From contig CAZGTU010000012.1 of the NCBI GenBank assembly GCA_964528675.1, forward strand, positions 6,477 to 70,476: DNA of 64,000 nt, given 5' to 3'. This DNA is from an uncultured Bacteroidaceae bacterium. Lineage in GTDB: Bacteria > Bacteroidota > Bacteroidia > Bacteroidales > GCA-2748055. The translations under genes were made by a program, and so were the position numbers. The notes under the pieces were generated by a model that was not told the DNA's origin, made no database searches, and saw only the letters and a program-made list of their open reading frames with translations. Shown piece by piece: positions 1-64,000 of this stretch (positions are counted from its first letter, which is position 1; the number at the start of each line of letters is the position of its first letter).

Positions 1-2
1 TT

Positions 3-239
3 TCAGGGGTTGATGAAATACTTGGTATTATTTATGGAATTGATGACAGGATCAATTCACTTATGATATTTGGACATAACCCCGGTTTTACGGATATCTC
101 AAACTATCTTTCTACTGTGAACATTGATAATTTACCCACAACAGGAGTGGTTCATCTAGTTTTTGACACAAAGAAGTGGACAACAATTGGCCGCGATGTT
201 CTGGTGAATGAGAGTTTTGATTTTCCCCGAAAGAACTAG
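3..239 (+). CDS. 3' end of a SixA-like phosphohistidine phosphatase (histidine phosphatase superfamily); 5' end lies outside the window
   Basis: Frame 3 is open from the window edge to TAG 237-239. The translation ...LMIFGHNPGFTDISNYLSTVNIDNLPTTGVVHLVFDTKKW... resembles the C-terminal GHNP / LPT region of SixA. A position just upstream of ppk is common. Confidence 0.5.
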   Translation, partial: SGVDEILGIIYGIDDRINSLMIFGHNPGFTDISNYLSTVNIDNLPTTGVVHLVFDTKKWTTIGRDVLVNESFDFPRKN

Positions 240-260
240 AAAATATTATCTTTGTGGCTT

Positions 261-2324
261 ATGAAAAGCAAAAAACTGACGAATCGGGAAATAAGCTGGT
301 TGTATTTCAATGAGAGGGTACTTCAGGAAGCTGCTGATAAAAATGTGCCTTTAGTTGAGAGAATACGGTTTCTGGGTATTTTTTCCAATAATCTGGATGA
401 ATTTTTTAAGGTCAGGGTTGCAACCATTAAAAGAATGATAGATGTTGAAGAGAAAACAGGACGACCGAACAAGGAAAAACCTAAAGAAATCCTTAATCAG
501 ATTCAGCAGATCGTTATACGTTTGCAAAAAAAATTCGAAGCAATATACGAAGAGATAAAAGAGGAGCTAAGCAAAGAGAGAATAAACATTATAAATGAAA
601 CTCAGCTCAATAAAAAGAAAGCGGAGTTTGTGGATCAATATTTTCAGGAAAAGGTCTTACCCGTGCTTACTCCTATTATGCTCCACAATGTTAAGGAGTT
701 TCCCCGTCTGAAAGATAAATCCATTTACCTTGCTGTAAAAATGACCAGCAAGGATCCTGAAATAGATATGGAATATGCCCTGATCGAAATTCCTACCGAC
801 AGGCTTGGCAGGTTCCTTCTTTTCCCCATCCGTAGCAGGAAATATATTATTTTATTGGACGATGTTATTCGTTTTGACCTGAAAAGCCTTTTCAGCCAGT
901 TTAAGTTTGATCATTTTGAAGCTTATACCGTTAAGCTTACCCGGGATGCAGAGCTTGACATCGACAATGATCTTTCCAAAAGTTTCCTGGAAAAGATCGA
1001 TGAGTCTGTTAGCGATCGAAAAGAAGGACAGGCTGTTCGCTTTGTTTATGACGAGTCAATCCCATCTGACCTCTTGAATTATCTTATTCGAAGGCTCGAA
1101 CTTGATGAAGGAGATAATCTGATCCCGGGTGGAAGATATCACAATTTTAAGGATTTCATGAAATTTCCGAATCTGGGAAAAGACCATCTCAGGCATGAAT
1201 ATAAACCGCCTGTTACACACCCCCGGTTCACGAATAATCATAAAAGTATTTTCAGTATCATTTCAGAAAAAGATGTGATGCTTCATTTCCCTTATCAGAC
1301 ATTTAATCATTACATCAACTGGCTCAGAGAAGCATCCATGGATCCGAATGTAGTTGCTATAAGAACAACCCTTTACCGGGTTGCCAGAAATTCTGCAGTT
1401 ATCAATGCTCTTATCAATGCCGCCCTGAATGGGAAACATGTAGTTGTTAATATTGAATTACAGGCACGTTTTGATGAGAAATCGAATATTTATTGGTCCA
1501 AGAAACTGGAAGAGGCCGGTGTACTGGTTACTTTCGGAATCCAGGGATTGAAGGTCCACTCAAAGTTAACCCTGATAACCCGTCAAGAAAATGGGGAACT
1601 GGTGCATTATGGAGCTGTTGGAACGGGGAACTTTCATGAAGGAACAGCAAATATCTATTCAGATCTTTTAATGTTAACCAAGAACCCGGAAATAAATGAA
1701 GATATCTGGAAGGTATTTGATTTTTTTGATAATACTTACAGAAATTACACTTATAAACATCTGATTGTATCTCCCAATTACCAGCGTAAAAAGCTTACTG
1801 CATTGATCGATAATGAAATAAAAAATGCTCAGAAGGGAATAGAGGCTTACATTATTTTGAAAATTAACAGTCTGGTTGATCGAAAAATGATAGAGAAACT
1901 TTACCAGGCAAATAATGCGGGAGTGAAAATAAAACTAATTGTCAGAGGGATATGCTCCCTGATTCCCGGTGTTAAGGATCAGAGTGAAAATATTGAAGCG
2001 ATTAGCATAGTGGATAAATACCTTGAGCATTCAAGAATTTTTGTTTTTGCCAATGGTGGTGATGAGCTATATTATATCTCTTCAGCTGATTGGATGACAA
2101 GGAACCTGGATCACAGAATTGAGGTGAGCAGCCCTGTTTTTGATAAAGACCTGCAGAAAGAATTAATGGATATCATCAATATTCAACTTAAGGATAATGT
2201 AAAAGCCCGTATAATTGATGAAAAGCAATCCAACCGATATAAGAAAACCAGTTCCGCCAAACCTATACGATCACAAATTGAGCTGAACAATTATTATAAG
2301 GCAATGAGTGAATCGAAAAAATGA
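261..2324 (+). CDS. ppk: polyphosphate kinase 1
   Basis: The 690-aa ORF shows the PPK1 N-terminal signature (NREISWLYFNERVLQEA) and PLD-like C-terminal domains (HSKLTLI, HSRIFVF). ATG 261 is preferred over the TTG at 252 used by the ORF track. Confidence 0.93.
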   Translation: MKSKKLTNREISWLYFNERVLQEAADKNVPLVERIRFLGIFSNNLDEFFKVRVATIKRMIDVEEKTGRPNKEKPKEILNQIQQIVIRLQKKFEAIYEEIKEELSKERINIINETQLNKKKAEFVDQYFQEKVLPVLTPIMLHNVKEFPRLKDKSIYLAVKMTSKDPEIDMEYALIEIPTDRLGRFLLFPIRSRKYIILLDDVIRFDLKSLFSQFKFDHFEAYTVKLTRDAELDIDNDLSKSFLEKIDESVSDRKEGQAVRFVYDESIPSDLLNYLIRRLELDEGDNLIPGGRYHNFKDFMKFPNLGKDHLRHEYKPPVTHPRFTNNHKSIFSIISEKDVMLHFPYQTFNHYINWLREASMDPNVVAIRTTLYRVARNSAVINALINAALNGKHVVVNIELQARFDEKSNIYWSKKLEEAGVLVTFGIQGLKVHSKLTLITRQENGELVHYGAVGTGNFHEGTANIYSDLLMLTKNPEINEDIWKVFDFFDNTYRNYTYKHLIVSPNYQRKKLTALIDNEIKNAQKGIEAYIILKINSLVDRKMIEKLYQANNAGVKIKLIVRGICSLIPGVKDQSENIEAISIVDKYLEHSRIFVFANGGDELYYISSADWMTRNLDHRIEVSSPVFDKDLQKELMDIINIQLKDNVKARIIDEKQSNRYKKTSSAKPIRSQIELNNYYKAMSESKK

Positions 2325-3127
2325 ATTCTTCTATGAATTATGCTGAAGTGTGTAAGGACGTCAGATCAATTGTTCTCGAAACCGCCAAATATATTGAATC
2401 TGAATTAAGAGGTAACTTCCGGGTTTCCAAAGAAGCAAAAGGCAAACATAATTTCGTTACCTATGTGGATAAGAATGCAGAGAAACTGCTTGTGGAAAAA
2501 CTTTCCGAGCTTTTACCGGGATCCGGATTTATTGCTGAGGAAGGAACAAGTGATAAGAAAGGGGAGAGGTACAACTGGGTTATAGATCCAATTGATGGTA
2601 CTACAAATTATATTCATGGTTTGCCTCCTTTTGCAATTTCTGTCGGACTTATGCAGGATAATGAAGTGGTTGTGGGAGTGATATATGAAATAGGGTTGCA
2701 TGAATGTTTTTATGCATGGAAGGAGGGACCCGCCTTCCTCAATGATGCAGAAATTCATGTTACTGATACTGCAAAAGTTTCTGACGCTTTAATTGCTACA
2801 GGTTTTCCTTATACAGATTATAAATATCTCGATGGTTTTATGGAGAGTATAAGGTACTTTATGAAAAATTCTCATGGCTTACGAAGGCTGGGCTCTGCTG
2901 CCACGGATATAGCTTACACCGCCTGCGGCCGGTTTGATGGTTTTTATGAATATGGCCTTCACCCCTGGGATGTTGCTGCCGGATCACTGATATTGAAGCA
3001 GGCAGGCGGCAAGGTGGGAAATTTCGAAGGTAAACCGGATTATTTATTCAGTGAAGAGATTATTGCGTCTAATTCCTCTATATTTAATGAATTTCAACAA
3101 GTTATAAGGAAATTAATAAGAGAATGA
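2321..3127 (+). CDS. inositol monophosphatase family protein (SuhB-like)
   Basis: IMPase motifs WVIDPIDGTTNY and WDVAAG are present. The ATGA start/stop overlap with ppk indicates translational coupling. Confidence 0.85.
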   Translation: MNSSMNYAEVCKDVRSIVLETAKYIESELRGNFRVSKEAKGKHNFVTYVDKNAEKLLVEKLSELLPGSGFIAEEGTSDKKGERYNWVIDPIDGTTNYIHGLPPFAISVGLMQDNEVVVGVIYEIGLHECFYAWKEGPAFLNDAEIHVTDTAKVSDALIATGFPYTDYKYLDGFMESIRYFMKNSHGLRRLGSAATDIAYTACGRFDGFYEYGLHPWDVAAGSLILKQAGGKVGNFEGKPDYLFSEEIIASNSSIFNEFQQVIRKLIRE

Positions 3128-4065
3128 TCAAAGCATTTTTTTCCGGCCTGACATTTTTCATTTTAAGATTATTTTCTTTCTTGCCTTTTTCTATTCTCAG
3201 AGTTATAGAAAGGATTATTTTCTTTCTTCTTGACAAGATCGTGCATTACAGGGGAAATGTTATTATGATCAATCTGAAAAATGCTTTTCCTGATAGAACT
3301 GAAAAAGAGTTAAAACAGATAAAAACAAGGTTTTACCGTTATTTTTCAAGACTGGTAATTGAAAATGTTAAAATGTTCAACCTTTCATGTAAAGAACTTG
3401 AAAAGTACATTTACCTTGAAAACCCTGATCTTTTAAATAATTATTTTGAAAAGGGAAAAGACGTTGCAGTCATGTCTGCACATTATGGCAACTGGGAATG
3501 GTTGCTGGGTTTGCGAAAGTATATTCCGCATCATCCTGTGGCCATTTATAAACCATTAAATAACAAATTTTTCGATCATTTGATCAAACATCAACGTTCA
3601 AGGTATGATACCGAACTTGTAAATATGCGAGAAATTCCGCGGGTTTTATTAAAACATGCTGCCAATAAATTGAAAGTGCTTAGCGTTTTTATTTCAGATC
3701 AATCACCTGTATGGGAAGAAATTCAATACTGGACCCATTTTATGAATCAGGATACTCCCGTATATCTGGGACCTGAAAAACTGGCAAAAAAAATGAATAT
3801 GGCTGTTGTCTATTTCCGTGTTAAAATACGGGAGAGAAACAGGTACTCGGTAGAAGCAATTCCCATAACAGATGAGGCTTCCAAAACTGAAAAGTTTCAG
3901 GTCACAGAGCGTTACTTTGAATTGTTGGAAGAGGATATCCGTAAGGCTCCTGAATATTGGCTGTGGTCTCATCGCAGATGGAAACTGACTGAAAAAAGGA
4001 AACGCCTGGAGAAACAGGGAATTTACAGATTTGATGGGAAAATGAGAAAAAAGACATTATGTTAA
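3124..4065 (+). CDS. lipid A biosynthesis / lysophospholipid acyltransferase family protein (LpxL/HtrB-like)
   Basis: N-terminal membrane anchor and an HxGNWEW catalytic-region motif (AHYGNWEWL). ATGA overlap with the upstream gene. Confidence 0.72.
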   Translation: MIKAFFSGLTFFILRLFSFLPFSILRVIERIIFFLLDKIVHYRGNVIMINLKNAFPDRTEKELKQIKTRFYRYFSRLVIENVKMFNLSCKELEKYIYLENPDLLNNYFEKGKDVAVMSAHYGNWEWLLGLRKYIPHHPVAIYKPLNNKFFDHLIKHQRSRYDTELVNMREIPRVLLKHAANKLKVLSVFISDQSPVWEEIQYWTHFMNQDTPVYLGPEKLAKKMNMAVVYFRVKIRERNRYSVEAIPITDEASKTEKFQVTERYFELLEEDIRKAPEYWLWSHRRWKLTEKRKRLEKQGIYRFDGKMRKKTLC

Positions 4066-5105
4066 AAGTTGCAGTGGTAATATTGAACTGGAATGGTGCG
4101 AACTATTTGAAAAGGTTTCTCCCGGGCGTTATCTCCAGTTCTGATATTCACGGAGTAAAGATATTTGTTGCTGACAATGCGTCTTCTGATGATTCTCTTG
4201 ATATACTGGAAAAAGATTTTACGGAGGTTGAAGTTCTGAAATTTGATAAAAATTATGGTTTCGCGGAAGGTTATAACCGGGCCTTATCTCAGATTGAATC
4301 AGAATATTTTCTCCTTTTGAATTCGGATGTAGAGGTGAGCACAAACTGGTTGCACCAACTCATCAAAGTGATGGATTCAGATCCTTTGGTAGCTGCCTGT
4401 GCCCCAAAAATAAAGTCCTATGAAATGAAAGATTACTTTGAATATGCCGGGGCAGCAGGAGGATATATAGATAAATACGGTTATGCATTTTGCCAGGGAA
4501 GGATTTTTGATGCCCTGGAACCTGATTACGGACAATATGATAAACCCAGGGAGATATTCTGGACAACAGGTGCCTGCATGTTTGTGAGGGCACCCCTTTA
4601 TAAACTTGCGGGTGGGTTTGATCCTCAGTTTTTTGCGCATTTCGAAGAAATAGACCTATGCTGGAGATTAAAGAATCGGGGATATAAATTAATGTATGTT
4701 CCTGAATCAACTATATTTCATGTTGGGGGAGGGGCTTTGCCACGGACAAATCCCAGGAAGACCTATTTAAATTTTCGGAACAGTCTTTTTACACTGTATA
4801 AAAATTTGCCCTCGAACCGGGTTTTCCCGGTAATCGTTTACCGTTTATTCATGGATTTTCTTTCAATGGCGCGTTTTCTCAGGAGTGGAAAGATTCGGGA
4901 TATTGCAGCCATATTCAGAGCACACTGGTCATTTTATTCAAGGGTCAGAAAGTACCGTAAATTCAGGAAACAGGAGAAAAAGTTCATCAGTAAATATGAT
5001 CATAAGGAAATTTATCCGCGAAGCATTGTATGGGACTATTTTCTCAGAAAGAAATACACTTTTTTATCTCTGAGATGGTTTGTGAAGCAGGAGACTAAAC
5101 AGTAG
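4059..5105 (+). CDS. glycosyltransferase family 2 protein
   Basis: GT2 hallmarks: VAVVILNWNG, DNASSD, NSD, and EEIDLCWR (the ED motif region). It overlaps the upstream gene by 7 nt. Confidence 0.85.
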   Translation: MLKVAVVILNWNGANYLKRFLPGVISSSDIHGVKIFVADNASSDDSLDILEKDFTEVEVLKFDKNYGFAEGYNRALSQIESEYFLLLNSDVEVSTNWLHQLIKVMDSDPLVAACAPKIKSYEMKDYFEYAGAAGGYIDKYGYAFCQGRIFDALEPDYGQYDKPREIFWTTGACMFVRAPLYKLAGGFDPQFFAHFEEIDLCWRLKNRGYKLMYVPESTIFHVGGGALPRTNPRKTYLNFRNSLFTLYKNLPSNRVFPVIVYRLFMDFLSMARFLRSGKIRDIAAIFRAHWSFYSRVRKYRKFRKQEKKFISKYDHKEIYPRSIVWDYFLRKKYTFLSLRWFVKQETKQ

Positions 5106-5125
5106 AGAGGATGTTATCAAAATTC

Positions 5126-6427
5126 TCACAGTACTTTTAAGAGTTTTTCCAGGGCTATTCCTCTGCTTCCCTTAATAAGAATCAAATTATTGGTAACAGG
5201 AGATATGTTAAAATGTTCATATAAATCAGAAACTGAACTGTAAAAATCAAACTTAAATTTATCACTGTGTTTCTTGAATTCTTTACCTACGAGATAAACT
5301 TTGTTAAAATCATACTCCTCAAGTTGTTCTAAGATTTTTTTATGTTCTTCACTTGAATATTTCCCGAGTTCAAGCATATCCCCCAGAATTACAATCTTCT
5401 TGTCATTCTTCATTTTAATGAAATTATCGATTGCTTCCTTCATACTGGTGGGATTGGCATTATAAGCATCGGAAATAACAAGGTTCTTGTCGGTTTCTAT
5501 GAATTGAGACCGGTTAAGACTGTTTTTAAATGATTGAAGTCCCATAATTATTTCATCGGGAGAGATTTTGAAATAATTACCAATACAGGCAGCTGCCAGT
5601 ATGTTCTCGAGATTATAGGAACCTGTGAGATTGACAATAGCCTCTGAAGTTTTTCTTTCTTTTAAGAACTTTATTCCTACCTGGAGTTTTTCTTTGCTAT
5701 CGATGATGAATCCGTCACATAAAGGATCCGTACCATCAATGTAAAATACTTTTTGCAGGTTATCCAGATCTGAAAGTTCGATTAGTGTTTCATTGCTGCC
5801 ATTTATGAATATTGTTCCTTCTTTTTCAGCGAGGTAACGGTAGAGTTCCGATTTGGTTTTTTTCACCCCTTCAAAGGAGCCAAAACCTTCAAGATGTGCT
5901 TTGCCGATGTTGGTTATGATACCATAATCCGGTTTTGCGATTCTGCAAAGGAAATCAATTTCACCAGGATGATTCGCTCCCATCTCTATAATTGCCAGAT
6001 CTTCATCCCTGATTTTTAAGACCGTCAGGGGAACGCCTATATGATTATTCAGGTTACCTGAAGTGGCCAGTGTACTATATTTCCGGGACAATACTGCATG
6101 CATTAATTCTTTTGTTGTTGTTTTTCCGTTGGATCCTGTTATTCCAATGAAGGGAATTTGTAGCTGATCCCGGTGAATCCTGGCAAGCTCCTGCAATTTT
6201 TCCAAACAATTATCAACAAGGAAGTATCTGTCATCCCGGATCACTGCGGGATTATCAACCACTGCAAGGCTACACCCTCCTTCTAGAGCGGCAGAAGCAA
6301 ATTCATTCCCGTCAAAATTTTCCCCCTTTATAGCAATGAATAGCAGGTTTTTATCTGCTTTTCTGCTGTCAATGCATATTCCTGAAGATTTGAGATAATA
6401 ATTGTATAATAATTCAGTATTTTTCAT
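5126..6427 (-). CDS. murF: UDP-N-acetylmuramoyl-tripeptide--D-alanyl-D-alanine ligase
   Basis: Mur ligase P-loop GITGSNGKTTTKE and the MurF-like C-terminal LIKGSRG. ATG 6427 (MKNTELLY...) is preferred over the longer track ORF. Confidence 0.9.
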   Translation of the reverse strand: MKNTELLYNYYLKSSGICIDSRKADKNLLFIAIKGENFDGNEFASAALEGGCSLAVVDNPAVIRDDRYFLVDNCLEKLQELARIHRDQLQIPFIGITGSNGKTTTKELMHAVLSRKYSTLATSGNLNNHIGVPLTVLKIRDEDLAIIEMGANHPGEIDFLCRIAKPDYGIITNIGKAHLEGFGSFEGVKKTKSELYRYLAEKEGTIFINGSNETLIELSDLDNLQKVFYIDGTDPLCDGFIIDSKEKLQVGIKFLKERKTSEAIVNLTGSYNLENILAAACIGNYFKISPDEIIMGLQSFKNSLNRSQFIETDKNLVISDAYNANPTSMKEAIDNFIKMKNDKKIVILGDMLELGKYSSEEHKKILEQLEEYDFNKVYLVGKEFKKHSDKFKFDFYSSVSDLYEHFNISPVTNNLILIKGSRGIALEKLLKVL

Positions 6428-6480
6428 GCGATGCAAGATAAATTTTTTATCAGTTTGTTTGTGAAAATTTAGCAATAAAA

Positions 6481-6510
6481 AAAAAGACCATCATAATGAT
6501 GGCCTTTAAA
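6481..6510 (-). terminator. intrinsic terminator downstream of gldJ
   Basis: The minus-strand RNA reads AGGCCATCAT-T-ATGATGGTCT followed by a run of T. It lies between the gldJ stop and the murF start. Confidence 0.55.
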
Positions 6511-6533
6511 ATCCGCTAATTTTAAATGTTTTT

Positions 6534-8048
6534 TTAAAATCCGGTGGGTGTACCCACTCTTGTCATTGCACAACGGAAACCTATATCGTCTCGGGCTTCT
6601 GTTTCAAGAAGGAATCTTCTTGTACCGGGGCTAAGATAGTAAGCCCTGTCTTTCCAGGATCCACCTTTATAAACTCTTACCCTGTCATTGATAAGAGAAG
6701 ATTTCTCATACTCATTGTTAACATACATGTTGTCGGTACCTTTTTGATAAGCTTCTGAGGCAGTGTCTGTTTCAGCATAAAACATTGAAGAATTAAGGTC
6801 GCCGTCACGATAATTTCTGTAATCCGATTTCCTGTAATTGAATCTGTTTTCGGCATCAGCTTCAGTAATAGGTTCTCTGATTACCCTGCCCAGACTGTCT
6901 ACCTGGGGCATATTATCGTTGGCAGGATCTTGATAAATCTTGTCAAACTGGTTTCCACGGTATGGATTGAATTCGCTTACATCCTGGAATGAGAGTGGTC
7001 TGTAAACATCAGAAACCCATTCATTAACATTTCCAGCCATGCAGTAGAGTCCATAATCATTTGGCCAGAAAGATTTTACAGGAGTGGTAATGGAACCTGC
7101 ATCGTTAAGTGAACCGGCAACTCCCATCATATCGCCTTTACCTCTCTGGAAATTGGCTCTCATTTCACCCATATGCCTGGGAGCATCATTTCTTACATTA
7201 TGTCCGTTCCATGGATATATTTTTCTTTCCCATACCAGTTCATCCACTGTGTTTCCGCGAAGCGCATATGCAGCAAATTCCCATTCTGCTTCGGTGGGAA
7301 GACGGTATTTTGGAAGAAGCAGTCCATCCTCAAGTTTGAGATCCCTGGTATCTTTATTCGGGTTAAGACTTTCAATGGCATTTCTGTAAGTCGGCTTATA
7401 AATACCCAGCAGGAATGCTTCAGTGTTGAAATGGTTTTCTCCTTTCTGGTCGGTAGATAATTCGATAATGCCCTCATTTACAAGAAGCATTTCATTCACC
7501 CTGTCGGTTCTCCAGATACAGTAATCGTTTGCCTGTAACCAGTTAACGCCAACTACGGGGTATTGGTTAAAGGTGGGATGACGGAAATAATATTCAACAT
7601 AAGGTTCGTTGTAAGCCATAGGGTTTCTCCATACCAGAGTATCCGGAAGAGCCCGGTTTACAACATTCCTTTGCGGATCTACATCCTCGCTGAATATTCT
7701 CTCCAGCCAGTAGAGGTATTCACGATAATCAACGTTCCTCACCTCTGTTTCATCCATATAAAATGAAGAGACAGTAACTCTCCTGGGAACTGCATTCCAT
7801 TCATACATCACGTCATCCTGAACACGGCCCATGGTAAAGGTACCTCCTTCGATGAGTACAAGACCGGGTCCGGTTTCTTGTTCAACTGCATTCTTTACTT
7901 CAAATCCACCACTTGCGGGGTCGTTATACTCCCATCCTGTTGTGGATGAAGCTTTTCCTGTTGATGTTAAGTCCTGATTGCCACCACATGAATAAAGCAT
8001 TGCTAATGCAATAATGATGACCGGGAAACTTTTCAGTTTGATTTTCAT
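6534..8048 (-). CDS. gldJ: gliding motility lipoprotein GldJ (SUMF1/FGE-fold)
   Basis: Lipoprotein signal MKIKLKSFPVIIIALAMLYSC and a sulfatase-modifying-factor-like domain. Synteny with murF, porU and porV matches what I recall for Flavobacterium johnsoniae. Confidence 0.82.
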   Translation of the reverse strand: MKIKLKSFPVIIIALAMLYSCGGNQDLTSTGKASSTTGWEYNDPASGGFEVKNAVEQETGPGLVLIEGGTFTMGRVQDDVMYEWNAVPRRVTVSSFYMDETEVRNVDYREYLYWLERIFSEDVDPQRNVVNRALPDTLVWRNPMAYNEPYVEYYFRHPTFNQYPVVGVNWLQANDYCIWRTDRVNEMLLVNEGIIELSTDQKGENHFNTEAFLLGIYKPTYRNAIESLNPNKDTRDLKLEDGLLLPKYRLPTEAEWEFAAYALRGNTVDELVWERKIYPWNGHNVRNDAPRHMGEMRANFQRGKGDMMGVAGSLNDAGSITTPVKSFWPNDYGLYCMAGNVNEWVSDVYRPLSFQDVSEFNPYRGNQFDKIYQDPANDNMPQVDSLGRVIREPITEADAENRFNYRKSDYRNYRDGDLNSSMFYAETDTASEAYQKGTDNMYVNNEYEKSSLINDRVRVYKGGSWKDRAYYLSPGTRRFLLETEARDDIGFRCAMTRVGTPTGF

Positions 8049-8108
8049 AGTGTTACAGCTTTGCTTTTTTATGAAATATCTGTTTAAAATATTTAATTTC
8101 AAAAATAA

Positions 8109-9095
8109 CTAAATTTTAGGACATTTTATTGCCCTGTGTTTCTTTTTCTTTTTACCATCTATTGTTAATATCAGTGACAACTCGTGAGCCCCTAAATTCG
8201 GGATATGCACTGATGGTAACGATAGTTGCTGGTCATAACTATAACGAAATCTGTAATTTTTTGTTACGTAGCCTGCAGAAAAAATTAATGATCCGAATTT
8301 AATACCTAAATTTTGCCTTAACCAGATTCCTAAAATGAACTGATCCTGAATGACCCCTTCCATACCATATATAATCTGGCTGAAACTTTTTTGCTGCTGA
8401 TAGATTATGTTGGGAGAGATCTGAACTACTTCTTTTCCTAACCTTCTTTCATAAACAGGTATGATACCTCCTGCAAATAGGACAACTTTTCTCGGAAGTC
8501 GGGCATTTGGATCAGAACTGACGGAAGGATTAGGCCTCAAAAGATGAGAAACGGAAGCACCTCCGTAAAAATTTTCATAAAAACCTACCAAACCTGCACT
8601 AAAATCAGGATAAGCGGAATTCTGACTGTATAAAATATCACCTGTGGGATTTGTAAATTCTCCTGTTCGTGGATTGATCATATCACCAAGCACCACATCT
8701 GAAGTATTCAGGCTCCTCTGAGCATAACTTGCATCAATACCTGCACTGACACTGAATCTCCTTGTAATTTTAATATGATAGGAGTATAAAAGTCCCAGTT
8801 CGAATTGCTTTATTGTCCCGTTGCCCTGAATATCATTCATTAATCTTATTCCAAACCCTCCGTGCATATGATCGATATATTGATCATAGGATGCCGAATA
8901 TGTTACATAATTACCACTGATAGACGGCCATTGATTCCTGTAATTTATGAAAGCTCTTCGAATATTTTTTTCAATTCCTGTAAACCCTGGATTCAGGTAT
9001 AAGCGATTGGCATAAAACTGTGAAAAACTCGGGTCCTGTCCCGAAAGATTTACCCGGAAAAGAATAATGATAAGAATGATTCCTGTTAGCTTTAT
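8109..9095 (-). CDS. PorP/SprF family T9SS membrane protein; the full-length frame has no canonical start codon
   Basis: The track ORF (8109-8867) is open a further 76 codons upstream. That extension encodes IKLTGIILIIILFRVNLSGQDPSFSQFYANRLYLNPGFTGI, a signal peptide plus the conserved PorP/SprF N-terminus. There is no in-frame ATG, GTG or TTG between the upstream stop and 8867. ATA at 9095-9093 sits where the Met is expected. Confidence 0.75.
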   Translation of the reverse strand: MKLTGIILIIILFRVNLSGQDPSFSQFYANRLYLNPGFTGIEKNIRRAFINYRNQWPSISGNYVTYSASYDQYIDHMHGGFGIRLMNDIQGNGTIKQFELGLLYSYHIKITRRFSVSAGIDASYAQRSLNTSDVVLGDMINPRTGEFTNPTGDILYSQNSAYPDFSAGLVGFYENFYGGASVSHLLRPNPSVSSDPNARLPRKVVLFAGGIIPVYERRLGKEVVQISPNIIYQQQKSFSQIIYGMEGVIQDQFILGIWLRQNLGIKFGSLIFSAGYVTKNYRFRYSYDQQLSLPSVHIPNLGAHELSLILTIDGKKKKKHRAIKCPKI

Positions 9096-9237
9096 GGGAA
9101 CATTCTCTATTGAGGGCTTGTATTTAAAGGTGATTCCGATGGCAATAAAATATTGTTAAACTACGTTTTATGAAACGAAAAATCTGGATTTTTGTTATAT
9201 CTTCATCTTTATTACTAAAAATTAATGCTTTAAGCTA

Positions 9238-12200
9238 ATGAGATTTGTTCCATTCTTCCTCCTGTTCCTCTTTCAGGGGGTAATAGGCCAGACAAGTTTT
9301 TTAACAAGAACTATTGAATGGCAGGATCCCAAGCCTCAACTTCAACCCGGGAATATCAAAGATATAACTTCATTTTCCAACTCTTATTGCAGAGATATTA
9401 AAGGTTTATTTCCCTATTATTATGAAAATATTCCTGTTGATGAAAACCGTGTTCCTTTTTCTCTCAGCTTTGTGAGAACAGAAACCCAGACGATTAGCAA
9501 TGAAATTCTCCCTCAATATTTTAAGAAGAAATTGACGAATGAATTTTCTCTTGAATTTTATACCTCAAGAGAAAATGGTAAGAAAATTCTTCAATACACC
9601 ATCTTTCCATTTCGAATTAATCCTGTAACAGGAAAACCGGAACGTCTTATCTCATTTGCCCTTCGTATTGATCAACAGGAAATCACTCCTGAATTGCATA
9701 AGAAAAAGCTTAAATCGGGTACAATAAAAAATTCACTTCTTGCAACAGGCGACTGGTATAAAATCAGAACCGAAGAGGAGGGAATACACAGGATCTCTTA
9801 TAATGATCTGATCAAAATTGGAATTGCCAATCCGGAAAATGCTAAAATATTTGGTTACGGAGGAAAAAGATTACCAGAAGATTCTCGTAAGGGTAATCAG
9901 AATGAATTAATTGAAGTGCCTGTATTTATTGAAAAAGGAGGGGATGGCGTGTTTAACAGCGGGGATTACCTGCTCTTTTATGCATTGGGGACAGTAGAAT
10001 GGAATTACAATGAAAATGAAGATTATTTCCATCATGAAAAAAATCCTTACTCCGATTATGGATATTATTTTATTACATCCGGCGATTCACCGGCCGTATC
10101 ACCACAGAACATGGAATTGGCTGAAGCTCCTGCCGATTATATCAGTCGAAGGTATGATGCTCTTGCTTATCATGAGCTTGATGAGGTAAACCTTATTAAA
10201 TCAGGAAAGGAATGGTACGGTGAGATTTTTGATGTGACCACCGAAAGGTCATTCTCCTTTCATATACCTTCGCTTGACCGGGATTCTCCCGTGAAAATGA
10301 AAACCAACCTGCTGGGGCGCTCCAAAAGCGATAGCCATTATGTTATATCTGTGAACAATAACACTATTGATACAGCCAGGATTAATGATACCAATCTTGG
10401 TGATTATACTGCTGTTTATGCTTATACAAGTTCAGAAATTTATTCTTTTTCATCTTTGTCAGATAATCTCGAAGTTGAGCTTCAGTATATCAAACCGGAT
10501 CCTACTGCACAGGGATGGCTCGACTATCTTTCGGTGAATGCCAGGGCAGAACTGAAACTTCAAGGAGATCAGCTAATTTTTAGGGATAGCGAGTGCCTCA
10601 ACTCATCTGTAACGGAATATATTGTTTCCGAAGCCACTGCTTCTGCTTTAGTATGGGAAGTATCGGATTATCCATATGTCAAAAATGTACCCGGTGATCT
10701 TAATGGCAATACATTTTCTTTTAAAGTTGAAGGCGGTAATCTTCATGAGTTTATCGCATTTGACCCGGCTGCTGATTTCCCCGGTGTAACTTTTGAAGGA
10801 GAAGGGCTTGGAAAAGTTGAAAATCAAAATCTTAGCGGAAGCGGTTATCCTGACCTGGTTATTGTAAGTCATCAAGATTTTATTCCTTATGCAGAAGAAC
10901 TTGCGCAATATCGCTCCGATCATAATGAACTGGAGGTTCTGCTTACCACTCCCGAAAAAATCTATAATGAGTTTTCTTCCGGAAGGCCTGATGTTACTGC
11001 TATACGGAATTTTATGCAATATCTGTACCTGGGTGCCGGGGAGAATAAAGATCTGCAACCTCAATATTTATTGTTGTATGGAGATGGATCCTATATTTTT
11101 AAGTCCAATAATCCGAACGATGGAAATTTTGTCCCTGCTTATCAGTCGGATAACAGTCTTTCCCCGATCTCATCTTTCGTTACAGACGATTTTTACGGAC
11201 TTCTGGATGAAGGTGAAAATATTTCCAGTGGCCTTCTGGACATAGGTATAGGAAGATTGCCGGTATCCAATGAAGAGGAGGCTGAAATCATGCTTAATAA
11301 AATAATAAATTATGAGTCACCCGAAAGACAGGGCGAGTGGAGAAACACTATTGTATTTATCGGAGATGATGAAGATAACAATATTCATTTCAACCAGGCT
11401 GATGAACTCGCAAGATATGTGGAGGGGAATTATCCCGCCTTTAATGTAAATAAGATATATCTGGATGCCTACCAGCAGGTTTCAACTCCTGTAGGTCAGC
11501 GTTATCCGGAAGTCAATAAGGCAATTAACCGGCAGGTAAACAAAGGTGCACTGATTGTTAATTATACAGGACACGGGGGAACTAAGGGACTTGCTCATGA
11601 AAGGATTCTGGAAATGAACGATATACAATCATGGAATAATCAAGGAAAACTGCCGCTCTTCATGACAGCGACCTGCGAATTCAGCCGGTTCGATGAACCG
11701 GAACTCGTTTCAGCAGGTGAAAAGGTTATCTTGAGTCCTGAAGGAGGGGGAATTGCTCTGTTAACGACCACAAGATTGGTATACGCCGGTCCTAATCACG
11801 TGCTTAATGAAAAATTTTACGAGATCGTCTTTGAAAAAAATGAGGAAGGAAAAAATTATTGTCTTGGCGATATCATGAAATATAGTAAAAACAATGCCGG
11901 TGTAGGGATCAATAAAAGAAACTTCACCTTGCTGGGCGATCCTGCTATGCGATTAACATATCCATTTCACAATATAGTTGCTGATTCAATTAACCAGGCA
12001 ATGATACAGGAGGAGAGTGACACAATCAGGGCGCTCTCGGAAGTGAGAATTACCGGTCATGTTCAGAATGCCGGGGGAGATCTGTTGGACTCATTTAATG
12101 GAATCATTTATCCTACAGTATATGATAAACCTTCAGAACAAACTACCCTGGCAAATGACGGGGGATCAAAGAAGAGCTTTAAGGTCAGAAATAATATATT

Positions 12201-13044
12201 ATATAAAGGTAAGGCGACTGTTGAGAATGGATATTTCGAGTTTTCGTTTATTGTTCCTAAAGATATTAATTATGCTTACGGTCCGGGTAAAATAAGTTTT
12301 TATTCTTCCGATAGCCTGAAAGATGCATCGGGTGCTTACCTGGATTTTATCGTTGGAGGATCTGAACCTGATCCTGAACCTGATTTCGAAGGCCCGGAAA
12401 TCTCTGTTTATATGAACAACAATTTCTTTGAAGAAGGTGGTCTGACCAACGAAGAACCTGTTCTTTTTGTTGAGGTTTATGATGAACAGGGAATTAATAC
12501 AACCGGCAACGGAATCGGGCATGACATTACCGCCACTCTCAATGGGGATACCCAGAATAGTATTGTTCTGAATGAATTCTACCAGGCAGATCTGAATAGT
12601 TATCAGAGTGGAACCATAATATATCCATTGAGCAACCTGGAAGAGGGAAACTATTTCGTTGAAGTGAAAGTCTGGGATATTTTTAATAATTCGGCCACCG
12701 GATCAACCGAGTTTGTAGTGGTTAAATCTGATGAGATGCTGCTGCAAAATTTAAAGAATTATCCGAATCCATTTAAAGAAAGCACTTATTTTACCTTTGA
12801 GCATAATAAATCAGACCAGGATCTGGATATCACCATCGATATTTTTGATATGAGCGGTGCACTTGTGCGGACTATCAAAGCTAAAGAATATGGAGCGGGT
12901 TTTCGTTCTCAGCCTGTGTACTGGAATGGGAAAAATGAAAGTGGAAACCAGAGCCGGCAAGGGGTCTATCTTTATCGTATCAGGGTAACGAGTTCTGATG
13001 GCAGGGAAGGGGTTGAAACAGGAAGATTAATTATATTACGTTAA
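9238..13044 (+). CDS. porU: type IX secretion system sortase PorU (C25 peptidase-like C-terminal signal peptidase)
   Basis: 1268 aa with a signal peptide. C25-type core: YLLLYGDGSY...DDFYGLLDE...GIGRLPV...NYTGHGG...ATCEFSRFD. T9SS C-terminal domain NYPNPFKESTYFTFEH...VYLYRIRV. Located directly upstream of porV. Confidence 0.85.
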   Translation: MRFVPFFLLFLFQGVIGQTSFLTRTIEWQDPKPQLQPGNIKDITSFSNSYCRDIKGLFPYYYENIPVDENRVPFSLSFVRTETQTISNEILPQYFKKKLTNEFSLEFYTSRENGKKILQYTIFPFRINPVTGKPERLISFALRIDQQEITPELHKKKLKSGTIKNSLLATGDWYKIRTEEEGIHRISYNDLIKIGIANPENAKIFGYGGKRLPEDSRKGNQNELIEVPVFIEKGGDGVFNSGDYLLFYALGTVEWNYNENEDYFHHEKNPYSDYGYYFITSGDSPAVSPQNMELAEAPADYISRRYDALAYHELDEVNLIKSGKEWYGEIFDVTTERSFSFHIPSLDRDSPVKMKTNLLGRSKSDSHYVISVNNNTIDTARINDTNLGDYTAVYAYTSSEIYSFSSLSDNLEVELQYIKPDPTAQGWLDYLSVNARAELKLQGDQLIFRDSECLNSSVTEYIVSEATASALVWEVSDYPYVKNVPGDLNGNTFSFKVEGGNLHEFIAFDPAADFPGVTFEGEGLGKVENQNLSGSGYPDLVIVSHQDFIPYAEELAQYRSDHNELEVLLTTPEKIYNEFSSGRPDVTAIRNFMQYLYLGAGENKDLQPQYLLLYGDGSYIFKSNNPNDGNFVPAYQSDNSLSPISSFVTDDFYGLLDEGENISSGLLDIGIGRLPVSNEEEAEIMLNKIINYESPERQGEWRNTIVFIGDDEDNNIHFNQADELARYVEGNYPAFNVNKIYLDAYQQVSTPVGQRYPEVNKAINRQVNKGALIVNYTGHGGTKGLAHERILEMNDIQSWNNQGKLPLFMTATCEFSRFDEPELVSAGEKVILSPEGGGIALLTTTRLVYAGPNHVLNEKFYEIVFEKNEEGKNYCLGDIMKYSKNNAGVGINKRNFTLLGDPAMRLTYPFHNIVADSINQAMIQEESDTIRALSEVRITGHVQNAGGDLLDSFNGIIYPTVYDKPSEQTTLANDGGSKKSFKVRNNILYKGKATVENGYFEFSFIVPKDINYAYGPGKISFYSSDSLKDASGAYLDFIVGGSEPDPEPDFEGPEISVYMNNNFFEEGGLTNEEPVLFVEVYDEQGINTTGNGIGHDITATLNGDTQNSIVLNEFYQADLNSYQSGTIIYPLSNLEEGNYFVEVKVWDIFNNSATGSTEFVVVKSDEMLLQNLKNYPNPFKESTYFTFEHNKSDQDLDITIDIFDMSGALVRTIKAKEYGAGFRSQPVYWNGKNESGNQSRQGVYLYRIRVTSSDGREGVETGRLIILR

Positions 13045-13196
13045 AAATGTAATTTTTCTGAACATTAAGAGTTATTAAGGTATTATTTATTCTGAGCATC
13101 AGAATATATTTTAAATTTTCTTGTTAATCAGATGATTAAGCAGAAATAAATAGCGATAACAATTGAATAACCGACGGCATTTTTCTTTTTTTCTAT

Positions 13197-13204
13197 TATA
13201 TTTG
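13197..13204 (+). promoter_or_regulatory. candidate Bacteroidota -7 promoter box (TAnnTTTG) for porV
   Basis: TATATTTG matches TAnnTTTG perfectly, 23 nt upstream of the porV ATG. No clear -33 TTTG was seen. Confidence 0.35.
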
Positions 13205-13226
13205 CTGTCTCATAAAAGTTAAAAGA

Positions 13227-14441
13227 ATGTTTTTTAGATTGAATTTGAAGAGATTCCTTATTCTGTTAAGCATTACAGGATTATTTGCCACCGCTTCATT
13301 TGGTCAGATAACAACCGGCGAACTAACCGGAGAGATAAATGTGATACAATCTGCGGTTCCTTTTTTAACAATTGCCCCGGATTCACGTTCAGGAGCTATG
13401 GGTGATGTGGGCGCAGCCACTGCTCCTGACATAAATTCGCAGCACTGGAATCCTGCCAAATATGTTTTCATGGAAGGGCAGGGAGGAGCCGCACTATCCT
13501 ATACCCCATGGTTAAGGAGGCTTATACCTGACATCAATCTTGCTTATCTTGTAGGATATAAAAAGCTGGACGGATTACAATCCATCTCAGCATCGTTAAG
13601 ATATTTTTCTTTAGGTAATATAGTTTTTACCGATATCTATGGAACCGCCCAGGGACAGTTCAATCCTAATGAATTTGCAATTGATGTGGCATATTCCCGG
13701 TTATTTTCGGATAATTTTTCAGGTGCTATATTGTTCCGGTTTATACGATCTGATCTTACCGGCGGTAAAAGTGTTGGAGATGTAGAATCCAAAGCTGCAA
13801 TAGCAGTGGCCTCCGATCTGTCTTTTTATTATACTGATGATATTGATCTCGGGGCAAACGATGGGCGTTTGTCATTCGGTACCAATATTTCCAATATGGG
13901 TAATAAAATTTCCTACACGGAAACACAGGAACCTGCTTTTCTTCCTATTAACTGGAGACTGGGAGGAAACCTGGACCTTGAGATAGATGATTATAATAGT
14001 TTTTCTTTTGCCCTTGATCTGAACAAACTTCTGGTTCCCACTCCCCCGGTATACAGCGACACAGCAGAAGACTTGATTATGCATGGGATGGATCCCAATG
14101 TTAGTGTGCCGCTGGGAATGCTACAGTCTTTTTACGATGCTCCCGGTGTTGAACTGGAGGACGGTACCCGCAGTGTGTTCAGGGAAGAGCTTCACGAAAT
14201 CACTTACAGTCTTGGTGTGGAATACTGGTATCGGGAGCAGTTTGCTATCCGGGGTGGTTACTTCCATGAGCACAGGAATAAAGGAAACAGAAAGTATTTT
14301 TCGCTTGGTGTGGGACTAAAGTTGAATGTATTTGAACTGGATTTTGCATACCTTATCCCCACATACCAGAACAATCCGCTTGCCAATACACTCCGGTTTA
14401 CCATTGGATTTGACTTTGATAAATACCGGGCAGCTAATTAG
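13227..14441 (+). CDS. porV: type IX secretion system outer membrane channel/shuttle protein PorV (LptO)
   Basis: 404 aa with a signal peptide. Characteristic N-terminal block AVPFLTIAPDSRSGAMGDVGAATAPDINSQHWNPAKY and a beta-barrel C-terminus. Adjacent to porU. Confidence 0.9.
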   Translation: MFFRLNLKRFLILLSITGLFATASFGQITTGELTGEINVIQSAVPFLTIAPDSRSGAMGDVGAATAPDINSQHWNPAKYVFMEGQGGAALSYTPWLRRLIPDINLAYLVGYKKLDGLQSISASLRYFSLGNIVFTDIYGTAQGQFNPNEFAIDVAYSRLFSDNFSGAILFRFIRSDLTGGKSVGDVESKAAIAVASDLSFYYTDDIDLGANDGRLSFGTNISNMGNKISYTETQEPAFLPINWRLGGNLDLEIDDYNSFSFALDLNKLLVPTPPVYSDTAEDLIMHGMDPNVSVPLGMLQSFYDAPGVELEDGTRSVFREELHEITYSLGVEYWYREQFAIRGGYFHEHRNKGNRKYFSLGVGLKLNVFELDFAYLIPTYQNNPLANTLRFTIGFDFDKYRAAN

Positions 14442-14643
14442 TGTCTGTCCATAATGTCCGATATCCGCCCCGATGGCTATCGGGGCTGCAAAAATTTTAA
14501 TTCCTTATATCCGCCAGGGCGGATACTGCGGATTAAAATTTTTGCACGCCCCCGTAAAGGAACGGGGCAGGCTTTGATCTCGAACATTCTGTTCCGATAG
14601 CTATCGGAACAGACACTCGACTTTATTGACAGACACTAATTAA
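14435..14643. repeat. mosaic hairpin element (REP/BIME- or MITE-like) with 15-bp perfect terminal inverted repeats
   Basis: TAATTAGTGTCTGTC at 14435-14449 pairs with GACAGACACTAATTA at 14628-14642. Five internal hairpins are enclosed: 14467-14486, 14488-14545 (16 bp), 14508-14525, 14548-14568, and 14591-14610 (a 20-nt perfect palindrome). Confidence 0.65.
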
Positions 14644-14672
14644 TCTGTATTGTCCGGAATTATTTTTTTATT

Positions 14673-15155
14673 ATGAGTTTACGAATAGGCACCGGTTATG
14701 ATGTGCATGTCCTTGAAAGAGGACTTCCTTTATTTATTGGAGGTGTTAAAATTAAACATTCTCACGGCCTTGTAGGTCACTCCGATGCTGATGTTCTTCT
14801 TCATGCAATCAGTGATGCTTTGCTGGGTGCACTTGCCCTTGGAGATTTAGGTAAACATTTTCCGGATAATTCCGATGAATTTAAGGGAATTGACAGCAAA
14901 GTTTTATTGAAGAAAAGCTATGATATGATTAAAGCTAAAGGTTTCCTTCTCGAAAACCTCGATAGTACTGTTATCCTGGAACTTCCAAAACTTAGTCCTT
15001 ACATAGGAGATATACGGAAAACCATTGCAACCGTGATGGGGACAGATATTGAAAATATTTCTGTGAAAGCCACCACAACCGAGAAACTTGGTTTTACCGG
15101 TCGAAAAGAAGGCATTGCTGCAGAAGCTGTTGTTTTATTAAAAAGCCGGAACTAA
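14673..15155 (+). CDS. ispF: 2-C-methyl-D-erythritol 2,4-cyclodiphosphate synthase
   Basis: 160 aa with the IspF signature RIGTGYDVH...HSDADVLLHAI.DALLGA and the C-terminal TTTEKLGFTGR. Confidence 0.95.
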   Translation: MSLRIGTGYDVHVLERGLPLFIGGVKIKHSHGLVGHSDADVLLHAISDALLGALALGDLGKHFPDNSDEFKGIDSKVLLKKSYDMIKAKGFLLENLDSTVILELPKLSPYIGDIRKTIATVMGTDIENISVKATTTEKLGFTGRKEGIAAEAVVLLKSRN

Positions 15156-15160
15156 GCTGA

Positions 15161-15238
15161 ATAGAGTCTGTGAATAAAATTGAGTGTCTGACCCGATAGC
15201 TATCCGGGCAGATATCGGACATTATGGACAGACTCTAT
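15161..15238. repeat. short copy of the 14435-14643 element family, in inverted orientation
   Basis: Own termini ATAGAGTCTGT at 15161-15171 and ACAGACTCTAT at 15228-15238. Positions 15211-15233 are the exact reverse complement of 14443-14465 (23 nt). It also shares the CCGATAGCTATC hairpin module and the CAGACACT..TTTATT..ACAGAC end module. Confidence 0.6.
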
Positions 15239-15265
15239 ATAATTATTTTTAGCGTTGTTCAAGAC

Positions 15266-17206
15266 TTAATAAAAATATATCTCAGGAAACTCCAGCAACC
15301 TTCTTTCTATTGTTTTCTCCAGGAAAGAAATGTCATCCTTTAAATTTTCTTCCTGTTCATAAAAGCTGCTTAGCTTTACAAGTGAGAGGATGGATTTATA
15401 ATATTTAAGCGTTTGAATATCCCTTGGATTGTCATCTTTTAATTCCGTTTTAAGAATATTTTTTTCCATCTCAATAAAATATTCTTCAAAAGCTTTTTTT
15501 CCTAATTCTTCAGTCTCTTCTGTGTTATAAAGGTTATCGATAAGAAAAAGATAATAATAGTTAATTCCTGTTTTTTGGGGAGGATATTTTTCGATAAACT
15601 CCAGTATCATTTTCTGTTTTCTTTTGTTATCTTCATGAAATTCTGCAGTGTAAATCCGGATAAAGCTGGCTTCCAGCAAAAGATTGAAAATAATGGTTCG
15701 TGAAAAAAAATCGGATCCCGGGGCATAAAGGCTTGTGTTTTTTACCATATCATTAATGGCAAGAGTGTCAAAGTAATGATCTTCAAAAAAAATGGTGTTT
15801 GGGCCTTTTCGCTCGAGGCTGTAGTATAATCCTTTATCCACAAGGTGTGCCTTATCAAACATAGACTTGAAACGTGGCTGCATTCCTTTACTGAAGTATA
15901 GGTGCCGTTTCCCGAGCTGGCTGTGTACTATATTCTGCAGTAAATACTCTGAGGTAGAAATCACGTTACCCTTTTTTCCACTGACCATTTTGAGGGTATC
16001 AACAAGCCCTTCATCTGTAACATAATCAATAATATAATTTCCATAAGGAATAGTGATAACAGGATTGTTCTCTTTAAGCTGACGGGCAAGCGAGATTTGA
16101 ACATTCCTAAACAAAAGATCACGAGGTGTTTCATCTTCTATAAGCAAGGTATGTTCAGCAAGCGTAATAATTAATTTTTTTTCATCCAAAATACTTTCCA
16201 GACTTTGTGCTGTATTCCTTTTTCTTGTTAGAAGAAGATAATAAAGGGGATCACGTAAAAGGGAAAGGTTTACTATATTAATGTCTTTTCGAAAACCCTT
16301 TGACTCCTGGAGCCAGATAAGGGGATAGGTATCGTTATCCCCATTGGTAAATAATATGCTGTTTTTCTCAAGAGGAGAAAGTATCTCATATGCATATCGT
16401 TCCCAAAATTCATGGTATAACTGCTTATCTCCGACAGATTCAAGGAATTTGTCGGCTTCTTTTTCGAAACCAAATATTTGCAGCTCATAAAAGCTGTCCA
16501 TTACTTCATTGGCATATTTAATATCCATTAAACCAACAAGGGTTTTGTAATCCGGGGATCTTTCATACAGAATGCGAAGATAATAGGATGATTTTTCAGC
16601 ATATTCCAGATATAGTTTAGCATCCCTTTTTTCAGCTCTTACACCCCGGGCTTTTGTCGGATCGGAATATTGAGAATGGGACCAGAAAATATCCGAAGCC
16701 TTTTGAGCATATGCCCTTCCGAGACCATATAATTCATTGTCGGATAAAGTTGCCGTTTTCTTTTGTTCGTAATATTTTATGACATCATCCATCCATCCCG
16801 AATAACCATAAAAGGGTTGAATGGCAAAATCATAGAGATCCTGGTTTGAAATTAGTTCCGTAATGAGAATGTCTTTGTCGTTTTTATGCGGATCTATGTG
16901 GGGTGGGAATTTATTATCATAAGACCAGATTGTGATCCGATTTGGATTTTTGTATGAAAGATATTGGGGTGTAACATGCCAGCCTGATGGATCCCGGATG
17001 AAGTTAAAACGATAGAAATCCTCGTTTCTGTAATTATTCAGTTCAAAATTCTGGGCAAAAACCTTCGCTATTTCTTCCAGTTTAGGATATCTGTATGGAT
17101 CGCGAAAGTCCTGTCCGATTAGCCTGGTAGAGAAATGGAGCAGAATGCTGATCCAGATCAGATGAGAAAAGAGTGTTTTTATGTCTTTTTTGTAAAAACT
17201 TATCAT
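15266..17206 (-). CDS. hypothetical signal-anchored protein with a DUF2723-like motif
   Basis: 646 aa with one N-terminal hydrophobic segment. The motif FTNGDNDTYPLIWLQESKGFRKDINIVNLSLL resembles the conserved NGDNDTFP...NLSLL block of DUF2723 (GT117-like) proteins, but the multi-pass membrane domain is absent. Confidence 0.45.
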   Translation of the reverse strand: MISFYKKDIKTLFSHLIWISILLHFSTRLIGQDFRDPYRYPKLEEIAKVFAQNFELNNYRNEDFYRFNFIRDPSGWHVTPQYLSYKNPNRITIWSYDNKFPPHIDPHKNDKDILITELISNQDLYDFAIQPFYGYSGWMDDVIKYYEQKKTATLSDNELYGLGRAYAQKASDIFWSHSQYSDPTKARGVRAEKRDAKLYLEYAEKSSYYLRILYERSPDYKTLVGLMDIKYANEVMDSFYELQIFGFEKEADKFLESVGDKQLYHEFWERYAYEILSPLEKNSILFTNGDNDTYPLIWLQESKGFRKDINIVNLSLLRDPLYYLLLTRKRNTAQSLESILDEKKLIITLAEHTLLIEDETPRDLLFRNVQISLARQLKENNPVITIPYGNYIIDYVTDEGLVDTLKMVSGKKGNVISTSEYLLQNIVHSQLGKRHLYFSKGMQPRFKSMFDKAHLVDKGLYYSLERKGPNTIFFEDHYFDTLAINDMVKNTSLYAPGSDFFSRTIIFNLLLEASFIRIYTAEFHEDNKRKQKMILEFIEKYPPQKTGINYYYLFLIDNLYNTEETEELGKKAFEEYFIEMEKNILKTELKDDNPRDIQTLKYYKSILSLVKLSSFYEQEENLKDDISFLEKTIERRLLEFPEIYFY

Positions 17207-17381
17207 GTTATACTAAAATCCTGATAAAATTCGTTGAAATCAAACTGATTAATTAACTTAACACTTTCAATAAATATTATCTATAGATCAAAAAAGTTTA
17301 TCGAAGGTAATATACAAAGTAATTTTTATTCAGGTTTAACAATCAGTCTAAATACGAATATTTTTAAAGATTGAAGCTGAA

Positions 17382-18791
17382 ATGAAGAAAATACCCGTCT
17401 TTTTGTTTGTCCTTTTAGTATATTCTTATATTTCATTAAATGCTCAACAATACGAAATTAAAATAAATATTCCGGATTATTCCGGAAAAAGAGCTTACCT
17501 GGCATTGCTTCAGGGTGATGAGAGTGTTCTTGTGGACTCAACTGTGGTGAGCAACGGAAAGATTGAATTTTTATTTGATAAAGAAAAAGCTCTGGGATTA
17601 TACCGGCTTTTTCTTTCCGATCCTGCCCTTTCTCAAATGCAACGGAGAGAACCTGTTCATTTCGATTTTATTTTCAATCGGGAAAACATTGAATTAATGA
17701 GCAGTTACTCATCACTTCTTAAGGATATGGTAGTATTCAGATCCAGGGAAAACAAAAAATATTTTGACTTTTTAAGACTTAAATCTGATTACCGTCGCCA
17801 TTTAAGTCTCTTACTCCCTTTGACTGAAGTCTATGATAGCACAGACAGTTTCTTTTCCTCTCTCAGGAGGGAATTACTGAATGTACAACTGGATTATAAT
17901 GATTCTCTCGTGAAATTGGCAAATACAGATCCCCATATGCTCGTTTCTTCATTAATTGCTTTAAATAGAGAACCTGTTTTTGATCCCGGGAAACACGAGA
18001 ATCTGACAGGTTTTATGAGAGAAAATTATCTTGCCACTGTGAGTTTTACAGATGAGAGGCTTCTTAATACAAATGCAATCACTCAAAAGGTCATTTCATA
18101 TTTAAGTTTTTATCGTGGACAAGAAATGAACAGGCAGGAACAGGAAAAAGCTTTTATTCAGGCTGTTGATAAGATCATGGAAGAGGTGAGTTATAACCAG
18201 GAAATCTATGATTTTGTTCTTGATTATCTCATCGATGGATTTGAACAATTTCAGATGGAAGAAGTGCTGGTCCATATTGCGGATAATCATCTAACCGGGG
18301 AATGTAAAACAGAAAGTGAAGAAATTGCAAAAGAAAGACTGGAAGCCTACCAGAAAATGGCTCCGGGAAAAAAGGTCCCTGATATTAATCTTCTCGATCC
18401 TTTCGATACCCCTCATCGTTTATCTTCCCTTGAAAATGAAATGATCCTTTTAATTTTCTGGTCATCAGAATGTCCCCACTGCACCAATCTTTTACCGCGT
18501 CTTAATAAATGGTATAATAAAGAGAAGGAAAACTATGATCTGGGTATTTATACCGTATCGATTGATGATAGCAGAATTGATTGGGAGGAATTCGTCCTGA
18601 TGAATGAACTGGATTGGATCAATGTTTATGATCCGGAAGGATGGGAAAGCACCACCTCTCAAAGGTATAATATTTATGCAACTCCTACCATGTTACTATT
18701 GAACAAGGATCTGAAGATTATAGCTAAACCTATAACCTTCAGAGATGTGAAGCAGGCTATTGAAGATGAGACTCGAATCGTGAATAATTAA
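17382..18791 (+). CDS. TlpA/redoxin-family thiol-disulfide oxidoreductase with a long N-terminal domain
   Basis: Signal peptide and a C-terminal thioredoxin fold with a CxxC motif (WSSECPHCTNLLP) and YNIYATPT. Confidence 0.75.
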   Translation: MKKIPVFLFVLLVYSYISLNAQQYEIKINIPDYSGKRAYLALLQGDESVLVDSTVVSNGKIEFLFDKEKALGLYRLFLSDPALSQMQRREPVHFDFIFNRENIELMSSYSSLLKDMVVFRSRENKKYFDFLRLKSDYRRHLSLLLPLTEVYDSTDSFFSSLRRELLNVQLDYNDSLVKLANTDPHMLVSSLIALNREPVFDPGKHENLTGFMRENYLATVSFTDERLLNTNAITQKVISYLSFYRGQEMNRQEQEKAFIQAVDKIMEEVSYNQEIYDFVLDYLIDGFEQFQMEEVLVHIADNHLTGECKTESEEIAKERLEAYQKMAPGKKVPDINLLDPFDTPHRLSSLENEMILLIFWSSECPHCTNLLPRLNKWYNKEKENYDLGIYTVSIDDSRIDWEEFVLMNELDWINVYDPEGWESTTSQRYNIYATPTMLLLNKDLKIIAKPITFRDVKQAIEDETRIVNN

Positions 18792-18840
18792 AAATTACAT
18801 TTACTTAGTAGCATCTTACAGGGAATTTATGCATTAGATT

Positions 18841-19044
18841 TCAAGTGTTATTTTCTTTTTCGCCCAGAACCTGAAGCATTAAAGGATAAGCCTGATGCAT
18901 GGTGTTTTTAACAACATTGAATACCAGTCTTCGGTAATGATGTAAACGGTTTTCAATCACTCCGGGTATATTTTGGTTTACACCCGTGCGACAATATTCT
19001 CCAAGCTGATTTTGAGCTTTAGCCGTGGGTTTTTGAAGATTCAT
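18841..19044 (-). CDS. DUF2063 (MbnC/BufC/HvfC-like) N-terminal fragment, 67 aa
   Basis: RLHHYRRLVFNVVKNTMHQAYPLMLQVLGE matches the R..YRNN....AL...YP....LG block at the N-terminus of DUF2063 proteins. The ORF stops immediately afterwards, and only 49 nt remain before the convergent neighbouring gene. It overlaps the MNIO gene by 26 nt. Confidence 0.55.
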   Translation of the reverse strand: MNLQKPTAKAQNQLGEYCRTGVNQNIPGVIENRLHHYRRLVFNVVKNTMHQAYPLMLQVLGEKENNT

Positions 19045-19864
19045 GATATACCTCCCAATGACTTTTTGTTATTTGTCTAAGCTTTGATAATTCGGCATTC
19101 AGGGCATCCATCTCATTGAAATTGTAATCTCTCTCCAGTAAAACCGGAACCGGTTTCATTTTGCTCACGGTCCATTCAAATAACTCATAAACCGGATCGA
19201 TAATTGGTTGTCCATGGGTGTCAATAATGAGATCAGGTTCTACCTGCTCATGGCCGGCCATATGAATATAGGCAACCTTATCCAGGGGTAATTGAGATAT
19301 GAAATGGTAAGGATCATACTTGTGATTAAATCCATTGACATAAACATTATTTACATCAAGGAGTAGTTGACAATCGGCTTCTTTTACGATTTCTTTTATA
19401 AAATCCAATTCACTCATCTCTGCAGCAACAGGTGTGTAATACGATACGATTTCAATTGCAATATTCCTTTCAAGTATTTCCTGTGCCTGCCTTATTCTGC
19501 CAGCCACATGATAGACCGCATCTTCTCTGAAAGGTATTGGAAGAAGATCATACATGTGCGCGTTCTGACTTTTTGTATAACTCAGATGTTCAGAAAAGAT
19601 CTGTACATCGTATTTAATGAGGAATTTTTTCAATTCATCCAGAAAATCCATGTCTAGCTCATCCGGACTGCCCAGAGACATGGAAAGTCCGTGACAGGTG
19701 ACCGGGTATTTTTCCGATGCTCTCTCAAGGATCTTTTTCCAGTAGCCTCCGATCCCCATCCAATTTTCCGGGGCGAATTCGATAAAATCCGGATTTAGTT
19801 TGTCCGAATCTAACAAGGTATCTGCGATATCTCTTCTAAAACCTATTCCTGTTGATGTTTTCAT
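19019..19864 (-). CDS. DUF692 / MNIO (multinuclear non-heme iron oxidative) RiPP maturase, MbnB/BufB/HvfB-like
   Basis: MKTSTGIGFRRDIADTLL...PDFIEFAPENWMGIGG...CHGLSMSLGS...FSEHLSY...HMAGH...LERDYNF is the typical DUF692 TIM-barrel pattern. ATG 19864 is preferred over the GTG at 19888 used by the track. Confidence 0.88.
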   Translation of the reverse strand: MKTSTGIGFRRDIADTLLDSDKLNPDFIEFAPENWMGIGGYWKKILERASEKYPVTCHGLSMSLGSPDELDMDFLDELKKFLIKYDVQIFSEHLSYTKSQNAHMYDLLPIPFREDAVYHVAGRIRQAQEILERNIAIEIVSYYTPVAAEMSELDFIKEIVKEADCQLLLDVNNVYVNGFNHKYDPYHFISQLPLDKVAYIHMAGHEQVEPDLIIDTHGQPIIDPVYELFEWTVSKMKPVPVLLERDYNFNEMDALNAELSKLRQITKSHWEVYHESSKTHG

Positions 19865-19880
19865 GATTTTTTGTTTTAAA

Positions 19881-19961
19881 GAATTCACGTTGGGTTCCCA
19901 GTCTTAACATACACCCAATGACATTCAAACTTCTCATCGACCGGTATCCGAACGTGAATTC
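19881..19961 (-). promoter_or_regulatory. intercistronic stem-loop between the precursor gene and the MNIO gene
   Basis: Perfect 11-bp inverted repeat: GAATTCACGTT at 19881-19891 and AACGTGAATTC at 19951-19961. The 59-nt loop contains a smaller TTGGGT/ACCCAA stem. Confidence 0.45.
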
Positions 19962-19982
19962 TAAGATTTCATACTGCCTTTT

Positions 19983-20393
19983 TTAACCGCATTTTCCTTC
20001 GCCGCATTTTGCTTCGGGTGTTTTTCCTTCAGCTTCTTTGGATTTCTTTTTTCCTTCTTTTTTAGCGGATTCGGCCTTTTTAGCATCTGACTTTTTGTCT
20101 TCAGCTTTTTTTTCCTCAGTTTTTTTCGCTTCTTTTTTCTTTTTTTCATTTTCTTCTTCTGACTTTCCTTCTCCACACTTTCCTTCTCCGAATTTATAGT
20201 TATTCTCATTATGGAGAATATCCGGCGCATTGAGATTCATAATTTCACTTCTGACTTCAGCTCCTGAGCCCATGGCAGAATAATCAGGTATTTCTGCCTT
20301 TGTCTCATTAGCTGCAAAGCTTGTGAGAGAAGAAGTAAGAATAGCTCCTGTTAATAATGAAGCGGACATAAGGATGTTTTTCTCTTTTTTCAT
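19983..20393 (-). CDS. secreted Cys-motif RiPP precursor, HvfA/bufferin-like metallophore candidate
   Basis: 136 aa with a Sec signal peptide (MKKEKNILMSASLLTGAILTSSLTSFA). There are only three Cys (73, 130, 135), all in (E)GKCG contexts: GEGKCGEGK and a C-terminal AKCGEGKCG. A K/E-rich spacer of about 50 aa separates them. The gene lies directly upstream of the DUF692 gene. Confidence 0.72.
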   Translation of the reverse strand: MKKEKNILMSASLLTGAILTSSLTSFAANETKAEIPDYSAMGSGAEVRSEIMNLNAPDILHNENNYKFGEGKCGEGKSEEENEKKKKEAKKTEEKKAEDKKSDAKKAESAKKEGKKKSKEAEGKTPEAKCGEGKCG

Positions 20394-20468
20394 AACAAAT
20401 TAATTTTAAATTTTGTATTGGATTCATTTTATTAGTCGATAGCAAAATGATTTCCTTACAGAATTTAA

Positions 20469-20556
20469 AAAAAATCTTCCTGTTCCGCCCAGGCGGATAC
20501 AGGGTAAAAAACAGGAAGATTTTTTAATGTGTCAAAGTAGATCTAATTAGTGTCTG
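20469..20556. repeat. hairpin module related to the 14435 family; functions as a terminator on the minus strand
   Basis: 15-bp perfect stem AAAAAATCTTCCTGT (20469-20483) / ACAGGAAGATTTTTT (20511-20525) encloses TCCGCC-CA-GGCGGA. On the minus strand the stem is followed by a T-run. CTAATTAGTGTCTG at 20543-20556 is identical to 14434-14447. Confidence 0.55.
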
Positions 20557-20595
20557 AAAAAAGTGTTGAAGATCCCGGTAATAAATGTTATAGGA

Positions 20596-20889
20596 TTATT
20601 TGAGTTCTTTGAGGACACGGGTTTTAATTCTTTTCTTCTCACTGGAGTTTAGATGATGATGTTTTCCTGCTTCAAGATGTTTTTGAAAATATTCGTCCAG
20701 TATTCTGATATCTCTGGCATAGCGTAAACAATATTTACAGCTAAGCAAATGAATACGCAAATTCATCCTTTCTTTAAAATTCAGTTTATTGTCTCTTGAT
20801 TTAGAAGCAAGGTAGGTGGCTTCATCGCATGCAATCATCATCCTGGCAAGCTTTGCCATCATTTTATTTCTGAGAGAATTATTATTCAC
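20596..20889 (-). CDS. putative zinc-binding (ZAS-type) anti-sigma factor, cytoplasmic
   Basis: 97 aa with the HxxxCxxC motif (IHLLSCKYCL), no transmembrane segment, and a His run (GKHHHL). Located immediately downstream of the ECF sigma gene. Confidence 0.55.
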   Translation of the reverse strand: MNNNSLRNKMMAKLARMMIACDEATYLASKSRDNKLNFKERMNLRIHLLSCKYCLRYARDIRILDEYFQKHLEAGKHHHLNSSEKKRIKTRVLKELK

Positions 20890-20935
20890 GATATTATATA
20901 TTTCTATTAATTCAATGCGTCTTTTAGGTCTGTAA

Positions 20936-21586
20936 TTATTTCTCCATCCATTTTTTTTCCAGGCATTGCCGAATTTTCAAACGGGCTCTATGCAGTAATA
21001 CCCACAAATTTGACGATGTAATTTCTAATTCCTTACAGATTTCCTCGCTTTCACATTCCTCTATGATTTTCAAAGTAAAGGCAGCTGCCCATTTCTGTGG
21101 AAGAAAAGAAATGCATAATTCCAGTATTTTCTGAAACTCATCTCTTTCGATCATTTCTTCAATATTAAAGCCGGATTTTCCCGGAGCTGCATCTTTTTTC
21201 CAATGTCCCTTAAAAGGTCCTTCCTGCTGAAATGGTAAATTTTCACCTCCCACTTCCCAGTTCTTATCAATGATCATTTTTTCTCTCGAAGTACCGGCTT
21301 TACGATAATGATCAATTATTTTATTTTTCAGGATTGAAGTCAGCCATGTTTTTTCCTTGCTCTCACCTTTAAATTTTTCTTTTGACTTGAGGGCGGACAG
21401 AAAAGTTTCCTGAACCAGATCTTCGGAAAGTTCTCTTTGAAATACTCTGCTCATAGCGTAACTGAAGAGATAATCCCCATATTTCTCTGTCCAGAGGGAA
21501 GGATCGGATATATTACCTGGTTTTTTCACAGTCATTTCAGAAGGCAATATAGATTTTTGAAATGAAAATAACAATTTTGTATACAT
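20936..21586 (-). CDS. ECF-type sigma-70 family RNA polymerase sigma factor
   Basis: Region 2 (DLVQETFLSAL...) and region 4 (ICKELEITSSNLWVLLHRARLKIRQCL) are recognisable. The real start is probably ATG 21535 (MTVKKPG...). Confidence 0.88.
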   Translation of the reverse strand: MYTKLLFSFQKSILPSEMTVKKPGNISDPSLWTEKYGDYLFSYAMSRVFQRELSEDLVQETFLSALKSKEKFKGESKEKTWLTSILKNKIIDHYRKAGTSREKMIIDKNWEVGGENLPFQQEGPFKGHWKKDAAPGKSGFNIEEMIERDEFQKILELCISFLPQKWAAAFTLKIIEECESEEICKELEITSSNLWVLLHRARLKIRQCLEKKWMEK

Positions 21587-21624
21587 TCGTTAAAAACATA
21601 AAGCCTTAAATACTTGTTGACTCT

Positions 21625-21721
21625 ATTACTGAAGTTTCGCACTTATCAATAAATGTTGCCACAGATCCTCCAAAGGCGGACAGGTTCACAGATTAAGAAT
21701 TTTAATCAAATGCGAAACTTT
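21625..21721. repeat. element of about 95 bp bounded by GAAGTTTCGCA / TGCGAAACTT inverted termini
   Basis: CTGAAGTTTCGCA near 21629-21641 pairs with TGCGAAACTTTAG near 21708-21720 (13 bp, one G:T). Its left end (21625-21651) recurs in inverted form at 24076-24102. Confidence 0.5.
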
Positions 21722-21748
21722 AGTCTATTATTAAAAGAGCATAGATAA

Positions 21749-22183
21749 ATGAATAAAATATTTTTTATTTTGATTTCAGTATTATCCACTTTCTCAGCTA
21801 GTGCTCAGGGGCATTCTGATTTAAGGGTTGAGATTGAAGGGCTTAGAAATCAAGAAGGTAAAATCAGCATTACTCTTTTCAACAGTCCCGAAGGATTCCC
21901 TGAGGATATAGACAAGGCGTATAAATGGAAAACGCAGGATTTAAATGAAGAGAAGCCGGTATTCACTTTTGAGGGTCTTCCAGCAGGTGAGTACGCTTAT
22001 GCAATTCTGCATGATGAAGATGGTGATGGGGAAATGAAAAAGAATCTGCTTGGAATTCCCAGGGAAGGATTTGGTTTTTCAAATAATTACAAACCCAGAA
22101 TAAAAAACCCATCGTTTCAGGACGCTTCATTTTCTCTAAGCGGTGGATCCGAAACACACCAGATTGAAATCATATATTTTTAA
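21749..22183 (+). CDS. DUF2141 domain-containing secreted protein
   Basis: 144 aa with a signal peptide. The pattern L.VEIEGLRN.EGKI.I.LFNS...FP...GEYAYA.LHDEDGDGEM..N.LGIPREGFGFSNN is typical of DUF2141. Confidence 0.78.
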   Translation: MNKIFFILISVLSTFSASAQGHSDLRVEIEGLRNQEGKISITLFNSPEGFPEDIDKAYKWKTQDLNEEKPVFTFEGLPAGEYAYAILHDEDGDGEMKKNLLGIPREGFGFSNNYKPRIKNPSFQDASFSLSGGSETHQIEIIYF

Positions 22184-22251
22184 TCAATGAGGACACCCTA
22201 AAACGAAGATTTTGGCAATAAAGATGCTTTTTAGATTGGGCTCATCAATAG

Positions 22252-23022
22252 TTAAATCGCAGATAAGAGGCCTCCATCCACATAAATTATTTGCCCGTTG
22301 ACAAAATTACTGGCTTCTGATGCGAGATAAAGTGCTGTTCCGCATAATTCTTCCGGATCGCCCCATCGGCCTGCAGGAGTTCGGCCCTTAATCCATGCAT
22401 CAAATTTTTCATCCTCTACAAGTTTCTTTGTCATCTCAGTTGCAAAATAACCCGGTCCGATGCCATTTATTTGAATGTTGTGTTTCGCCCATTCAACACT
22501 CATAGCTTTCGTTAGCATTTTGAGTCCCCCTTTTGCCGCGGCATAAGCGCCTGTAGTGTTTCTTCCAAGTTCACTCATAAGCGAGCAGGTATTGATAATT
22601 TTACCTTTTTTTTGTTTGATCATGTTCTTTGCAACTGACTTTGATACAATAAAAGCACCGGAAAGATTAACCTTCAAAACCTCTTCCCAGTCGTTTAATG
22701 CCAGTTCCTCCAGTGGGGCTCTTCGCTGAATTCCTGCATTGTTTATTAATACATCCACCGGTCCGGTAGATTTTTCTATTATTTTCATTTCTCTTTCAAC
22801 CGCTTCTTCATCAAAAACATCAAAGGTGGCGGTATGAACAATATTGCTGAATTCCTGCATCTTTTTTTTTGCTTCTTCGAGGCTATCCCTGTTCCTGCCG
22901 TTAATAATGACTTTTGCTCCATTTTCCGCAAATGCCTGTGCGAAGGTAAAACCCAGTCCCCGGCTGGAACCTGTGATTAAAACAACCTTATCCTTAACTG
23001 AAAAGATATTTTTTTCATTCAT
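22252..23022 (-). CDS. SDR family oxidoreductase (gluconate 5-dehydrogenase-like)
   Basis: TGSSRGLG Rossmann motif, NNAG, and the YAAAKGG catalytic Tyr-x3-Lys. ATG 23022 (MNEKNIF...) is preferred over the longer track ORF. Confidence 0.85.
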   Translation of the reverse strand: MNEKNIFSVKDKVVLITGSSRGLGFTFAQAFAENGAKVIINGRNRDSLEEAKKKMQEFSNIVHTATFDVFDEEAVEREMKIIEKSTGPVDVLINNAGIQRRAPLEELALNDWEEVLKVNLSGAFIVSKSVAKNMIKQKKGKIINTCSLMSELGRNTTGAYAAAKGGLKMLTKAMSVEWAKHNIQINGIGPGYFATEMTKKLVEDEKFDAWIKGRTPAGRWGDPEELCGTALYLASEASNFVNGQIIYVDGGLLSAI

Positions 23023-23205
23023 ATTTTTTTGATTTAAAAAGATGACATATAAATCATACTGAAATTTTAAATCAATTATACGAAAAACTCCCTCTTTATC
23101 CAAGGAAGATTTATGCTGCCATTACCCCGAAAATATTAAAATTTGAAGTACAGAATATTTCAAGATCCTATATCTATTGATATAAGACTTTCACTATATA
23201 GTAAT

Positions 23206-23772
23206 CTATCCATCCTTTGTTTGCTGCTTATAATAATCTTCGAAGGTCATCTCTTCATATATTTCCTCTGCCAGAAAGGTCAAAATAATGGCTAAATCTT
23301 CTGCAGATTTATATCCGGGAAGGGGTTGGATCATATTCATTTCTTCGTCAAGGAAAACAAGACTTGGATATGAAGGACGATTGTTAAGCAAGGCCATCGA
23401 AAGTTGATGAACACCCCTGGGGCCATTTTCAATATACTTGAATTCCTGTCCTTTGAAGTTCACCGTTTCTTTTGATTCCCCATTGAAACTTACCGGTATG
23501 AATTCTTCATTCAGAAGCTGAATGACTTTCTCATCCTGGAAAGTTGTATTTTTCAAGCGTGTACACCAACCACACCAGTCTGTATAAACATAAACAAAAT
23601 ACTTTTTATCTGAGTTCTTAAGATCAATTGCCTCTTCGAACGACATCCATTGGATTTCAGTATTTTTCTCTCTTTCAGGAGATTCATTTTCCATGTTTTC
23701 AGGTCCTGCTGAAAAAGACAGCATCAAAAAAGCCGAAAGAAATACAATACCTGGATATTTAATTGTTTTCAT
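23206..23772 (-). CDS. thioredoxin-fold protein (DUF255-like), secreted
   Basis: Signal peptide MKTIKYPGIVFLSAFLMLSFS and CxxC motif (DWCGWCTRL). ATG 23772 is preferred over the track start at 23904. Confidence 0.72.
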   Translation of the reverse strand: MKTIKYPGIVFLSAFLMLSFSAGPENMENESPEREKNTEIQWMSFEEAIDLKNSDKKYFVYVYTDWCGWCTRLKNTTFQDEKVIQLLNEEFIPVSFNGESKETVNFKGQEFKYIENGPRGVHQLSMALLNNRPSYPSLVFLDEEMNMIQPLPGYKSAEDLAIILTFLAEEIYEEMTFEDYYKQQTKDG

Positions 23773-24075
23773 ATTTACTTTTGTTTTTATTTTACAAATA
23801 TATAAAAATATAGATAAATAAATATAAAGATTCATGAATAAATAATTCCTGGAAAAGAAAATACATTTCATTAGCACAGGGCATAGTGTTGTGTATTTGA
23901 GCAATATGATGAACCCTTTTTTTTTTGTTTAACTATCAACGTTTTTAATTACATTTTTAACTACGTTGATAGTGGCAGAAATTGCTTCCGCGATATCCGG
24001 TATGTACTCGTGGAAAGCTTCACGGATGGAGTGCGGAGGGGCATGACTTATTTGTCAGTGAACTTTTTTTTTAAA

Positions 24076-24102
24076 TATTGATAAGTGCGAAACTTCAGTA
24101 AT
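24076..24102. repeat. solo inverted copy of the 21625-21651 repeat end
   Basis: Positions 24076-24102 are the exact reverse complement of 21625-21651 (27 nt, ATTACTGAAGTTTCGCACTTATCAATA). Confidence 0.7.
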
Positions 24103-24376
24103 TAAAAAAAGCCCGGGAATTTTGTGAATACCTTCCGGGTAGGTGAGGAATTTGTATCAAAGGCCGGATAGTAAATAATTTTGTGGAAAATTATTCCTCT
24201 TATGTTCAAATAAACCACATCAATTTGTCCCGCTGTGATTTTATCAACTGAAAAATTCATCATACTAATCCCTGTTAAATAAGGTATTCGCACCAATACC
24301 TAATTTTTTTTAGGTTTTTGGAATGATAATGGTCGTCCATTATTTCACAATTATGTAAAATTAAAAAATCAGTATT

Positions 24377-25147
24377 ATGAATCGCTTAAAAGATAAAGTA
24401 GCAATTGTTACAGGAGGTGCTCTTGGAATTGGCAGGGCAGCAGCTTACCAGATGGCCCGGGAAGGAGCCCTTGTTATAATCACGGATATTCTGGATGAAG
24501 AAGGTATTAAAGTTAGGGATGAAATTATACATGAAGGAAACAAAGCCGAATACGCTCATCTTGATGTTTCCTCGGAAAAGGAGGTCATTGATACATTTTC
24601 TAAAGTTAATGGCGATCATGAACGAATTGATATCCTGGTAAATAATGCCGGCATTGCCGGTGCAAATAAACCAACGCATGAATTGACCGAGGAAGAATGG
24701 GATAAGGTCATGAATATCAATGAAAAAGGAGTTTTTCTATGTACTAAGCATGCAATACCTTATATGAAAAAAAATGGAAAGGGCAGCATTATTAATTTGT
24801 CTTCTATTTATGGAATTGTAAGTGCACCTGACATTCCAGCATATCATGCATCCAAGGGTGCCGTCAGATTAATGACAAAGACCGATGCCCTTCTTTATGC
24901 AAAAGATAACATAAGGGTGAATTCGGTTCATCCGGGATATATCTGGACCCCTCTTGTTGAGAAAATGGGTGAAGAATCTGAAGAAGGAGTGGATGAATTC
25001 AGGAAGAATCTTGATAAGATGCATCCATTGGGACACATAGGTGAACCCGAAGACATTGCACATGGTATTGTTTATCTTGCCTCGGATGAAGCCAAATTTG
25101 TCACCGGCAGCGAAATGGTAATTGATGGAGGTTATACCTGTAAGTAA
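24377..25147 (+). CDS. SDR family oxidoreductase (glucose 1-dehydrogenase / 3-oxoacyl-ACP reductase-like)
   Basis: TGGALGIG, NNAG, S...YHASKGA, and a PG..WTP motif. Confidence 0.88.
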   Translation: MNRLKDKVAIVTGGALGIGRAAAYQMAREGALVIITDILDEEGIKVRDEIIHEGNKAEYAHLDVSSEKEVIDTFSKVNGDHERIDILVNNAGIAGANKPTHELTEEEWDKVMNINEKGVFLCTKHAIPYMKKNGKGSIINLSSIYGIVSAPDIPAYHASKGAVRLMTKTDALLYAKDNIRVNSVHPGYIWTPLVEKMGEESEEGVDEFRKNLDKMHPLGHIGEPEDIAHGIVYLASDEAKFVTGSEMVIDGGYTCK

Positions 25148-25193
25148 TTCAATAAAGGCTGTCTTCTTAAAAACCCCAAGAACCCCTTAAGAC

Positions 25194-25218
25194 CTTCGAG
25201 GTTTTCAAAACCTCGAAG
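25194..25218. terminator. bidirectional hairpin between convergent genes
   Basis: CTTCGAGGTTTT-C-AAAACCTCGAAG forms a 12-bp perfect stem between the SDR stop (25147) and the MutS-like stop (25230). Confidence 0.55.
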
Positions 25219-25229
25219 ATCTCTGGTAA

Positions 25230-27002
25230 TCATCTCAATACCCCCATTTTCCGTAGCAAAAAAGAGGCATTCATGTTTTTCGCTTTCCCTTTTTGGATCT
25301 TATAATCGAAAACTAATTCATCCGACTTTATGTAACTTTCAAAATGATAGTTTTTAATGTTTTCCGGAAAACTTTTCCCCAGATCACTTAACTCAAGATC
25401 GTGAGTTGCAATAAATACATTGCAGTTAAAATCAACAATCTGTTTCATCAATTCTTCCGATCCTTTATGTTTATCCTTGCTGTTTGTTCCTTTTAATATT
25501 TCATCGAGGAATATGAACAGGCTTTCTCCCTTTCTGAGTCTATCCATAATTTTTTTCATCCTTTTAAGTTCAGCGAAAAAGTAAGATTCACTTTCGGCAA
25601 GGGAATCTGTGGTCCTCATGCCGGTAATGACAGGCTGGATCCTGAACCGGAATTCATCCGCATAGACATTGAATCCGGCTCCTGCAAGGATGAGATTTGT
25701 CCCCAATGTTCTCAAAAATGTGCTTTTTCCCGCCATGTTGGCCCCGGTAATAATGATAATCTTTTCATTTTTTTGAAGCTTGAAATCATTTGTTATGCAT
25801 TCTCCAGGCTTAATGAGCGGGTGTCCGAGATTTTTTGCCGATAATATTTCATCTCCTGGTTGGGCTTGTATATAGTCAGGATGGTTAAACAGGAAAATAC
25901 CACCTGAGATGAAAGCGTCTGTTTCTGCATGTAAGCTAAAGATGTCATTCAAGAGAGTGCGATTGTGCTTTTTCCAGTTTTCGAGTAATTTAATAAGGTG
26001 AAAATCCAATAGCAGAAGTATATTTAAAATACCTCCCATCAATAGATTAAGCCGGCTGTCGAATATATCCATTAACCTTTCAAGCCTTCGGAATTGCCTT
26101 AGTGATGTAGTTGATTTTTCTTTCACTTTTAAAAGAAATGAATTCCTGAAACCGACTTTACTAAATACCTTCGTCAATACATTATACTTCCTGATGATTT
26201 CCTGTTTCTTTCCAATATCAGAATGGTAGCGATTAATTTTGGAAATAAGTGATCCATAAAAAAACCAGCTAGTCAGAATGCTGATTATTAGAAACTTTCC
26301 CCATCCTTCGAATAAGATAGTTGTCACAATAAGGCTTATATTTGCAAATGCCAGTATCAGGGCAATGTAATGCATCCAATTTTTAATTCCTGATCCGGAT
26401 TTGTTCAGCCAGTTTATTATTTGTTGTATTTCACCGGGTTTTTCTTCGATAGTTTTTCCTGAAGCCAGGTAATCCTGCATGAAATCAGGTTTTTCACTCA
26501 GTTCTCCATGAATTTGTTGATTATTGAGAATATCCTCTTTGTTCAAGGGTGAGTTTAAAAAACGGGAGGCAAGAACCTTTTCTCCACTCAGGGTGCAGCA
26601 CCTGCAGATATGCTGAAACAGCGAGGAAGGGCCAAAAATGTCCAGGTCATAGGTAAATTCATGATCAGGATCAAGGAAATGACCTCCGTCACTGAATTCA
26701 TGATAATCTCCGTTCAATGCATCAAGTTCCTGTTGATTTATGATTTTGAGGATTCTCTTTTTTCTTCTATCATCGATGAACTTCTTGTAAAATGCCACAA
26801 AGGAAAAAAATAATATTAAAGATATGGCGGAAAGGATAAAAAAAGAAAGTTTATCCTGTTGAATGCCTTTTACAAGAAAAAAAACAAAGAAGACCATGCA
26901 TGCAAGCCTGATAATAGAAATATAATTTACTTTCTTCGTAAGTTTTTTTTCTTCGAACTTATATTTTTCCAGGTTCGAAAGATAATATGATTGGGGGTCC
27001 AT
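25230..27002 (-). CDS. membrane-anchored MutS-related ATPase (MutS domain V only)
   Basis: 590 aa with several hydrophobic helices in the N-terminal half. The C-terminal part has Walker A ITGANMAGKSTFLRTLG and the DEILKGTN Walker B region typical of MutS domain V. No mismatch-binding or Smr domain is apparent. Confidence 0.78.
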   Translation of the reverse strand: MDPQSYYLSNLEKYKFEEKKLTKKVNYISIIRLACMVFFVFFLVKGIQQDKLSFFILSAISLILFFSFVAFYKKFIDDRRKKRILKIINQQELDALNGDYHEFSDGGHFLDPDHEFTYDLDIFGPSSLFQHICRCCTLSGEKVLASRFLNSPLNKEDILNNQQIHGELSEKPDFMQDYLASGKTIEEKPGEIQQIINWLNKSGSGIKNWMHYIALILAFANISLIVTTILFEGWGKFLIISILTSWFFYGSLISKINRYHSDIGKKQEIIRKYNVLTKVFSKVGFRNSFLLKVKEKSTTSLRQFRRLERLMDIFDSRLNLLMGGILNILLLLDFHLIKLLENWKKHNRTLLNDIFSLHAETDAFISGGIFLFNHPDYIQAQPGDEILSAKNLGHPLIKPGECITNDFKLQKNEKIIIITGANMAGKSTFLRTLGTNLILAGAGFNVYADEFRFRIQPVITGMRTTDSLAESESYFFAELKRMKKIMDRLRKGESLFIFLDEILKGTNSKDKHKGSEELMKQIVDFNCNVFIATHDLELSDLGKSFPENIKNYHFESYIKSDELVFDYKIQKGKAKNMNASFLLRKMGVLR

Positions 27003-27162
27003 CTTCTTTTTAAATACTATTTATTGATGCTTAATATTTATTTATTTCATATGAGTTATAATTCTGATTGGAAAACTGATGTCTTCACCTATTTCGTTTT
27101 CAACTAACAAGGAAAAGTGGTGAAAAGGTCGTCAGCAGATCTGGTAGTGTCGGGGAATGGGA

Positions 27163-28593
27163 TCACTTTTTTCGGATAATTTCACTAATATTTTCTTCTT
27201 TTATCTGTACACTCTTTTGTAAGATCTTCTTCCTGTCGGGAATTATGTCATAATTTTGTCTTTTATAAGATTTCTTAGTTGCCGGTGAAGGATTCACACC
27301 GGTTATAACCTCAAGAGTCTCAGCCAAAACAGGATCTGTTATATCGCCAAATGGTTTTGCTCCTAAAATTTGATCCTCAATCATATAATCCGGTTCAAGG
27401 CCATCTACAAATTCCGTAATTCCTTCCGAATTGGCGTATTTAAGCACTATAGGGACAATGGCATAATTATGTCTGGATGGTTCCTCTGTATCAGGGAATA
27501 CCCAGGCCCCGGTGTATTTTCCGAAGGTAGTTTCTCCAACGGTGGTAACATTCATGTAAGGATCAAGTCCCGTGATCACGAGTTCACTGGCAGAGGCAGT
27601 TTCCGAAGTTGTCATGAAATATACATTGCTCATATCGAGGTTAACGCTGGCATTGGTAAAAAACAGGTTAAGATCTGAGGAGTTTTCGCCACCTTCCTGA
27701 AGAAAGAGGTTATTCAGGTAATTATTATATACATAACTGACAAGTACATTTGAGGAAGAGGCTACGGATGCCGGAGCTATGGAAGAGGCAAGGTAAGATG
27801 CCATTGACACTTCCCCGCCAGGGTTATAGCGTAAGTCGATGATTAATTCATCAATTGCTGAATCTGCAAATGCTGAAAATACATCATCAAGCTGGGCAAT
27901 GAACATGTCATTCATGCCACTCAGAAAATCGACATAAACCAGATAACCAATCTTCTTGTCCTGATAATTGATTATTTCCTGATGAATTACAGGGCTTGAG
28001 GTAATCACTTCAGCCGCCAGATCGACAGTCTCTCCGGTTGGCACGAGACTGCTTCCGTTATAATATCCGAGACCCGCAGAATAACTTTGCTGGGAGTACA
28101 GTCCTGAGAAATTGGTTGTATCCAGTTCGGTGTCATCAATGCTAATAATAATATCCCCTCGTTCCAGTCCGGCTTCTGATGCGGGGGTATTGGGAATTAC
28201 ATATTCAACGATAATAAACACCCCGTCACTATCGCTGTATCTTCCAAATGCCGGTGAATATCCCATAGACATCGGCGTCCCTGAAAGTTCAGCCTTGAAT
28301 GATTCGAAATCGTCAGTGATGAACGACCATATATCTTCCTGATTATATAATAAGCTGTAAAAGAAAGCAGACGGATTTGATTCATTCGCGGGATTAAGAT
28401 TAGCCGGTATTTGATCATTCCATAAGTAAATGGTATTCATCCATTCATATATCCATTCACTTACTTCTTCATTTGTGAATTTTTCATCATCATTATTATT
28501 ATCGTTATTGGGATTTTCTTTTTCACATGAGCTAAAAAAGAAAAATATAAATGTGATTGCTAAAAAATAACTATAAATGTTTCTAAATTTCAT
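27163..28593 (-). CDS. S41 family peptidase (tail-specific / C-terminal processing protease-like) lipoprotein
   Basis: Lipobox FFFSSC, a PDZ-like segment (PASEAGLERGDIIISID), and the S41 core DLRYNPGGEV...TASASE. Confidence 0.8.
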   Translation of the reverse strand: MKFRNIYSYFLAITFIFFFFSSCEKENPNNDNNNDDEKFTNEEVSEWIYEWMNTIYLWNDQIPANLNPANESNPSAFFYSLLYNQEDIWSFITDDFESFKAELSGTPMSMGYSPAFGRYSDSDGVFIIVEYVIPNTPASEAGLERGDIIISIDDTELDTTNFSGLYSQQSYSAGLGYYNGSSLVPTGETVDLAAEVITSSPVIHQEIINYQDKKIGYLVYVDFLSGMNDMFIAQLDDVFSAFADSAIDELIIDLRYNPGGEVSMASYLASSIAPASVASSSNVLVSYVYNNYLNNLFLQEGGENSSDLNLFFTNASVNLDMSNVYFMTTSETASASELVITGLDPYMNVTTVGETTFGKYTGAWVFPDTEEPSRHNYAIVPIVLKYANSEGITEFVDGLEPDYMIEDQILGAKPFGDITDPVLAETLEVITGVNPSPATKKSYKRQNYDIIPDRKKILQKSVQIKEENISEIIRKK

Positions 28594-28746
28594 TGCTGAT
28601 TTTATTTAATGATTTGAGTTAAGAACGTTAAATTAACAAAATTTATGAGCCATGAGTTTATTTTTTTTTCATAGTTAAGAAATAAAGTTTTTTTTTCGTA
28701 ATATTGCAATACAGAACACAGCAGAACACCTTAAATAATTATTATC

Positions 28747-30543
28747 ATGAAAATTCCACAAAAGAAATCTCCACGTTTTTACCAGGCAAATCCGAAGATT
28801 GGAATCCGCCCGGCTATTGATGGCCGACGCAGAGGTGTAAGAGAATCTCTGGAAGAGCAGACCATGGAAATGGCAAAAAATGCCGCTCGTTTTCTTGAAA
28901 AAGAATTAAGACATCCTGATGGTACAGCGGTGGAATGTGTAATCGCTGATCAATGCATTGGTGGAGTTGCAGAATCGGCCACAACTGCTGAGAAGTTCGA
29001 AAGGGAAGGGGTAGGCGTTTCACTAACAGTGACACCATGCTGGTGTTATGGTACAGAAACCATTGATATGGATCCCTATCTTCCTAAAGCAATCTGGGGG
29101 TTTAACGGTACAGAACGACCGGGTGCCGTCTACCTGGCGGCTGCCCTGGCAGGACACTCGCAGAAAGGACTTCCTGCTTTTGGTATTTATGGACATGATG
29201 TCCAGGATATGGGTGATGAGAGTATTCCCGAAGATGTGCAGGAAAAGCTGTTAATGTTTGCCAAAGCAGGGCTTGCTGTAGCTTCGATGAAAGGAAAATC
29301 ATATCTTTCAATAGGTTCTGTTTCCATGGGAATTGCAGGTTCTATTGTTGATGATCATTTTTTCCGGGAATTTCTCGGAATGAGAAATGAATATGTAGAC
29401 ATGAGTGAGATCATCAGACGAATCGATGAAGAAATTTATGATAAGGAGGAGTTTGAAAGAGCACTTAAATGGACAAAAGAGAAGTGCAAAGAAGGAAAGG
29501 ATGTCAATAGTGCTGATCAGCAAAGAAGTCGGGAGCAAAAAGATAAAGACTGGGAATTTGTTGTTAAGATGACATTAATTGCCAGGGATTTGATGGTGGG
29601 CAATCCCAAACTCGATAAGATAGGTTTTGGCGAAGAAGCCATGGGACACAATGCTCTTATTGCAGGATTTCAGGGACAGCGTCAATGGACTGATCATTTT
29701 CCCAATGGAGATTTTATGGAAGCCATTCTCAATTCCTCATTTGATTGGAATGGAATTCGTCAGCCCTATTTAATGGCTACAGAGAATGATAGCTTGAATG
29801 GTGTGGCCATGATGTTTGGACATCTTTTAAATAATTCGGCTCAGGTATTTGCTGATGTAAGGACCTATTGGAGTCCGGAAGCAGTACATAGAGTTACAGG
29901 GTGGAAACCTGAGGGCTTAACAGAAGGTGGTTTTATTCATTTGATCAATTCAGGTTCGGCTTCCCTTGATGGATCGGGAAGACAACTGGAAAATGGAAAA
30001 CCCGTAATGAAACCATTCTGGGAAATATCAGAAGAAGAGGCTGATGCCTGCCTGGAGGCAACCACCTGGCATCCGGCTGTAACCGAATATTTTCGCGGTG
30101 GCGGATTCTCATCTACATTCAGGACCCCTGGCGGAATGCCGGTTACTCTTTCCCGTATAAATTTGATTGAGGGACTTGGACCTGCTTTACAAATTGCGGA
30201 AGGATATTCTGCTGAATTGCCAGAAGAGGTGCATAACACTCTTGATGAAAGAACAAATGAAACATGGCCAACCACCTGGTTTGTACCTATCATAAACGGC
30301 AAAGGTGCTTTTAAGGATGTGTATTCAGTTATGGCTGCCTGGGGGGCAAATCACGGTGCTTTTGGATACGGACATTTTGGAGATAAACTGATCACTCTTG
30401 CTTCAATATTAAGAATACCGGTATGTATGCATAATATTGAAGATGAAAGAATTTTCAGGCCATCTGCGTGGAATGCTTTTGGTATGGATAGGGAAGGAAG
30501 TGATTATCGGGCCTGTAAGGTTTATGGCCCTGTGTATAAGTAA
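28747..30543 (+). CDS. fucI: L-fucose isomerase
   Basis: 598 aa with the N-terminus [25 protein letters not shown]... Length and the conserved C-terminal region fit FucI. Confidence 0.9.
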
Positions 30544-30590
30544 TTCTGTATTTATTGTTGTGAATTGAAGAAAAATATTTATTTTTAAAC

Positions 30591-30714
30591 ACCGGTTGGG
30601 ATGAATGTCTATTCATGTAAGTTTGGTTAGTTAGTTGTTACTTCATTAATATTCAATAAGTTGGTAATTGGTTATTTAATCTTTTCCACTTTCATTCATC
30701 CCCCGGTTTTTTTT
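30591..30714 (+). terminator. long-range stem plus T-run downstream of fucI (terminator or structured 3' RNA)
   Basis: ACCGGTTGGGATGAATG at 30591-30607 pairs with CATTCATCCCCCGGT at 30693-30707 (10+5 bp with a 2-nt bulge), followed by a run of 8 T. Inner hairpin ATGAAT-GTCT-ATTCAT. Confidence 0.4.
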
Positions 30715-30751
30715 AGCATCTCAATTTTAAATCCACCCAAAAGTTTCATGA

Positions 30752-31747
30752 ATGAGTTCTTTCAGGGTTTTTATTGATAAGAATTCTTCTGTACCTGTTT
30801 ACAGACAAATTATTATTCAGGTTGAGGATGCGATTGGATCTGGGTTTCTTACCCGCGGAAGTAGCTTGCCTTCAGTTAATCATTTAATAAAAAGTCTGAA
30901 TATTTCCAGGGATACAGCATTCAAAGCCTATGAGCATTTAAAGGCAAGGGGTGTTATTGAATCCATTCAATCCAAAGGGTATTTTGTCAGGGAGAGTAAA
31001 ATCCGCGTTTTACTCTTTTTGGACTTCTACAGCCCCTTTAAGGAGGGACTGTACAATGCTATGCGGAAAAAATTACCTCAAAACTTCAGTATAGACCTCT
31101 ACTTTCATCATTATAATCCGGAAGTTTTCCAGGAAGTTCTGGAAAATGGTAAAGGCAGATATCAGCACTTTGTGATCATGAGTTTTGAAGATGAAAGAAT
31201 AAAAAAGATGCTTCAAAAGATGGACAAAGACAGGGTGCTTATTCTTGATATGTGCTATGGGGCACCTGAGCACCTGCCTCGAATCTGTCAGGACTTCGGG
31301 GATGCCTTTTACAGTTGTCTTTTTTCTGCCCGAAAAAAACTTGGCAAATACTCTGAAGTTTTATACGTTTTAAGACCTGAGACTCATCATCCGGAGGAGT
31401 CAGCTATAGCATTTATTAACTTTTGTTCTGATCATGGTATAAAGGGAAAAGTTTTAGAAAAAATGAGGAAAGAGGATGTACAAAAGAACAGGGCTTATAT
31501 TGTGGTTTCTGATGATGATCTTGTAAGCATTGTGGAAATGAGTCACAAGAACAGATATGAATTAGGAAAGGATATCGGGGTAATCTCTTATAACGACACC
31601 GCCGTGAAAAAAATAATCGCCGGTGGAATATCAGTGATTTCAACTGATTTCTCCGAAATGGGCAAAAAAGTGGCGGATTTTCTTATAAGTCCACGTTTTA
31701 CCGGTGTTTCTATACCCACTCAATTTATTGAAAGAAATTCACTTTAG
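30752..31747 (+). CDS. GntR-family transcriptional regulator with a sugar-binding (LacI/PBP1-like) C-terminal domain
   Basis: N-terminal GntR winged helix (VPVYRQII.QVEDAIGSG.L..GSSLPSVNHL...LNISRDTAFKAYEHLKARGVIES.QSKGYFV), followed by a periplasmic-binding-fold-like domain. Confidence 0.78.
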   Translation: MSSFRVFIDKNSSVPVYRQIIIQVEDAIGSGFLTRGSSLPSVNHLIKSLNISRDTAFKAYEHLKARGVIESIQSKGYFVRESKIRVLLFLDFYSPFKEGLYNAMRKKLPQNFSIDLYFHHYNPEVFQEVLENGKGRYQHFVIMSFEDERIKKMLQKMDKDRVLILDMCYGAPEHLPRICQDFGDAFYSCLFSARKKLGKYSEVLYVLRPETHHPEESAIAFINFCSDHGIKGKVLEKMRKEDVQKNRAYIVVSDDDLVSIVEMSHKNRYELGKDIGVISYNDTAVKKIIAGGISVISTDFSEMGKKVADFLISPRFTGVSIPTQFIERNSL

Positions 31748-31751
31748 AATT

Positions 31752-33101
31752 TTAAAATGTCAGAGTAAATACAGTTTCTTTATCCGGTTGGGACTGGGCA
31801 GTAATAGTTCCACCGTGTAATCGAAGAATCTGGCGTGACAATGCCAGCCCAATACCTGATCCTGTGGGTTTGGTTGTGAAGAAGGGGATAAAGATCTTAT
31901 CAATAACATCCTTTAAAATACCACTGCCGTTATCGATAACCTGTATAGTTGGTCTGCCTCTTTTATTGAAAAAGGCTTTCATAATTATTCTAGAATCTTC
32001 TTTATCTTCCACTGCATGGATGCTGTTTTTGATAAGGTTGATCATTACCTGTTCAATAAGTTGTTCATCCATAGATATTTCAAAGCTCTCAGGTTCTATT
32101 TGCTTGATCAGGTGAATGTCTTTGCCTTTCATCTCTTCTTTCATTAATTCCTCAATATTACTGAAAAGATCGCCGGCTTTAACCATTTTAAAGTTAGGCT
32201 TTGGTATCCGGGTCAAATTTCGATATGTATTGACGAAATGCAAGAGTCCGTTACTTCTTTTATTAATTGTGGTAAGGGCCTGTTTGATCTCCTGCACAGT
32301 CTCGACATCAATTTTTTCAGTTTCTTCTTCAGATGTATAGGGCCTGAGAATACTTTCCAGTGTTGCGGATAAACTTGCTATGGGAGTGATGGAATTCATG
32401 ATCTCATGAGTAAGGACTCTGATAAGTTTCTGCCAGGCCTCGGTCTCCTGTTCCTCAAGTACATTCTGAATATTCTTAATTGTAGTAAGAACGATGATCT
32501 TATTTTTTAATTTAAATTCGGTGGCTTGAATGGCCAACTGGAGAAAATCATCATCATCCTGCACTTTTACCAGTTTGTTATACCCTGGTTTAATATTCAG
32601 CAAGGTTTCTACCAGTTCGGGTGAAAGTGTGTTGAGTTTTTCAATATTATTAATGGAGCTCAACTGAAATAATTTTTTTGCTGCTTTATTGATCATTTCC
32701 ACTGTCCCGTTTTTCTGGTAGGCCAGGATACTGACATCTATATTCTGGACAATGCTTTGCAGGTAATGGAAATGCTCTTCTTTCTCCGATCTGACCTTTT
32801 GAAAGTCTGCAATTACATCGTCAAAAGCTTTATTCAGTTCATTGAAAGACCTTCCCATTCCTTCAATTTGAAATGAACGGGTAAATTCCGAAAACCTGAT
32901 TGATTCCAGGAAACTGGCCAGATCGCGATTGGTTTTATCGACAAACCTGATCAGGGAATATACCTGAAGCAGGATCAGTAAAAATACAAGGATTGGGGTA
33001 AGGTATGTTTCTGTATCAAGCAAATAAAAGAAGAGAAATACAGTTAAAGCAAATGCCAGAATCCTTATGATCAATATGACTCTAAAATTTTTATAAACCA
33101 T
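31752..33101 (-). CDS. sensor histidine kinase (NtrB/ZraS-like)
   Basis: Two N-terminal transmembrane helices, an H-box THEIMNSITPI, and the ATPase N/G boxes (NLIKNSIHA, DNGSGI, GSGIGLALS). Confidence 0.85.
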   Translation of the reverse strand: MVYKNFRVILIIRILAFALTVFLFFYLLDTETYLTPILVFLLILLQVYSLIRFVDKTNRDLASFLESIRFSEFTRSFQIEGMGRSFNELNKAFDDVIADFQKVRSEKEEHFHYLQSIVQNIDVSILAYQKNGTVEMINKAAKKLFQLSSINNIEKLNTLSPELVETLLNIKPGYNKLVKVQDDDDFLQLAIQATEFKLKNKIIVLTTIKNIQNVLEEQETEAWQKLIRVLTHEIMNSITPIASLSATLESILRPYTSEEETEKIDVETVQEIKQALTTINKRSNGLLHFVNTYRNLTRIPKPNFKMVKAGDLFSNIEELMKEEMKGKDIHLIKQIEPESFEISMDEQLIEQVMINLIKNSIHAVEDKEDSRIIMKAFFNKRGRPTIQVIDNGSGILKDVIDKIFIPFFTTKPTGSGIGLALSRQILRLHGGTITAQSQPDKETVFTLTF

Positions 33102-34467
33102 GTTTTTCCATTCTACGATATAAAGAGGTTCTTGTCAATCCCAGATCCTGTGCCGCCTGTGTGATATTCCCCTGGTAATGCTTAAGAACTTTGCTAATTA
33201 CCTGTTTTTCTATTTCATCAAGATTATAACTTTCAAATTCGAAATCTCCTCCTGATTTTGCCTGTGAGCTGAGGATGAAATCATCCGGACTAAGACTATC
33301 ACCCTCCGTCATGATTACAGCTCTTTCAATGGCATGTTGCAATTCTCTCACATTTCCGGGCCAGGAATAGTGGTTCAGTTTTTTCATGGCCCCTGACTGG
33401 ATATTCCTGATAGACTTTCTGTATTTTTTTGAATATACTTTTAGAAAATGATCTGCCAGAATAGGGATATCCCCCTGCCGGTCTCTTAAAGGGGGCAGGT
33501 GAATTTCCACGGTGTTGATGCGATACAGCAAATCCTGTCTGAAATTGCCTTCCGCAACTTCTGTATGAAGGTCATTGTTGGTGGCGCAGACAAGCCTGAC
33601 ATCTATGTTAATAGGCTTATTGGCCCCCACTCTTGTAACTTCTCTTCTTTCTATTACTGTCAGTAATTTGGTTTGCATCTGGGGAGTAAGATTACCGATT
33701 TCATCCAGAAAAAGTGTACCCCCTGAGGCAATTTCAAATCTTCCCTGCTTGGCGGTTTTGGCATCAGTAAAAGCTCCTTTTTCATGCCCGAAGAGTTCGC
33801 TCTCAAAAAGGGTCTCGGCTATTGATCCCAGATCAACATTAATGAATACCTCATCTTTTCTTAGGGAATTTCTGTAAATTGCTCTTGCTACCAATTCCTT
33901 TCCCGTACCGTTTTCACCAAGAATAAGCACATTGGCATCGGTTGCGGCAACTTTCTTAATGGTATTAAAAACACTCATCATTTCTTCCGATTGTCCGATG
34001 AAATCGGTAAAAGGCTGATCAAGTACGGCTGAAATTTCTCTTTGTTTTTGCCTGAGCTCATCAGCTTCTTTTCTCGATCGACTCAGATTGATCGAAGAAT
34101 TGATAGTTGCCAGCAGTTTTTCATTCTGCCAGGGTTTAAGAATGAAATCAGTTGCCCCGGCTTTTATTGCTCTCACAGCTTTCTCAGCATCACCATATGC
34201 AGTGATGAAAACAACAACAGCGGTAGGATCTATATTTAATATCCTGTCCAGCCAATCAAAACCTTCCTGTCCGGAAATGGCATCCTTGGTAAAATTCATA
34301 TCCAGAAGAATAACATCCCAGCTTTCTTTTTTGAGCATTTCTGGCAATTTTTCCGGACCTGACAGTGTTTCGATCAATTCCACTTCCGGTTTTAACAAAA
34401 GTTTCAAAGCGAATAAAATATCCTGATTATCATCAACTGCCAATACTTTTCCTTTTTTCGAACTCAT
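33091..34467 (-). CDS. sigma-54-dependent response regulator (NtrC/ZraR family)
   Basis: REC domain (DD...D...K), an AAA+ domain with GENGTGKE and the GAFTDA (GAFTGA-type) sigma-54 contact loop, and a C-terminal Fis-type HTH. Confidence 0.92.
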   Translation of the reverse strand: MSSKKGKVLAVDDNQDILFALKLLLKPEVELIETLSGPEKLPEMLKKESWDVILLDMNFTKDAISGQEGFDWLDRILNIDPTAVVVFITAYGDAEKAVRAIKAGATDFILKPWQNEKLLATINSSINLSRSRKEADELRQKQREISAVLDQPFTDFIGQSEEMMSVFNTIKKVAATDANVLILGENGTGKELVARAIYRNSLRKDEVFINVDLGSIAETLFESELFGHEKGAFTDAKTAKQGRFEIASGGTLFLDEIGNLTPQMQTKLLTVIERREVTRVGANKPINIDVRLVCATNNDLHTEVAEGNFRQDLLYRINTVEIHLPPLRDRQGDIPILADHFLKVYSKKYRKSIRNIQSGAMKKLNHYSWPGNVRELQHAIERAVIMTEGDSLSPDDFILSSQAKSGGDFEFESYNLDEIEKQVISKVLKHYQGNITQAAQDLGLTRTSLYRRMEKHGL

Positions 34468-34645
34468 CTTAATTTTCGTTTTTCCTTCATTATAATTCTC
34501 TGAGGCCTAAAATACGAATCTTTTTTTAAATGTTCGAATCCGAACGATAAATGTTTCATTATCGGACACTTTCTAAATAATACTCTATATTTAAAGTGTA
34601 TCTAATAAATTGATAATCAAAGCATGTAGACCTTTGGCATAATTA

Positions 34646-35944
34646 ATGATATTAGATAGTACAAAAATCACGCACATGAACGGAATGGACAAAAAAATCG
34701 AAAAAAAGAAAGGACTTTCCAAAAGAATGATCTGGATTATGGTAGGTGTAGTAGCCGTATCCCTTATCTTTTATAATATCGTTTTTGGAGACAAAAGTTC
34801 AAAACTGAATGTTGATCTGGAAAAAATCAGCATTGAAGATGTGGAGGAAGACATTTTCCAGGATTATATTGCAGTTCAGGGAGTTGTTGAACCTATCAAA
34901 ACAATTTATCTTGATGCTGTTGAGGGAGGAAGAGTGGAAGATATAGTAAGTGAGGAAGGCAGCATGTTAAAGGAAGGAGATCCAATTCTGAGATTATCCA
35001 ATAATAATCTTATTCTTGAGATTTCTAATACTGAGGCGCAGGTTTTACGGACCATTAATGAGTTAAGGAATGCTCGTAATTATATGCAGCAGCAATTATT
35101 AAGTTCCAATATACAAATTCTTCAACTCGGTAAAGACGTGAGAAAACTTAAACGTAATTATGAGAAGAATAAACTTCTTTATAAAGAAAATCACATTTCC
35201 GATGAGGAATATCAACAATCAAAAGAAGAGTATTTCACAGCAAATAAACTTTTAAAGTTGCAGAAGGAACATCATGTAAGCGATTCTATTTACAGGGAAA
35301 TCCAGGTTTCGTCTCTGGAAGAATCAGTTAATACTATGACTGAAAATCTAAAACTTGCCCAGAAGCGCCTCGAGAACTTGAATATCAGAGCTCCTATAGA
35401 TGGAGAGCTGGCTACATTGAATCCCGAAATTGGAGAGGTGATCAATTACGGAACACGTGTAGGGACCATAAATATTCTTGATTCGTATAAACTCAGAGTG
35501 GATATTGATGAACACTATGTTGCACGTGTAAACAGGGGGTTAGTCGGAGAAGCTGATTTTGCAGGTAAAAAGTACATTGCAAAGATCACCAAGCTTTTTC
35601 CTGAAGTACAAAATGGTCGTTTTGCCGTAGATATGGTTTTTACCGAAGAAGTTCCCTCACAGATAAAAATTGGTCAGACTTCAAGAATTAAACTGGAACT
35701 TGGTGAATCCCAGAAAGCGATGTTGCTCCCCAAAGGAGGCTTTTATCAGAGTACGGGCGGTCAATGGGTTTATGTCCTTGATCCCTCCGGAGATTTCGCG
35801 GTTAAGCGTCAAATCAGCATCGGACGCCAAAATCCGAGATATTATGAAGTTCTTGATGGTTTGAATGAAGGAGAAGAGGTGATCGTTTCGTCATATGATA
35901 ATTTCGGCGATGTAGATAAACTGATATTGAAAAATAAGAATTAA
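34646..35944 (+). CDS. HlyD/MacA-type periplasmic adaptor subunit of an efflux system
   Basis: N-terminal membrane anchor, coiled-coil hairpin, barrel-sandwich segments (IRAPIDGELA) and a C-terminal beta domain. The start may instead be ATG 34676 or 34685. Confidence 0.82.
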   Translation: MILDSTKITHMNGMDKKIEKKKGLSKRMIWIMVGVVAVSLIFYNIVFGDKSSKLNVDLEKISIEDVEEDIFQDYIAVQGVVEPIKTIYLDAVEGGRVEDIVSEEGSMLKEGDPILRLSNNNLILEISNTEAQVLRTINELRNARNYMQQQLLSSNIQILQLGKDVRKLKRNYEKNKLLYKENHISDEEYQQSKEEYFTANKLLKLQKEHHVSDSIYREIQVSSLEESVNTMTENLKLAQKRLENLNIRAPIDGELATLNPEIGEVINYGTRVGTINILDSYKLRVDIDEHYVARVNRGLVGEADFAGKKYIAKITKLFPEVQNGRFAVDMVFTEEVPSQIKIGQTSRIKLELGESQKAMLLPKGGFYQSTGGQWVYVLDPSGDFAVKRQISIGRQNPRYYEVLDGLNEGEEVIVSSYDNFGDVDKLILKNKN

Positions 35945-35987
35945 TTATATTTATTTTCAAAAATATTAATCAATTAAATTTTTTCTC

Positions 35988-36671
35988 ATGATTAAAACAG
36001 TAGAATTAACCAAGGTTTTCCGTACTGATGAAGTGGAAACCACCGCCTTGAATAAGGTGAATCTTGAAATATCAAATGGTGAATTTGTTGCCATAATGGG
36101 ACCTTCCGGCTGCGGTAAATCCACTCTTCTGAATATCCTGGGTTTACTTGATAATCCTACAGGCGGACAATTATTTTTTGTTGATAAGGATGTTACCAAA
36201 TATTCAGAAAGAAACAGGACTAATCTCCGGAAGTCGAATATCGGATTTGTTTTCCAGAGTTTTAACCTGATTGATGAATTGAATGTTTTTGAAAATGTTG
36301 AACTACCTTTATTGTATCAGCGTGTGTCTTCCGGAGACAGGAAAAAGCGAGTTGAAGAGGTTCTGGATAGGATGAAGATCTCTCATAGAAAGAAGCATTT
36401 TCCCCAGCAACTTTCCGGTGGTCAGCAACAAAGGGTTGCCATAGCAAGAGCCGTTGTTTCCAAGCCTAAACTTATCCTTGCTGATGAGCCTACCGGTAAC
36501 CTGGATTCTTCAAACGGAGAAGAGGTAATGAACCTTTTATCTGAGCTTAACCAGGAAGGTACCACGGTAATTATGGTTACACACTCTCCAACTGATGCTG
36601 ATAAAGCACACAGGATAATTCAATTATTTGACGGACATATTGTCACCGAAAATATTAAACAAAGGGTATAA
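35988..36671 (+). CDS. ABC transporter ATP-binding protein (MacB/LolD-type ATPase)
   Basis: Walker A GPSGCGKST, Q-loop, signature LSGGQQQRVAIARA, and Walker B ILADEPTGNLD. Confidence 0.92.
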   Translation: MIKTVELTKVFRTDEVETTALNKVNLEISNGEFVAIMGPSGCGKSTLLNILGLLDNPTGGQLFFVDKDVTKYSERNRTNLRKSNIGFVFQSFNLIDELNVFENVELPLLYQRVSSGDRKKRVEEVLDRMKISHRKKHFPQQLSGGQQQRVAIARAVVSKPKLILADEPTGNLDSSNGEEVMNLLSELNQEGTTVIMVTHSPTDADKAHRIIQLFDGHIVTENIKQRV

Positions 36672-36708
36672 GCAACACTGAAGTTGCAGTAACAGAAATC
36701 ATAACATC

Positions 36709-36996
36709 ATGAAGGATCTTTGTGTACCCATTCCGAATTTCGGAGATGAACAGTTTGCCGATATTGAAATTAAAGTAGGGAAGAAGCGTTTGAATTTCAA
36801 TTATCGGGTGGTTTCCTTTCCATGGGATGTGGAAGATGATCTTACAGCCGGTAGTGACGAACTGGAATTATCGCTTGCCCGAATTTATCGTCTGAAAAAA
36901 GCCATTGAAGGTTACGATGAGAACTGGGAACTTATTCAGATATACAATCCTGCTGAAAATGCTTCACATATTCAGGTACTTTACAGAAAGAAATAA
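36709..36996 (+). CDS. hypothetical 95-aa protein inside the efflux operon
   Basis: ATG lies 37 nt after the ATPase stop, and the stop lies 7 nt before the TolC ATG. No signal peptide or transmembrane segment. No family recognised. Confidence 0.45.
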   Translation: MKDLCVPIPNFGDEQFADIEIKVGKKRLNFNYRVVSFPWDVEDDLTAGSDELELSLARIYRLKKAIEGYDENWELIQIYNPAENASHIQVLYRKK

Positions 36997-37003
36997 TTTT
37001 TAT

Positions 37004-38344
37004 ATGAAAAATTTGATTTCATTATTTTTTGGATTAGTAATATTTTCTTTGAATACCAGGGCGCAGGAAGATGTCTGGACGCTCGAGAGATGTATTAATC
37101 ATGCTTTGCAAAACAATCTTGATATTAAGCGCCAGGAATTACAGGCTGAATTGACTCAACAGGATTATCGTCAGGATAAATTCAATTTACTTCCAGGTAT
37201 TGGCGCAGGGATCGAACACCAACTGAGTACCGGTCGCTCTCTGAACATTGAAAATTATGAATGGGAAGACCGAAGCAAACAACAGGGGTCTGCCGGGGTT
37301 CGCGCTGATCTTACTTTATTCAACGGATTGCAGAATTACAATACAATTCAGAGAGGTAAGTTTCTTTTTCTGAGCAGTGAGGCTGATCTGGAAACTTTGA
37401 AGAATGATATGACTCTCAAACTTGCGGCTTATTACCTGGATATTCTTTTTTCCCGTGAACTGGTGGAAGTTGCAGAAAGTCAGTATGAAGTTACCATGAT
37501 GCAGGTTGAGAGAAATAAAAGACTTGTTGAGGTGGGTAATGCAGCGCGCTCAGAATTGCTCGAGATGCAAGCCCAGGCTGCATCTGAAAAGTTAAAACTA
37601 ACCGAGGCTAAAAACACGCTGGAGATTGCTATACTTGACCTGACGCAATTACTTGACCTGGATTCTGTAGGAAACTTTACTGTTTATAAACCGGATATTA
37701 ATTTAGAACTCTTAGAATCTCCTCCTTCAGTAACCCAAATATATCAAAACGCAGTGAGTGCTATGCCTGAGATCCGCAGCGCGGAGTATATGACGAAAGC
37801 CCAGGAGAAAGCGGTGGCTGTTGCAAAAGGAGGGCGTTCGCCGGAAATAAGTCTGAGTGGTCTCTATTATTCACGTTACCTTGTAGATGCAACAAATCCC
37901 ATTGATGCTGCAGCGGGTTATCCCCTTGAACAACAATTGGAAGATAATCAATATAGGCAATTGACAATCAATATGAGTATACCTATCTTTTCAAAGTTGC
38001 AAAAACAAACAAATATAAGTAAGTCCAAAATCCAGCTCGAGGATTATAATTATATGCTGCAACAGGAGAAACAGATCCTGTATAAGAAAATTCAGCAATA
38101 TCATGCCGATGCTACTGCTGCATGGGAAAAGTATCTTTCCGCTTTGGAAGCTGTTAATTCAAATGAGGAAGCTTTTAATTATACACAGCAAAAATTTGAA
38201 GTTGGTCTGGTTAACTCTGTTGATTTCAATATAGCAAAAACCGATTTGACACGTGCCCGGTCAGATCTTGCCCAGGCCAAATATGAATATATTTTTAAGA
38301 TCAAGATCCTGGAATTCTATCAAGGCAAACCCATACAATTATAA
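37004..38344 (+). CDS. TolC family outer membrane efflux protein
   Basis: Signal peptide MKNLISLFFGLVIFSLNTRAQ and OEP repeats (LERCINHALQNNLDIK...). ATG 37004 is preferred over the overlapping track start at 36905. Confidence 0.87.
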   Translation: MKNLISLFFGLVIFSLNTRAQEDVWTLERCINHALQNNLDIKRQELQAELTQQDYRQDKFNLLPGIGAGIEHQLSTGRSLNIENYEWEDRSKQQGSAGVRADLTLFNGLQNYNTIQRGKFLFLSSEADLETLKNDMTLKLAAYYLDILFSRELVEVAESQYEVTMMQVERNKRLVEVGNAARSELLEMQAQAASEKLKLTEAKNTLEIAILDLTQLLDLDSVGNFTVYKPDINLELLESPPSVTQIYQNAVSAMPEIRSAEYMTKAQEKAVAVAKGGRSPEISLSGLYYSRYLVDATNPIDAAAGYPLEQQLEDNQYRQLTINMSIPIFSKLQKQTNISKSKIQLEDYNYMLQQEKQILYKKIQQYHADATAAWEKYLSALEAVNSNEEAFNYTQQKFEVGLVNSVDFNIAKTDLTRARSDLAQAKYEYIFKIKILEFYQGKPIQL

Positions 38345-38380
38345 TTTCTTGCTGATCTCATCAGCAATAAACCTTAAAAG

Positions 38381-38410
38381 CCATTTCATGAAAGTGAAAT
38401 GGTTTTTTTT
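38381..38410 (+). terminator. intrinsic terminator after the TolC gene
   Basis: CCATTTCA-TGAAAG-TGAAATGG followed by 8 T. It is preceded by a second hairpin TTGCTGAT-CTC-ATCAGCAA at 38349-38367. Confidence 0.65.
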
Positions 38411-38524
38411 ACCAATCAGGCAGGGTTTATTAGGAATCTTTATTTATGGTATATTATTCCATATTTTTCAGGAACAAAATCTCTTTTGTTCCGTAATCAT
38501 TTCAAGGTGATAAAAATCCTTGCT

Positions 38525-39082
38525 TTGAAAAAGAATATACTATTTCTGGTTTTTCTATCGAGCCTTGCTCTGAATTCATACACACAGGTATTTAATACCG
38601 GTAGCCTTTTAAAACCCGGAACTTTCTCATTAGGCTTAAATCCCGTGGTGACAGATGAAAAACTTGAAAATGATATCCGTTTTAATATTTACGGTAGTTA
38701 TGGATTGAGTCAGAGAGTGGATGTTTCCGTGAGATATCAGCTTATGGAGCATAAAGACTATTTTGGGGCTGATTTTGAGTTCGCACTCCATAAGGGTCGT
38801 AAGGTTGATGTATCTCTTGTCGCAGGAGCACATGTTCGCTATGACATAGGATTGGATGGAACAGTTTGTGTATCTTTTCCGCTAAATTATTTTTTGACAT
38901 TATTTACCGGGCTTGATGCTGACCTCGAGCTTGGTGATGATGAGACTGAACATTTTATATGGATTCCCCTGGGGGCAGAGGTCAAATGGACCCGAAAAAT
39001 TTCTGCTATCCTGGAGGTAGACATTCCCATGTCTAATTTTGCGTGGAATATTTTTGGGGGCGGTCTGGTATTCTATTTTTAG
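38525..39082 (+). CDS. small outer-membrane beta-barrel-like protein (hypothetical)
   Basis: From TTG 38525 the product starts MKKNILFLVFLSSLALNSYTQ (signal peptide). It shows alternating beta-strand patterns and ends with an aromatic OMP-type C-terminus (...GLVFYF). The track ATG at 38399 lies inside the upstream terminator hairpin. Confidence 0.5.
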   Translation: MKKNILFLVFLSSLALNSYTQVFNTGSLLKPGTFSLGLNPVVTDEKLENDIRFNIYGSYGLSQRVDVSVRYQLMEHKDYFGADFEFALHKGRKVDVSLVAGAHVRYDIGLDGTVCVSFPLNYFLTLFTGLDADLELGDDETEHFIWIPLGAEVKWTRKISAILEVDIPMSNFAWNIFGGGLVFYF

Positions 39083-39218
39083 CCTGAGTTAACTCTGATC
39101 CCGCTTTGCAGGATAGCCATTCACCGAATAGGTGATGTGAAATGCTTACCCCGAATATAGATTCGGAACAGGCTTTTTTCTTCGTCGATTGAGCGTAATC
39201 GATCAATTTGGGTTCAGG

Positions 39219-39716
39219 TTAAAAAACCTTCAATTCCATGCATCGAAAAGGATGTTTCTGGTAATCAAAATGCACATTACCCACAGGTTCATAACCGCAT
39301 TTTTCGTATAATCTTATCGCTGAAGGATTTTTTGTAATGGCATCAAGGCGGATGGAATTATAACCTTTTTCCTTGGCATAGTTGTAGGAAAAATCCATTA
39401 TTTTTTCAGCAATTTTCTCATTCCTCCAGTCCGGATGCACCGCCAGACGGTGAACATACAGGCATGGACCTTTGTGTTTCCAGTTAATTTGATCGTAGCC
39501 TTCGGGTGCTTCTGCATTCAGGCAAACCACCGCTATGCTTGTATGATGATATTGATAAAGGAACAGATCTCCCTTTTCAATGTCCGATTCTACTTCCTCC
39601 GGATCAGGATAAGCGGTATTCCAGTTATACAGGCCTTCCCTGTTCATTCCAGGAATACAACTTTTATATATGAACATCGCTTCAAGGAAGTGAGATGGAA
39701 TAGCTTTGATGATCAT
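39219..39716 (-). CDS. GNAT family N-acetyltransferase
   Basis: 165 aa with the acetyl-CoA binding region LAVHPDWRNEKIAEKIM and a C-terminal YEKCGY motif. Confidence 0.85.
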   Translation of the reverse strand: MIIKAIPSHFLEAMFIYKSCIPGMNREGLYNWNTAYPDPEEVESDIEKGDLFLYQYHHTSIAVVCLNAEAPEGYDQINWKHKGPCLYVHRLAVHPDWRNEKIAEKIMDFSYNYAKEKGYNSIRLDAITKNPSAIRLYEKCGYEPVGNVHFDYQKHPFRCMELKVF

Positions 39717-39728
39717 AAAAAAGAATAG

Positions 39729-41366
39729 TTATTTTACAGAGGAATAGACTTTTTCTCCGTCCATCCAGGTTTCAAGCACTTTGATCTTGAATAATTTTTC
39801 CTCACCGGTCTCCATCAGGTCTTTTTCAAGAATTACAAAGTCTGCCATTTTACCGACTTCCAGACTCCCTTTTTCATCTTCTTCAAAAGCAGCTTTTGCA
39901 GCCCATATTGTCATTGCCCTGAGGGCTTGTTCACGGGTGAGTGCTTCCTCCGGCTGGAAGCCATTTTCCGGGTATCCTTCCTGATCTTTGCGAACTACAG
40001 CAGCATAAAAACCATATAAAGGATTTATATCTTCCACCGGGAAATCGCTGCCGTTTGGAAGCCAGCCATTTTCCTTCAAAAGGGTTTGATAAGCGTAGGC
40101 ATATTGAATTCTGTCTCCCAACCTTTCATCAGCCCAATACATGTCGGATGTTGCATGAGTGGTCTGGATGGAAGGAATTATAGAGTATTTTCCAAAAAGC
40201 TTAAAGTCTTCCGGATGAATAATCTGCGCATGTTCTATCCTCCACCTTTTGTCATTTTTACGATTTAAAATATCGCCATAAATATTCAGTATTAGCCGGT
40301 TGGCTCCATCACCAATGCAATGCGTGTTCACCTGGTAGCCGCAAGAATCAGCCAGGCGTGAGATCCTTTCCAGGTAACTCGCTGAAGCAATTAATAAACC
40401 CTTATAATCAATATCATCACTATAAGGTTCAACAAGCAGCGCTCCCCGGGAACCAAGAGCTCCGTCAGCATATAATTTGACTGACGCCACATGCAGTCGA
40501 TCTGTTTTATAGATCCCATTGTACATGTAGGTTTCGAAGTTTTCCTCGGTGGGATTTAGCATGGCATATATCCGGGTCTTGAGCTCGTTGGCAGTATTGA
40601 GTTTATCTATTGTTTTAATCACCTCAGTGTCAAGACCAGCATCATGAACAGAAGTCAGACCTACTTTGAAGCAATTCTCCTGCGCCGAGAGTAAAGCTGT
40701 TCTGATTTCTTCCTTTCCTGGTTTTGGTATATTTTTTCTTACAAGGTCAATGGCATTGTCAATCAATACACCTGTCATTTTACCATTTTGGGTGAGAATT
40801 TCACCTCCTTCGATTTCAGTCCGGGGATTGATTGCGGCAATTTCAAGTGCTGCAGTATTTGCTACGGCCGCATGTCCGTCTATCCTCCTGATCAGTACGG
40901 GACGGTTCGGGAAAAGACTGTCAAGACTGGTATTGTCAGGGAACTCCTTTATTCCCCAGTCATTTTGATCCCATCCCATACCGGTTATCCATCCTTCCGG
41001 ATATTTTTCTGCATGTTCAGATAATCTATCCAGTATTTCATTAAAAGATGTGGTTCCGAAAAGATTTGCTTCCCTCAGGCTCAGGCCATAACCATAAAAG
41101 TGACAGTGTGGATCAATAAATCCGGGATAAACCGGCTTGCCTCCCAGATCAATGATGGTTTCAGAATTGTAATTATTTTCTATTTCTTCATTGCTACCCA
41201 GGGCCAGAATTTTTCCCTCATTAATAACCATGCTTTCATATATGTCAAAATTATCATTGACACTGTAAATTTTTGCATTCTTAATGATCATATCTGTCTC
41301 CGTTTTCTGACCGCAGCTATAAAATAGGGCGGTTAACATTATTAGAATAAGTCTGAGTTTCATCAA
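39729..41366 (-). CDS. amidohydrolase family protein (Amidohydro_3-type metal-dependent hydrolase), lipoprotein
   Basis: Lipobox LFYSC, metal-binding PGFIDPHCHF, and downstream H and D motifs (HCIGD, HAQI, GSDFPVE). Confidence 0.87.
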   Translation of the reverse strand: MMKLRLILIMLTALFYSCGQKTETDMIIKNAKIYSVNDNFDIYESMVINEGKILALGSNEEIENNYNSETIIDLGGKPVYPGFIDPHCHFYGYGLSLREANLFGTTSFNEILDRLSEHAEKYPEGWITGMGWDQNDWGIKEFPDNTSLDSLFPNRPVLIRRIDGHAAVANTAALEIAAINPRTEIEGGEILTQNGKMTGVLIDNAIDLVRKNIPKPGKEEIRTALLSAQENCFKVGLTSVHDAGLDTEVIKTIDKLNTANELKTRIYAMLNPTEENFETYMYNGIYKTDRLHVASVKLYADGALGSRGALLVEPYSDDIDYKGLLIASASYLERISRLADSCGYQVNTHCIGDGANRLILNIYGDILNRKNDKRWRIEHAQIIHPEDFKLFGKYSIIPSIQTTHATSDMYWADERLGDRIQYAYAYQTLLKENGWLPNGSDFPVEDINPLYGFYAAVVRKDQEGYPENGFQPEEALTREQALRAMTIWAAKAAFEEDEKGSLEVGKMADFVILEKDLMETGEEKLFKIKVLETWMDGEKVYSSVK

Positions 41367-41481
41367 TAAATGATTAGATGATTACACATAAAAAGCCTTT
41401 ATGGCTAAATTTGTTCAAATAAATATTCGACAAATTTAACAGGCTTTTTTTATTTTATAATCTTAAGAACCGTCTCAATGC

Positions 41482-44400
41482 TTATTTAATATAAAGTTTT
41501 GCTTGATAAACTTTATCTGTCACCACCCTGATAAAATAAATTCCTTCTGCAAGGTTTTCTCGTCTTAAGATAAATTCATCAGTTGTTTCGGAATATTCCT
41601 CTTTCATGATTTTTCCCTGTAGGTTGTAAACAATGATCCTCGCAGGATTCGTATTCTTCGATTCCCATTTGATTAAAGCTTCAGTATGGAAAGGATTCGG
41701 AGATATGCTTAACTCACCAAAAGAATTTTCGTCAATATTTGTTGTCTTAAGCGTATTATCTTCCAGGTTTGAAAGGGAATGTACGAAGGGTCCCGATCCG
41801 GCTTTTTTATCCTCCGGCAGGGTAACAAAACAGGCATCGGTTTTCCTGGCTTCAATTTTATAGAATTTTCTGTTTCCGGGATCAATATCATTCCATTCAG
41901 TGAAACTCCCCGAAATTTTAAATACCACTTCCATCTCATCGGCTTTTTCTCCAGCCCAGATGTAATACCATACCGGCTCAAACACGCCGCTTTCGTCTAC
42001 ATAAGGAGTCCAGTCCAGTATTTTGGTGCCGGGCTCAACTCCTTCCGACGATCCCAGGTGAATGGTTTGATGATAACTGCTGAAATCAGATTCATTCCCG
42101 CAGGTGTCTATTACTGTGATGGCATATCGGGCAGCAAGAGCGTCTGGATTCGAAAAATAATCAATGTAATAGGAATATTTTTCATTGTATGGCACATTGC
42201 CTATCGGAACATAATTATTGCCGTATAGTTTATAAATATTGTAAGACTGGATTCCGGCATCGGGAGTTCTTTCCCAGATTATCATGTTCTTGTTGACAGA
42301 GGAATCCACTGTAACCATGCATATTTCCGCATCCGGATAGGGTTCTGAAGCAATTATTTCGACAGAGTCTGAAACTGTTGTACATTGACCATTGGAAACC
42401 GTTACATAGAAGATACCGGTTGTATCCGTAAATATTTTTTTCTTTTGTAAGCCATTATTCCAACTGAAACTATATTCCAGTTCCGGGTTATAATTATCCA
42501 ACTCAACAGAGATGCTCTGAAAATCACCCTTACAAATGTATTTTTCACCGACCGGTTGTATTGTAAGTTTGGGTGATTCAAGAACAATAATGGTTTTTAC
42601 TACTTCAGCAGACAAATTATCATTGTAAACCCTTAATTTTACTTCATACTTTCCTTTTTTGGTAAATTGATGCTCCAGGTCACGTGTAGTGTAATCTACA
42701 GTACCATCATTGTGAATATCCCATTCGTAACGGGTTAATTCATCTGTATTTTCACTTGTATTCGTAAAAACCGTTGGTTCGGGTAAACAGGTTATTTGTG
42801 TTTCAAAATCGGGTTTCGGAGCTGTAACAGTTAATTTTGAAATGCCGTAATAGCCTGAGGTGAACCATATATTTCCCTGTTTATCGATAGCAATATTCTT
42901 CACAGAATTCTCAATGAGTCCATCATCAACCGTGAATGTACGTAAATTGGTTCCATCGAACTTTATTCCCCCGGAACTGCTTGCCATCCAGATATTTCCA
43001 TGATCATCGGCTGTTAGTTTATTACAATACATTGGTACTGAAAAGTTATCAAAATTCTTTCTGTCAAATTTTGATAAGTTAAATCCTGTTAGAGTCCAAA
43101 GAGTTCCTTTTTTATCAAATGTGACAGCATTGGCATTATTCGAGGGTAGTCCGTTATCAGTGGTAAAATTTTCACCACTGAAATCCATATAGTTTAAATA
43201 GCCTATCCCCCCACCGGCAGTGCTGTACCAGATCCTGTTATCTCCTTTTACGGCAACACCGGTGATATCATTGAGGGGTAGATCGCTATTGGAGGCTGTA
43301 GCCTTATTGTAAAAACTATTAGAGGCATTAAATAAATAAAGTCCTTGTTCTGTGGCGATCCAGAAAATATTATTGACATCATCGAAAGCAACATCTCTTA
43401 CAAACATATCATTCCATTCAGTCGTGATAGCGTTCGAGATTGTATAGCAATTTGCATTATCCTCAGCGTCCATTTTGACTACCTTTAATCTGTCGTCATA
43501 ACCCAGAAAGGAATACCAGGTATTGTTATTTTTATCCACAACAAGGTGTTTGACCCAGGCGTAACCGCAACCCCCATTAGCGTAAAATTCCCTGAAAAAT
43601 GTTCCGTCATATCCAATAACGTAATTATATTGTCCCAACATCCTGGATGTTCCGTCATTTAAGAAGACAATATCTTCCACATAATTACTTTGAACAGCAT
43701 TAATTTCAATCCTTGGCGTCCATCCTGACTGACTTTCATTGACTTTTGCCAAACCATTAAAACTACCCAGCCATACGGTTCCGCTTGCATCTGCCATAAT
43801 ATCCAGTACCCAGTCCATCTTGTCTCCCGAATCGCCTGATTTGATGGGTCCTGTGAAAGTGCTACCATCATATTTATAGGCACCGGCTGAAGTCCCGAGC
43901 CAAACATTGCCTTCGCCGTCCATGGAGATGCTAAAGGTATTGGTTGGTAATTCTGAGCTAAAGTCCTGCCAATGGTTTGTATGGGGATTATATTTAAACG
44001 CCCCACCGTAATAGGCAATCCATATATTCCCATTCAGGTCCTTTGCTATATCGTAGGGCCCTGTATCCACACCCAGTTTGTTCCATGGATCCGTGATTTC
44101 CTCTATTATACCTTCTTCATTCATCTTCCAGAGGGCTCCGTTGATCCCGGGAACGCCGAACCACATATTCCCGAGGTCATCACTTAAAATTGACCCTACA
44201 TACCATTCACCATTCAGATCGATCAATTCCCAGTTTTCACCATCAAATTTCACCACCTGTCCATCATTAACACCAAACCAAATATTTCCGTCAATATCTT
44301 CCGTTATTGTTTCACATCGCCATATTCTTTCACCTCCCACCTCGTTTATGGTTAACCACTCTTCACCATTAAATCTTGAGACTCCTCCCTGGTATGTTCC

Positions 44401-44673
44401 AAACCAATAATTACCGTAAAAATCTATGTAAATTGTTTTAACTACATTCCTTGCAATGCCACTGTTTCCGGTGTTAAAGACAGTTACCATTGAACCGTCG
44501 CTTTTCTTTCTTTTAAAAACGCCTCCGGAGGTGCAAACCCAGATATAATCCCCCTCTTCAGACAGGTAATTAATCTGGTTTATGTCGGTATAGTTCGTGA
44601 TCTTATATTGTCCTTTCACCTGTATTAAAAAAGCAAACAGGATTGTTGAAATAATAAGAATCTTTTTTTTCAT
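41482..44673 (-). CDS. T9SS-sorted large surface protein with two-component-regulator propeller repeats and a PKD-like domain
   Basis: 1063 aa with a signal peptide and many repeats of the G..W.GT..G type (Reg_prop-like). A PKD-like segment (FTNTSENTDELTRYEWDIHNDGTVDYT). C-terminal T9SS type A sorting domain (ISPNPFHTEALIKW...GIYFIRVVTDKVYQAKLYIK). Confidence 0.8.
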   Translation of the reverse strand: MKKKILIISTILFAFLIQVKGQYKITNYTDINQINYLSEEGDYIWVCTSGGVFKRKKSDGSMVTVFNTGNSGIARNVVKTIYIDFYGNYWFGTYQGGVSRFNGEEWLTINEVGGERIWRCETITEDIDGNIWFGVNDGQVVKFDGENWELIDLNGEWYVGSILSDDLGNMWFGVPGINGALWKMNEEGIIEEITDPWNKLGVDTGPYDIAKDLNGNIWIAYYGGAFKYNPHTNHWQDFSSELPTNTFSISMDGEGNVWLGTSAGAYKYDGSTFTGPIKSGDSGDKMDWVLDIMADASGTVWLGSFNGLAKVNESQSGWTPRIEINAVQSNYVEDIVFLNDGTSRMLGQYNYVIGYDGTFFREFYANGGCGYAWVKHLVVDKNNNTWYSFLGYDDRLKVVKMDAEDNANCYTISNAITTEWNDMFVRDVAFDDVNNIFWIATEQGLYLFNASNSFYNKATASNSDLPLNDITGVAVKGDNRIWYSTAGGGIGYLNYMDFSGENFTTDNGLPSNNANAVTFDKKGTLWTLTGFNLSKFDRKNFDNFSVPMYCNKLTADDHGNIWMASSSGGIKFDGTNLRTFTVDDGLIENSVKNIAIDKQGNIWFTSGYYGISKLTVTAPKPDFETQITCLPEPTVFTNTSENTDELTRYEWDIHNDGTVDYTTRDLEHQFTKKGKYEVKLRVYNDNLSAEVVKTIIVLESPKLTIQPVGEKYICKGDFQSISVELDNYNPELEYSFSWNNGLQKKKIFTDTTGIFYVTVSNGQCTTVSDSVEIIASEPYPDAEICMVTVDSSVNKNMIIWERTPDAGIQSYNIYKLYGNNYVPIGNVPYNEKYSYYIDYFSNPDALAARYAITVIDTCGNESDFSSYHQTIHLGSSEGVEPGTKILDWTPYVDESGVFEPVWYYIWAGEKADEMEVVFKISGSFTEWNDIDPGNRKFYKIEARKTDACFVTLPEDKKAGSGPFVHSLSNLEDNTLKTTNIDENSFGELSISPNPFHTEALIKWESKNTNPARIIVYNLQGKIMKEEYSETTDEFILRRENLAEGIYFIRVVTDKVYQAKLYIK

Positions 44674-44824
44674 GATTTTAGGTTTAGGCTTGAAGGATCT
44701 TATTAAAGATAATAGACATAGATTATCTGATAAACCGGGAATAATAAAATGATTACTAAAACAATCAATTTATATTTATCCCGTTATTTTACCGATTTAA
44801 ACATTATTTTTGCGTATACTTTTT

Positions 44825-46270
44825 ATGAGACTACGCTATTTCATAATTATTGTTTCTGTTATTCTGAGTTTTCTTTCCTGTGAAAGAGAGAGCTTTATAA
44901 AGGATAATGATGCTTCGCTGAAGTTTTCATTGGACACTTTATATTTTGATACGGTTTTCACTCAGCTAAACACCGTAACGAAGAGTTTCACCATTCACAA
45001 CCCTCATAAGGAATTTTTAAAAGTTTCCCGTATAAAGCTGGCCAAAGGCGAAAATTCGGTATATCGTATTAATCTGGACGGGGTTCCGGGAACCGATTTT
45101 CGAAATATTGAGATACCGCCGGAAGATTCCATTTATGTTTTTGTGGATGCAACACTTGATCCGAATAACAGCGATAATGTTTTGTTACAGCAGGATTCGG
45201 TTGTTACTGAAACCAATGGAAATGTGCAGGATGTGGATCTTGTAGCCTGGGGACAGGATGTGCACATGATCAGGGGAGAGGTGCTTTCTACACAGACCTG
45301 GGTGAATGATAAGCCTTATTTGATTATTGATTATGCCTATGTAGATTCACTGGAAGTTTTAACGATGGAAGCTGGAGTGAGGGTTTTTCTGCATCGTGAT
45401 GCTATTTTTGCAGTAGGGGGAACTCTTATTGCCAATGGGGAAAAAGATTTGCCGGTAAGTTTTGGAGGTGACAGGCTTGAGGAAGATTATAAAGATATTC
45501 CCGGACAATGGGGTGGAATTTATTTCACTGCAGGGAGTCGCAATAATCATTTGAATTATACAGAGATAAGAGGAGGCAATTTTGGAATGATCGTAGATAC
45601 GTTCATGAATGAAAATCCCACGCTTGAAATTAGAAATTCAACTATTGCCCATATGAGTTCTGTAGGCTTGCTGGCAAGAGGATCCAGAATATTGGGAGTT
45701 AACAATCTTATTTACAATTGTGGCTCAAGTGCATTGGCACTTACCATAGGAGGAAGTTATGAGTTTTATCATTGCACAATAGCCAACAGTTGGGGATATG
45801 CTCCTTCGCGCACTGATCCCTCTGTTTATATGTCAAACTATTATTTTTATAATGATACCCTTCCTTCAGGTGGTGTTGAGCAGCGAGCAGAAGTCCGTGA
45901 TATAGAAAAAGCTTATTTTGGTAATTGCATTATATGGGGAGATCAGAATAATGAGCTGGACATTGATAAGTATTCTGAAGGTGGAGAATTGAATTACTTT
46001 TTTGATCATTGCCTGGGAAAGTTTAACCCCGAGGATTTTGAGCTTGATGAAGAAAAAATTCCAGGGTTGATAAATAATGAGGCTCCGATGTTTATTTCCC
46101 GGAGTGACTATGATTTTCAACTCGACACACTGTCTCCTGCCATAGATGCCGGAAAGGTGTCAGTGGGCAATTTATACCCTGTCGATAAAAATGGAAATAG
46201 CCGTGTTGACGATGAGAAACCGGATATCGGAGCTTTTGAGTATTTTTTTCAGGAAACTGAAGAAAAATAA
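44825..46270 (+). CDS. hypothetical lipoprotein, probable right-handed beta-helix protein
   Basis: Lipoprotein signal MRLRYFIIIVSVILSFLSC. Repetitive G/N-rich turns and a C-terminal PDIGAFEY motif common in parallel beta-helix proteins. Confidence 0.5.
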   Translation: MRLRYFIIIVSVILSFLSCERESFIKDNDASLKFSLDTLYFDTVFTQLNTVTKSFTIHNPHKEFLKVSRIKLAKGENSVYRINLDGVPGTDFRNIEIPPEDSIYVFVDATLDPNNSDNVLLQQDSVVTETNGNVQDVDLVAWGQDVHMIRGEVLSTQTWVNDKPYLIIDYAYVDSLEVLTMEAGVRVFLHRDAIFAVGGTLIANGEKDLPVSFGGDRLEEDYKDIPGQWGGIYFTAGSRNNHLNYTEIRGGNFGMIVDTFMNENPTLEIRNSTIAHMSSVGLLARGSRILGVNNLIYNCGSSALALTIGGSYEFYHCTIANSWGYAPSRTDPSVYMSNYYFYNDTLPSGGVEQRAEVRDIEKAYFGNCIIWGDQNNELDIDKYSEGGELNYFFDHCLGKFNPEDFELDEEKIPGLINNEAPMFISRSDYDFQLDTLSPAIDAGKVSVGNLYPVDKNGNSRVDDEKPDIGAFEYFFQETEEK

Positions 46271-46661
46271 TCAGTGAGTTTTCCTCTCTGTTTTCATCTT
46301 CATGAGTAAGCGTTTTCTTTGATGATGTCATACATCTAACTTTTTTGCGCAGCCTCAGTTTTTCAAGTTCTTCAGTTATTTTTTTATCGCAATCTATTTG
46401 CCGGGGACTAAAAAGTCTTCTTGAGTTTTAGGTGAGTTTCATATTAAAAGTATGGAGGATTGCTTTTAACAGGTAATTTTTTGAATGAATTTGACATCAT
46501 TGACTCTAAGGGGAATATTCGTATTAAATCAGGGGAAATGGCAATCATATTAATGTCTTGTTTGTCAGTTAGAAAATAAACTTCATAAAAAATTTCATCA
46601 TTTTTTTTAAAATCAAACGCTGATATTTTGGGCATTTTTACATTAAGGGTAAAAAGCAGGA

Positions 46662-47642
46662 ATGAAAATATGTATTTTACTGGTTATATTATTTTGGGGT
46701 TATGTTTGCAGGTTGACAGGGGAGGAGGACAGCCTGGTGATTTTCTTCTGGAATGTGGAGAATTTGTTTTATCCCGGTGATGACTCCTTGAGAATGGATG
46801 ATGAGTTTACACCTGAGGGTGAACGTTTCTGGAGCTGGCATCGTTATTATTCGAAAAATGCGAGGATCTGGAAGACCATTATTGCAGCGGGAGATTCCAG
46901 ACCTCCTCCTGTCATCTGCCTGGCAGAAATTGAAAACAGACAGGTTCTCAATGATCTTTTTATTTTTTCACCTCCCGGTCAGTTCGGATACGAAGTCATT
47001 CATGAGGAATCGAATGACCACAGGGGAATTGATGTTGCCATTTTGTTTGATCCTGAAAGGATTACTTTGAAGAATTACAGGAATATTAAAGTTGATCTTG
47101 AAAGTTTAGGAGGAAGTGGAACCCGGGATATACTTCATGCAAGTTTTCAATATAAGACAGATAGTTTCAGGATTTTCCTCAATCATTGGCCCAGTAAATA
47201 TGGCGGTGCCGGCATAACTGAAAAATTCAGGATGAGGGCTGCCAGAAGTTTAGTAAAGGAATTACGTGTTTTTTATGAAGAAGAGCCCGGAGTAAAGGCA
47301 ATTTGCCTGGGTGATTTTAATGATACGGAATCCAGTAATTCAATCCGGTTTTTAATGGAGAAAGGGGATTTAGGTTTAATATCTCCGCTGAATGATTATC
47401 CGAACGGAAGCCTTAAATATCAGGGTAAATGGCAGCATATCGACCATGTCCTGGTCAGTCCGGGTTTAATAAAACCCAAAAATGGTTTAAAAGCAGGAAA
47501 CGTGAATATTTATTGTCCCGCTTTTTTACTGGAGAATGATTCCAAATATGGCGGTAAAAAACCTTTCAGGACCTGGTATGGATTTTCATACCGGGAGGGT
47601 TTCAGTGATCATCTGCCCGTCATGGTGACTCTTTCTTTTTAA
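46662..47642 (+). CDS. endonuclease/exonuclease/phosphatase (EEP) family protein
   Basis: Signal-like N-terminus and EEP motifs (FWNVENLF, CLAEIEN, GDFND, SDHLPV). Confidence 0.8.
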   Translation: MKICILLVILFWGYVCRLTGEEDSLVIFFWNVENLFYPGDDSLRMDDEFTPEGERFWSWHRYYSKNARIWKTIIAAGDSRPPPVICLAEIENRQVLNDLFIFSPPGQFGYEVIHEESNDHRGIDVAILFDPERITLKNYRNIKVDLESLGGSGTRDILHASFQYKTDSFRIFLNHWPSKYGGAGITEKFRMRAARSLVKELRVFYEEEPGVKAICLGDFNDTESSNSIRFLMEKGDLGLISPLNDYPNGSLKYQGKWQHIDHVLVSPGLIKPKNGLKAGNVNIYCPAFLLENDSKYGGKKPFRTWYGFSYREGFSDHLPVMVTLSF

Positions 47643-49032
47643 GGCCAAGTTCATTAGCCTTCTTCATCATAAAGTTCCGGGCATCTTCATATTTATTAGG
47701 AATCTCACCTTCGAGGATAGCTTCCTTTATGGAATTTTTAATTTCTCCTACCAGTGGGCCCGGGCTAATATCGAAAGTATTGAGAATTTCTTCTCCTCGT
47801 ATCGGGGGTTGGAAGTTTCGTATGGAATCTTTCTCTTCAATTTCTTTCAGCTTTTGTCTTACCAGCTTAAAATTCCTGAGGTAGCGTTTAACCTTCTTTT
47901 CATTTTTAGAAGTAATATCAGCCTCACATAATTTCATCAGATCTTCAACATCATCACCCGCTTCATATAATAATCTTCGGATTGCAGAATCTGATACACT
48001 TTCTTCAACCAGTGCGATTGGTCTTAAATGCAGGCGAACCATTTTTTGAACAAATTTCATCTTTTCATTCAGAGGCAGTTTTAATCTGCGGAATATACCG
48101 GGTATCATTTTCATGCCCAGGTATTCATGTCCATGGAAGGTCCAGCCTGTTCCGGGTTCGAATTTTTTTGTGGCGGGTTTTGCTATATCGTGAAGAAGAG
48201 CTGCCCAGCGAAGCCACAGATTATCGCTTTTTTCAGCCAGGTTGTCGAGTACTTCCAGTGTATGATTAAAATTGTCTTTATGTTTTTTTCCTTCTTTACT
48301 TTCAACCCCTTTTAACTGGTCCAACTCCGGAAATATGATTTCAAGTAAATTGCTTTTTTCCAGCAGGTAAAAACCCATGGAGGGCTTATCGCTCAGTAAG
48401 ATCTTGTTTAATTCTTCAGTGATTCTTTCTTTTGAGATGATCCTTATCCTCTCTTTGTTTTTATGTATGGCTTCAAAACTTTTTTTATTTATTCTGAAAT
48501 CAAGCTGGGTGGCAAAGCGTATTGCCCTCATCATTCTTAAGGGATCGTCCGAGAATGTCTGATCGGGATCAAGAGGTGTTCTAATGACCCCACTTTTGAG
48601 GTCTTTCTCCCCATTAAAAGGATCAATAAGTTCTCCAAAATTTTCAGGGCTAAGAGAGAAAGCCATTGCATTTATGGTGAAATCTCTTCTTTTCTGATCA
48701 TCTTCAAGCGTGCCGTTTTCTACAATAGGTTTTCGGGAATCTCTCCTGTAAGATTCTTTTCTGGCACCAACAAATTCAAGTTCCATATTATGATGTCTGA
48801 ACATCGCAGTGCCAAAATTCTTGAAATAATTCACTTTTTTCTTACCCAGTTTTTTTGCAAGTTCTTTTGCAAATTCAATCCCGCTGCCGTTTACAACGAT
48901 GTCAATATCCTTACATTCTTTACCGAGAAGGCAATCTCTTACAAAGCCACCTATAACATAAGCATCCTGTTTCCTTTCCTGGCTCAGGAGGGAAATATGC
49001 CTGAAAATATTATCATTAAGACATTTGTTCAT
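47620..49032 (-). CDS. CCA tRNA nucleotidyltransferase / poly(A) polymerase family protein with HD domain
   Basis: GGFVRDCLLG..CKDIDIVV nucleotidyltransferase motif, RRDFTINAMA, and an HD region (LLHDIAKP). ATG 49032 is preferred. Confidence 0.85.
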   Translation of the reverse strand: MNKCLNDNIFRHISLLSQERKQDAYVIGGFVRDCLLGKECKDIDIVVNGSGIEFAKELAKKLGKKKVNYFKNFGTAMFRHHNMELEFVGARKESYRRDSRKPIVENGTLEDDQKRRDFTINAMAFSLSPENFGELIDPFNGEKDLKSGVIRTPLDPDQTFSDDPLRMMRAIRFATQLDFRINKKSFEAIHKNKERIRIISKERITEELNKILLSDKPSMGFYLLEKSNLLEIIFPELDQLKGVESKEGKKHKDNFNHTLEVLDNLAEKSDNLWLRWAALLHDIAKPATKKFEPGTGWTFHGHEYLGMKMIPGIFRRLKLPLNEKMKFVQKMVRLHLRPIALVEESVSDSAIRRLLYEAGDDVEDLMKLCEADITSKNEKKVKRYLRNFKLVRQKLKEIEEKDSIRNFQPPIRGEEILNTFDISPGPLVGEIKNSIKEAILEGEIPNKYEDARNFMMKKANELGLKKKESP

Positions 49033-49199
49033 ATGTACATATGACAATTTGATCAAATTTCATGACAAAATTACAATTATTTAACAAGCATTGGAATTTT
49101 ATGGGATTTTAATCTAATGGTATGGATTTTGGACAAAGTTTTAGTACATTTACATGTATAAATATTTTGATAATTTATAACCACAAATAATTTTTAGTA

Positions 49200-49556
49200 A
49201 TGATTGAACATTTAACAGCCGATAGTTTTAAGGAAAAAGTTTTTAATTACGGTGAAAATAAAGAATGGAAATTTGAAGGAGACAAGCCTTGCATGATTGA
49301 TTTTTATGCCGATTGGTGTCAGCCATGCAAAATGGTAACTCCTATTCTTGAAGAACTTCAGGAAGAATACCAGGGAAAACTCAATATCTACAAGGTAGAT
49401 ACTGAATCAGAAAGAGAATTAGCGGCCATTTTTGGCATTCAAAGCATACCCTCTCTTTTATTTGTCCCCAGGGACGGACAACCGCAAATGGCGATGGGAG
49501 CGCTTCCCAAGGAAACTTTCCAGAAAGCCATTAAAGATGTTTTAAACGTTGAGTAA
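49200..49556 (+). CDS. thioredoxin family protein
   Basis: 118 aa with the WCQPCK active site and IQSIPSLLF. Confidence 0.9.
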   Translation: MIEHLTADSFKEKVFNYGENKEWKFEGDKPCMIDFYADWCQPCKMVTPILEELQEEYQGKLNIYKVDTESERELAAIFGIQSIPSLLFVPRDGQPQMAMGALPKETFQKAIKDVLNVE

Positions 49557-49600
49557 TTGTATTTAATGACATGATTGCTCTGTGGAATACAGGTAAAAAA

Positions 49601-49631
49601 GCCGCATTATAAAAGTGCGGCTTTTTTTTTT
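49601..49631 (+). terminator. intrinsic terminator after the thioredoxin gene
   Basis: GCCGCA-loop-TGCGGC followed by 10 T, with an A-run upstream (potentially bidirectional). Confidence 0.7.
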
Positions 49632-49644
49632 GAGACCTTTTTCC

Positions 49645-49652
49645 TACTTTTG
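49645..49652 (+). promoter_or_regulatory. candidate Bacteroidota -7 promoter box for the riboswitch-TBDR transcript
   Basis: TACTTTTG matches TAnnTTTG and lies about 15-20 nt upstream of the first riboswitch helix. Confidence 0.4.
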
Positions 49653-49667
49653 TATCGTAATTAATGT

Positions 49668-49762
49668 TCAACCTCTCTAAGGGGGTGCCCCAAAAAAACG
49701 GGCTGAGATCATACCCTTAGAACCTGATCCGGGTAATTCCGGCGAAGGGAAATTTGGAGAAA
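49668..49762 (+). promoter_or_regulatory. TPP (THI-box) riboswitch
   Basis: CTAAGGGGGTGCCC...GGGCTGAGA..ATACCCTTAGAACCTGATCCGGGTAATTCCGGCGAAGGGAA contains the conserved GGGGUGC, CUGAGA, ACCUGAUC.GG.UAAU.CC.GCG.AGGGA elements in the correct order. Confidence 0.85.
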
Positions 49763-49796
49763 TCAATTGAAACACTCTTTTTTAAATCTTATTAGT

Positions 49797-52223
49797 ATGT
49801 ACAAGACATTCATTATGTCTGTGATATCATTATTTATGGTATTGCAGATAAACGGACAGTATGAATTCAGTGGAAAAGTTACCGATGAAAAAGGAAATGC
49901 CCTGATAGGAGCGAATATCTCATTTAAGGAAAATTATCTGGGGACTATTACCGATGAATCCGGAAATTTTATTTTTAAAAGTATTAAGGAGGGTAATTAT
50001 GAAATAAAAGTTTCATATATAGGATATGAAACCAGCACCAGATCAATTAAAATTGAGGAAGATCTTTATATGACCTTTACCCTGGAAAGATCTCCTTATC
50101 TTGTTGAGGAAGTTATTGTTAGAGGTGTCAGGGCAGGTCAGGACGATCCGGTTACAACAACTACAATTGATCGTGAGGAAATAGAAGAGAGAAATATCAT
50201 TAAAGATATTCCTTATGTATTAAAGTACAGTCCTTCTCTTGTGGCAAGTTCTGATGCCGGTCATGGTGTGGGATACACCGGTTTTCGTATCCGGGGGACT
50301 GATGCTAACAGGATCAATATTACCGTAGACGGAGTACCTCTCAACGATGCAGAATCCCATGGAGTGTGGTGGGTGAATATGCCTGATTTTGCATCTTCGG
50401 TGGAGAATGTTCAAATCCAACGCGGAGTTGGAACTTCAACAAATGGTTCGGCAGCTTTTGGTGCCAGCTTAAATTTTAAGACAACCAATCTAAAGAATAA
50501 ACCTTTTGCCTGGCTAAACAGTTCTTACGGAAGTTTTAACACCCGTAAGAATTCATTAAATGTGGGTTCGGGAATGATCAATGACAGATTCTCTTTTGAT
50601 CTAAGGTTATCTGAGGTTCATAGTGACGGATATATTGACAGGGCAGAAGCCGATCTTCAATCACTGTTTTTATCTGCAGGTCATTATTCTGATAAGACCA
50701 TCATTAAATTTAACCTTATGATGGGAAAGGAAAAGACCTACCAGGCATGGGACGGGGTTCCGGGTTACATATTGAGTGAAAACAGGAGATATAATGGAAT
50801 CGGCATGTATACCGATGAGAATGGAGAGATACATTATTATGACAACGAAACAGATAATTACCAACAGAATCATTACCACCTTCATTTTTCTCATGAACTT
50901 ACACCTGATCTCTGGTTTAACTCTACGATTCATTACACAAAGGGTGCAGGATATTACGAGCAATATAAGGAAGAGGAATCACTGGATGAGTATTTGTTGC
51001 CGGATATTATAATCGGAGACAGTATAATTTCCAATACAGATCTGATAAGACAAAAATGGCTGGACAATGATTATTACGGGATTGTGTTTTCTCTGAACAT
51101 GAATAAAGAAAAATTGGATCTTAATTTTGGAGGAGGAGCTAATCAATACATTGGCGATCATTTTGGAGAGGTTATTTGGGCACGTTACGCAGGGATTTCT
51201 GAAATAGGGCACAAATGGTATGAGAATACCGGAGATAAATTTGACTATAATTTATATACCAAGCTCAATTACCGGATATTTGATCAATTTCGGCTTTATT
51301 CTGATTTCCAGCTTAGAGGAATAAATTATCGTATTGAAGGCATAGATGATGATCAACGGAATATCACGCAGAATCATGATTTTCTGTTTTTCAATCCTAA
51401 AGTCGGACTCAATTATCGTCCGGATAATAAACAAAGAATGTATTTTTCTTTCGCGGTAGCCAACAGAGAGCCAAACCGTACTAATTTTGTTGATGCAGAC
51501 CCCAACAGACCGGGTCCCGTTCACGAAACTTTATATAATTACGAACTGGGATACGACCTTCAATTGCAGAATCTCAGGTCAAATATTAATGTTTACTATA
51601 TGAGGTATGATGATCAGTTGGTTTTAACAGGTGAAATTAATGATGTTGGTTCAGCTATTATGACAAATGTTGAGGACAGTTATCGTCTTGGTGTTGAGTT
51701 ATCCGGGGGAATCAGGTTGAATAGGGCTTTACAATGGGAAGGGAACCTTACTTTAAGCCGGAACAGGATTAAAGATATGGTAAGTTATGTGGATAACTGG
51801 GACTACTGGTATGATGAAACAGGCAATGAAGAGATTCAGATCCGTGAAGAACATGGAAATACCGATATTGCTTTTTCTCCGGATATTATAGCTTCTAGTA
51901 TATTTAGATTCAATCTCCTGAAGGATATGGAAATAAGCCTACAGTCTAAATATGTCGGCAAGCAATATATCGATAATACAGAATCGGAGAATAGAAAACT
52001 GGATCCATATTTTGTGAATGACCTTCTGATAGATTACAATATTCCTGTAAAATGGTCTGAAGAGCTCAGTGTAAATTTGCTTATTGCCAACTTCACGGAT
52101 CATGAATATGAATCCAATGCCTGGATTTACCGCTATTATGAAGGAGGCAAAGAACAGGTAATGGATGGATTTTATCCGCAGGCAGGGATACATTTTATGG
52201 CCGGTATAAAACTTGGATTCTGA
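49797..52223 (+). CDS. TonB-dependent receptor with carboxypeptidase-regulatory-like N-terminal domain (thiamine-related by riboswitch context)
   Basis: CarbopepD_reg-like start (FSGKVTDEKGNALIGANI), a plug domain (PGV..RG...R..I.VDGVPLND), and a beta-barrel ending in an aromatic residue (...GIKLGF). Confidence 0.9.
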   Translation: MYKTFIMSVISLFMVLQINGQYEFSGKVTDEKGNALIGANISFKENYLGTITDESGNFIFKSIKEGNYEIKVSYIGYETSTRSIKIEEDLYMTFTLERSPYLVEEVIVRGVRAGQDDPVTTTTIDREEIEERNIIKDIPYVLKYSPSLVASSDAGHGVGYTGFRIRGTDANRINITVDGVPLNDAESHGVWWVNMPDFASSVENVQIQRGVGTSTNGSAAFGASLNFKTTNLKNKPFAWLNSSYGSFNTRKNSLNVGSGMINDRFSFDLRLSEVHSDGYIDRAEADLQSLFLSAGHYSDKTIIKFNLMMGKEKTYQAWDGVPGYILSENRRYNGIGMYTDENGEIHYYDNETDNYQQNHYHLHFSHELTPDLWFNSTIHYTKGAGYYEQYKEEESLDEYLLPDIIIGDSIISNTDLIRQKWLDNDYYGIVFSLNMNKEKLDLNFGGGANQYIGDHFGEVIWARYAGISEIGHKWYENTGDKFDYNLYTKLNYRIFDQFRLYSDFQLRGINYRIEGIDDDQRNITQNHDFLFFNPKVGLNYRPDNKQRMYFSFAVANREPNRTNFVDADPNRPGPVHETLYNYELGYDLQLQNLRSNINVYYMRYDDQLVLTGEINDVGSAIMTNVEDSYRLGVELSGGIRLNRALQWEGNLTLSRNRIKDMVSYVDNWDYWYDETGNEEIQIREEHGNTDIAFSPDIIASSIFRFNLLKDMEISLQSKYVGKQYIDNTESENRKLDPYFVNDLLIDYNIPVKWSEELSVNLLIANFTDHEYESNAWIYRYYEGGKEQVMDGFYPQAGIHFMAGIKLGF

Positions 52224-52321
52224 TAAGCTAAACTTTTCTTATTGAAATGCGTAAAAAAGCTTAGTTTAGAATGCCTGAAACTCTTGTTGAGATTCATTCT
52301 GAATTAGAATATTAGATGATT

Positions 52322-52357
52322 AACCCGTTTTCAAAGTAAACGGGTTTTACTATTTTT
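52322..52357 (+). terminator. hairpin downstream of the TBDR gene
   Basis: AACCCGTTT-TCAAAGT-AAACGGGTT followed by a T-rich tract. It is nested inside a longer inverted repeat (52270-52280 / 52355-52365). Confidence 0.5.
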
Positions 52358-52394
52358 CAGGCATTAAGCTGAAATTACTCTCAATTTGTAAGAA

Positions 52395-55300
52395 ATGAGC
52401 ATCAATAGCCTAAAGGTATTGATCTTTGAAGATGATCCACTGGACATCCAACTCAATATCGCTGAACTTCAGAAAGAACATCCGGAAGCCCTGGTAAAGT
52501 CTACCGCAAGGGAAAAAGAGTTCAAGTCTTTAATTGACAGTTTTCAACCTGATGTAATATTGTCAGATTTTAATCTTCCGGGATTTGATGGACTTGATGC
52601 TCTGAATTATGTCCGTGATAATTACCCTCTCATTCCCATAATTATAGTTACAGGTTCTCTTGATGAGGAAACAGCAGCGAACTGCATAAAAAGAGGAGCC
52701 TGGGATTATGTATTGAAAGAACATATATTCAGGTTAAATCCTGCCATTTCACTTGCAGTTGAGCACAGGGATGAAAAGGTCAAGTTGAGGAAAGTAGAGG
52801 AAAAGATCCTCGAAAGTGAAGCAATATCCAGAAGACTCATCAATAATATTGAGACCGCGATACTTCTGGTTGATCTTGATATGAAGGTGATATTCAGTAA
52901 TCAAAAGGCTGAACAATTATTATCGAGAGATAAAGAGAGTCTGGCAGGAAATAGGTTTTATGAAGCTCTTGATCTTACTAAAAGCTTCACCGGAGATAAA
53001 GTTATTTCAGACAAGGATATTATTGGGAATTTAGATGACTTTAAGAGTACTGTTCATGATGTTGAATTGATATATCATCCCGATGATTCCTCCGGTCGAA
53101 GATGGATCAATTTATCTGCCACACCATTATTGAGCAAACAGAATGAATTGGAAGAGATCCTTCTTTGTTTTAATGATATTTCTGATAAGAAAATTATTGA
53201 ATCGGAATTACTGGATTCGAAATCTCGTTATGAAGTCATATTCAATGCTGTTAATGATGGGATTTTTCTTTATGATCCTGAAGATTTTTCATTGATTGAT
53301 GTCAATGAAACTGTTGTAGAAATGTATGGTTATTCAAGAGAAGAAATCCTCTCTATGAGTATTGGAGATCTGAGCGATAACAGGAATGGCTACACAACAG
53401 AGAGTGCAAAAAAATATGCAGAAAAGGCCCTGGCTGGTGAAATACAAACTACCGAGTGGCTGGCGATAGATAAAAATAAACAACGTTTCTGGGTTTATGT
53501 TATTCTGAAAGTTTTGGACATTGGCAGCAGGAAGGTCCTGATGGGGATTGTAAGAAATATTGACGAGCAAAAGCGAACCCGGAATTCTCTTCAGAAAAGC
53601 CAGGAACATTTCAGGGCACTCACTGAAAATTCACCGGATGTCATCATGCGTTTTGATAAACATCAGAGGCATCTTTTTGTCAATGACACTGTTTTTGATC
53701 TTGTGGGTATCACACCGGAAAAATTTTTAAATAAAACCCACTATGAAATGGGTGTTTTTCCCGAGCATTTATGCAGATTCTGGGAAGAAAACGTAAAAAA
53801 AGTCTTTGAAACTGGAGTGACGCATACTACTGAGTTTTCCATTCCGGTAAAGGGAAGTAAGGTAGATATTGAGTGGAGATTGTTTCCGGAGTTTGATGAG
53901 AAAAATAATGTCGAAAGTGTAGTAGCTGTAGCCAGGGATATATCAGAAAGCAAAAGGCATGAAACAATCCAGAATGTCCTGATTGAAATAGCGAACGCGG
54001 TTAACAATACAAGAAATCTCGATGAACTTTTCGTTCAGATTCAAAAATCTCTCGGAGCGGTAATAGATACCCGCAATTGCTATATAGCAATGTATGATGA
54101 GAAAACAGATACCATAACATTACCTTTCCATCAGGATGAAAAGGACAGTTTTAAAGAGTTTCCGGCAGGAAAAACAGTGACAGGTTATGTTATTAAAACA
54201 GGTAAATCGCAGTTGGTTGATTTGGACAGAGTGGTAGAACTTGAGAGCAAAGGGGAAATAGAGCCAATTGGAGCTCCTTCTGTTTCATGGCTTGGAGTGC
54301 CTCTGAGGATTGTAGATAAAATCATTGGGGTATTTGTTGTTCAAAGTTATACCGAAGATATTCTCTATACCACTGAAGATGTACAGCTATTGGAATTTGT
54401 TTCCGATCAGATTGCCCTTGCCATTGAGAGAAAAATTGATCAGGATAAGCTGAAAAACAATCAGTTGAGACAAAGAAGAATCATTGAATCCTCCCCGGAT
54501 GGTCTTGTGGTTATTGATATGGTTGGAAAAGTGTTGGATTGTAATTCCACTTTCCAGGAATTGTTAAAATTGGAAACAAAAGATATCAGCGATAAAAACT
54601 TCTTTGATTATGTGGCCGATGAGGATGTAATTAAGGTCCAGAACATATTAAACGAAACTTTAAAAACTTCATATTCAAAGAATTATGAGTTTGTGATGCG
54701 GCGTAATGATGGAAGCCGGTTTTATACGGAGACCAGCTTTGGGCTTATACATGGGAATGAGGATGAGGAAGGGAGTTTCGTAATAGTCATTAAGAATATA
54801 GATGAACGTAAGTTATATGAGGATAATCTGAAAATCGCCAAGGAAAAAGCAGAAGAATCTGATCGTCTGAAAACGGCGTTTTTATCGAATATGTCGCATG
54901 AGATCAGGACCCCAATGAATGCGATTATCGGGTTTGCTGAATTGTTATCGAGGCTTAAAACTACAGATGAGGAAAAAGAAGAATATGTCAGACAGATCAA
55001 TTTTGCTGCAGACACCCTGATGAAACTTATTGATGATATCATTGATATTTCCAAAATTGAGGCTGGTCAATTAAAGATGAATCCTTCTCTTTTCCACCTG
55101 TCTCCCTTGCTTGATGAATTATACTCTATGTTTAAAAAGTCACTTGAGAGACAGAATAAATCCCATATTAACTTTGTTGTTAAAAATTGCCAGGATATTA
55201 GCAATGTTCAGCTTCATACTGATGATTTTCGATTGCGACAGGTTTTTTCCAATTTACTGAGCAATGCGATAAAATTTACCAATGAAGGGAACATTTTTTT

Positions 55301-55997
55301 CGGTGTAAAATCTATTGAAAAAGGAGAAATATGCTTTTTCGTGAAGGACAGTGGAGTAGGGATTAGCGATGACAAGCAAAAATACATTTTTGACAGATTT
55401 CGCCAGGGACATGAAAATAAGGAAAGTTTTTATGGCGGAACCGGCTTAGGACTGGCAATATCCAAGAATCTTTTGGCCCTGATGGGAGGAGACCTTAAAG
55501 TTGTCTCGGAGGTTAATAAAGGATCGGAATTTTATTTTTCTATACCCTATGAAGGTAAAAACCTTGAAATACCGGATGAAAAGATCCTGATTGATCGCAG
55601 CCCATTGGACTGGAGTGCGAAAACATTTTTAATTGCCGAAGATGATCCGTCAAATTATTATTTATTGCAGGAGAATCTGAAGAAATACAATGTCAATATC
55701 CTTTGGGCCAAAAATGGAAATGAAGCGGTCGAAATTTTCAAAGAGAATAAGGATAAGGTCAATATCGTCCTTATGGATGTTCAAATGCCCGAGTTAAATG
55801 GTTATGATGCAACCAGACTTATAAAGGAGATAGATCCAAACGTACCTGTAATTGCTCAAACTGCTTATGCACTTGCCGGGGAAAGAGAAGCAAGCATTCG
55901 TGCCGGATGTGATGATTATATCTCAAAACCATTGATGATGAAAGAATTACTTTTTATTCTGAATAAATTTTTTGATAAGGAAAGAATTAATGAATAA
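52395..55997 (+). CDS. hybrid sensor histidine kinase/response regulator (REC-PAS(n)-GAF-PAS-HisKA-HATPase-REC)
   Basis: N-terminal REC (DD..D..LPG.DG), several PAS-like blocks, a GAF-like block, H-box SHEIRTPMNAI, N/G boxes, and a C-terminal REC (MDVQMPELNGYD). No transmembrane segment seen. Confidence 0.9.
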   Translation: MSINSLKVLIFEDDPLDIQLNIAELQKEHPEALVKSTAREKEFKSLIDSFQPDVILSDFNLPGFDGLDALNYVRDNYPLIPIIIVTGSLDEETAANCIKRGAWDYVLKEHIFRLNPAISLAVEHRDEKVKLRKVEEKILESEAISRRLINNIETAILLVDLDMKVIFSNQKAEQLLSRDKESLAGNRFYEALDLTKSFTGDKVISDKDIIGNLDDFKSTVHDVELIYHPDDSSGRRWINLSATPLLSKQNELEEILLCFNDISDKKIIESELLDSKSRYEVIFNAVNDGIFLYDPEDFSLIDVNETVVEMYGYSREEILSMSIGDLSDNRNGYTTESAKKYAEKALAGEIQTTEWLAIDKNKQRFWVYVILKVLDIGSRKVLMGIVRNIDEQKRTRNSLQKSQEHFRALTENSPDVIMRFDKHQRHLFVNDTVFDLVGITPEKFLNKTHYEMGVFPEHLCRFWEENVKKVFETGVTHTTEFSIPVKGSKVDIEWRLFPEFDEKNNVESVVAVARDISESKRHETIQNVLIEIANAVNNTRNLDELFVQIQKSLGAVIDTRNCYIAMYDEKTDTITLPFHQDEKDSFKEFPAGKTVTGYVIKTGKSQLVDLDRVVELESKGEIEPIGAPSVSWLGVPLRIVDKIIGVFVVQSYTEDILYTTEDVQLLEFVSDQIALAIERKIDQDKLKNNQLRQRRIIESSPDGLVVIDMVGKVLDCNSTFQELLKLETKDISDKNFFDYVADEDVIKVQNILNETLKTSYSKNYEFVMRRNDGSRFYTETSFGLIHGNEDEEGSFVIVIKNIDERKLYEDNLKIAKEKAEESDRLKTAFLSNMSHEIRTPMNAIIGFAELLSRLKTTDEEKEEYVRQINFAADTLMKLIDDIIDISKIEAGQLKMNPSLFHLSPLLDELYSMFKKSLERQNKSHINFVVKNCQDISNVQLHTDDFRLRQVFSNLLSNAIKFTNEGNIFFGVKSIEKGEICFFVKDSGVGISDDKQKYIFDRFRQGHENKESFYGGTGLGLAISKNLLALMGGDLKVVSEVNKGSEFYFSIPYEGKNLEIPDEKILIDRSPLDWSAKTFLIAEDDPSNYYLLQENLKKYNVNILWAKNGNEAVEIFKENKDKVNIVLMDVQMPELNGYDATRLIKEIDPNVPVIAQTAYALAGEREASIRAGCDDYISKPLMMKELLFILNKFFDKERINE

Positions 55998-57642
55998 GTT
56001 CAGGCTAATAATAATTATCTCATTATTTTTATTCAGTTGTAATCGCCAGCAAAGTTCTCAGCCTTCCAATGTTTTTCGTTATAATGAATCGAGGGGAATA
56101 GTTTCCCTTGACCCTGCTTTTGCAAGGGATCAAACAATGATCTGGCCGGCTGTGCAATTATTCAACGGGCTGGTTCAAATGGATGACCGGCTGGATATAA
56201 AGCCTTCAATTGCTAAATCCTGGAAAATAAGCCCTGATGGACGTGTATATACTTTTCATTTAAGAAATGATGTTTTTTTTCATGATCATCCGCTGTTTCC
56301 TGACGGGAAAGGCAGAAAGGTCAATGCCTATGATTTTGAATACAGTTTTTCGAGGATAATTGATCATGAAGTCGCTTCACCCGGATTCTGGATATTTAAT
56401 AAACTTGACCGAGAAAGTGAAAAGCATGCACCCGGATTCAAAGCTCTTAATGATAGTACCTTCAGAATATGGTTGTCCGAGTCTTTCCCACCATTTTTGG
56501 GGATTCTGACCATGCCATATTGTTCGGTTCTTCCTTCAGAATTAAAAGATAATCCGCAAATCGATATATCATCTGAACCTATAGGCACCGGCCCCTTTCG
56601 TTTCAAGTTATGGAGAAGGGAAGAAAAGCTTATCCTGGTAAAAAATGAACATTATTTTGAAACTGACAGCACCGGTGAAAGATTGCCATACCTTGACGGT
56701 GTATCCATTAGCTTTATTAAGGATAAACAATCTGAATTTATGGAGTTTCTGCTCGGGAATATTGACTTTCTTTCCGGACTTCATGCGGTTTATAAAGATG
56801 AATTGACAACAAGAAACGGGAAATTGAATCCAAAGTATGAAAATCGGTTTCATATGGATACTCAGCCCTATCTGAATACCGAGTATCTTGGATTCCTGCA
56901 TGATGCGGAAAATCCTGAGCTAACTGATCATCCTCTGGCTAAGGTTAATATTCGTAAAGCGATTAACTTTGGTTTTAATCGTAGCAAAATGCTGAAGTAT
57001 CTGCGAAATAATATGGGAGATCCTGCGGTCTATGGTTTCTTGCCCGGAGGTTTGCCATATCATGATCCCCTAAAAGTGAGAGGATACGATTATTATCCCG
57101 ATTCAGTTTGGTATTACCTGGAAAAAGCAGGTTATCCGAGAGGGGAAGGACTACCTGAGGTAAAGCTTACAACCACTTCTGATTATCTTGATCTTTGTGA
57201 GTTCATTCAATATGAAGTTTCACGTTTTGGAATAATTATTAATCTTGAAGTTGCAACCGGCGGGGCTTACAGAAACAAACTTGCCAATGGGCATTTGAAA
57301 TTTTTCCGGGGATCATGGATTGCAGATTATCCCGATCCTGAAAATTATCTCTCATTGTTTTATTCAGAAAACCGGAGCCCGGCAGGGCCCAATTACACTC
57401 GTTTTGAAGATCATTATTATGATAGTCTTTACCTCATGTCTATGAGAATAACCGACCCTGTGAAGAGAAAGGAGATTTATATACTTATGGATCAGTATCT
57501 CATGAAAAAGGCTGTAATTGTTCCTCTTTTTTACGATAGGGTTGTTCGGTTCTATCCCGTTAACATAAAGAATCTTGAGGCTAATCCTCTGAATCTTTTA
57601 ATTCTGAAAAGAGTGAAAAAGGGATATCCCGGTAAAATTTAA
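55990..57642 (+). CDS. ABC-type substrate-binding lipoprotein, family 5 (peptide/nickel-type)
   Basis: Lipoprotein signal MNKFRLIIIISLFLFSC and an SBP_bac_5-like pattern (LDPA.A.D......V.QLFNGLV..D..L...P.IAKSW.IS.DG..YTF.LR.DV.FHD). The ATG overlaps the kinase stop by 8 nt. Confidence 0.83.
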   Translation: MNKFRLIIIISLFLFSCNRQQSSQPSNVFRYNESRGIVSLDPAFARDQTMIWPAVQLFNGLVQMDDRLDIKPSIAKSWKISPDGRVYTFHLRNDVFFHDHPLFPDGKGRKVNAYDFEYSFSRIIDHEVASPGFWIFNKLDRESEKHAPGFKALNDSTFRIWLSESFPPFLGILTMPYCSVLPSELKDNPQIDISSEPIGTGPFRFKLWRREEKLILVKNEHYFETDSTGERLPYLDGVSISFIKDKQSEFMEFLLGNIDFLSGLHAVYKDELTTRNGKLNPKYENRFHMDTQPYLNTEYLGFLHDAENPELTDHPLAKVNIRKAINFGFNRSKMLKYLRNNMGDPAVYGFLPGGLPYHDPLKVRGYDYYPDSVWYYLEKAGYPRGEGLPEVKLTTTSDYLDLCEFIQYEVSRFGIIINLEVATGGAYRNKLANGHLKFFRGSWIADYPDPENYLSLFYSENRSPAGPNYTRFEDHYYDSLYLMSMRITDPVKRKEIYILMDQYLMKKAVIVPLFYDRVVRFYPVNIKNLEANPLNLLILKRVKKGYPGKI

Positions 57643-57943
57643 GAAAACTTTTCTACAACTGTTACTTCCGGTTCACATCACTTGACTACAATTTAAAAAA
57701 TCAAATAGCAGATAAAATTTTTCTGATATTTATTTTGTTTTGACCATTCATTCATTTGAGATATTGGTTAAATACCAGGCAATTAAACCTTTGGAGATGT
57801 TTTCATTTTAAGATTTGAAGTGAAAAGCTTATTTGTAAAACAGGTAACAGAAAAAATATAAAAAAAAAACAAATCAGATGTTACTTTGGAGAAGTCTTTG
57901 GTATTAAGGGATATAAACAACCAGCAAAAACCAACCATTAATT

Positions 57944-58747
57944 ATGTATCAGAAACATTGGGAGAAATACCACAAGGCAGTATGTTCAATTAATTTTTAC
58001 GGGAAGACAAATTCTAAAATACTGGGCTTAACAGGTTTTCGGGTCGATGATTTGATTGTTACTGTCGATGAAATGTATTCACTTTCAGATTATACTGAAG
58101 CAAAAATCTGTTTCTACGAGGATGATGGGGTAAGAATTTTTAAAGAATTTGCATTTTCAAAAGATGAATTTAAATCAATACTTCCACCGAAATCACATTT
58201 TGAGAATCTTGGGATCGTATTCTTCAATCTGGAGAAAGAACTTCTTGAAGGTACCACGAGTTTTGATCTTTGCCAGAATTGCTACTCTCCTATTGGTAAA
58301 GATGCTTTTACCATAAGTTATCAGCCTGAACAAAATAATATTGGCTTGAATTCTGCGATTATCAGTTCAAATTATGTAAATAGCAGAGGGCTGAGTTTTC
58401 TTCAGTTTGATGGAACAGTAAGATCGGGAGCCAGCGGCAGTCCTCTCATTGATAATAAAAGCGGAAAAGTTCTGGGTATAGTTTCCAACAAGGAATTAAA
58501 GATATTTAAAACTTACAGGGAATTATTAAAAACAGTGGATAAAAACCTGGAAGTCCTGGAAAAAGTAAAGGATAAATGGTTTATAGATGAAGTAGATCCT
58601 GTACAGGTGCTTATTGTAAACCAGAATCAGATCAAGCACCTTTCAAAAGAAATATTTTCAAATTTTGCTGTTAAATCAGGTTATGCGCTTGACGTAAGTC
58701 ACCTGAAAGAACAACGTGAAAATATCTCGGATGGATATTTTGATTAA
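57944..58747 (+). CDS. cytoplasmic trypsin-fold (S1-like) domain protein, possibly non-canonical or inactive
   Basis: 267 aa with no signal peptide. The serine-motif region FDGTVRSGASGSPLIDNKSGKVLGIVSN resembles the G.SG.P..D..G.V.GI block of trypsin-like peptidases. The usual T.aHV His box is not found where expected (LIVTVDEM). Confidence 0.45.
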   Translation: MYQKHWEKYHKAVCSINFYGKTNSKILGLTGFRVDDLIVTVDEMYSLSDYTEAKICFYEDDGVRIFKEFAFSKDEFKSILPPKSHFENLGIVFFNLEKELLEGTTSFDLCQNCYSPIGKDAFTISYQPEQNNIGLNSAIISSNYVNSRGLSFLQFDGTVRSGASGSPLIDNKSGKVLGIVSNKELKIFKTYRELLKTVDKNLEVLEKVKDKWFIDEVDPVQVLIVNQNQIKHLSKEIFSNFAVKSGYALDVSHLKEQRENISDGYFD

Positions 58748-58750
58748 TTC

Positions 58751-58951
58751 TTATGTTTCGTCTGAGTTAAGTATTTTATCTACTTCCTCTTCCGTTCTGT
58801 GAAGTTTATCTTTACATAGTTTAATCAGCTCGGTCACTCTCTTTACTTTTTCACTGAGAAGATCGATCTCAAGATCACCAGATTCAATCTGATTTGTTAT
58901 TAATTCAATTTCTTTGATTGCTTCACTGTAAGAGATATTTTTTTTCGCCAT
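58751..58951 (-). CDS. xseB: exodeoxyribonuclease VII small subunit
   Basis: MAKKNISYSEAIKEIELITNQIESGDLEIDLL... is a typical XseB sequence. The ATG at 58951 lies 1 nt after the xseA stop. Confidence 0.85.
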   Translation of the reverse strand: MAKKNISYSEAIKEIELITNQIESGDLEIDLLSEKVKRVTELIKLCKDKLHRTEEEVDKILNSDET

Positions 58952-58952
58952 G

Positions 58953-60347
58953 CTATTTGACTTTACTTTTAAATTTTCCTTTATGCAGAATGGTGATGAT
59001 TTCATCATCTTTTTTTACAGATTTTGCGTTTTTCAGGACCTTGCCCTGGTGAGAGGTAATTGAATATCCTTTAGAAAGAATATAATCCGGATCAGAGAGA
59101 TCCTTAATGCGTTCGAGAGATGCAAGTTTATCTTTTTCTTCCTTGATTCTTAAAAGAGATAATCGTTCAGTTTTATCCAACAGGGTTTCAAATTTTTGTT
59201 TTTCCTTTGTAAGCAAAGTTGACAGATAGAATTTAAGCGTATTTTTTTTCTCATTGAGAAGATTATATGAATTAATAATAGAACTTTTCAGCGTTGAATT
59301 GATCCGATGAGTTAAATGATTCAGATTTTTGTCAGCTTTGTGAAGATTTTGTTTTGTAAAGAGTAACAGATGCTGCGATAATATGGATACTTTATCTTTT
59401 TCAGATTGAACTCTTTGTTTTACAGAATCATTTATAAATTCCAGGGCCTGATCAAGTGCTGCGAGAAACTCGGCCATTCTGTCAATCAACATCTCAGAAA
59501 CTGCAGTGGGAGTTTTTAGTTTTCTGTAGGCCACAATATCTGCAACGGTTTCATCTCTTTCGTGTCCTATGCCTGTTAAGACCGGCAGAGGAAACTGGCT
59601 GATATGAAAGGCCAGATCATAATTATTGAAACAATCCAGTTCAATTGTAGCTCCTCCCCCCCTGATTAAAACCACAACATCAAACTCACTTTCTGATTGA
59701 TATATGTTTTCAAGTGCTTCTATGATTGATTGTTCTGCTTTTTCTCCCTGCATTACAGCCTGGAAGAGACTTATTTCAAAATGGAAATTATAAATATTAT
59801 CAGATAATGTTTTCAGGAAGTCTTCAAAACCTGCAGCAGTGGGTGAGGAGATTACAGCTACTCTTTGAGGTACGATTGGGAATTCAAGTTGCTTATTCAT
59901 ATCGATAACTCCTTCCCTGGTGAGTTTTTCAATAATTTCAGCTTTTCTTCTTGCCAGGTCACCGAGGGTATACTTAGGATCGATATCTTTAATGTTCAGA
60001 CTGATGCTGTACTGTGGATGAAATTCCAGACTGACTTTTACCATAACCTTAATTCCGGCAGAAAATTGATAACCTGTGGTTCCTTCGAAATAAGGCCTGA
60101 GCATTCTGAATGTATAGGACCATATAGTCCCTCGCATGCGTGCCAGAACTTTTTTGTTGTCCTGGCTTTTTTCAACCAATTCAAGATAGGCATGCCCACT
60201 GTTGTTTAAATGGAATTCGCTTATTTCGGCAATTACCCAGAATTGATCGGGGAAACCGGTATTGAGGGTTTTCCTGATAAGGGCAGTGAGCTTGCTTAAG
60301 GTAAGCGCTGTGCTTTCTTCTTTACTGTTTAATGAGTTTTGTAACAA
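58953..60347 (-). CDS. xseA: exodeoxyribonuclease VII large subunit
   Basis: OB-fold N-terminus (FWVIAEISEF....SGHAYLELVE), a catalytic core (RVAVISSPTAAGFEDF, LIRGGGA, GIGHERD), and a coiled-coil tail. Confidence 0.92.
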   Translation of the reverse strand: MLQNSLNSKEESTALTLSKLTALIRKTLNTGFPDQFWVIAEISEFHLNNSGHAYLELVEKSQDNKKVLARMRGTIWSYTFRMLRPYFEGTTGYQFSAGIKVMVKVSLEFHPQYSISLNIKDIDPKYTLGDLARRKAEIIEKLTREGVIDMNKQLEFPIVPQRVAVISSPTAAGFEDFLKTLSDNIYNFHFEISLFQAVMQGEKAEQSIIEALENIYQSESEFDVVVLIRGGGATIELDCFNNYDLAFHISQFPLPVLTGIGHERDETVADIVAYRKLKTPTAVSEMLIDRMAEFLAALDQALEFINDSVKQRVQSEKDKVSILSQHLLLFTKQNLHKADKNLNHLTHRINSTLKSSIINSYNLLNEKKNTLKFYLSTLLTKEKQKFETLLDKTERLSLLRIKEEKDKLASLERIKDLSDPDYILSKGYSITSHQGKVLKNAKSVKKDDEIITILHKGKFKSKVK

Positions 60348-61974
60348 TTTCTCCTTCTGTTGAATGGGCGATTAAGTAATATACACCAGGACTGAATCTT
60401 TGGAGGGTATTGATCATGATTTTTTCACCGGGTTGCCAGTTTTTTTTATTTGAATGTACTAATTTACCCTCAGATGAAAAAATGTCAATTTGTTTAATTC
60501 CGATATTGGAGCTTGTAGTCTGCAGTTCAATAATGCCTGTGAAAGGGTTGGGATATGCAATGAAACCGTAGTTTTCATTTTTTGCAGTATCGTTTTTCAG
60601 TTCCCATAAAGCATGAATAAAGTTTGGTATTCCATAGCCCATTATACTATCAGGGTTAGCATACTGGCTGCTGCTTTTACGCACGGCTCTAATTATTTCA
60701 TGATGGTTTTTTTCTGCAGAGGCCTGGATGAGACATGCGATTAAACCGGCAACCTGAGGCGCAGCGAAGGAAGTCCCAAAACCTTCAGAAGGTTCGCCCA
60801 GGGGACTGATTATTTTGGTTCGGAAACCAACGGCCATCAAATCCGGTTTTATTCGTCCGTCATAGGTATTGCCTCTTGAGCTATAGCCGGTAACATTCAT
60901 AGCTGTATCTATCGATCCCACTGCAAGAACATTGGGGCCGTCAGCCGGGGGTGTTATTCTACCCCATATATTATTTCCTTCATTTCCTGCACTGGAAACA
61001 ACAACCATTCCCTTTGCAAAAGCTTTCTCGGCAGCCCGGGTTACAAGAGCACTGTCTCCATTGAGATCATCAAAGCTATAATTCATTTTATCTGAAGTAG
61101 GGAAATCATAATAGCCCAGTGAAGAAGTTATCAGATCAGCCCCTGTACTGTCGGCATATTCTGCAGCCAGCACCCAATAAGCTTCTTCAACCTTATTTTC
61201 TCTGGCTGCTTCTTCGGAACGAAGGAGAAGATAGGAGGCTTTCGGAGCAGTTCCCACAAATGTGTCGGGTATGTAAGCCGCAAGTGTGCTAAGTACAGCC
61301 AATCCATGGGTGCTCTGTTCGAAAAAATCGGATGAAGGATCTACAAAATCCTTATAGCTGAGAATCCTGTCTTCTTCCCAGAGATGGGAAAAAGCTTTTA
61401 ATTCGTCAACTTTGTAAAATCCGGCATCCAATACGGCAATGAGTATATTTTCCCCCTTATAACCAAAATTATGCAGGAAATTTCCTCCTAGAAGACTGAT
61501 TTGTGACGAAGCCGCCCCATAATAAAGAGACTCCCGTTTATTATTATTCGGTTTTGGATCTTTACTGACAAAGGCTTCTCCCTGATTAACAGAACTGAAA
61601 TTGGTATAATCGGCGTTAAAATTTTCAACAAAACTGAATTGTGATATTTTTTCCAGTACAAGACTGTCACCGGTTTCAATAATTACAGAATTGAACCACC
61701 TGCTGGTTCCATGAATTCTGACACCGGTGCTGCGAATGCTGTCAACATAGGATTTTGAAACCGGCAGATCATCTTCAGTAATCTCAATACCCGATTTTAC
61801 TCTTCTTAGAATTGCGCGTTCCGACAGAAACTCTTCCGGTGCATTTACATTGTATGTCGTTCCTTCCTTGTCGGTTAGTGAAACCCAGTACATATTGGGA
61901 GCCATTCTCTGGGAAAAAGTTGATCCGAAGAGGAATAATAACAATGCTGTTAATAAGAAGAAAATTCTGTTCAT
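60322..61974 (-). CDS. S8 family (subtilisin-like) serine peptidase with T9SS C-terminal sorting domain
   Basis: Asp (AVLDAGF), His (HGLAV) and Ser (GTSFAAPQVAG) boxes. C-terminal domain YPNPFTGIIEL...GVYYLIAHSTEGEIVTKLIKQ. Confidence 0.88.
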   Translation of the reverse strand: MNRIFFLLTALLLFLFGSTFSQRMAPNMYWVSLTDKEGTTYNVNAPEEFLSERAILRRVKSGIEITEDDLPVSKSYVDSIRSTGVRIHGTSRWFNSVIIETGDSLVLEKISQFSFVENFNADYTNFSSVNQGEAFVSKDPKPNNNKRESLYYGAASSQISLLGGNFLHNFGYKGENILIAVLDAGFYKVDELKAFSHLWEEDRILSYKDFVDPSSDFFEQSTHGLAVLSTLAAYIPDTFVGTAPKASYLLLRSEEAARENKVEEAYWVLAAEYADSTGADLITSSLGYYDFPTSDKMNYSFDDLNGDSALVTRAAEKAFAKGMVVVSSAGNEGNNIWGRITPPADGPNVLAVGSIDTAMNVTGYSSRGNTYDGRIKPDLMAVGFRTKIISPLGEPSEGFGTSFAAPQVAGLIACLIQASAEKNHHEIIRAVRKSSSQYANPDSIMGYGIPNFIHALWELKNDTAKNENYGFIAYPNPFTGIIELQTTSSNIGIKQIDIFSSEGKLVHSNKKNWQPGEKIMINTLQRFSPGVYYLIAHSTEGEIVTKLIKQ

Positions 61975-61997
61975 AAGAAAAAAAATAATATAGATGT

Positions 61998-62798
61998 CTA
62001 ACGTAATCTGCCCGGGTTTGGTTCAGGGAAATCGTCAACTGCTTCATCAAGCTGATCTGAGAACTCCTCCTGTCTCTTTTTTATCTCAGGATTTGCCATC
62101 ATTTTTCCTTTGTCATATTCCACATTAACATCGGGTTGTCCGTTTTCGGTATAATACTTCCATGTACCATGCATTACACCATCAGTATAATTACCTTCTA
62201 TAGAAGGGCGTCCATTTGGATTATAGGATTTGAAACTGCCGTCTCTTTTTCCATTAAGGTGAGATGATTTCAACCGGAGTTGTCCGTTTTCATAATATTG
62301 TTCCCATACTCCTGTTTTATCTCCATCTTGCCATTCTGTAATTTCAGCCACTCTGCCATCGTCGTAGAATTTTTTGGTCAGGCCGTCTTTCTCACCATTT
62401 TCCCATTCTTCTGTAATAGCCAGTCGTCCGTTATAAAATGAATAATAATTCCAGACGCTGTCTTTTTTCTGTCCGACAAATTTCCCTTCAGCGGCTTTTT
62501 TGCCACTTCTGTAATACATGGTTGCATAAGATGCATTACCGTCTTTTTTGAAATCAATTTCAGTCGAGAGAGGTCCTTCCCGAAAATATCTCTTCATCAG
62601 GCCTGTGGGTTTGTTATCTTCGAAATACCCTTCATACTTCAAATTCCCGTTGTCATAATATTTTTTCCATAATCCTGTTCGGTTCCCATCTTCATCAAGC
62701 CTGTTGATATTTTCCTGTTGTGCATAAGAAGAAAGCGAAAATATCAACGAAATGATTAATGTTAGATTTATAATTAAAGTTTTCATATTTAAAATCAA
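61998..62798 (-). CDS. MORN-repeat-variant (YwqK-family) secreted protein
   Basis: Signal peptide followed by repeated G.W..YY.NG.L..EG.F..GK..G units. Confidence 0.78.
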   Translation of the reverse strand: MILNMKTLIINLTLIISLIFSLSSYAQQENINRLDEDGNRTGLWKKYYDNGNLKYEGYFEDNKPTGLMKRYFREGPLSTEIDFKKDGNASYATMYYRSGKKAAEGKFVGQKKDSVWNYYSFYNGRLAITEEWENGEKDGLTKKFYDDGRVAEITEWQDGDKTGVWEQYYENGQLRLKSSHLNGKRDGSFKSYNPNGRPSIEGNYTDGVMHGTWKYYTENGQPDVNVEYDKGKMMANPEIKKRQEEFSDQLDEAVDDFPEPNPGRLR

Positions 62799-62880
62799 CC
62801 TTTTTCCAATATTAAACTATGGATTGATGAATTTATTTTACAAAAATTTCTTTTCTTAAAGCTGTCAATTTAATAAAAAA

Positions 62881-62910
62881 AAGCCGTTCCTTATTAAATG
62901 GAACGGCTTT
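62881..62910 (-). terminator. intrinsic terminator downstream of dnaK
   Basis: AAGCCGTTCC-TTATTAAAT-GGAACGGCTT is flanked by A and T runs. On the minus strand the stem is followed by a T-run. Confidence 0.7.
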
Positions 62911-62969
62911 TATTTTATCAAGGTATTTTATTTAAACCGATTGTTTCTTAATCAAGATGATATGAAACT

Positions 62970-64000
62970 TTACTTAACTTCTTCAAAGTCTACATCCGTT
63001 ACTTCTTCATCATCTTTTTTATCATTGCCTCCGCCCTGATCACTCTGGCCGCCTTCATCTCCCTGGGTGCCTTCGCCTCCCTGAGCCTGCTGACCTGCTT
63101 TGTACATGTCTTCACTGGCAGCCTGCCATACCTGGTTCAATTCTGCGGTAGCGGTTTCAATTGCTGAAAGATCTTCGTTTTTATGAGCTTCCTTCAGTTT
63201 TTCAAGAGCTTTTTCAATGGGCTCTTTCTTTTCCGCAGGAATTTTATCTCCAAATTCTTTCAACTGTTTTTCGGTCTGGAAGATCAAGCTATCTGCTGCA
63301 TTCATTTTGTCAATTTTTTCTTTTGCAGCCTGATCAGCCTCAGCATTTTCTTTTGCTTCATTCTTCATTCTTTCAATTTCTTCTTCGCTCAGACCTGATG
63401 AAGCTTCAATTCGAATGCTTTGCTCTTTTCCGGTACCTTTATCTTTAGCAGATACATTTAGAATACCATTTGCGTCAATATCGAATGATACTTCAACTTG
63501 TGGCACACCGCGCGGGGCAGGTGGAATTCCGTCAAGATGGAATCTTCCAATGGTTTTGTTACCACTTGCCATGGGCCTTTCACCCTGTAATACATGTATC
63601 TCTACAGATGGTTGATTGTCTGCTGCTGTAGTAAAGGTTTCCGCTTTTTTGGTTGGAATGGTTGTATTTGCTTCAATAAGTTTGGTGAATACACCACCCA
63701 TTGTTTCAATACCAAGGGAAAGCGGAGTTACATCGAGGAGAAGTACATCTTTTACTTCACCGGTCAGAACACCACCCTGAATTGCAGCGCCAATGGCAAC
63801 AACCTCATCAGGATTCACACCTTTAGAAGGTGCTTTGCCAAAGAACTTTTGAACTACTTCCTGAATTGCGGGAATCCGGGTAGAACCTCCAACAAGTATT
63901 ACTTCATCGATATCAGAAGCAGTGCTGTTGGCGTCTTTAAGCGCTTTTTTGCATGGTTCAATTGTAGCCTGGATAAGTTTATCTGCCAGACTTTCGAATT
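62970..64000 (-). CDS. dnaK: molecular chaperone DnaK (Hsp70), C-terminal part; 5' end lies outside the window
   Basis: The frame is open to the window edge: ...[48 protein letters not shown]...[11 protein letters not shown]... The acidic tail ends DVDFEEVK. Confidence 0.97.

Follow-up and report, generated by a model that had tools for sequence, protein, structure and literature searches.

A sigma factor-linked MNIO locus of Bacteroidota is likely a recently damaged copy of the Hvf/oxazolin copper-peptide operon

We analyzed a 64-kb stretch of DNA (the window) and observed that five co-oriented ORFs on its minus strand (18841-21586), encoding a sigma factor, an anti-sigma factor, a precursor peptide, an MNIO enzyme and an HvfC fragment, form a locus that falls within a known family of ribosomal peptide metallophores, Hvf/oxazolin (Buf_EGKCG). 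We consider it likely to be a copy of that bufferin-like, periplasmic copper-binding peptide system that is specific to this lineage and was damaged recently. The sigma and anti-sigma genes, both promoter copies, the precursor and the MNIO gene are still intact. The original prediction had placed the five genes correctly and had read them as an MNIO peptide locus of the HvfA class linked to an ECF sigma/ZAS pair, in agreement with the profiles and motifs. It had also presented the locus as a poorly described system, a view that our results do not support: the locus fits the known family and the full cassette is common in relatives. None of the four supposedly unusual features (the host, the ECF/ZAS link, the truncated partner and the few cysteines) marks a new design, and the last two point to decay rather than to a minimal design.

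The assignment to the Hvf family is based on an HvfB model match above the curated cut-off, on the HvfC fragment match and on the ZAS motif. The apparently intact hvfB gene (19019..19864, minus strand) encodes an MNIO (DUF692) that scored 377.1 bits against the HvfB model NF003818 (cut-off 360) and 327.3 bits against PF05114 (E = 7.9e-98, cut-off 25), confirming it as the DUF692 enzyme expected at this position. Its score against the BufB model, 271 bits, was under the 310-bit cut-off. The best match among solved structures was 3BWW, a DUF692 protein of Haemophilus somnus and an HvfB orthologue. Across 80 relatives, 119 alignment columns are conserved to at least 95%; the enzyme keeps 117 of them, including all conserved His, Asp and Glu residues, and the two exceptions are conservative (L62M and V127A). 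Compared with L008, a relative whose MNIO is 98% identical, hvfB shows 15 nucleotide differences and a pN/pS of 0.22. This lack of clear decay may mean either that selection is still acting or that the deletion described below is very recent.

The hvfA-like precursor gene (136 aa; 19983..20393, minus strand) has the orientation of hvfB and lies 118 nt upstream of it. By inspection only, the N-terminus of the peptide resembles a Sec-type signal, with a KKEK n-region, the hydrophobic stretch ILMSASLLTGAILTSSL and an SFA/A cleavage-type site; further on come one GEGKCG motif, a linker rich in Lys and Glu, and EAKCGEGKCG at the C-terminus. Its cysteines are exactly three, in GEGKCG, EAKCG and EGKCG, as expected from the earlier description of a secreted peptide with Cys residues only in its motifs. 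It also carries a YxxMGSGAEVRS box, kept in 66 of 68 relatives, and this conserved leader-like element is a candidate HvfC recognition site. The profile searches suggested with the original prediction matched the enzyme and the fragment of its partner, but the precursor failed the HvfA models, with 17 bits against the 95 required by NF050188 and no match to NF050137 (KCGExKCG_twice). The latter HvfA-family model was passed by the six relatives' precursors tested. The window precursor holds a single complete KCGExKCG motif, and at least two are present in 64 of 68 precursors, a set that includes the window. With its L008 orthologue it shares 93% identity but it has one GEGKC unit fewer, a 15-nt in-frame deletion having removed one Cys motif. 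The minimal number of Cys motifs, previously taken for a feature of the system, thus reflects the loss of a unit. By BLAST, a precursor lies directly upstream of the MNIO in 61/75 relatives, and this count rises when the upstream ORF is checked for KCG motifs.

The survey of relatives was based on the best 80 species-representative loci, with counts for each feature made on informative subsets (69-75). These 80 loci all come from Bacteroidota and allied phyla, and the supposedly unusual Bacteroidota host is an ordinary one for the cassette. In relatives the cassette consists of sigma, anti-sigma, hvfA, hvfB, hvfC and doxX, and dozens of independent genomes share this gene order, so the arrangement in the window is not due to chance. 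Among the best 80 loci, the sigma and anti-sigma genes are adjacent upstream in 53 of the 70 informative ones, HvfC is at least 240 aa long in 73/73 informative relatives, and a DoxX gene adjoins in 49/69. The neighbourhood survey that had been suggested found the ECF/ZAS linkage, and this direct coupling, also present in a Neisseria operon, is the rule in these loci rather than an unusual trait. In syntenic relatives whose MNIO is 76-98% identical to that of the window, hvfB is followed by hvfC (250-253 aa) and doxX, then by the same convergent thioredoxin-like gene; L008, with the 98%-identical MNIO, has a full-length hvfC. In every relative examined the partner gene adjoins hvfB with an overlap, a layout suggestive of translational coupling. 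Although mainly described from Pseudomonadota, the Hvf/oxazolin cassette is thus widespread, with its six genes in a fixed arrangement, in Bacteroidota, Ignavibacteriales and Calditrichaceae.

In the window, the 67-aa hvfC remnant (18841..19044, minus strand) matches only positions 2-56 of the 237 of the HvfC model and scores 27.3 against PF09836 (cut-off 27.2), which is consistent with the DUF2063-like fragment noted earlier. Of the ~250 codons that hvfC has in relatives, it retains the first ~65, to which are joined a few codons read out of frame from the final part of doxX; it still overlaps the end of hvfB. When the L008 HvfC was compared with the window by tblastn, only residues 1-72 aligned. 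The deletion junction lies at 18847..18857, where ~1,008 bp are absent compared with L008 (positions ~1724-2731), at the A-rich microhomology GAAAAAGAAAATAAC. In the nucleotide alignment, window positions 20477-18847 correspond to L008 positions 78-1723 and window positions 18857-17494 to L008 positions 2732-4091; alignments with L002 and L001 gave matching breakpoints. This recent, microhomology-mediated deletion took hvfC codons ~66-250 and all of doxX/hvfX. It looks accidental, since the stub ends in out-of-frame doxX-derived residues at a microhomology junction. The truncated partner, proposed earlier as a feature of the system, is thus the product of a ~1-kb deletion that is absent from the relative with the 98%-identical MNIO. 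The locus has no doxX, and the search of all 64 kb of the window found neither a doxX nor another hvfC. The DoxX protein of L008 scored 130.8 bits (cut-off 80) against NF050144, the "HvfX family Cu-binding RiPP maturation protein" model, which identifies the gene lost from the window as hvfX. HvfA co-expressed with HvfB alone remains unmodified (PMC11252979), and a recent preprint reports that the active mixed-valent diiron state is formed only with HvfC (bioRxiv 10.64898/2026.07.17.739211). Because HvfB needs HvfC, a partner with an N-terminal and an RRE-like C-terminal domain, the window copy is probably inactive, and its HvfA peptide is most likely made yet left unmodified. Overall, the operon is most likely an early-stage pseudo-operon and not a minimal variant.

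Three other explanations were weighed. It seems very unlikely to us that the deletion is an assembly artefact and that the real genome carries an intact hvfC-doxX pair. The window probably comes from a metagenome-assembled genome, no record of the exact MNIO protein was found, and the deletion allele with its junction was found in no independent contig or assembly searched; in addition, the uneven divergence from L008 (98% identity in hvfB, about 90% in the flanks) hints at mixed strains. However, all that the two sides of the junction have in common is an imperfect, A-rich match of ~11 nt. This is much shorter than the k-mers used by assemblers, and the site contains no repeat that could collapse 1 kb. 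Moreover, the sister lineage L002-L004 shows a separate erosion at the same operon end, with a doxX of only 85 aa, so that decay at this spot is real in the clade.

We also regard as unlikely, though less so, that an HvfC paralogue and a DoxX protein encoded elsewhere in the genome act in trans and keep the system working. The visible part of the genome is the 64-kb window, surveys report genomes with several MNIO, DUF2063 and DoxX genes (PMC12452194 and its supplementary table), and about 9 related loci without an adjacent sigma gene keep the promoter motif upstream of the precursor, the sigma factor evidently being encoded elsewhere, so that regulators acting in trans do occur. Against this, the window contains no further hvfC and no doxX, and hvfB overlaps with its adjoining partner in every relative examined; the weak HvfB-HvfC interaction reported in the preprint also argues for co-expression (bioRxiv 10.64898/2026.07.17.739211). 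Very unlikely, finally, is the reading in line with the original prediction, a functional and naturally minimal MNIO system in which the enzyme, with an HvfC stub of ~65 residues or no partner and with no DoxX, modifies a three-Cys precursor, and which would then be a novel variant controlled by envelope stress. The enzyme is indeed intact at 117/119 conserved columns, the overlap between the stub ORF and hvfB seen in relatives has been kept, and the regulators and both promoter copies are intact; such a natural minimal HvfB system would make the RRE-like domain of HvfC and HvfX dispensable. But none of the 73 informative relatives, among them the one with the 98%-identical MNIO, has a shortened HvfC, the out-of-frame doxX residues at the microhomology are the mark of an accident and not of a conserved short form, and HvfB activity requires HvfC (PMC11252979; bioRxiv 10.64898/2026.07.17.739211). 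Since it is a copy in decay of a peptide-metallophore system that has already been characterised, the window locus is a poor candidate for new chemistry. The natural loss of hvfC and hvfX beside a 98%-identical intact allele in L008 nevertheless offers a ready comparison for complementation.

The regulatory genes were both as originally described. The sigma factor gene (20936..21586, minus strand) matches Sigma70_r2 and r4_2 and scored 88.5 bits against TIGR02937 (cut-off 42.9); TIGR02943, the closest specific model, gave 157.6 bits, just under its cut-off of 162.2. Its restriction to regions 2 and 4, the ECF superfamily profile and the adjoining anti-sigma gene are those of an ECF sigma factor, and it shows 42-69% identity to the sigma factors encoded at the corresponding place of 55 related loci. 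Translation probably begins at Met18, around 21535, giving ~199 aa, as in relatives (193-206 aa). The adjoining gene (20596..20889, minus strand) encodes a small cytoplasmic ZAS-type anti-sigma factor of 97 aa, likely starting at the ATG at 20862 or 20859, which scored 57 bits against NCBIfam NF052368 (cut-off 50) and 19.6 bits against Pfam zf-HC2 (cut-off 22.2). Its ligand motif, C21-X25-H47-X3-C51-X2-C54, follows the ZAS definition C/H-X23-26-H-X3-C-X2-C (PMC7907618) and contains the HxxxCxxC signature noted earlier; none of these four residues varies across an alignment of 56 homologues. Neither the window protein nor any of these 56 homologues has a hydrophobic or transmembrane segment, and a sequence search against solved structures gave no match.

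A conserved ECF-type promoter motif, TGTAAGG-N15-CG(T/A)C, occurs both upstream of hvfA and within the sigma coding region, and these were the only two PWM matches in the 64-kb window. The copy of the hvf operon (20429..20463, minus strand; PWM score 25.1) has TGTAAGG at 20454-20460 and CGAC at 20435-20438, ~42 nt before the hvfA ATG. In 44 of the 52 loci examined, the motif starts 66-81 nt (101 nt in one locus) upstream of the precursor start codon. A terminator-like element, a strong hairpin followed by a U-run (20469..20525, minus strand; minimum free energy -25.1 kcal/mol, z-score -5.08, none of 200 shuffles folding as well), is placed between the anti-sigma gene and this promoter. The second copy (21006..21040, minus strand; PWM score 23.0) lies within the sigma region-4.2 codons, with TGTAAGG at 21031-21037 and CGTC at 21012-21015, and is found at a fixed position in 54/55 related sigma genes. 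Within it, Cys is encoded by TGT in 56/56 sequences and Lys by AAG in 55/55, compared with 41-55% TGT in conserved Cys columns and 26-59% AAG in conserved Lys columns elsewhere in the sigma genes. In addition, one codon always ends in G, with NCG in 52/56, despite a varying amino acid. Codon choice at the motif is thus fixed more tightly than the protein demands. On the basis of this conservation and codon bias, we predict an internal promoter that would serve the anti-sigma gene and no other. We lean towards regarding as functional this self-limiting circuit of Bacteroidota and allied phyla, in which a sigma-dependent promoter would sit in the region-4.2 codons of the sigma factor itself. It is a weaker but likelier novel element than a naturally minimal HvfB system, with a precedent in Corynebacterium. 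The motif, a useful by-product of the comparative work, is a candidate promoter for regulon prediction in these phyla and for testing the inducer (hypochlorite, copper or thiol stress) of thiooxazole metallophores.

From the relatives and from work in Haemophilus and Neisseria, a mechanism can be proposed for the intact cassette. The ECF sigma factor would be held by the small cytoplasmic zinc-binding anti-sigma factor and freed by oxidative or thiol-reactive stress. Free sigma factor would then transcribe hvfA-hvfB-hvfC-doxX from the TGTAAGG-N15-CG(T/A)C promoter and, from the motif copy in its own coding region, the anti-sigma gene alone, which would create a self-limiting negative feedback loop. 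HvfB and HvfC would turn the KCG cysteines of HvfA into 5-thiooxazoles in the cytoplasm, a conversion with a signature of -4 Da per Cys and absorbance near 302 nm, and the modified HvfA would be exported by the Sec pathway before binding Cu(I). The modification, copper binding, inducing signal and promoter activity are all inferred in this scheme. The oxazolone/thioamide pair expected at first has been superseded, as the HvfA modification is now reported to be 5-thiooxazole (bioRxiv 10.64898/2026.07.17.739211).

Among known systems, the hvfA-hvfB-hvfC-hvfX (oxazolin) operon of H. influenzae resembles the window locus in its enzyme, as the window MNIO passes the HvfB equivalog model, in its precursor with a Sec signal and KCGEGKCG motifs, and in the HvfC and HvfX-family DoxX proteins found in relatives of the window locus. 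That hvf/doxX operon is RpoE2-dependent and induced by hypochlorite, RpoE2 being held by the 67-aa ZAS factor HrsE (PMC7907618); control by an ECF sigma factor and a small cytoplasmic ZAS anti-sigma factor (PMC7907618, PMC11252979), which we infer here, would be a further likeness. In contrast, the regulators are unlinked in H. influenzae and adjacent in the window, and the window copy lacks hvfX entirely and most of hvfC. The precursors of Bacteroidota and allied phyla also differ by a YxxLGSGAEVRSxL box and a long Lys/Glu/Ala-rich linker, where the Haemophilus peptide has a disulfide-containing N region, and they fall below the HvfA equivalog cut-off.

Physical linkage of ECF sigma and ZAS genes to hvf/doxX genes is shared with the sigmaE operon of N. 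meningitidis, which contains doxX, three hypothetical genes (read here as hvfABC), sigE and mseR, and in which deletion of mseR increases the expression of all genes of the operon (PMC3240639). However, the regulators come last there and first in the window, where the regulatory and biosynthetic genes, each with a promoter motif, seem to be separate units instead of a single operon. Bufferins (BufA-BufB-BufC-DoxX), in which Cys is converted to thiooxazole on a copper-binding peptide, often beside an ECF sigma gene (PMC11626156, PMC12452194), likewise combine an MNIO with a DUF2063 partner and a Sec-exported peptide, and the window MNIO reaches 271 bits on the BufB model. Their precursors have DUF2282 or 6/12-Cys domains instead of KCG repeats, and in Caulobacter and other Pseudomonadota they go with SigF and NrsF, an anti-sigma factor located in the membrane, whereas that of the window is a soluble ZAS protein. 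Finally, a motif within the sigma gene ahead of the ZAS gene, as in 54/55 related loci, recalls sigH-rshA of C. glutamicum, where a SigH-dependent promoter inside sigH drives rshA alone and a role in shutting off the response has been proposed for it (PMC3489674). The C. glutamicum pair belongs to another ECF group, phylum and regulon, with the promoter consensus GGAA...GTT, and its internal promoter was mapped experimentally, whereas the one described here is predicted from conservation and codon bias.

The five minus-strand ORFs of the original prediction were all found where it had placed them, and we analyzed their products using family models. The ECF sigma factor (20936-21586, minus strand) contains regions 2 and 4 (TIGR02937, 88.5 bits against a cut-off of 42.9), and the 97-aa anti-sigma factor (20596-20889, minus strand) matches NCBIfam NF052368 (57 bits against 50). 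The MNIO (19019-19864, minus strand) belongs to DUF692 as anticipated, matching PF05114 (E = 7.9e-98) and exceeding the cut-off of the HvfB equivalog model NF003818 (377.1 bits against 360); it looks intact, with 117 of 119 highly conserved columns kept. The proposed relation of the 67-aa ORF (18841-19044, minus strand) to the HvfC/DUF2063 partner held in that it matches the HvfC model, but only over positions 2-56 of 237. The 136-aa precursor (19983-20393, minus strand) has a signal-peptide-like N-terminus and three Cys, in GEGKCG, EAKCG and EGKCG; the HvfA model, to whose class it had been assigned, gave a score far below the cut-off (17 bits against 95). At the sequence level, these matches show to which families the enzyme, the regulators and the partner fragment belong. 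Overall, the locus is a damaged member of the known Hvf kind.

The contigs of the closest MNIO relatives (L008, 98% identical to the window protein; L002-L004, 90%; L001, 87%; L005-L007, 76%) all carry the canonical operon of precursor, MNIO, HvfC (250-253 aa) and DoxX. Downstream of DoxX, we observed a convergent thioredoxin-like gene and a TMEM260-like gene, the same two as those flanking the window locus. Nucleotide alignment with the nearest relative, L008, gave two blocks, window 20477-18847 with L008 78-1723 and window 18857-17494 with L008 2732-4091, which leave out approximately 1,008 bp that the window lacks. The blocks overlap in 11 nt of A-rich microhomology, and the junction joins hvfC, at about codon 65, to the last doxX codons in another reading frame. 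The aligned sequences demonstrate the deletion and its breakpoints, and a recent deletion accounts for the short HvfC partner of the window. The lost DoxX, as seen in the L008 copy, is an NCBI "HvfX family Cu-binding RiPP maturation protein". The precursor also differs from that of L008 by one missing GEGKC unit, a 15-nt in-frame loss that brings the Cys from four to three. Divergence from L008 across 17494-20477 is uneven: nucleotide identity is 98.2% in hvfB, where only 15 of 846 positions differ, and far lower in the remnant of hvfC (~90%) and in the thioredoxin-like gene (91%), a pattern suggesting that strains have recombined or that the assembly is a mosaic.

Similar losses were observed in sister lineages. 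In L002-L004, doxX was independently shortened to 85 aa (L002 7603-7860), pointing to erosion of the distal operon end in this clade. The sigma/anti-sigma module is gone at the same position in the nearest sister lineages (L001/L009 and L002-L004); together with the short doxX of L002, this indicates that different pieces of the cassette are being lost independently of one another within this Bacteroidales clade. The L008 contig stops just upstream of the precursor, and any regulator genes of L008 would lie beyond its end.

Because HvfC is gone, the window copy would no longer be able to modify its peptide. Complementation of the locus in trans by an unseen HvfC paralogue seems to us unlikely; no second hvfC or doxX was found within the 64-kb window. 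A search for relaxed selection on the MNIO against L008 met substitutions (15 nt) too few to tell. We consider it rather less probable still that the deletion is an assembly artefact. The exact MNIO protein of the window had no match on record. Metagenome scans for the deletion-junction 29-mer and for a flanking 22-mer common to L008 were both without a match, leaving the deletion allele without independent confirmation. Very little credence can be given to a truly minimal functional system: among the best 80 loci from a scan of species-representative genomes, HvfC measured at least 240 aa in all 73 with enough flanking sequence.

This survey shows the cassette to be widespread among Bacteroidota and allied phyla. 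All of the best 80 loci came from Bacteroidales, Marinilabiliaceae, Chitinophaga, Sphingobacteriaceae, Flavobacteriales, Ignavibacteriales or Calditrichaceae, so that the Bacteroidota host, first regarded as unusual, is the usual one among them. Likewise, the supposedly exceptional ECF/ZAS linkage recurs, since co-oriented sigma and anti-sigma genes lie immediately upstream in 53 of the 70 loci with enough flanking sequence; DoxX is adjacent in 49 of 69. The short partner and the low Cys number, both first listed as unusual, trace to the hvfC deletion and to the 15-nt loss. Taken together, the survey, the deletion mapping and published systems provide either precedent or decay for each feature called unusual.

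The precursors of the related loci form a coherent subfamily, with a Sec-type signal peptide, a box, KCGEGKCG motifs and a Lys/Glu/Ala-rich linker, usually ending in EAKCGEGKCG. The box, Y-x-x-L-G-S-G-A-E/Q-V-R-S-x-L, was present in 66 of 68 precursors, and its two Gly and its Arg are invariant. The number of Cys per precursor ranges from 3 to 9, the window having the minimum, and all six relatives tested passed the NCBIfam "KCGExKCG_twice" HvfA-family domain model.

We then observed a motif, TGTAAGG-N15-CG(T/A)C, upstream of the precursor gene in 44 of 52 loci, beginning 66-81 nt (101 nt in one locus) before the start codon. About nine loci without an adjacent sigma gene still keep it, so the gene for their sigma factor must lie at another place in those genomes. 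Scanned with a PWM made from these upstream sites, the 64-kb window gave exactly two matches: the hvfA promoter (20429-20463, minus strand) and a site inside the sigma gene, at its 3' end, within the region-4.2 coding sequence (21006-21040, minus strand). In 54 of 55 sigma genes this internal site occupies a constant position, and in those of L010-L088 it lies 64-76 nt before the stop codon. A mere by-product of the conserved peptide ICKELxIxxSN was considered and rejected on codon bias. Cys is written TGT in 56/56 genes and Lys AAG in 55/55, against 41-55% TGT and 26-59% AAG at the two other conserved columns of each residue. The codon that contributes "CG" to the -10 element has G as its last base in every gene and reads NCG in 52 of 56 (background 16%), although the residue it encodes varies (Ser, Pro, Ala or Thr). 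The internal site is therefore no peptide by-product, and it is probably a sigma-dependent promoter transcribing the anti-sigma gene alone, in negative feedback. Conservation of both motif copies, the precursor box and the cassette is evident from the aligned loci.

No motif copy was detected by PWM upstream of the sigma gene, where an autoregulatory promoter would lie, and a GAAC...TCTGT similarity seen there by eye was dropped as not conserved. In L060, a Sphingobacteriaceae MAG, doxX lies ~600 nt from hvfC with its own TGTAAGG-N15-CGAC 59 nt upstream (3945-3979), as would be expected if that sigma factor acted on doxX directly. A conserved, PWM-scoring element, CCCTGGAAGG...CACATCAAACTC, just 3' of doxX in three further loci (L017 7254-7288, L035 3256-3290, L055 7245-7279), may belong to the coding region of the gene that follows.

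A generic sigma-70 promoter and terminator scan of the locus gave nothing decisive and missed a long-loop hairpin, which we folded separately (20469-20525, minus strand; -25.1 kcal/mol, z = -5.1). This strong, terminator-like structure has an 18-bp stem with an A-run on one side and a U-run on the other. It lies in the gap that follows the anti-sigma gene, before the hvfA promoter, and so sets the regulator genes apart from that promoter. It falls in a stretch of ~100 nt missing from most relatives, whose intergenic gap is 64-116 nt against 202 nt in the window. An Rfam scan found no RNA family in or near the locus; unrelated to it, a TPP riboswitch (RF00059, 68.4 bits) lies at 49671-49769 (plus strand), directly 5' of an 818-aa ORF (49767-52223).

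All 56 anti-sigma homologues keep the four ZAS ligands, C21, H47, C51 and C54, without variation, and a membrane segment was found in none of them; a solved-structure sequence search with the anti-sigma factor gave chance matches only. Most Bacteroidota and allied anti-sigma factors carry a second, C-terminal Cys/His cluster (e.g. CSHESCEHHL), which could be an additional metal- or redox-sensing site. At residues ~76-80 of the window protein (KHHHL; roughly 20650-20664), the two Cys of this cluster are lost and only HHH is left.

Envelope redox-type genes flank the locus: a 469-aa thioredoxin/AhpC-TSA-like protein (17382-18791, plus strand), a DUF2141 protein (21749-22183, plus strand) and a thioredoxin-like protein (23206-23904, minus strand), DsbH-like by synteny with L001 only. 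All three were considered as system parts and left out, being syntenic in the closest relatives only and having no promoter motif; the flanking redox genes probably stand outside the system.

In an intact locus, stress would free the sigma factor from its ZAS partner. The released factor would then transcribe hvfA-B-C-X and, starting at the internal site, the anti-sigma gene as well, which would close a negative feedback loop; HvfBC would form thiooxazoles ahead of Sec export. The main value of the finding lies in comparative by-products: the promoter motif, a putative promoter inside the sigma gene, the leader-like box of the precursors, and a natural knockout of hvfC and hvfX with an almost identical intact allele for comparison.

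Among known systems, the Buf_EGKCG/oxazolin family numbers about 2,000, most of them in Pseudomonadota, and is built on a core of precursor, MNIO, DUF2063 and DoxX (PMC12452194). The ECF reclassification paper, consulted for group assignment, does not mention DUF692, DUF2063 or DoxX contexts in its main text. In H. influenzae, HvfB requires HvfC to modify the six Cys of HvfA (PMC11252979). A preprint now assigns the modification as 5-thiooxazole and reports that the active, mixed-valent diiron state is not reached without HvfC (bioRxiv 10.64898/2026.07.17.739211). The H. influenzae operon depends on RpoE2 and is induced by hypochlorite, and a cytoplasmic ZAS factor of 67 aa holds RpoE2 (PMC7907618). 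N. meningitidis has a single sigmaE-dependent operon comprising doxX, three hypothetical genes, sigE and mseR, the last of which is the ZAS gene (PMC3240639); the hypothetical genes we read as hvfABC. In the sigH-rshA pair of C. glutamicum, a sigma-dependent promoter mapped inside the sigma gene drives the ZAS anti-sigma gene (PMC3489674).

Follow-up and report, generated by a model that had tools for sequence, protein, structure and literature searches.

Organization of the locus

The window analysed here, a stretch of 64,000 nucleotides from the genome of an uncultured Bacteroidaceae bacterium, contains a cluster of minus-strand genes enclosed between two conserved flanking genes. On one side lies an intact gene for a TlpA/ResA-like thiol-disulfide oxidoreductase of 469 aa (17382-18791, plus strand), which is convergent with the cluster and is conserved as its flank in the related genomes G001, G002, G008 and G024. 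The conserved flank on the other side is a DUF2141 gene (21749-22183, plus strand). The cluster itself consists of genes for an ECF sigma factor (20936-21586), a zf-HC2 anti-sigma factor (20596-20889), an hvfA-like precursor (19983-20393) and the MNIO (DUF692) maturase HvfB (19019-19888), followed by an ORF of 67 codons (18841-19044) whose TGA occupies positions 18841-18843. All five are read from the minus strand. The stop codons of the ORF and of the TlpA-like gene are separated by an unstranded spacer of 49 nt (18792-18840), the distance already given in a preliminary description of the sequence.

Gene hvfB is intact. Its product reaches 377 bits with the HvfB equivalog NF003818 (cut-off 360), agrees with relatives in 117 of the 118 columns that are conserved to at least 95% among 84 of them, and has all invariant His, Asp and Glu residues. 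Translation probably starts at ATG 19864 (MKTSTGIGF) and not at the listed GTG 19888, which is likely to be too far upstream because the matching stretch of L022, the closest relative found (88% HvfB identity), is interrupted by an in-frame TAA.

The gene for the precursor and those for the regulators are open. The precursor (136 aa) is composed of a signal peptide, a K/E-rich spacer and a part with three cysteines, all in (E)GKCG motifs. Its match to the HvfA HMM is weak; by position and sequence, including the three KCG motifs, it is orthologous to the precursors of relatives. The number of cysteines is the lowest in the set (three versus four to eight in relatives). The first motif pair reads GKCGEGKS, with serine where the second cysteine is expected, and the middle repeat block present in the precursors of G002, G008 and G024 is missing. 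Such Cys-to-Ser variants are also seen in precursors of clusters with full-length or still-open hvfC.

Homology of the 67-codon ORF

The ORF is positioned immediately downstream of hvfB, and its ATG sits 26 nt inside the 3' end of that gene. Relatives have the same overlap, and the layout is identical in G002. Since the overlap with hvfB is kept, the ORF is probably still transcribed and translated.

According to the preliminary description, the ORF reproduces the conserved N-terminal block of DUF2063 proteins and then stops, and this is borne out by four kinds of comparison. The Pfam DUF2063 profile is matched with 27.3 bits (cut-off 27.2), residues 10-63 of the ORF covering profile positions 2-52 of 83. 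On the NCBIfam HvfC model (NF050145) the match has an E-value of 1.1e-6 and extends over positions 2-56 of 237, with 28.8 bits versus a cut-off of 142. Using tblastn, the ORF was matched to HvfC N-termini of neighbouring genomes with E-values from 1e-27 to 1e-11 (13 genes, each directly 3' of an MNIO gene). An HvfC profile built for the clade gives 93 bits (E 5.6e-26), a value to be read with the ORF itself being one row of that profile. The conserved blocks YCRTG, IPG, HHYRRLV, NTM and QAYPL are all kept. Judged from these alignments, the homology to DUF2063/HvfC is real and limited to the first quarter of the family: the ORF corresponds to residues 1-63 of HvfC/PME-type-1 partners of 250 aa. 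A member of HvfC would be expected to have about 250-260 aa and to score above 142 bits on the equivalog, whereas the ORF has 67 aa and 28.8 bits.

Weak similarity to HvfC continues in frame for about five codons beyond the TGA, to about position 18823, as seen with both tblastn and the clade profile. Codons 69-74 after the stop (N-L-M-H-K-F; 18823-18840, minus strand) align weakly with profile positions 68-72 and may be a further remnant of hvfC. The only match to the clade profile in the own genome accordingly spans positions 1-72 and reads through the TGA. Because similarity goes on past it, the stop seems to lie inside a wrecked gene and not to be a designed end. Recoding of the TGA was also considered and is ruled out, since the approximately five codons of similarity are followed by a TAA.

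Length of HvfC in related loci

The preliminary description placed members of the DUF2063 family at around 250 aa with a C-terminal domain. This holds for the relatives, whose HvfC proteins have 246-261 aa; that of G002 combines DUF2063 with NGO1945_C. Published data likewise give DUF2063-type partners a narrow length distribution of 250-260 aa (PMC12452194).

We wondered if a partner as short as the 67-codon ORF occurs at syntenic loci of other genomes. Among 60 related genomes searched for MNIO, 13 contain it; a homologue of the ORF lies directly 3' of the MNIO gene in all 13, and in each of the 12 loci readable to the hvfC stop HvfC has 250-253 aa. A survey of JGI metagenome contigs added 80 further loci, 59 of them showing the gene end, and in 58 of these HvfC has 249-261 aa. 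When one genome per species was taken (Bacteroidales, Marinilabiliaceae, Labilibacter, Chitinophaga and the like), lengths were 246-256 aa in 73 of 73. A full-length partner is thus encoded at all but one of the relatives' loci that show the end of the gene. In L022, hvfC is open for at least 127 codons, up to the contig end. A search for short homologues, limited to proteins of 37-117 aa among 5.8 billion clusters, returned only the ORF itself.

The single exception among the metagenome loci, L035, is a 1-kb contig with 70% HvfB identity (region about 825-1055). It has one in-frame stop at about hvfC codon 64, at a position where relatives have Trp, and homology goes on after it. The stop is either a sequencing error or the mark of an independent hvfC pseudogene.

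Most relatives also have hvfX beside this gene: it follows hvfC in 39 distinct loci of the genome and metagenome sets, and in 51 of 80 species genomes.

Synteny and extent of the deletion

The site was compared with its counterparts in genomes of the same family. In G002, which belongs to the same genus, the TlpA-like gene (8951-10378, plus strand) is followed by hvfX, hvfC, hvfB and then hvfA. The hvfX gene of the DoxX type (10498-10932, minus strand) scores 134 bits on the HvfX equivalog (cut-off 80), hvfC (10961-11713, minus strand) encodes the two-domain protein of 250 aa, and HvfA has 150 aa with six cysteines. G008 and G024, representing other genera of the family, display the same order of TlpA-like gene, hvfX, hvfC, hvfB and hvfA, with the sigma/anti-sigma pair in addition.

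Between the point where TlpA homology ends and about codon 64 of hvfC, G002 has about 1137 nt and the window 79 nt; about 1.05-1.1 kb is therefore absent from the latter. What is missing comprises hvfC from about codon 73 on (to about 250), the intergenic region and the whole of hvfX, a second gene whose loss the preliminary description had not seen. The 49-nt spacer stands in place of about 1.1 kb of relatives. The breakpoint lies between about 18792 and 18853; with the nearest relatives diverging by about 25% in nucleotide sequence, pairwise and local DNA alignments to G002 and L022 narrowed this range no further.

Of the three readings offered in the preliminary description, only decay after a deletion is supported, and strongly so, by synteny with relatives, G002, G008 and G024 included. 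The ancestor had sigma, anti-sigma, hvfA, hvfB, hvfC and hvfX at this site, enclosed by the TlpA-like gene and DUF2141. In the lineage of the window, a single deletion of about 1.05-1.1 kb, if not several smaller ones, then eliminated hvfX entirely, the intergenic region and the part of hvfC beyond about codon 73, so that the stub came to lie 49 nt from the convergent TlpA-like stop. The deletion is shown, as is the lack of a substitute (see below), whereas the loss of function and its recent date are inferred. We consider it very probable that the ORF is the 5' stub of hvfC left by such a deletion together with hvfX, and that the cluster is disabled by ordinary gene decay. The 67-aa "DUF2063 protein" is a pseudogene fragment, and its annotation should be corrected to this effect.

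No repeat, MITE or IS footprint was detected at the junction, and the own genome contains no second sequence with significant similarity to the spacer. An alteration of the TlpA-like tail by the deletion is ruled out: the slightly longer tail is matched in length and style by G001. Scanning for terminator-like hairpins gave none in the 49-nt spacer. Loss of a terminator through the deletion is not claimed, as the same scan with the same criteria finds none in the G002 intergenic region either. A hairpin of this kind with a 14-bp stem is located within the 3' end of the TlpA-like coding sequence (18710-18743, minus strand) and, after the deletion, is the nearest one 3' of the hvf genes.

Verification of the junction

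The window derives from a fragmented MAG, and this raises the question of an assembly artefact or a minority allele: the true population genome might have intact hvfC and hvfX, the junction being collapsed or chimeric. In agreement with this, a contig of a close relative (protein P0002, 92% identical over 66 residues) continues into hvfC sequence past codon 67. On the other hand, exactly the same junction is found, with 100% identity, in Logan contigs assembled from two different runs (SRR15425353 and SRR15425352), one of which spans 15212-20530. Moreover, no orphan contig with the missing 3' part of hvfC or with hvfX occurs in the MAG, and both flanks are collinear with relatives. We regard an artefact or a minority allele as very unlikely.

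Search for a partner encoded elsewhere

The preliminary description also considered that recognition may be provided in trans, which would call for a partner or RRE protein from another locus of the genome. The own genome is 94% complete and split into 337 contigs, which leaves some room for such a gene, and some other bacteria have their bufferin precursor and MNIO genes at separate loci (PMC12452194). However, the searches yield no candidate. Profile searches of the own genome revealed a single MNIO and a single DUF2063 match, with no second DUF2063/HvfC, NGO1945_C, HvfX or Anthrone_oxy partner. Consistently, tblastn with HvfC of 14 relatives, C-terminal domain included, gave nothing convincing beyond the stub, to which the clade profile is confined as well. 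Neither the ORF nor the 49-nt spacer encodes the C-terminal RRE-type domain (NGO1945_C), and it is found nowhere else in the own genome. A partner acting in trans is further opposed by biochemistry of known systems: HvfB and HvfC purified apart and then mixed gave no complex and no activity, co-expression being required (PMC11252979; bioRxiv 10.64898/2026.07.17.739211). Taken together, recognition in trans is extremely improbable.

Structure of the stub and role of HvfC

To delimit structurally what is left of the partner, an AF2 model of HvfC of a relative (L066, mean pLDDT 92.7) was used. The model consists of two domains. The N-terminal one has seven helices (5-20, 35-52, 54-59, 62-75, 83-96, 99-102 and 108-123), and an alpha/beta domain is located at 143-248. 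Foldseek matches it to NGO1945 (3DEE), to TglI in TglHI (8HI7) and to MbnC in MbnABC (7DZ9); full-length orthologues of relatives are thus predicted to fold like these three proteins. When mapped on the model, residues 1-63 of the stub are helices 1-3 of the seven-helix N-domain, with no RRE. Since homology stops after residue 63, the stub falls short of a complete N-terminal helical domain (about 125 aa, seven helices).

In published work, modification of HvfA depends on the joint presence of HvfB and HvfC, and HvfA binds HvfC, not HvfB (PMC11252979). Omission of HvfC abolishes the product (PMC11252979; bioRxiv 10.64898/2026.07.17.739211), and HvfB reaches its active Fe(II)/Fe(III) state only with HvfC (bioRxiv 10.64898/2026.07.17.739211). 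Because co-expression with HvfC is a prerequisite for HvfB to bind its substrate and to attain this iron state, installation of thiooxazole on HvfA has most likely been lost in the host of the window.

The preliminary description allowed that the MNIO enzyme may act with a minimal partner. The 67-aa peptide would then bind HvfB and support modification of HvfA, e.g. through adjustment of the iron cofactor, with HvfB recognising the EGKCG repeats directly. Several observations speak for this. Every conserved N-terminal motif and the translational coupling to hvfB are kept, hvfB and hvfA are intact, and the stub shows no relaxed evolution (see below). HvfA truncations without the entire N-terminal region are still modified by HvfBC (PMC11252979), and short PME-type-2 partners without full RRE exist, the shortest one cited having 115 aa and a DUF2063-related domain (PMC12452194). 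Nevertheless, the short form is unique to the own genome: none of about 140 relatives has an equally short conserved ORF, and the search for proteins of 37-117 aa found the ORF alone. Its three of seven N-domain helices are less than in any described PME, the in-frame TGA lies inside residual hvfC sequence as in a wreck, and the same gap also cost hvfX. This reading thus fails in our comparison, and we assign it only a very low probability. A putative variant, in which the three N-terminal helices of the stub bind HvfB and suffice for the mixed-valent diiron state while the repeat cysteines of HvfA are modified without RRE, we hold to be just as doubtful. If true, this variant would uncouple the cofactor-tuning function of PME proteins from peptide recognition.

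Selection on the stub and timing of the loss

The stub resembles its counterparts in relatives as closely as expected from the identity of hvfB (z from -1.5 to +0.8). Pairwise comparison with L022 gives it a dN/dS of 0.125; the value between two relatives that are open through the same 63 codons is 0.126. Relaxed selection on the stub was therefore not detectable in these comparisons; dS is saturated versus G002. Since no additional decay is seen in hvfB, hvfA or the stub, loss by deletion looks recent. The lack of further decay, however, fits continued selection on what is left equally well, and it is for this reason that a small probability is kept for the minimal partner.

Comparison with known systems

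The ORF resembles HvfC of Haemophilus influenzae (NTHI1444) and NGO1945 (3DEE), both PME-type-1, in that its first approximately 63 residues are homologous and its gene follows hvfB directly and overlaps it. In contrast to these proteins, it has 67 aa instead of 250-260 and is devoid of helices 4-7 of the DUF2063 domain and of the RRE-type NGO1945_C. PME-type-2 short partners (115-215 aa; PMC12452194) are also below the canonical two-domain size, and some of them are without full RRE. Their DUF2063-like helical domain is nevertheless complete and they fall into conserved sequence clusters, whereas the stub retains under half of this domain and has no conserved short relatives.

At the level of the cluster, the window shares an HvfB-class MNIO and a signal-peptide precursor with (E)GKCG motifs with hvfABCX/captophorin (oxazolin, fontiphorin) clusters. 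Products of such clusters are now named captophorins, and their modification has been reassigned to 5-thiooxazole (PMC13097082). The ECF sigma/anti-sigma pair is as in some bufferin clusters. The window differs in its truncated partner, in the absence of the DoxX-type hvfX and in a precursor with only three cysteines; its host belongs to Bacteroidota, while the characterised hvfABCX/captophorin examples are from Pseudomonadota. The locus ought to be excluded when functional copper-peptide clusters of captophorin/oxazolin type are counted. It is a natural double deletion of hvfC and hvfX with hvfA, hvfB and the regulators intact, and as such it could be used to test partner-independent activity of HvfB.

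States of the site within the genus

G001, the third genome of the genus (84% complete; L108, contig C10), is collinear in both flanks at 73-80% nucleotide identity. Here the TlpA-like gene (7454-8866) and DUF2141 (9062-9532) are only about 200 nt apart, with neither hvf genes nor the sigma/anti-sigma pair between them, i.e. the site is empty. G002 has all four hvf genes (hvfXCBA) but no sigma/anti-sigma pair. The site thus exists in one genus in three states, with all four hvf genes in G002, partial in the window and empty in G001. In the family, MNIO is kept in 11 of 36 genomes. The cluster is therefore dispensable and undergoes repeated loss. Three species-level genomes of one uncultured Bacteroidales genus, with the site full, half deleted and empty, are of modest wider value.

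The relative represented by P0002 adds a further observation. This protein is encoded by a 575-bp ENA contig and falls into the same 90% cluster as the stub. Beyond residue 67 it extends in the +1 frame of hvfC (E 3e-6 versus the shifted frame of L022). Because the protein continues in this frame, its source must have retained hvfC DNA in this place, apparently with a frameshift close to the codon where homology ends in the window. As far as can be deduced from the protein, the frameshift might stem from slippage by 7 nt between two ATGATT repeats.

Follow-up and report, generated by a model that had tools for sequence, protein, structure and literature searches.

We interpret the open reading frame at 19983–20393 on the minus strand of the window (the whole 64-kb stretch of DNA analysed here) as a trimmed copy of an HvfA/oxazolin/Buf_EGKCG ('Lys-Cys' captophorin) precursor gene, whose product is probably no longer matured owing to the loss of hvfC; we put the probability of this reading at about 0.8. 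The new observation is a deletion of about 1,008 bp that removes most of the hvfC partner gene and the whole of doxX. The truncation and deletion, which were absent from the text of the first-pass annotation, change the functional reading of the locus: all systems characterised so far need HvfC, so this strain probably no longer matures its precursor. The encoded protein belongs to a known precursor type, within which it is divergent and in part degenerate, and does not represent a new class, and its unusual architecture appears to be a degenerate state rather than a new design.

The locus was compared with that of the nearest relative (locus L081, encoding protein P0001, 93% identical) and comprises the following features.

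18841–19044, minus strand: hvfC remnant of 67 aa, the first ~63 of them native, which reaches no further than the beginning of the DUF2063/HvfC_N domain
18847–18857, no strand: deletion junction with A-rich microhomology (blastn against L081, junction sequences)
19019–19888, minus strand: hvfB, MNIO (DUF692) maturase (NCBIfam NF003818, Pfam PF05114)
19983–20393, minus strand: hvfA-like precursor gene, 136 aa plus stop (open reading frame, homologues, codon-position bias)
20435–20459, minus strand: predicted ECF-type promoter of hvfA, GTAAGG-N15-CGAC (motif match)
20469–20525, minus strand: strong terminator-like hairpin and U-run that separate the anti-sigma gene from the hvfA promoter
20596–20889, minus strand: small cytoplasmic anti-sigma factor with ZAS motif H-x3-C-x2-C (HLLSCKYC)
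20936–21586, minus strand: ECF sigma-70 factor, TIGR02943-like (TIGRFAM and Pfam regions 2 and 4)
21012–21036, minus strand: further occurrence of the ECF promoter motif within the sigma gene, ~100 nt short of the stop codon

Within the precursor, five elements can be delineated.

20313–20393, minus strand: Sec-type signal peptide, residues 1–27 (by inspection; predicted cleavage between SFA and AN)
20229–20282, minus strand: conserved box Y-x-x-(M/L)-G-S-G-A-E-V-R-S-E-(I/L), residues 38–55 (alignment A1 of relatives, AF2)
20163–20189, minus strand: first motif GEGKCGEGK, which carries the single Cys73 and is shorter by one 15-nt GEGKC unit than in the nearest relatives
20019–20162, minus strand: K/E-rich low-complexity spacer, residues 78–125 (composition, AF2)
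19986–20018, minus strand: C-terminal module PEAKCGEGKCG with Cys130 and Cys135, a canonical paired site that is nearly invariant in alignment A1

By inspection, the signal peptide has the expected tripartite build, in which MKKEK (n region) precedes 20 hydrophobic residues (h region) and SFA before AN (c region), a pattern that recurs throughout alignment A1, and the AF2 model places a helix at residues 5–28 in the same region. The translation contains cysteines at positions 73, 130 and 135 only. The first residue of GKCG is 71 or 133 and that of KCG is 72, 129 or 134; the chain ends in EAKCGEGKCG, directly followed by the stop codon. Approximately 80% of the mature chain is low-complexity sequence rich in K, E, A, S and G. 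The spacer between K77 and P126 is 48 aa long (K19, E12, A6 and S4) and includes no hydrophobic residue, and AF2 assigns it a pLDDT below 50 over most of its length, with a weak helix at 84–96 that does not support reading it as a single alpha-helix (ER/K). These data agree with the first-pass annotation, which had located Cys73 in GEGKCGEGK and Cys130 and Cys135 in a terminal EAKCGEGKCG, and had described the intervening K/E-rich spacer as about 50 residues long and presumably disordered.

The Sec signal (by inspection), two EGKCG motifs, one EAKCG motif and the adjacent HvfB-type MNIO gene all match the HvfA/oxazolin/Buf_EGKCG type; of the expected cluster members, a full-length PME1 (DUF2063 plus RRE) and doxX, which is frequent but not universal, are not encoded in the window. 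The product of hvfB scored 377.1 bits with NF003818 (cut-off, 360) and E=8e-98 with Pfam PF05114, bearing out the earlier proposal of an MNIO-associated, signal-peptide-bearing cysteine-motif precursor of HvfA type. The hvfB gene begins 94 nt downstream of hvfA, and its true start is likely to be the ATG at 19864. Two other MNIO-linked types were rejected: bufferin Buf1, as the precursor lacks DUF2282 (PF10048) and hvfB reached 271.4 with the BufB model NF050167 (cut-off, 310); and methanobactin, as hvfB scored 43.9 with the MbnB model TIGR04159 (cut-off, 325) and the precursor is 136 aa long with a signal peptide.

A Pfam search of the precursor returned zero matches, and weak NCBIfam matches (Ig-blocking protein, ArfC and others) were discarded as low-complexity noise. 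With the HvfA equivalog NF050188 the precursor scored 17 bits, short of the cut-off of 95; this model was matched by 64 of 72 relatives, and among six tested the best score was 33.9, none reaching the cut-off. NF050137 ('KCGExKCG_twice'; cut-off, 19.5) gave no match to the window protein even at E≤10, was matched at E≤0.01 by 54 of 72 relatives, and had its cut-off exceeded by P0003 (24.5), P0006 (19.6) and P0038 (36.8). The window protein, P0001 and P0002 fall below it because they contain one close KCGExKCG pair per 29-position window. Current annotation models miss the long-spacer members of the family. A profile built from the family itself recovered K..E[AG]KCGEGKCG modules in FonA, HvfA and NgoA (sequences from the supplement of PMC13097082).

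Comparison with characterised systems supports the same placement. In HvfA, all six cysteines of the AEGKCGEGKCG repeats are modified and approximately one Cu(I) is bound per pair (PMC11252979); the modification was revised to a 5-thiooxazole (PMC13097082; bioRxiv 10.64898/2026.07.17.739211) and tied to copper detoxification (PMC13097082). Such thiooxazoles, at −4 Da per cysteine, and Cu(I) binding are known for HvfA, FonA and NgoA. HvfA, an oxazolin from nontypeable Haemophilus influenzae, shares with the window protein a Sec signal, a C-terminal AEGKCGEGKCG and a neighbouring HvfB-type MNIO, but it is 95 aa long, with three regular repeats, a disulfide-bonded N-region and no LGSG box. In Fontimonas thermophila (Pseudomonadota), the fontiphorin precursor FonA, which belongs to the captophorin Lys-Cys group (PMC13097082), has a signal peptide, E[AG]KCGEGKCG clusters of two or three cysteines, K/A/E/D-rich spacers and adjacent MNIO and PME1 genes, the last of which is not functional in the window. 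FonA carries 7 cysteines with spacers of ~11 aa, compared with 3 cysteines and one 48-aa spacer here, and its DLGAG is a weak counterpart of the LGSGAE box, which is much better conserved in the family of the window protein. The gonophorin NgoA of Neisseria gonorrhoeae and NedA, a Neisseria dentiae lipoprotein with three EGKCG motifs, resemble the window protein in that their xxCG motifs vary in number and are irregularly spaced, some standing singly and the total being odd, with K/A-rich spacers akin to its K/E-rich one; for NedA, a shift of −12 Da corresponds to three modified cysteines. Both lack the LGSG box, and NedA is lipidated via signal peptidase II.

More distant systems share less. 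Published Buf_EGKCG proteins span 31–506 aa and have signal peptides, EGKCG repeats and adjoining MNIO, DUF2063 and DoxX genes (PMC12452194); in contrast to the published picture of 17-residue repeats, a beta-helix model and Pseudomonadota hosts, the family described here is irregular, predicted to be disordered and mostly from Bacteroidota. With the bufferins (BufA1/DUF2282, Buf2) and methanobactin (MbnA) the common ground is that an MNIO and a partner protein install Cys-derived heterocycles, together with copper binding. Bufferins also have Sec signal peptides, as the window protein does, but possess a folded core, and methanobactin precursors are short leader–core peptides, unlike this one.

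The deletion was evident from blastn alignment with L081, with which the window is collinear at 96% identity apart from the missing L081 positions 1724–2731. The absent ~1008 bp correspond to hvfC codons ~64–250 and the entire doxX gene, leaving a stub in which nothing of the HvfC_C/RRE part remains. HvfC is ~250 aa in L081 and in every related locus whose contig spans the whole gene, and doxX lies immediately 3′ of hvfC in at least 48 of 69 related loci, as it does in L081. The junction was assembled identically in runs X1–X3, at depths of 42x, 8.5x and 18x and in unbranched contigs, whereas run X4 carries the intact form of the hvfC/doxX region; the deletion allele comes from a single study (runs X1–X3) and was seen in assembled contigs, in which low-frequency intact alleles are invisible. 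No second hvfC or doxX was found within the window, a search that covers 64 kb of the genome; another PME1 gene outside this stretch could make up for the missing one.

What remains of the locus is well preserved. The window hvfB retains 106 of 107 near-invariant columns and differs from that of L081 by 8 synonymous and 7 non-synonymous changes, and neither comparison revealed signs of decay, so that relaxed selection is not demonstrable. Since no damage is seen in hvfA, in its promoter or in hvfB, the deletion must have happened very recently unless the genes that are left still serve a purpose. We therefore considered whether the locus might be fully functional, with HvfB maturing the three-cysteine precursor into a small-capacity periplasmic copper buffer through a PME1 encoded elsewhere, through the 67-aa stub, or alone. 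The intact genes and promoter would fit this idea, as would the abundance of the deletion strain in three samples, the absence of doxX from about 20 of 69 related loci, which suggests that it is dispensable for some relatives, and the partner-free activity of some MNIOs of another subfamily (DybH; PMC13056109). However, HvfB without HvfC is inactive and yields no product in vivo or in vitro (PMC11252979; preprint 10.64898/2026.07.17.739211), HvfC is indispensable for reaching the active mixed-valent iron state, and the conservation of full-length hvfC among relatives, the lack of a second copy in the window and the missing RRE part of the stub argue against it. We regard a fully functional locus as unlikely, if still credible. 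On our preferred reading of a trimmed precursor with disabled maturation, the precursor is probably still made and exported in this strain, with thiooxazole conversion absent or poor, and the locus appears to have only begun to lose its function. No RNA-seq runs were listed for this organism.

The precursor belongs to a well-populated family. A search of one database retrieved 203 hvfA homologues at E≤0.001, and an exhaustive search yielded 486 clusters at 50% identity, mostly from named Bacteroidota, with Ignavibacteria and Calditrichia also present. Captophorins are peptidic thiooxazole metallophores associated with copper. The oxazolin/captophorin class of copper-binding RiPP-like proteins, which was delimited only recently and has so far been characterised in Pseudomonadota alone, is thereby extended by a mostly Bacteroidota family. 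Its members share a signal peptide, an LGSGAEVRS box, clusters of one to three xKCG and Arg-free K/E/A-rich spacers, and the two commonest cysteine contexts are EGKCG (448 occurrences) and EAKCG (149). The precursor gene lies directly 5′ of hvfB wherever it was detected, which in a query-based search was the case for 61 of 80 genome loci; most of the Chitinophaga loci that this search missed hold a CG-motif precursor ORF at the same position.

The box and the C-terminal EAKCGEGKCG are the best conserved parts of the family (alignment A1). Within the box, that alignment shows no variation at G42 and R48 and at least 90% conservation of G44; almost all of 142 further relatives have the box, some in a closely similar version, at a distance of 24–44 aa (mode, 33) from the first cysteine. 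AF2 models residues 44–55 as the sole confident helix outside the signal peptide (pLDDT of about 70). We consider this box, residues 38–55, a likely, if putative, recognition or docking element for the HvfBC complex.

The arrangement of motifs in the window protein is best explained, from the sequence comparisons, by derived losses. L081 and P0001 read GEGKCGEGKCGEGK at the first motif and so contain one extra 15-nt GEGKC unit, and in run X4 ACTTTCCTTCTCCAC is inserted behind 20161, again corresponding to an extra GEGKC unit. Cys73 would thus stand alone because slippage of the 15-nt tandem repeat removed one such unit. In loci L001 and L002, what aligns with the 48-aa spacer is a pair of spacers and, between them, a central KCGE[AG]KCG module; the 48-aa stretch has therefore most likely arisen from two spacers of the usual kind that became continuous when the central module decayed. 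A second mode of spacer length in the family, at 50–55 aa, fits this trimming. The 1+2 layout with its spacer of about 50 aa can accordingly be described as a 15-nt repeat contraction combined with a degenerated central module: the layout is odd because motifs were lost. We infer the direction of the central-module change, loss rather than gain, from one alignment of low-complexity sequence. Near-identical strains that differ by a 15-nt contraction and a 1-kb partner-gene deletion constitute a natural experiment, showing how such loci gain or lose metal sites and decay.

A broader proposal is that proteins with the LGSGxE(V/L)R box, mostly from Bacteroidota, form a separate captophorin subclass in which thiooxazole sites rapidly change in number and spacing by 15-nt slippage and module decay, which would tune copper capacity strain by strain, the window then exemplifying partner-independent or trans-complemented maturation, or a functional unmodified precursor. 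We find this distinctly unlikely.

The first-pass annotation had gone further in suggesting that the architecture itself might mark a distinct subclass, with a tethered pair of metal sites or a spacer able to expand and contract; on this view the long disordered K/E spacer would be an adjustable entropic linker between sites at Cys73 and Cys130/135. The predicted disorder fits such a tether, and so does the variation among relatives: inter-cluster gaps range from 9 to 64 aa (a few relatives having spacers of 50–64 aa) and motif counts from 2 to 9, so that spacers vary widely while CG motifs stay fixed, as that annotation had thought possible. Single-Cys clusters are also common (84 of 406). 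Nevertheless, the 1+2 layout occurs in just 2 of 184 relatives, one slipped 15-nt unit separates the window protein from its 93%-identical relative, the long spacer aligns with two spacers and a lost module, and FonBC did not modify a substrate in vitro when this contained just one EGKCG repeat (PMC13097082). The characterised precursors FonA, NgoA and HvfA have K/A/E-rich spacers of the same kind, though shorter, between their KCGEGKCG pairs, and these data contain no sign of selection for spacer length. With the layout inside the range of the family and most relatives matching NF050137, the case for a distinct subclass finds no support, and contraction plus module decay accounts for the layout better than a tethered pair of metal sites, which we judge highly improbable.

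Another conceivable role is that of a secreted, unmodified polycationic or polyampholyte disordered protein that binds the envelope, serves as a chaperone-like buffer or scavenges oxidants or copper through plain thiols, its Cys motifs being secondary. Persistence of the ORF and promoter after loss of hvfC would suit this role, as would the low complexity of most of the mature chain and the loss of the central Cys pair in the nearest relatives too; yet the terminal EAKCGEGKCG and the box are what the family conserves most, in relatives hvfB and hvfC invariably accompany the gene, and no evidence points to another function, making this barely plausible. That the frame is a chance ORF in AAG/GAA-rich sequence, as its low-complexity composition and an overlapping 89-aa ORF in another frame might suggest, is refuted by hundreds of homologues sharing a conserved non-repetitive N-terminal half, by fixed synteny, third-position bias and a conserved promoter.

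Codon-level comparison supports the reading frame: across codons 1–70 of hvfA, 36–38 of the 61–67 differences from L001 and L002 fall at the third codon position. The 89-aa ORF (19961–20230) shares the strand of hvfA but is read in the +1 frame; we rejected it as a gene and regard it as a by-product of composition because its open length ranges from 29 to 84 codons among relatives, in line with the earlier view of it. With relatives also retaining the Cys motifs, 19983–20393 (minus strand) is, on this comparative evidence, a genuine gene for a secreted cysteine-motif precursor and not a chance ORF. No further hvfA or precursor copy was found within the window.

Upstream of hvfA lie genes for an ECF sigma factor (88.5 with TIGR02937, cut-off 42.9; 157.6 with TIGR02943, just under its cut-off of 162.2) and an anti-sigma factor (57 bits with NF052368, cut-off 50; 19.6 with Pfam zf-HC2, below its 22.2). 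The motif GTAAGG-N15-CGWC occurs twice in the window, where 0.11 occurrences would be expected, and lies 54–97 nt 5′ of hvfA in 46 of 59 loci. In H. influenzae, HOCl induces the hvf cluster, whose expression requires the ECF factor RpoE2 (PMC7907618); judging for the window from gene content and motif, its precursor gene and that of HvfA would have in common that an ECF sigma/anti-sigma pair controls them. Gene order differs: H. influenzae has doxX-hvfA-hvfB-hvfC with the sigma gene elsewhere, and the Neisseria sigma and anti-sigma genes, although part of the same regulon, are arranged in another way.

By analogy with the characterised systems, we infer a five-step scheme. Oxidative or metal stress would act on the thiol-sensitive ZAS anti-sigma factor, which would release the adjacent ECF sigma factor to fire the GTAAGG-N15-CGWC promoter before hvfA. 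In the cytoplasm, an HvfB(MNIO)–HvfC(PME1/RRE) heterodimer, probably docked on the LGSGAEVRS box, would convert xKCG cysteines into 5-thiooxazoles. The product would then be exported by Sec and cut after SFA by signal peptidase I, and in the periplasm the disordered, very soluble K/E-rich chain may bind Cu(I) at about one Cu per modified Cys pair. In the window strain, slippage would have cost one GEGKC unit and left Cys73 alone, and the microhomology-flanked 1-kb deletion would have left a quarter of hvfC and nothing of doxX.

The second copy of the promoter motif, inside the sigma gene, recurs in 54 of 55 loci, 91–106 nt before the sigma stop codon and with its synonymous sites fixed; among these 55 loci the motif was never found upstream of the sigma gene. 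It is a probable sigma-dependent promoter of the anti-sigma gene, judging from its position and conservation. Among the literature titles listed, none offered a directly comparable ECF promoter within a sigma gene. The hairpin at 20469–20525 was missed by an intrinsic-terminator scan, its loop being above the limit of the scan, and was confirmed by direct folding (MFE of −25.7 kcal/mol, z-score of −5.1), with 0 of 200 shuffled sequences folding as well.

Judged from its sequence, this is a locus without its partner protein, whose secreted precursor, HvfA, is a divergent and partly degenerate member of the HvfA/captophorin family of copper-associated thiooxazole metallophores.

Features of the hvfA locus, in minus-strand gene order with the flanking genes first and last
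21749-22183, plus strand: DUF2141 protein gene, locus flank
20936-21586, minus strand: ECF sigma factor, first in the gene order
21012-21036, minus strand: second ECF motif, TGTAAGG-N15-CGTC, inside the sigma gene, about 100 nt before its stop
20596-20889, minus strand: small ZAS-type anti-sigma factor, motif HLLSCKYC
20469-20525, minus strand: strong hairpin with U-run, -25.7 kcal/mol, z = -5.1
20435-20459, minus strand: GTAAGG-N15-CGAC, putative ECF-type promoter of hvfA, between the terminator hairpin and the ATG
19983-20393, minus strand: hvfA precursor ORF, ATG start, 136 codons
19019-19888, minus strand: hvfB, 3' of hvfA
18841-19044, minus strand: 67-aa ORF, hvfC remnant, 3' of hvfB
17382-18791, plus strand: periplasmic thioredoxin-like protein, 469 aa (DUF4369/DUF5106/Thioredoxin_8; weakly ResA/TlpA-like)

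Re-translation of hvfA reproduced exactly the protein quoted in the first-pass annotation. Of its three cysteines, C73 lies in GEGKCGEGK and the other two, C130 and C135, in the terminal EAKCGEGKCG; the 48-residue spacer between these motifs is made of Lys (19), Glu (12) and otherwise Ala, Ser, Thr, Asp, Gly and Asn. All three regions of a Sec signal peptide are present, with a signal peptidase I-type site, SFA/AN (inspection and an AlphaFold helix at residues 5-28). AlphaFold2 with the family alignment gave a mean pLDDT of 52.6; besides the signal-peptide helix, the only confident part was a helix at residues 44-55 (pLDDT about 70) in a conserved LGSGAEVRS element, hereafter the box (residues 38-55). 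Given the low pLDDT outside these two helices, the mature chain is predicted to be disordered. A rigid single helix of the ER/K type was unsupported for the spacer, where pLDDT was <50.

Codon-level conservation, on which the first-pass annotation had made the reading frame depend, was supportive. Across codons 1-70 of hvfA, its unambiguous part, third-position differences dominated against the related genome loci L001 and L002 (36 and 38, versus 16-17 at first and 9-12 at second positions), and we regard hvfA as a real, conserved gene. The 89-aa ORF at 19961-20230 (frame +1, same strand) is, as had been proposed, a compositional by-product: the longest open run in its frame ranged from 29 to 84 codons across 61 relatives.

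A word-indexed search returned 203 homologues at E<=0.001 (80-151 aa throughout among the 120 matches listed), and when 1.84 billion cluster representatives were searched exhaustively with a profile, 486 clusters matched at E<=0.001, 244 of them at E<=1e-10. Among 80 genome loci retrieved via the neighbouring enzyme gene hvfB, the precursor lay directly 5' of hvfB wherever it was detected. These loci came mainly from Bacteroidales/Marinilabiliales-type MAGs, Labilibacter, Sunxiuqinia, Saccharicrinis, Chitinophaga and Sphingobacteriaceae, and a few from Ignavibacteriales and Calditrichaceae. In two of them, L032 (3489-3882) and L080 (3462-3874), a frameshift in the spacer splits the precursor into two overlapping ORFs, through either natural decay or an assembly error within repeats.

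The family plan, drawn from 184 non-identical relatives, begins with a signal peptide, a short variable linker and the box, [YF]-x-x-[LM]-G-S-G-A-E-[VL]-R-S-x-[LI], in which G42 and R48 (window numbering) are invariant. The first cysteine follows the box by 24-44 residues (mode 33). The x-K-C-G pentamers, most often EGKCG (448 occurrences), EAKCG (149) and ELKCG (115), come singly, in pairs or in threes, and a protein has between one and four such clusters, or six in a single relative. Cys-Gly motifs number 2 to 9 per protein, an odd number in 96/184, and many proteins end at ...KCG exactly or one residue beyond. The spacers between clusters measure 9-64 aa (median 26, second mode 50-55) and consist of K 34%, E 17%, A 15%, T 9%, S 8.5%, G 7% and D 6%, with no arginine and essentially no hydrophobic residues. 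The spacers of FonA, from a high-GC organism, lack Arg as well, so codon bias alone probably does not explain its absence. The CG motifs are constant while the spacers between them differ in length, the behaviour that the first-pass annotation had suggested looking for.

In the characterised HvfA of H. influenzae ('oxazolin'), a Sec signal peptide precedes three AEGKCGEGKCG repeats; HvfB modifies six of the six cysteines, by -4 Da each and solely with HvfC co-expression, and the modified protein binds about one Cu(I) per cysteine pair (PMC11252979). Later work revised the modification to 5-thiooxazole and introduced the name captophorins for the products of clusters encoding an MNIO (DUF692) enzyme and a PME1 partner; the EGKCG pentamer is typical of their 'Lys-Cys' group (PMC13097082). 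A 'Buf_EGKCG/oxazolin' signature takes in some 2,000 proteins between 31 and 506 aa long, most of them from Pseudomonadota (PMC12452194); 173 MNIO-PME1 clusters from Bacteroidota appear in the supplement of PMC13097082, so occurrence in the phylum is already on record at cluster level. The K-x-x-E-[AG]-K-C-G-E-G-K-C-G modules of FonA, HvfA and NgoA align to the window-family profile, and the FonA 'SDLGAG', a counterpart of the box, does so weakly; the spacers of all three are K/A/E-rich like those of the window family but shorter, at 8-22 aa (PMC13097082 supplement). The window hvfB scored 377.1 bits against a cut-off of 360 for the NCBIfam equivalog 'HvfB family MNIO-type RiPP peptide maturase'; assignment as BufB, ApyH, ChrH or MbnB failed, with scores under all four NCBIfam cut-offs.

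The window protein does not represent a new class. The first-pass interpretation is partly supported: the proposal of a cysteine-motif precursor beside an MNIO stood, and that of a distinct subclass was unsupported, because the layout lies within the family's normal range; the 1+2 cysteine arrangement is rare (2/184 relatives) and the spacer sits at the long end. We read the window protein as a divergent member of the known HvfA/captophorin precursor family that escapes current models. NF050137 ('KCGExKCG_twice'), a 29-position NCBIfam domain model of the 'HvfA family oxazolone/thioamide-modified RiPP metallophore' with a cut-off of 19.5 bits, matched 54 of 72 relatives, with P0003 (24.5), P0006 (19.6) and P0038 (36.8) above cut-off; it gave no match for the window protein or its nearest relative, P0001, and only 8 bits for P0002. 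The model needs two close KCGExKCG pairs and so misses this lineage, which has one long spacer instead; annotation pipelines would therefore probably call such long-spacer genes 'hypothetical'. Several relatives carry the JGI label 'uncharacterized low-complexity protein'. This model gap and the conserved box are useful by-products of the analysis.

The lone Cys73 appears to be the product of a tandem-repeat contraction, because P0001, on the ENA metagenome locus L081 (protein 93% identical, DNA 96% over 1.6 kb), has GEGKCGEGKCGEGK in place of GEGKCGEGK, a difference of one perfect 15-nt unit, and X4, a sediment metagenome run from another study, carries the same 15-nt insertion, ACTTTCCTTCTCCAC behind 20161. 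The long spacer aligns with three-module relatives at both the protein and DNA level (window, ...KKAEDKKSDAKKAE------SAKKEGKK...; L002, ...KKAEAKTSEAKCGEAKCGEGEKKAEKK...; L001, ...KKAENKTSEGKCGEGKCGEGKEEKK...) and retains the pre-module signature K-[TK]-S-[ED]-[AG]-K; the second spacer mode of the family (50-55 aa) is the combined length of two typical spacers and one module. The window spacer most likely joins two ordinary spacers across a decayed central module. We infer a layout trend from 2+2+2 through 2+2 (L081, P0001, P0002) to 1+2 in the window.

L081 contains hvfA, hvfB, hvfC (250 aa; HvfC_N and HvfC_C), doxX (144 aa) and then a convergent thioredoxin-like gene, and the window is collinear with it apart from the absence of L081 positions 1724-2731. 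The break lies in A-rich microhomology (window, GAAAAAGAAAATAAC; L081 ends, GAAAAAAAATTTAAC and AGAAGAAAATAAC), and the deletion removes hvfC codons ~64-250 and the whole of doxX. The hvfC remnant, whose last four codons are foreign, aligns from the start only to about position 55 of the HvfC model (237 positions) and of Pfam DUF2063. Among the 80 genome loci, hvfC encodes about 250 aa wherever the contig covers the entire gene, and doxX lies directly 3' of hvfC in 48 of the 69 loci extending far enough; tblastn found no other hvfC or doxX within the 64-kb window. At word depths of 42, 8.5 and 18, Logan contigs from three samples of one study (runs X1-X3) ran through the junction unbranched and without any difference, and the X4 contigs break at 18853 and 18768 and then run identical to the intact hvfC and doxX flank of L081. 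Because three runs span the junction and X4 shows the intact form, the deletion is a real allele and no single-assembly artefact; at contig level, rare intact alleles may co-exist in X1-X3.

HvfB needs HvfC to yield product, both in vivo and in vitro, and its active mixed-valent di-iron state forms only with HvfC (PMC11252979; preprint 10.64898/2026.07.17.739211). With most of hvfC deleted, the window strain is most likely unable to mature its precursor. Between the window and L081, hvfB has 8 synonymous and 7 non-synonymous codon differences, most of them at variable sites, and the window copy keeps 106/107 near-invariant columns, which speaks against a long-standing loss; either the deletion is recent or the remaining genes are still useful. 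As natural variants, the deletion and contraction alleles are themselves useful.

We observed the gene, synteny, motifs, promoter motif and deletion directly and draw the other steps of a mechanism from homology. Stress would free the sigma factor, leading to transcription of hvfA-hvfB(-hvfC-doxX). The HvfBC complex would dock, perhaps at the box, and convert xKCG cysteines to 5-thiooxazoles; after Sec export and signal peptidase cleavage, the Lys-rich disordered chain would bind periplasmic Cu(I) via thiooxazole pairs. The step that forms thiooxazoles probably cannot proceed in the window strain. Were the precursor modified all the same, its C-terminal pair would form one canonical site and Cys73 a half-site. 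In vitro, a single-repeat FonA substrate went unprocessed (PMC13097082); single-motif clusters are nevertheless common in the family (84/406), and NedA has three modified motifs.

By sequence, the hvfA promoter motif looks like one recognised by an ECF sigma factor. Where 0.11 matches to GTAAGG-N15-[CA]G[TA]C would be expected in the window, there are two. Of 59 related loci, 46 have the motif 54-97 nt 5' of hvfA and most of the rest have a near-variant; loci lacking an adjacent sigma gene are among those that carry it. The closest relative from a genome, L001 (2547-3737; hvfB 86% identical), has its DUF2141 gene directly next to hvfA, with neither a sigma nor an anti-sigma gene between them, and keeps GTAAGG-N15-CGAC 65 nt 5' of hvfA, an arrangement implying that the two regulator genes are acquired or lost together, as a cassette. 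The homologous cluster of H. influenzae and Neisseria is under an ECF sigma factor, as part of its regulon; a small cytoplasmic anti-sigma restrains this factor, which HOCl or oxidative stress induces (PMC7907618). Control here most likely follows the same logic.

The second motif, another useful by-product, lies within the region 4.2 codons C-K-E-L-x-I-T-x-S, at the same position in L002-L080. It is present in 54 of 55 sigma-bearing loci, always 91-106 nt before the stop, and never occurs 5' of the sigma gene. Within it, the Lys codon is AAG in 55/55 (36% background) and the third base of a variable-residue codon (P/S/A/T/E) is G in 55/55. Such fixation of synonymous sites points to DNA-level selection for a sigma-dependent promoter driving only the anti-sigma gene, which, if true, would provide negative feedback without positive autoregulation. 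Among 12 titles listed by a literature search, none concerned a directly comparable ECF promoter inside a sigma gene.

The thioredoxin-like and DUF2141 genes border the locus in L001 and L002 too, and may be tied functionally to the handling of thiols or copper in the periplasm. The last residues of the thioredoxin-like protein differ between the window and L081. In the X3 assembly, a 366-nt contig (7.5x) branches at window 18766 from the window sequence (18x) into CGGGGGCAGATTGTGAGCC..., which has no match in L081 or any retrieved locus. As this branch is unlike both the window and L081, the thioredoxin-like gene has, at its 3' end, a third allele that co-exists in the X3 sample.
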